The position numbers and the translations under genes were made by a program. Of a stretch of DNA of 10,876 bases, positions 1 to 10,876 are shown piece by piece (position 1 is the first letter of the stretch; every line of letters begins with the position of its first letter). A model generated the notes under the pieces. That model was given only the letters and a program-made list of their open reading frames with translations, did not search any database and was not told the DNA's origin. Source of the DNA: Candidatus Hodarchaeota archaeon (GTDB taxonomy: Archaea > Asgardarchaeota > Heimdallarchaeia > Hodarchaeales > Hodarchaeaceae); assembly GCA_016840035.1 (NCBI GenBank), contig JAEOTC010000085.1, forward strand, positions 1 through 10,876. The letters run 5' to 3'.

Positions 1-1
1 G

Positions 2-256
2 TCTCTTGATCCGAGCAATGCCCAAAAACTCGGATTAAACGAAGCATTTGGTGTTTGGATGAACTTAACAAGAGATGAGCTACTTAGAGACGATGTTTTT
101 GTTACTCTTGATGAGAATCAAACTAGTGTTCTTACTAAGTCTATATCCTCAAATCCTACAAAAGCACGAGTATCAGGTTTTGAATGGACATTTCTCACTT
201 TCCTAATAATTGCTATAATTAAACGACATAGAATCAATCTTAAAACAAAGTTGTGA
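2..256 (+). CDS. 3' fragment of an exported/surface protein with a C-terminal PGF-CTERM/Heimdall-CTERM-like sorting and anchor signal (5' end lies outside the window)
   Basis: The frame is open from base 2 (SLDPSNAQKLGLNEAFGVW, then the 59..256 ORF), so ATG59 is probably internal. It ends in an S/T-rich linker (TSVLTKSISSNPT), SGFE, a hydrophobic stretch WTFLTFLIIAII and basic KRHR..K.K. Confidence 0.75.
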   Translation, partial: SLDPSNAQKLGLNEAFGVWMNLTRDELLRDDVFVTLDENQTSVLTKSISSNPTKARVSGFEWTFLTFLIIAIIKRHRINLKTKL

Positions 257-274
257 ACTGTATAGCAAAGCTAT

Positions 275-3112
275 CTACTCCCTTTGATTAAATGAAAGAA
301 TCTTGATTTCATGTGGATCAAAGGTGATTTCTCCAGTACCATCAGTTATTTGGATTGTTTCTTTGATAGTTCCATCAATACGTATGGATTTAGTCATTGA
401 AACACGTTTTGGAACATTTATAAATGTGTTAACTGATTTAGCAGAGATATTATACACGGTAGCCCAAATCTCTTTTTCTCGCAATCGAAGAGAGGAGATT
501 CGTATAGCTGGATCAAATACTTGAAGCATGGGTATCAATATTTCATCTAAAGGTTCTTTTTGAGGATAATATACTGTTGTAGGAGGTAGGGTGAAGAGTT
601 CAGCTTGATCATAGCTTGAATGCAAAGGATCCGATTTCTTGTGTAGCCAAATACTATATTCAAAAATATATGTCTCATTGATTTCTTGGGCACCAGGTGT
701 AGCTAAATACGGGCCAGCGTGTTCAGGCCGTTCTGGAATATCAGATCTCGATAACCATCCAATAGCACGAAGTAATGTTAAACTAAGTTGTGATTTATTG
801 ACAAGTTCGACTTCTGGTAATCCTTTATTGATCAGTGTAACAGCGGTTTTTCCCTTTGGATCATCAATCCGAATGAATGCCTTTTGGGGCTGAATTCCAC
901 TCGCTTCTTCCAGAAAATTTGGGTTCTGTTCTGGTACTCCTAGTCTTTTGATAGTACCAAAATGTGTTGAAGTCTTTGTCTGAGATGCCTCAAATGGTAG
1001 GGGAAAACAAACTCTTAATCTATGGTCTTGTGCTAAGTTGATTAGTTCTGTTTTTATATCAATTCGAGGAATATCCCGATAAAATCGAAATACCATCGAA
1101 ACAGGAATTGTAACTTTCCCAATTCGATTCTGTCTCGATTCATTAATCATTTCATATAATTCAAGATCTATAGTCTGTTCTATTTCCGCATAAACAGGCC
1201 CAGTAGTGCTTAGCTTTCTTTTAAGGATTTTTACTTTTACAAATTCTGGCCCAAGCCGTCCAAAAGTATATTCGTCTCCTCGATCTCCCCAATCTTCAAA
1301 GAAATGCAAATTTTTGTATTGAATCTTAGTTTGCTTCTCGTAAAGGTCAAATGTTCCATTCTTGGTAAACTTAACGGTATAGAATTCATTTTCAACTCGA
1401 TCTTTACTTATCTCAAACAGCTTTTCTGGCATGGAAGTATTTGGAGGGACATCATGATGTACTCTTAGCTTCGTAAAAGCCCAGGCATTGAGTGGAACTA
1501 AAGCCGTGTACGCTAGATGTGCTTCCTTTGTCACAAGAATGTGAAATTTTTTGTAATTCTTTTCTTCAATCAATTTTAAGAATTCATTCTTCATCTTATT
1601 AACATCGAAGTCTCCAACAGGCTGATCACCTACAATAATGCGTACTTGACAGAGATTGCCATTATCTTTGTCCGTAATTGTTGCCTCATTGAGGTAAATA
1701 CCCATGATTTGACGTCTTGGAAGTAATTTTAACAAATTTTTTAGCTTGAAGGGCCCTGTGGTCATTTCCCAGAGTTTTGTAGCAGAACTGCCAACTTCTT
1801 GAATCTCATAGTAATTCTTCTCGAAGCTAAGGTAACGAGGAGAGGTTTTCTCTGAGGAGGAAAAACTAACTAGAGCAGGAAGGTCGGAGGTATTTGTCGG
1901 GTTAAAACTTAGACAGAAAGAGTTCTTGGATATTTGATTTTGCACTGCTAAATGATCCTTATTTTCGTCTAAGATTGCTTCCACTATTGATACTGCTTGA
2001 GTATATCGTGTTTTCATCTCTAGATGTGTTTGGTCTATTGAACAACCACATATCGAATCATGTGGTTGATTATGGAGATGAAATCGCCAAGCTTCTAAGA
2101 GAAAAGAGCTTGGATAACTTTTCTTGTAAATCCACCAACAATATGCGCTTAATGGTTCCGCATACTTTACTAAGAGATCTTCAAGCTTCTGATTCCATTG
2201 TTTTATCCACATTCTTGCTGAATAAGTATCTTGGAGTAGATGTGCTCGTGCAGGGGATCTAAACTCACCTATATATTCCATAGCTTGATACCCTGTTGAC
2301 TCAATGGTTGAAGTTAATTTCTTGACATAATCAGAAAGGTTTCCTATTGATATCTCCATATTAGGGATTTGAAGTTTCTTCAGAGAATCAAAAATCCTGG
2401 TACTGGGAACTTGATGATCTGTTCCATAGTGTAACAGATAAACAGGGAGAGTAGAAGGTGTAAATTCGTCTAAATTCGCGATTAATTCTGGAATTATCTC
2501 TTGGAGTTTTTCCTCTTCATCTGGTAATCCTGATGCATTCCCATATCCAAATGGTAAATAAATACCTATCAGGGATCTTTTAGATTCAGTACTCCCCTTC
2601 CATTTAAAGGGAATTTCGGTGATTTGTAAAGGAACACCACGCCATACTACTGCAGTTGTTAGATAAGTAAGATCTCCTAGTAGTTGTGGGATCACATTTG
2701 AGTGACCAAACATATCAGGTAGATACCCCACATTCATTAAGGGAATATCAAAGCTGGTACTAAGGTCATAGGAGTATTCAAGATTTCGTATCAAACTTTC
2801 CTCTCCCACTAGCCAAATATCAGGAAGAAGGTACCAGGGGCCAACTATTATACGGCCTGCACGGATATAATCTAGAACTTCCTCTTTTCGTTCTGGCCGA
2901 ATCTCAAAATAGTCTTCTAACACTATAGTTTGTCCATCGAAGGTAAAAAAGAATTGATCATCCGTTTTCAACATTGTTAACAGTTCATCCACGAGTTTAA
3001 CAAGCTTAAAACGAAATGATTGGAAGGATAAATACCATTCACGATCCCAATGCGTATGCGGTGTAACAAAAACAGTTTTTACGCCCTCTTCTGACACGTT
3101 TGGTTTAGTCAA
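275..3112 (-). CDS. Glycoside hydrolase family 38 alpha-mannosidase (MngB/mannosylglycerate-hydrolase-like subgroup)
   Basis: 945 aa with GH38 motifs: PHTHWDREWY (Zn ligands), FTFDGQ, VGPWYLLPD, GYLPDMFGH (nucleophile Asp), GTDH (acid/base region), QPHDSICGCSID, DWGDRGDEY and LTLLRAIGWLSR. The TTG start has GGTGAT 5 nt upstream. Confidence 0.95.
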   Translation of the reverse strand: MTKPNVSEEGVKTVFVTPHTHWDREWYLSFQSFRFKLVKLVDELLTMLKTDDQFFFTFDGQTIVLEDYFEIRPERKEEVLDYIRAGRIIVGPWYLLPDIWLVGEESLIRNLEYSYDLSTSFDIPLMNVGYLPDMFGHSNVIPQLLGDLTYLTTAVVWRGVPLQITEIPFKWKGSTESKRSLIGIYLPFGYGNASGLPDEEEKLQEIIPELIANLDEFTPSTLPVYLLHYGTDHQVPSTRIFDSLKKLQIPNMEISIGNLSDYVKKLTSTIESTGYQAMEYIGEFRSPARAHLLQDTYSARMWIKQWNQKLEDLLVKYAEPLSAYCWWIYKKSYPSSFLLEAWRFHLHNQPHDSICGCSIDQTHLEMKTRYTQAVSIVEAILDENKDHLAVQNQISKNSFCLSFNPTNTSDLPALVSFSSSEKTSPRYLSFEKNYYEIQEVGSSATKLWEMTTGPFKLKNLLKLLPRRQIMGIYLNEATITDKDNGNLCQVRIIVGDQPVGDFDVNKMKNEFLKLIEEKNYKKFHILVTKEAHLAYTALVPLNAWAFTKLRVHHDVPPNTSMPEKLFEISKDRVENEFYTVKFTKNGTFDLYEKQTKIQYKNLHFFEDWGDRGDEYTFGRLGPEFVKVKILKRKLSTTGPVYAEIEQTIDLELYEMINESRQNRIGKVTIPVSMVFRFYRDIPRIDIKTELINLAQDHRLRVCFPLPFEASQTKTSTHFGTIKRLGVPEQNPNFLEEASGIQPQKAFIRIDDPKGKTAVTLINKGLPEVELVNKSQLSLTLLRAIGWLSRSDIPERPEHAGPYLATPGAQEINETYIFEYSIWLHKKSDPLHSSYDQAELFTLPPTTVYYPQKEPLDEILIPMLQVFDPAIRISSLRLREKEIWATVYNISAKSVNTFINVPKRVSMTKSIRIDGTIKETIQITDGTGEITFDPHEIKILSFNQRE

Positions 3113-3117
3113 GGAGT

Positions 3118-3123
3118 ATCACC
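3118..3123 (-). promoter_or_regulatory. Archaeal-type Shine-Dalgarno (GGTGAT) for the GH38 gene
   Basis: Plus-strand atcacc at 3118-3123 reads GGTGAT on the minus strand, 5 nt before TTG at 3112. Confidence 0.7.
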
Positions 3124-3255
3124 AGTGAAATGACGTACTGGAGAGAAGAAAGAACTGGGAAAAAAAGGTTTTTACGTGAGTAAAATCTATCTTGATTGGA
3201 TAAAGAATTGTAAGTGCGTGTTTCTTACATCAAATACAGTTCTCAACTCTCCTCA

Positions 3256-3270
3256 CGAAAATCTTAAATC
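3256..3270 (+). promoter_or_regulatory. Putative BRE + TATA box for the MFS transporter gene
   Basis: CGAAAAT followed by CTTAAATC resembles archaeal BRE-TATA. It predicts a TSS near 3293-3296 and a ~30-nt leader containing the SD AGGTGA (3314-3319). Confidence 0.5.
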
Positions 3271-3324
3271 TATATTTTTTGACATCATCCTATTTCAGAA
3301 TACTGCAGTATCTAGGTGAAAGGT

Positions 3325-4794
3325 ATGGAAAAGGTAAGAACAGATAATCTCACTGAACTTTTTGATGAGCGTTTACCTTTCAGATCAAAAGTAGCTTATG
3401 GGTTATCTCAAGGCTCTAGTGCCATCCTTAGCGGTATTGCGATTGGTACTGCAATCACCTTTTTCTACAATGTAAAATTAGGTTTAAATGAGGAATGGGC
3501 CTCTCTAGCATGGCTTTTGTTCGCGTTTTGGAATGCTATTAACGATCCTTTATTTGGTATACTCCAAGAACGTATTGATACAGATATGGGAAGACGAATT
3601 CCTGTTCTTCGCTTTGGCGCACCACTTTATGCTCTTACTTTTATTATTTGCTGGTTTCCATTTATGGGAAATACGCAAATAGCTCTCTTCTGGAATCTTT
3701 TACTCGTTCTCTTTTTGATCGACTCTATGTTCACGATGATTGGTTTAGTACTGACAGCATTACCTGCTGAGATGTGTCTAACGCAAGAAGCAAGATCTAA
3801 CCTTGGTTTGTACAATGCTGTTCTAGGAGCTACTGGTGGTGTATTGGCGGTGATACTCCCCTTAGTTTTACTCACCGATGAAACTTCAACCGAGCTCAAT
3901 CCTCTTTTCAAACCCATTATGATCTTGGTAGGAATAGTTGCTGGAACAATCTTGTTTATTGCAAGTCATTCATTGGTCGAAAACGAGTATGCACGAACTG
4001 AGGAACCCCTAGGTTTCATTGAATCAATGATTGAGACTTTGAAAAACAGGGAATTCCTCGCCTTTGAATCTAGTAATTTTATGCGAGAAGCAGCTTTTAC
4101 CATAATAATGGGATCCATGACCTATTTCTCGCAATATGTACTGAAATTACACGGTTTTTTAGCTTCCTTGTTATTATTTTCTGTCTTTATTCTCCTGCTG
4201 GTATCTAGCTTCATTGCTGATAGGATGGTGAAGATTTATGGCTTAAAACGAGTTTACATTGCCGGATTATTGCTAGCTAGTTGTGGCCTTGTAACTTTGT
4301 TTTTCTCGGGAGATTGGCTTGTTCCAGTGCTGCTGAGTTTTTCGATAGTTGGAATAGGGTTCGGTCCAGTGAATTTAATATTTAATCCACTGATGGCTGA
4401 TATAATGGACTACGATGAAATGTTAACTGGTAAAAGACGGGAAACAACTTATGCGGGTATGAACGCCTTACTCACTAAACCGGCTATTTCAATTGCGAAT
4501 GCTCTATTTCTGATAATTATCAGTAGGTTCGGGTTTGATAACACAGAATCTATCCAAACAGAATCAGCAGTCTTGGGAATTCAGTTAGCTTACTCCTTAG
4601 TTCCTGCAATCTTCTTCTTAATCAGTGCAATTACTTTATTTAAATGGTACAAACTAGATGGCAAACATTGGATAGCAAAAAAAGCAGAATTAGCAAAAAT
4701 ACATCTTCAGAAAGAAAGAGAATACATTGAACATCTTCAGAGAAAGGGAAAGATTTCCAAGGTTTATCAGAGACTATATAGAGAGAAATCGTAA
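3325..4794 (+). CDS. MFS transporter, glycoside-pentoside-hexuronide (GPH/MelB-like) family
   Basis: About 12 hydrophobic segments and GPH motifs KVAYG, WNAINDPLFG, DTDMGRRIP and ADIMDYDEMLTGKRRET. Start moved from GTG3316 to ATG3325 because AGGTGA (3314-3319) is an SD 5 nt upstream of that ATG. Confidence 0.92.
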   Translation: MEKVRTDNLTELFDERLPFRSKVAYGLSQGSSAILSGIAIGTAITFFYNVKLGLNEEWASLAWLLFAFWNAINDPLFGILQERIDTDMGRRIPVLRFGAPLYALTFIICWFPFMGNTQIALFWNLLLVLFLIDSMFTMIGLVLTALPAEMCLTQEARSNLGLYNAVLGATGGVLAVILPLVLLTDETSTELNPLFKPIMILVGIVAGTILFIASHSLVENEYARTEEPLGFIESMIETLKNREFLAFESSNFMREAAFTIIMGSMTYFSQYVLKLHGFLASLLLFSVFILLLVSSFIADRMVKIYGLKRVYIAGLLLASCGLVTLFFSGDWLVPVLLSFSIVGIGFGPVNLIFNPLMADIMDYDEMLTGKRRETTYAGMNALLTKPAISIANALFLIIISRFGFDNTESIQTESAVLGIQLAYSLVPAIFFLISAITLFKWYKLDGKHWIAKKAELAKIHLQKEREYIEHLQRKGKISKVYQRLYREKS

Positions 4795-4802
4795 GTTTGA
4801 CA

Positions 4803-5519
4803 TTAATCCGAAATACACAAATCCCTTAGAAACTGTTTAAATAGCTGTGGGGCAACTAATTCCGGTACATGTGTTGGTGTAGTCGTTTGAGCTTCTGTTC
4901 GGGGTAATGAATGCACTGTTGTTTCAGATGTTTGACCAACGGTATATAATTTTAGAAAGGCCAGGTCTAGCTCCCTTAAGTACTCAAATGACTGAAATGG
5001 AACAACTGGATCCTCAACATCCCAAAGAATATTGACATGTTTTTCCCACTTTCTTAGGTGATCTGCGAGTCTTTTCAGTCCCCCTGGAGCAATTAGTCCC
5101 AAAAGCTCAATTTTCTGGATTAATTCTACAGCAATTTCAATAGCTAATGCTCCACCTAAGCTTCTTCCACAAATGCCAATTTTTCGATTAGAGAATCGTC
5201 CAGTTAAATGATTTATCAATTCAACCAAACTAGCTTTTTTAATTTCAAATGTCTCTTCAATTTCCCTACCATAAAAATGTGATAAACCATTACCTAATGT
5301 ATCCACCTTGATAGCAATACAATGTTTATTTATTTGGTTTTGTAGAGGGTTCCAATGATTTACAGTTTGTGTTTTCTTACTTGCCCCATGTAGAAAAAAG
5401 ATGACTGGTTGATTCTCCTTAATCCTTTGATCTCGTATTCGCTCTATAGGAATTGATCTATAATGGATTTTTCCATAAGTACTTTCGAAATAATGAGATT
5501 CTTCAAGATTAGTACTCAT
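4803..5519 (-). CDS. Alpha/beta-fold serine hydrolase, capless (ABHD14-like spacing)
   Basis: FFLHGAS oxyanion loop, VDTLGNGLS, nucleophile elbow GRSLGG (5151-5168), WDVEDPVVP (catalytic Asp) and THVPE (catalytic His). ATG5519 is preferred to TTG5534 because a TATA box sits at -31..-24 from it. Confidence 0.88.
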   Translation of the reverse strand: MSTNLEESHYFESTYGKIHYRSIPIERIRDQRIKENQPVIFFLHGASKKTQTVNHWNPLQNQINKHCIAIKVDTLGNGLSHFYGREIEETFEIKKASLVELINHLTGRFSNRKIGICGRSLGGALAIEIAVELIQKIELLGLIAPGGLKRLADHLRKWEKHVNILWDVEDPVVPFQSFEYLRELDLAFLKLYTVGQTSETTVHSLPRTEAQTTTPTHVPELVAPQLFKQFLRDLCISD

Positions 5520-5542
5520 AAACCACACTTCCAAGATCTTTT

Positions 5543-5558
5543 GTTATAAATCTATTCT
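5543..5558 (-). promoter_or_regulatory. Putative BRE/TATA box (AGAATAGA-TTTATAAC) for a leaderless hydrolase transcript
   Basis: Minus-strand TTTATAAC at 5550..5543 lies 24-31 nt upstream of ATG5519, the spacing expected for an archaeal leaderless mRNA. Confidence 0.5.
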
Positions 5559-5643
5559 GGATTAGAATTTTGGGTATAGTTTTTGAGATGAAATAAATAA
5601 TCTCTTAAAAGAAAGATTACCTAACATTTCAATCAGTGATACT

Positions 5644-6186
5644 ATGGGAGAATATCAGGAAAAGGTCGAAAAACAACTGTGGACTATGCTTTGCTCCTCA
5701 AAAATTGATATTGGGAATAAGGAGGCATATCGACGTGTTTTCAAGCCTATATTTAAGATAAAGCATAAGGAAGCAGTCAAATTAGTTGAAGCTCCCCTAT
5801 GGTCGAAACTTTATTCCCTCACAAAAGAGATTCGAGATCCGAAAGAACTTCGGTCACAATTTATCTCCTTAACGAAATTCAATGTAGGAGAAGTCACAGA
5901 GCAGATCTGGAATATTATGCACCTCTCTGTGACTAAAACTTGTGATGAACGGACTTTTAAGGAACTTTACAAGCCTTTATTCAAAATAGACACAAAAAGA
6001 GCGGTGAAGTTCTTTGATGATCATTTGTGGGTGGCACTCTATTCCATTACTCAAAAAATTAGTGATCCTGAAGAAATGGGTAAGAAATTAAAATCACTTG
6101 TTCAACTCGATGTTAAACGTGCGGCTGAACTCATCAAAGAGATTGATCCCGAAAAACACCAGTTTCTACAATATTACAAGAGATAA
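5644..6186 (+). CDS. Hypothetical alpha-helical tandem-repeat protein (two 76-aa units, each made of two ~36-40-aa subunits)
   Basis: 180-aa ORF with AGTGAT before the ATG. Internal duplication at an exact 76-aa offset: QLW/QIW (11-13/87-89), FKPIFKI/YKPLFKI, AVK/AVK, LWSKLYSLT/LWVALYSIT, IRDP/ISDP. Confidence 0.85.
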   Translation: MGEYQEKVEKQLWTMLCSSKIDIGNKEAYRRVFKPIFKIKHKEAVKLVEAPLWSKLYSLTKEIRDPKELRSQFISLTKFNVGEVTEQIWNIMHLSVTKTCDERTFKELYKPLFKIDTKRAVKFFDDHLWVALYSITQKISDPEEMGKKLKSLVQLDVKRAAELIKEIDPEKHQFLQYYKR

Positions 6187-6361
6187 TGATGATTAATGTA
6201 TATTGTATGATATCAGTCTATTATGAATACGTTAAGAGAATTCTCGCTATTTTATCTTCTAGTAGGCCTTGTACTGTTTACTATTTACTGTCTATCAAAA
6301 ATGTGATAGGTAATTTTGATAATCCTTCATTCTATTCAATTCTTGCTCCTTCATTTGCCTC

Positions 6362-6379
6362 AAAAACCAACTATATAAC
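6362..6379 (+). promoter_or_regulatory. Putative promoter (A-rich BRE-like + TATATAA) for the 1039-aa fusion gene
   Basis: AAAAACCAAC-TATATAAC, with TATATAA at 6372-6378, about 50 nt upstream of GTG6428. Confidence 0.4.
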
Positions 6380-6427
6380 TCGATGAGAGTTAGGAGTAAA
6401 AGCAGAATAGACTTGGAATGGGCTTAA

Positions 6428-9400
6428 GTGAAACTAAAGATAGAATATAATGGCTTATCCATGGCAATCTTATTCTCAATGCTAATTTTGAGTATTTTAG
6501 TCAATAGTAATCCACTTATACATGAAATCCAAGCTTCTAAAGAAAATGGAGAACTAAAAAACCCAGATAAATTCATTTGGGAGACTCAAGGCCTCCCGTA
6601 CCAAATTGATTCCTTAGATCCAGGTATTAACTATGAAACTCCTGGATGTACAGTTGTTGAGATGGTTTATGAAACTTTAGTTGGATATAAGAGCAATTCT
6701 GTTGAGGAGGTCGAGGGGAGACTCGCAACAGATTGGACAATTTCCCCTGATGGACTTAAATATACCTTTAACCTACGGAATGACGTTCTATTTCACGATG
6801 GTGTTATCTTCAACGCGTATGTTATGAAATATTCACTTGACAGAGTGATTCTTATGAATGATCCCTGGGGTCCTTCTTGGATACTTGCTCGAGTTATTAG
6901 AGGAGGATCAACCTATATGGAGCACTTCAATCCTAATTATACCGAAGCACAGGCATATCTTGATTCTGGTGGAGTTGTTGTCATTGATGACTTTACTATT
7001 GAAATAAACCTTGCCTCAGCTTATTCACCTTTTCTTACCTCTTTAGCATTTGATGTTGCTAGTGCTGTATCCCCAAAAGCAGTCATTGAAAATCATCCTG
7101 CATCGTACACAGAGAACACTGAAGATGATGATCTGGGTATGGTTCCTCTAAATCTTTGGTTCCCATTCCTCACAGATTATTCTAAATTAGGATTGAAAAA
7201 TAATCAAAATTCACAGGATTCTGGTGTAGTTCCGGGTTCTCATCGTTTTAGTGTGGCCCGTCACGTATGGATGAAAGAACATGCAGTTGGATCTGGTGCC
7301 TATAAATTAAAACAAATCACAGAAGGTACAATCCTATTGGAAAAAAACCAAAATTGGTGGGGTACATTTAGTGCACATTCTGTTGAGGAAATCGAAATTC
7401 GGTCAGAATTAGATGATACAGTCCGGTTTCAGAATCTAATTGAGGGAACTTCGGATATGGTGTATGTAGAGAAAACAGACGTCCCTAAATTCAGATCTCC
7501 AGGAGGTGAATCCCTGTACGAGGATATAACCGTATTGACTGCCCCAACATCAACTACATATTTTCTTGGCATGAATATGAAGGAAAGTCTACCCTCCTCA
7601 TATCTCAATGAATCTGAAACATCTACTTACGATGCCAGTTCTTTACAACGGTTCGCAACTGGTGTTGAAAAGGCAAGTCAAGATAATCCATTTACCTCAC
7701 TTACGTTTCGAAGAGCGATGGCAAGTGCTTTTGATTACTCACATCATATAAATGATACATTGAATGGAATAGGCAAGCAAATGGAGGGAATAATTCCAGA
7801 AGGAATGCTTGGACATCATGATAATTTAAGAGAGCAGGGATTGTTACCTTCCTATGATTTAAACACAGCTCGAGCATTATTTGAGCAGGTTGGTTGGCAA
7901 GGTACGATTAAATTTGTCTATCCCGTGACTAGTGAAGTACTTTCCCTCTTATACTCATCATTAGCAAATTCTATAGTCTTATGCAATGTAGGAATAAGAG
8001 TTATCCTCCAACCCTTAGAACCAGCTCAGTACGATGAGGCGGCTTGGTTTCGAGAAATTCCTTTAACCTATTGTGGGTGGGCTGCGGATTATGCAGATCC
8101 TGATAATTTCATTACGCCATATCTACATGGAGAATTTGGTGTGTTTGCATCTCGTCTTTCTTATAACAATCCTTCTTTGAACTCTCTTATAGAATCAGCA
8201 GCTGTAGAACAAGATTTCGAGACTCGTCAACAAATGTATCAGAATATTGAGGAACAAGCAGCAAATGACTGTATATATATTTACCTTAACCAAAATTTGG
8301 AGATCTATGTCTTTCGAGATTGGATACAGAATTATGAAGAAAGTGGTTCCTTAAATCCAATGAGTTGTAGCCCCAATTTTCAACACATCGATAAAATTTA
8401 TGCTTTTTATGACCGTGATTTAGATGGAATGCCAGATATTTGGGAATTCGATATGGGACTTAATGTTTATGACCCAAGTGATGCAAAAATCGATTTAGAC
8501 GGCGATTGGGTTAATAATGTTGATGAGTTCCGAGGAGGATCGAATCCGCGTAATTTTTGGAGTTTCCCCATTATTAGCATTAGTATTTTCCATGTTCTTT
8601 TCATTTTTATTCTTGCTAATATAGCTTTAGCGTCCCTAATAGCTAAATTTAGAGAAGAAACAGAGAAACGTGATCTCATTGCCCGATTGAAGGCGCCAGA
8701 TTATGCTACTGCTTTAAAAACTCAAAAACTTGGTTTTGATAATTATATTGCACTCGTCCATAAGGAAACTGAAGCTAAAAATCTCCTTGACAAAGCAAGC
8801 ACTCTTTATCTTCAATGTGAATTCTTAAAGTCTATTCAGCAATACGAGTCTGCATTAGAAATATTTGAGCTCCTAGAAAATGATAGAATGATTGCTGAAA
8901 CAACTTTTCGAATGATTCTTCTTCAAAAAGAAACACAAATATTAACGTCTGATAGTCATATCTTAAACCGCTTTCCAAACCCTCCCTATACTGATCAAGT
9001 GATTTCGGCTTTTTATCACATGATTCAAGCCTTGGTGGCAGAATCTGAGAAAAACTGGGGTTCAGCAGAAAAAGAATGGAATATTGCACTAAATTATCCC
9101 GAGCTGGAAACTGAGTTTCACGTGATTTGTCAAAGTGCATTAGTTGAATCAGAATATAAGACATGGTTAAGTGATCCTTCTCCCTTATCAAAGAAGAGAC
9201 TCTTGACAATGTTAAATAACTTGCAGGACGACTGTGAGAATAACCAATACTACGCACATCTTTGTCAAGTGTTCTTATTGAGGACGAAAATTGGCATAGC
9301 TTCATTCCAGTTTGAAGATGTAGAATATTGGATTAACAAATGCTTAAGAATTGCACAACAAGAGGATATAAAGCTTTACTTTGATTTAGCCACAAAAGAA

Positions 9401-9547
9401 AATAATAAATTTGAACAACTTCGTAATAACATAACCTCTATACTTAAATTGGAAACTGAACTCACTACAGAAGAACAACAATACCGAGTGGAAGAGTATG
9501 TCCGTGAGGCACTAGGTATCAAGAAGAGGCAGAAGAATAATCAGTAA
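6428..9547 (+). CDS. Single-pass membrane protein: signal/hydrophobic N-terminus, family-5 (DppA/OppA/NikA-like) solute-binding domain, TSP3-like Ca-binding repeats, TM helix and TPR-like helical C-terminal domain
   Basis: Solute-binding motifs SLDP, VYETLV, LATDWTISPDGLKYTFNLRNDVLFHDG..FNA..VMKYSLDR, AVGSGAYKL, RRAMASAFD and GWAADYADPDNF (aa ~49-657). DRDLDGMPDIWE...DLDGDWVNNVDEFRGGSNP at aa 662-707. TM IISISIFHVLFIFILANIALASLIA at aa 715-739, then 300 aa with TPR-like patterns. Alternative start ATG6461. Confidence 0.9.
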   Translation: MKLKIEYNGLSMAILFSMLILSILVNSNPLIHEIQASKENGELKNPDKFIWETQGLPYQIDSLDPGINYETPGCTVVEMVYETLVGYKSNSVEEVEGRLATDWTISPDGLKYTFNLRNDVLFHDGVIFNAYVMKYSLDRVILMNDPWGPSWILARVIRGGSTYMEHFNPNYTEAQAYLDSGGVVVIDDFTIEINLASAYSPFLTSLAFDVASAVSPKAVIENHPASYTENTEDDDLGMVPLNLWFPFLTDYSKLGLKNNQNSQDSGVVPGSHRFSVARHVWMKEHAVGSGAYKLKQITEGTILLEKNQNWWGTFSAHSVEEIEIRSELDDTVRFQNLIEGTSDMVYVEKTDVPKFRSPGGESLYEDITVLTAPTSTTYFLGMNMKESLPSSYLNESETSTYDASSLQRFATGVEKASQDNPFTSLTFRRAMASAFDYSHHINDTLNGIGKQMEGIIPEGMLGHHDNLREQGLLPSYDLNTARALFEQVGWQGTIKFVYPVTSEVLSLLYSSLANSIVLCNVGIRVILQPLEPAQYDEAAWFREIPLTYCGWAADYADPDNFITPYLHGEFGVFASRLSYNNPSLNSLIESAAVEQDFETRQQMYQNIEEQAANDCIYIYLNQNLEIYVFRDWIQNYEESGSLNPMSCSPNFQHIDKIYAFYDRDLDGMPDIWEFDMGLNVYDPSDAKIDLDGDWVNNVDEFRGGSNPRNFWSFPIISISIFHVLFIFILANIALASLIAKFREETEKRDLIARLKAPDYATALKTQKLGFDNYIALVHKETEAKNLLDKASTLYLQCEFLKSIQQYESALEIFELLENDRMIAETTFRMILLQKETQILTSDSHILNRFPNPPYTDQVISAFYHMIQALVAESEKNWGSAEKEWNIALNYPELETEFHVICQSALVESEYKTWLSDPSPLSKKRLLTMLNNLQDDCENNQYYAHLCQVFLLRTKIGIASFQFEDVEYWINKCLRIAQQEDIKLYFDLATKENNKFEQLRNNITSILKLETELTTEEQQYRVEEYVREALGIKKRQKNNQ
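8411..8548 (+). repeat. Two thrombospondin type-3-like (DxDxDG..D/N..E) calcium-binding repeats within the fusion protein
   Basis: DRDLDGMPDIWEFDMGLNV and DLDGDWVNNVDEFRGGSNP match the bacterial/archaeal TSP3 pattern DxDxDGxxDxxE...GxxP. Confidence 0.8.
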
Positions 9548-9597
9548 AGAAAGTAACTGAAAATTGTTACAAATTTACATATTATGAACAAAAAGAA

Positions 9598-10506
9598 TCA
9601 TAACGATGATTTCTCTTCATGTTCAAACCACTTTTTTAATTCACTGGGCGAATATCGCAATAAATTCCGGAAAAACCGATATACTTTAGGATGAGATTTG
9701 TAAGATAGATTTAGTTCAGTCCAAGGAGTGTGGATTTTTTTTGCGAGTATGAGGAAAAAAAATCGCTCCTCTTCTAGCATCTGATCTTTTATTGAGGTCA
9801 TTACAGATTGGCTTACCTTTTTAGCTGTTGGATAAAAACTTGGATCTGATTCATCCCACTCTTCCTCTCTAGAGTCCTCAGTAAACACAAGAGGTTTACA
9901 AATAGAGACTGAAATAAAGGATTTAATTCTGGGAATGGACTTTCCAAAGGCCAAAGCTTCATGTGATCCATGAATATAGACTGGTACAACAGGTACTCTT
10001 CCATTCGTCTTTAAAACAAGTCGTCCTATCCCTGTTTTAGCCTGCTCAACTAATTCCCGAAGATCATCTACGGGAGTACTTGGTATACGTTTTCCTTGTG
10101 GAGCAATTAAAACTGCCAGGTTATTATTTAATAGATGAACTGTATATTCAAGAGCAGGAGTTGAATTCTGTGGATAGACAGGATATGCACCTAAATATTT
10201 AAGCAGATAAAAGAACTTATTTTCCTCCATCGCATTGCCATTTGTCATTAATCCACAAGCAGTCCTGTTTCCATAAGGATATACTAAAGCACTTGCAAAA
10301 AGAAAGGTATCTAAATGTGAACGATGGTTGAAACAATAGATTACGGGGACACCCTCTGGTAATCTTTTTATATACTTAAGATTCCGAACCTCAAACCGAA
10401 AATATAACCGAAAAAACCGAGGAAGCATCAATTTAATAAATTGGTAAAGCATTCGGTGAGGGAAGCTCCAGTCATGTAAGGTGTTATCAGGTATTCTTAG
10501 ACGCAT
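9598..10506 (-). CDS. Lysophospholipid/glycerolipid acyltransferase, PlsC/LPLAT superfamily (atypical motifs)
   Basis: Catalytic block I NHRSHLD (H61-x4-D66), block II-like LGAYPVYP, block III-like IAPQGKR and block IV KTGIGRL...VPVVPVYIHG, with an amphipathic N-terminal helix. The symbol plsC is withheld because the motifs deviate. Confidence 0.9.
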   Translation of the reverse strand: MRLRIPDNTLHDWSFPHRMLYQFIKLMLPRFFRLYFRFEVRNLKYIKRLPEGVPVIYCFNHRSHLDTFLFASALVYPYGNRTACGLMTNGNAMEENKFFYLLKYLGAYPVYPQNSTPALEYTVHLLNNNLAVLIAPQGKRIPSTPVDDLRELVEQAKTGIGRLVLKTNGRVPVVPVYIHGSHEALAFGKSIPRIKSFISVSICKPLVFTEDSREEEWDESDPSFYPTAKKVSQSVMTSIKDQMLEEERFFFLILAKKIHTPWTELNLSYKSHPKVYRFFRNLLRYSPSELKKWFEHEEKSSL

Positions 10507-10544
10507 TATTCTAACCTAATATAACAAAGCTGTGAACGATAAAA

Positions 10545-10820
10545 TTAGCGAATTGTACACATTAAACGAAGCAAATAATCATCTTGAATGCCGCATTCAG
10601 CCAAATTTTTAGACTCATCCAATTTTTCTTTGGTATCTGGATGCATTAAGTAAAAATGTTCTTTCAATCGTTCCATATACGAAGGTTGTGGCTCTTTCTT
10701 AGCACTTTTCAATACTTCTTGTATTCTAGTAGTTGAAGGATCATCTATTTCAATAGAAAATCGTGATGATTCACGATACTCCTCACCAGAATAGAATCCA
10801 TTTGTGATGATGATTTTCAT
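10545..10820 (-). CDS. Ubiquitin-like (beta-grasp) protein without the C-terminal di-glycine
   Basis: By-eye alignment to ubiquitin: MKIIIT~MQIFVK, FSIEIDDPSTTRIQEVLKSA~ITLEVEPSDTIENVKAKI, KLDESKNLAECGIQDDYLLRLMCTIR~[26 protein letters not shown](GG). Confidence 0.72.
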   Translation of the reverse strand: MKIIITNGFYSGEEYRESSRFSIEIDDPSTTRIQEVLKSAKKEPQPSYMERLKEHFYLMHPDTKEKLDESKNLAECGIQDDYLLRLMCTIR

Positions 10821-10876
10821 CTTATTCTAGTATTGAAATAACTAGATCTTTTTTCTTTATCGGAGATTATTCAATA

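Follow-up and report, generated by a model that had tools for sequence, protein, structure and literature searches.

The window analyzed here, a stretch of 10,876 nt that is at the same time a whole contig of a 293-contig draft genome (87% complete) from a Heimdall/Hod-type Asgard archaeon, carries a gene for a 1039-residue protein that is preceded by the gene of a small repeat protein and followed by a convergent acyltransferase gene (Table 1). Along the open reading frame, a signal-like helix, a complete family-5 solute-binding protein (SBP) domain, two DxDxDG repeats, one transmembrane (TM) helix and a helical tail of 300 residues follow one another. The gene caller had placed the start at ATG 6461 (1028 aa); we favored GTG 6428 because it yields a Lys-containing n-region, as in the orthologues. 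Rfam and tRNA scans of the whole window found nothing.

Table 1. Features of the window with coordinates, strand and the basis of each assignment
Feature	Coordinates	Strand	Basis
Upstream neighbor, 180-aa cytosolic protein, two ~85-aa internal repeats, no family	5644..6186	+	Syntenic at 2/7 orthologue loci
Whole gene, 1039 aa	6428..9547	+	Open reading frame; coordinates take in the stop codon
Signal-like N-terminal segment, K-rich n-region, hydrophobic core aa 12-30	6428..6535	+	Hydropathy, orthologue N-termini
Family-5 (cluster C, Dpp/Opp/Nik type) solute-binding ectodomain, aa 37-660	6536..8407	+	Pfam, NCBIfam, PDB, Foldseek
Acidic stalk, aa 661-714: two TSP3-like repeats, then conserved GGSNPRNFWSFP pre-membrane motif	8408..8569	+	Motif scan
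Single TM helix, aa 715-739	8570..8644	+	25 aa, KD 2.54
Cytoplasmic TPR-type solenoid tail, aa 740-1039, 300 aa	8645..9544	+	AF2, VIA, profile search, hhalign
Juxtamembrane LKAPDY motif, aa 754-759	8687..8704	+	Family alignments, conserved throughout
Single canonical TPR motif, tail positions ~35-67	8747..8845	+	Family profile vs designed consensus TPR
Invariant AExEKNWGxAEKxW motif, tail 132-142 (aa 871-881)	9038..9070	+	Family alignment; center of predicted interface
Convergent PlsC-type acyltransferase, PF01553	9598..10506	-	Neighbor at 4/7 orthologue loci, the closest ones

In the AF2 full-length model, residues 2-26 form an N-terminal helix, with a putative signal cleavage site at ...EIQA/SKENG, and the TM segment is part of an unbroken helix (720-754), the charged sequence KFREETEKR lying directly after the TM. 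Among 40 family members, Lys plus Arg residues beside the TM average 4.75 on the tail side versus 1.65 on the outer side. SBP folds are obligatorily extracytoplasmic, and the signal-like N-terminal helix, this fold and the positive-inside bias together place the tail in the cytoplasm; by standard topology rules, a type I single-pass protein is supported. The preliminary description of this DNA had claimed the same topology and had listed an SBP domain, two TSP3-like repeats, a 25-aa TM helix, KFREETEKR and a 300-aa tail, an architecture that Pfam, the motif scan, hydropathy and AF2 bear out; its repeat protein and convergent acyltransferase next door were found as well, now specified as a 180-aa protein and a PF01553 member.

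Ectodomain and stalk

The PF00496 model (SBP_bac_5) matches residues 94-568 over profile positions 1-363 of 368 (E 1.9e-54; 185.7 bits versus a gathering cut-off of 32.4), NCBIfam models for Dpp, Opp, Nik and SapA jointly span residues 57-639, and sequence matches of the ectodomain in the PDB reach E 1.4e-25. Compared by Foldseek with whole DppA, OppA and NikA, the AF2 full-length model, whose SBP part has pLDDT values of only ~60-90, gave E 1e-22 and a TM-score on target of 0.6-0.73 over ~600 columns. As modeled, the SBP part thus has the complete two-lobed fold of the Dpp/Opp/Nik type. The solved relatives nearest to it (15-19% identity) have peptides, nickel chelates, opines or glutathione as ligands; the window protein might take a peptide, a metal chelate or an oligosaccharide.

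Ordinary archaeal cluster C SBPs (PF00496), represented in the same genome by the paralogues C227 and C21 (41-44% identity over aa 8-658), share with the window protein the binding fold, the N-terminal signal and the tethering to the membrane. They end in an ST-rich linker, a TM and 4-6 basic residues (RKRR), the usual short anchor to which the preliminary description had referred, whereas the window protein continues into an acidic stalk, a TM and the 300-aa tail; also, proteins of the C227/C21 type are encoded near permeases or ATPases, while the window protein is without ABC neighbors.

In the stalk, DxDxDGxxDxxE-type repeats begin at residues 662 and 689. The sole library match is that of the NCBIfam model MtsD thrombospondin-3 to residues 660-708, with an E value of 3.6e-4 that lies far under the model cut-off, and the bacterial TSP3 model PF18884 matches the paralogues P0076 and P0019, not the window protein. 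Low pLDDT values suggest that the stalk is either flexible or Ca-dependent. The stalk and its pre-membrane motif are kept in paralogues with WD40 or NosD ectodomains; fused SBP forms have 2 stalk repeats, WD40 forms 5-15.

The C-terminal module and its family

The AF2 model of the tail is all-helical, with 14 helices at a pLDDT of 94.4 and a pTM of 0.89, and its best structural matches are all TPR proteins, namely TSK (VIA Z 15.8), APC (14.6), NprR (13.8), LGN (13.7) and PlcR (13.5). Z values of 13-16 are in the usual range for helical repeats. The anti-sigma factor DdvA, whose TPR part resembles the tail at Z 14.6, was considered but set aside as a generic match, one among many unrelated TPR proteins. 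With the tail as query, Foldseek retrieved no PDB structure at E<=0.001, and the ESM Atlas search retrieved TPR_12-type clusters only. A profile of the tail found in the PDB only designed or consensus TPRs over a single motif, with E values down to 1e-23 on multi-repeat targets. Residues 740-1039 had no match in Pfam plus NCBIfam; among curated TPR models, Pfam showed no match to the window protein at E<=0.01, and the orthologue P0009 has a precomputed PF13424 match. MCP, HAMP, kinase, other output enzyme and DNA-binding domains were sought in the window protein with Pfam and NCBIfam, and none was found. On the predicted fold, the tail is a TPR solenoid without a close solved relative; its AF2 fold, the TPR structural matches and the lack of an enzyme domain match agree with the non-enzymatic TPR-type alpha-solenoid originally proposed. 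TPR domains are generic scaffolds.

Family alignments have invariant tail columns at E133, W138, A141, W145, W229, C233 and Y285. A symmetric tail homodimer is predicted with a score of 0.48 versus 0.00 for the best control, a mark reached by 20 of 30 solved homodimers and by 1 of 23 monomers; it is a model score that relies on an alignment built in this analysis. The modeled interface would consist of tail residues 132-142 on the NWG motif, with a W138-W138 contact, and the runs share at least 57% of contacts at a partner pLDDT of at least 84. Homodimer formation by the tail is thus a prediction only.

Used alone as a query, the tail retrieved 149 clusters (50% identity), 51 of them at E<1e-30, and phmmer gave E values of 1e-37 to 1e-96 against 50 clusters. 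In these proteins of 900-1400 aa, the tail is always C-terminal, the ectodomains comprise WD40 propellers in 36/38 cases and NosD in one, and most full-length members have a signal-like N-terminal helix. The WD40-TSP3-TM-tail proteins belong to the same genus and carry a homologous module (30-43% identity over ~300 aa plus the last stalk repeat and TM), with the motifs LKAPDY, FPxPP, NWG and LCxxYLLRA common to both; they differ in the ectodomain, which consists of two WD40 propellers instead of a family-5 SBP. Their database names read ‘WD40 repeat protein’, ‘TPR repeat protein’ or ‘hypothetical’. The window protein shows the entire module signature, that is, the last acidic repeat, FWSxP, the TM, LKAPDY and a tail with NWG and LCxxYLLRA. 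In a survey of 251 genomes of the phylum, the module was found in a single genus, and our literature search found no paper that describes a stalk-TM-TPR-tail family. Judged by sequence, the stalk-TM-tail block is a reusable C-terminal module of a lineage-restricted, undescribed family.

More distantly, soluble TPR_12 proteins of Heimdallarchaeia (group 2) possess the same C-terminal domain (hhalign 100%, E 5e-57, 262 columns), with a consensus that includes FPxPP and the NWG region as in the window tail. Unlike the window protein, they have N-terminal TPR_12 arrays, no TM in 35/40 and a MarR/HTH domain in 4/40. In the window's own genome (87% complete), single-sequence and profile searches revealed no second tail copy. 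A tail heterodimer with soluble paralogues was discarded for lack of a candidate in this same incomplete genome, as its soluble TPR proteins matched by the group-2 profile are without FPxPP and NWG.

Gene context and origin of the fusion

Seven orthologues, 50-85% identical, carry the same SBP-stalk-TM-tail architecture, so that this architecture, at 1039-1050 aa, is present in at least eight genomes, including single-contig 3.2 Mb assemblies. The source genome being a draft in many contigs, an assembly chimera, i.e., an open reading frame mis-joined from different genes in a metagenome contig, had to be considered; the recurrence in eight independent genomes argues that the SBP-tail junction is genuine, the SBP and tail trees of the fused clade are congruent, and no shift in GC content is seen at the junction. 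A chimera has practically no probability and may be taken as already effectively refuted.

In 8 of the 13 WD40-tail loci inspected, the WD40-tail gene is immediately preceded, in the same orientation and after a gap of 9-60 nt, by an SBP5 gene (L036, L037, two copies at L040, L041, L043, L045, L048; the SBP5 gene at L042 is divergent). Such proximity does not amount to interaction, and genomes that are related do not count as independent samples. The upstream SBP5s have their own signal, ST-linker, TM and RRKR anchor, and no ABC genes occur at the paired loci. In our trees, the pairing spans at least four deep tail lineages and three SBP5 clades. The fused SBPs are monophyletic (SH-aLRT 95), as are the fused tails (97), and the sister of the fused SBPs (96) is the SBP at L036, encoded upstream of a WD40-tail gene. 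This position of the nearest unfused relative marks the window gene as a Rosetta-stone fusion, and the lack of a separate SBP gene upstream of it is explained by the SBP having become part of the protein. From these sequence relationships, the window gene probably arose by fusion of an SBP gene to the neighboring gene of a membrane partner. A layout in which an SBP gene adjoins a membrane-partner gene, apart from transporter genes, is thus found in the WD40-tail cassettes and is fused in the window.

No BPD_transp_1 permease gene (PF00528) is present on the contig, and none lies within ~10 kb at the seven orthologue loci. Near one orthologue (G001), an ABC set is found 4-6 kb away, next to a PhoU-like gene and separated by an opposite-strand gene; it lacks oligo_HPY and was rejected as not being of the dpp type. 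An exporter-type ABC pair (ABC_membrane plus ABC_tran) beside another (G002) was dismissed as well, being of a kind that does not depend on an SBP. The preliminary description had raised the case of homologues consistently residing in ABC operons; we found 0/7 orthologues in a dpp-type operon. By contrast, the cassette-type SBP has an orthologue in the window's own genome that is part of a genuine dppDF operon. Its ‘orphan’ SBP stands insofar as the gene and its seven orthologues lie outside such operons, yet the protein is better described as a fused SBP/WD40-tail pair than as an orphan.

These findings bear on the rather unlikely alternative that the window protein is an ordinary SBP subunit with an elaborate anchor, feeding peptide, nickel or oligosaccharide to a dpp-type importer encoded elsewhere, while the module serves only to tether, cluster or position proteins at the surface. 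In its favor, the SBP is complete in fold, ~25 BPD_transp_1 matches and dppDF ATPases are present on other contigs, and the several dpp-type permease and ATPase sets of the genome could use the window's SBP in trans. Moreover, archaeal SBPs are always membrane-tethered (PMC8050422), and the same module bears unrelated ectodomains, so its role need not concern solutes. However, the eight orthologous genes all lie outside dpp operons while the short-anchor paralogues are near permeases, keeping up a cytosolic domain of 300 conserved residues, with its invariant motifs, would be a high price for a mere anchor, and recurrent pairing of detached SBP and WD40-tail genes would not be expected.

Adjacency of the acyltransferase gene holds for 5/8 loci with the window counted, in varying position, so it is probably plain synteny. 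An operon with the acyltransferase, the 180-aa repeat protein and an a/b hydrolase was likewise rejected: the three occur only near the closest orthologues (~70% identical) and at shifting positions, which indicates residual synteny. No conserved kinase-gene neighbor of the family genes was found.

Possible function and known relatives in design

We give an even chance to the reading that the window protein and the WD40-tail pairs constitute a sensor or scaffold that is coupled to a binding protein and independent of ABC transporters. Most members hold WD40 propellers outside the cell, and the gene just before theirs encodes an ordinary anchored family-5 SBP; in the window lineage, the SBP was probably joined straight to the module, while the WD40 propellers and all but two stalk repeats were lost. 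On binding of a ligand to the SBP domain, the dimeric module might then change in geometry or in association, whereupon the cytoplasmic TPR scaffold would gain or lose cytosolic partners. Signaling, ligand and partners of the module are what we infer. The tail has no output domain, and adhesins have WD40 and NosD ectodomains no less typically than receptors do; both points weigh against a sensor.

The nearest precedents in layout are BasB/BasT and CosB/CosT, the binding-protein-dependent chemoreceptor systems of Halobacterium salinarum (PMC8050422). There, an anchored SBP works without an ABC transporter, and basT and cosT directly follow basB and cosB, a gene order that recurs in the WD40-tail cassettes. 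BasT and CosT combine dCache-like sensing with MCP domains that feed CheA, whereas the WD40-tail partner has WD40 outside, TPR inside and no MCP, HAMP or kinase; in addition, the BasB/CosB systems employ SBPs of PF13458 and PF04069 instead of PF00496, and the window protein is a single chain. In the actinobacterial GlnH-GlnX-PknG system (PMC6069109, PMC8050422), an SBP signals to the cytosol via a non-enzymatic membrane protein, and the response depends on a TPR: the target of GlnH-GlnX is PknG, which requires its TPR domain for activation (PMC6069109). GlnX, however, has four TM helices and 4HB domains, and the TPR resides on the soluble kinase PknG, while in the window protein the TPR is its own tail. 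None of the output types described for SBP-stimulated receptors (MCP, HisKA/HATPase, GGDEF/EAL or a bound kinase; PMC8050422) was found in the window tail. The likeness to class C GPCRs and ionotropic glutamate receptors, to which the preliminary description had pointed, is an analogy of design only.

Adhesins and surface arrays often contain TSP3-type repeats, WD40 propellers and NosD beta-helices. We have weighed a reading in which the family is an adhesion or surface-organization module for attachment or envelope architecture instead of solute sensing: extracellular binding domains (WD40, beta-helix, or an SBP acting as a lectin-like binder) would be connected, through a stalk stiffened by Ca, to a positioning or cytoskeletal system in the cytoplasm. 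The predicted dimer would suit lattice formation, NosD proteins are often encoded nearby, and a gene for a MinD/ParA-like ATPase, together with two small uncharacterized genes, adjoins the WD40-tail genes at L040, L041 and L043 and lies nearby at L038 and L047. Still, we consider this reading unlikely: no MinD gene is near the fused genes, the fused lineage lost WD40 but retained a complete ligand-binding SBP, and the fused gene is the only family member in four genomes.

To return to the sensor, a bolder form may be entertained, tentatively and with the odds against it, in which the module defines an enzyme-free single-pass receptor family of one Hodarchaeales genus, built like eukaryotic type I receptors with swappable ectodomains (WD40, beta-helix, SBP docked in trans or fused in cis), a Ca-binding stalk and a dimerizing TPR tail that would signal purely by recruiting or releasing cytosolic proteins. 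The latter are possibly soluble TPR paralogues sharing the dimer domain, some with HTH, or the MinD/ParA-type ATPase.

As far as is known, signaling that depends on binding proteins always ends in an MCP, a histidine kinase, a c-di-GMP enzyme or a Ser/Thr kinase. In this family, an SBP is paired with, or fused to, a membrane protein that has nothing in the cytoplasm but a TPR scaffold predicted to pair with itself. If the sensor reading is right, this looks like a transmembrane sensor of an undescribed, enzyme-free kind, and if the scaffold transmits information, it would be a new archaeal way to sense solutes. By the Rosetta-stone argument, the fused form suggests joint working of the separate SBP and WD40-tail proteins, and it offers experimenters one polypeptide with both sensor and output. 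Should the module be merely an elaborate anchor, it would still be a new surface-display module for Asgard cell biology. Hodarchaeales are among the closest known archaeal relatives of eukaryotes; if the receptor interpretation is true, a scaffold-based, domain-swapping receptor design would exist in the lineage nearest to eukaryotes.

Architecture and predicted fold

The window comprises contig C27 in full (10,876 bp). Its open reading frame at 6428–9547 (+) encodes 1039 aa, of which residues 94–568 match Pfam SBP_bac_5 (E 1.9e-54) nearly from end to end of the profile. NCBIfam Nik, Dpp, Opp and SapA models cover residues 57–639, all scoring far under their equivalog cut-offs, so that the domain is best described as a family-5 solute-binding protein (SBP) without assigned specificity. 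The downstream elements (see table), as well as the internally duplicated 180-aa protein and the convergent acyltransferase nearby, were all found where the preliminary description had placed them. The start is ambiguous: in the database the protein starts from ATG 6461 (1028 aa), while GTG 6428 adds MKLKIEYNGLS, a basic n-region as in the orthologues.

A full-length model (pLDDT 70.6, 15-row alignment) consists of an N-terminal helix, a two-lobed alpha/beta domain, a long helix (720–754) and the helical tail, with the stalk (635–722) as a low-confidence stretch. The modelled ectodomain aligns structurally with entire Dpp/Opp/Nik proteins (E 1e-22; TM on target as high as 0.73). Since an SBP fold must be extracellular, the N-terminus is signal-peptide-like in all orthologues and K+R residues flanking the TM helix are in excess on the tail side (4.75 versus 1.65 on the opposite side; 40 family members), topological rules place the tail in the cytoplasm, in line with the topology proposed earlier.

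The tail (aa 740–1039) was modelled as 14 helices (pLDDT 94.4, pTM 0.89, 58-row alignment). Foldseek gave no match in the PDB at E ≤ 0.001, and an all-against-all structural search returned TPR proteins alone, namely TSK (Z 15.8), DdvA and APC (Z 14.6), and NprR, LGN and PlcR (Z about 13.5–13.8), values in the usual range for helical repeats. In a family profile search, tail positions 35–67 (counted from aa 740) match designed consensus TPRs. On the strength of these structural and profile matches, the modelled tail is assigned to the TPR-type solenoids, with a single canonical motif and without a close solved relative, as its suspected TPR-like character had implied.

Co-folding of two tail copies with the tail-family alignment gave a homodimer score of 0.48 (runs 0.47, 0.48 and 0.50) versus 0.00 in three controls, at a contact agreement between runs of at least 57% and a partner pLDDT of at least 84. 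In calibration, 20 of 30 solved homodimers attained this mark, as did 1 of 23 monomers; the counts apply only roughly here, our own alignment having been used. The predicted symmetric interface comprises tail residues 132–142, 172–176, 219–221 and 259–263 and centers on W138 of the motif AExEKNWGxAEKxW, a residue invariant across the family. The prediction supports a putative self-association of the tail.

Distribution of the C-terminal module

Residues 721–1039, searched against 1.84 billion cluster representatives, matched 149 clusters, 51 of them at E < 1e-30. The strong matches are proteins of 900–1400 aa in which the matched part is always C-terminal; 36 of the 38 scanned carry WD40 propellers, and one partial module protein carries a NosD beta-helix. 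The common block starts extracellularly with the last acidic repeat and an FWSxP motif and takes in the TM helix as well as LKAPDY, a juxtamembrane motif. Most full-length WD40 members have a hydrophobic, signal-like N-terminal helix, and their propellers are therefore taken to be extracellular.

The SBP-bearing version forms one 50%-identity cluster. Orthologues of 1039–1050 aa occur in at least eight genomes (50–85% identity; source labels Heimdallarchaeota or Hodarchaeales), so the unusual architecture does recur in Asgard genomes. A chimeric assembly was a concern in a 4.3-Mb genome of 293 contigs (87% complete); this recurrence effectively disposes of it, leaving an artefact with a negligible probability.

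The tail profile (E ≤ 1e-10), run on 251 genomes sampled across the phylum, found the module in 12, all of one genus (11 of 16 sampled relatives), and in none of 62 other genera. Copies per genome range from one to five, with five in the relative G015 and one in the window's genome according to own-genome searches. Two tandem WD40-tail genes are close paralogues, reflecting a recent duplication in the family. Weaker tail matches are mostly TM-free proteins (450–650 aa) that have TPR_12 arrays at the N-terminus and, in a few cases, MarR/HTH domains. Over their C-terminal 260 aa, these TPR_12 proteins share homology with the tail (hhalign 100%, E 5e-57), and this soluble domain is probably the origin of the tail domain.

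Gene context and origin of the fusion

Gene maps were drawn for 20 fetched loci. At 8 of 13 WD40-tail loci, a PF00496 (SBP) gene lies directly upstream on the same strand with a gap of 9–60 nt; at L042 it is present in divergent orientation. The SBPs of these cassettes are of the ordinary anchored type (signal, SBP, ST-rich linker, TM, RRKR), and no permease or dpp-type ATPase gene was found beside them; upstream of the L040 cassette lie 3-hydroxyacyl-CoA dehydrogenase and epimerase genes. By contrast, an orthologue of this SBP type in the window's own genome (contig C215) adjoins two ABC_tran + oligo_HPY ATPases and a permease. With the orthologous loci L040, L041 and L043 counted once, the pairing spans three separate SBP5 clades and at least four deep tail lineages.

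In the SBP tree, all eight ectodomains of fused proteins group in one clade (SH-aLRT 95), and the fused tails likewise form a clade of their own (support 97). Sister to the ectodomain clade (support 96) is the L036 SBP, whose gene precedes a WD40-tail gene in a genome with a fused copy as well. Fused proteins have 2 stalk repeats versus 5–15 in WD40 forms. In the simplest history, a deletion brought an SBP into one chain with the stalk of the partner encoded downstream of it. Read in this way, the window gene is a Rosetta-stone fusion, which argues that the two cassette proteins act together.

The expected lack of an adjacent ABC system held up: none of the genome's 25 BPD_transp_1 matches lies on the window contig, and no dpp system stands beside the fused gene in the relatives examined. 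For five relatives that carry this gene, permease genes map to other contigs or 39 kb off. The sole exception, G001, has a fused double permease, two ATPases without oligo_HPY and a PhoU-like gene 4–6 kb away, beyond an opposite-strand pyruvate kinase gene; we rejected this set as a dpp system. Own-genome paralogues on C227 and C21 (41–44% identical) end in ST-linker, TM and RKRR, with three permease genes 3.5 kb from that on C227. That the window protein is a conventional SBP with an unusually elaborate anchor, delivering to a transporter encoded elsewhere, appears rather unlikely to us, though it is a serious rival reading.

Slightly less probable still is a surface adhesion or organization module tied to a positioning system. 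A hint in this direction is a MinD/ParA-like ATPase gene with two small family-less genes immediately beside WD40-tail genes at three orthologous loci; a MinD-like gene also lies near two further ones (L038, L047), and similar pairs adjoin soluble TPR genes in the window's genome. The TPR domains could have a partner system in this cassette. Genes for NosD/beta-helix surface proteins often lie next to module genes, and such loci look like surface-protein islands; in the window's genome, NosD-like ORFs number at least 29.

Window positions 275–5534 form a sugar-use cluster. Its mannosidase and symporter genes do not share synteny with the fused gene in other genomes, so nothing evident ties them to the ligand of the SBP. 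The 180-aa protein belongs to no Pfam or NCBIfam family and is without paralogues in its own genome; two other genomes have it conserved at 1.5–2 kb upstream of their fused gene (60–76% identity). The ORF at the contig end may be a small GINS-like protein or no gene at all. The convergent prolyl oligopeptidase (S9) gene beside the G001 orthologue, found in that genome only, might hint at a peptide ligand. In G018, a RuBisCO large-subunit-like gene lies just downstream of an SBP and WD40-tail pair.

Features of the window, its protein and related loci
Feature	Location	Strand	Remarks
GH38 alpha-mannosidase	275–3112	-	also resembles mannosylglycerate hydrolase
GPH/MFS_2 glycoside (sugar) symporter	3316–4794	+	
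Alpha/beta hydrolase	4803–5534	-	
180-aa protein	5644–6186	+	two ~85-aa internal repeats; LW..L.S...I / FKP.FKI..K.AVK
Two DxDxDGxxDxxE-type repeats	aa 662, 689		downstream of SBP domain; motif scan
Conserved GGSNPRNFWSFP motif	between repeats and TM helix		
Hydrophobic helix, 25 aa	aa 715–739		KD 2.54
Charged KFREETEKR segment	after hydrophobic helix		300 more residues follow
91-aa ORF	10545–10820	-	weak NCBIfam match to Gins23 (E 0.006), well under the cut-off
PF00496 gene upstream of WD40-tail gene	L036, L037, L040 (two copies), L041, L043, L045, L048		
Tandem WD40-tail genes	L046:5480–13118		1228 and 1236 aa
G001 neighbours of fused orthologue	L031:7780–9855, L031:5872–7392	+, -	S9 gene, then 506-aa soluble TPR_MalT/TPR_12 gene
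RuBisCO large-subunit-like gene (G018)	L036:6844–8202	-	452 aa
NosD/beta-helix surface proteins	L033:8628–9905, L030:1–3797, L035:13997–16000, L038:16107–19136, L044:1–1602		near module genes
MinD/ParA-like ATPase and two family-less proteins	L040:7856–9872, L041:7245–9276, L043:2048–4072		AAA_31/ParA; ~181 and ~178 aa
ATPase and 181-aa pair	C253:6454–7767, C177:14651–15949		own genome; adjoining soluble TPR genes

A putative sensor or scaffold

We give about even chances to the reading that the window protein is a binding-protein-coupled transmembrane sensor or scaffold independent of an ABC transporter. Ligand would be captured by the SBP domain, the resulting change relayed via stalk and TM helix to a putatively dimeric TPR tail, and cytosolic partners bound or released there. 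Pfam and NCBIfam searches found no recognized output domain, confirming the lack of kinase, cyclase or MCP motifs in the tail. Every step has a precedent in published systems. In Halobacterium, basB and cosB are found immediately upstream of basT and cosT (PMC8050422). GlnH signals via GlnX, a membrane protein without enzymatic activity, to PknG, for which its TPR domain is required (PMC6069109). The window protein would resemble such systems in its working at most and is not a member of them; none of them senses through a WD40 domain or uses a TPR as the output of the receptor itself. Database names of family members are generic, and no descriptions of the family were found in the literature searched. 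SBP-coupled membrane signalling as such is already known; the partner and output in the module family are undescribed.
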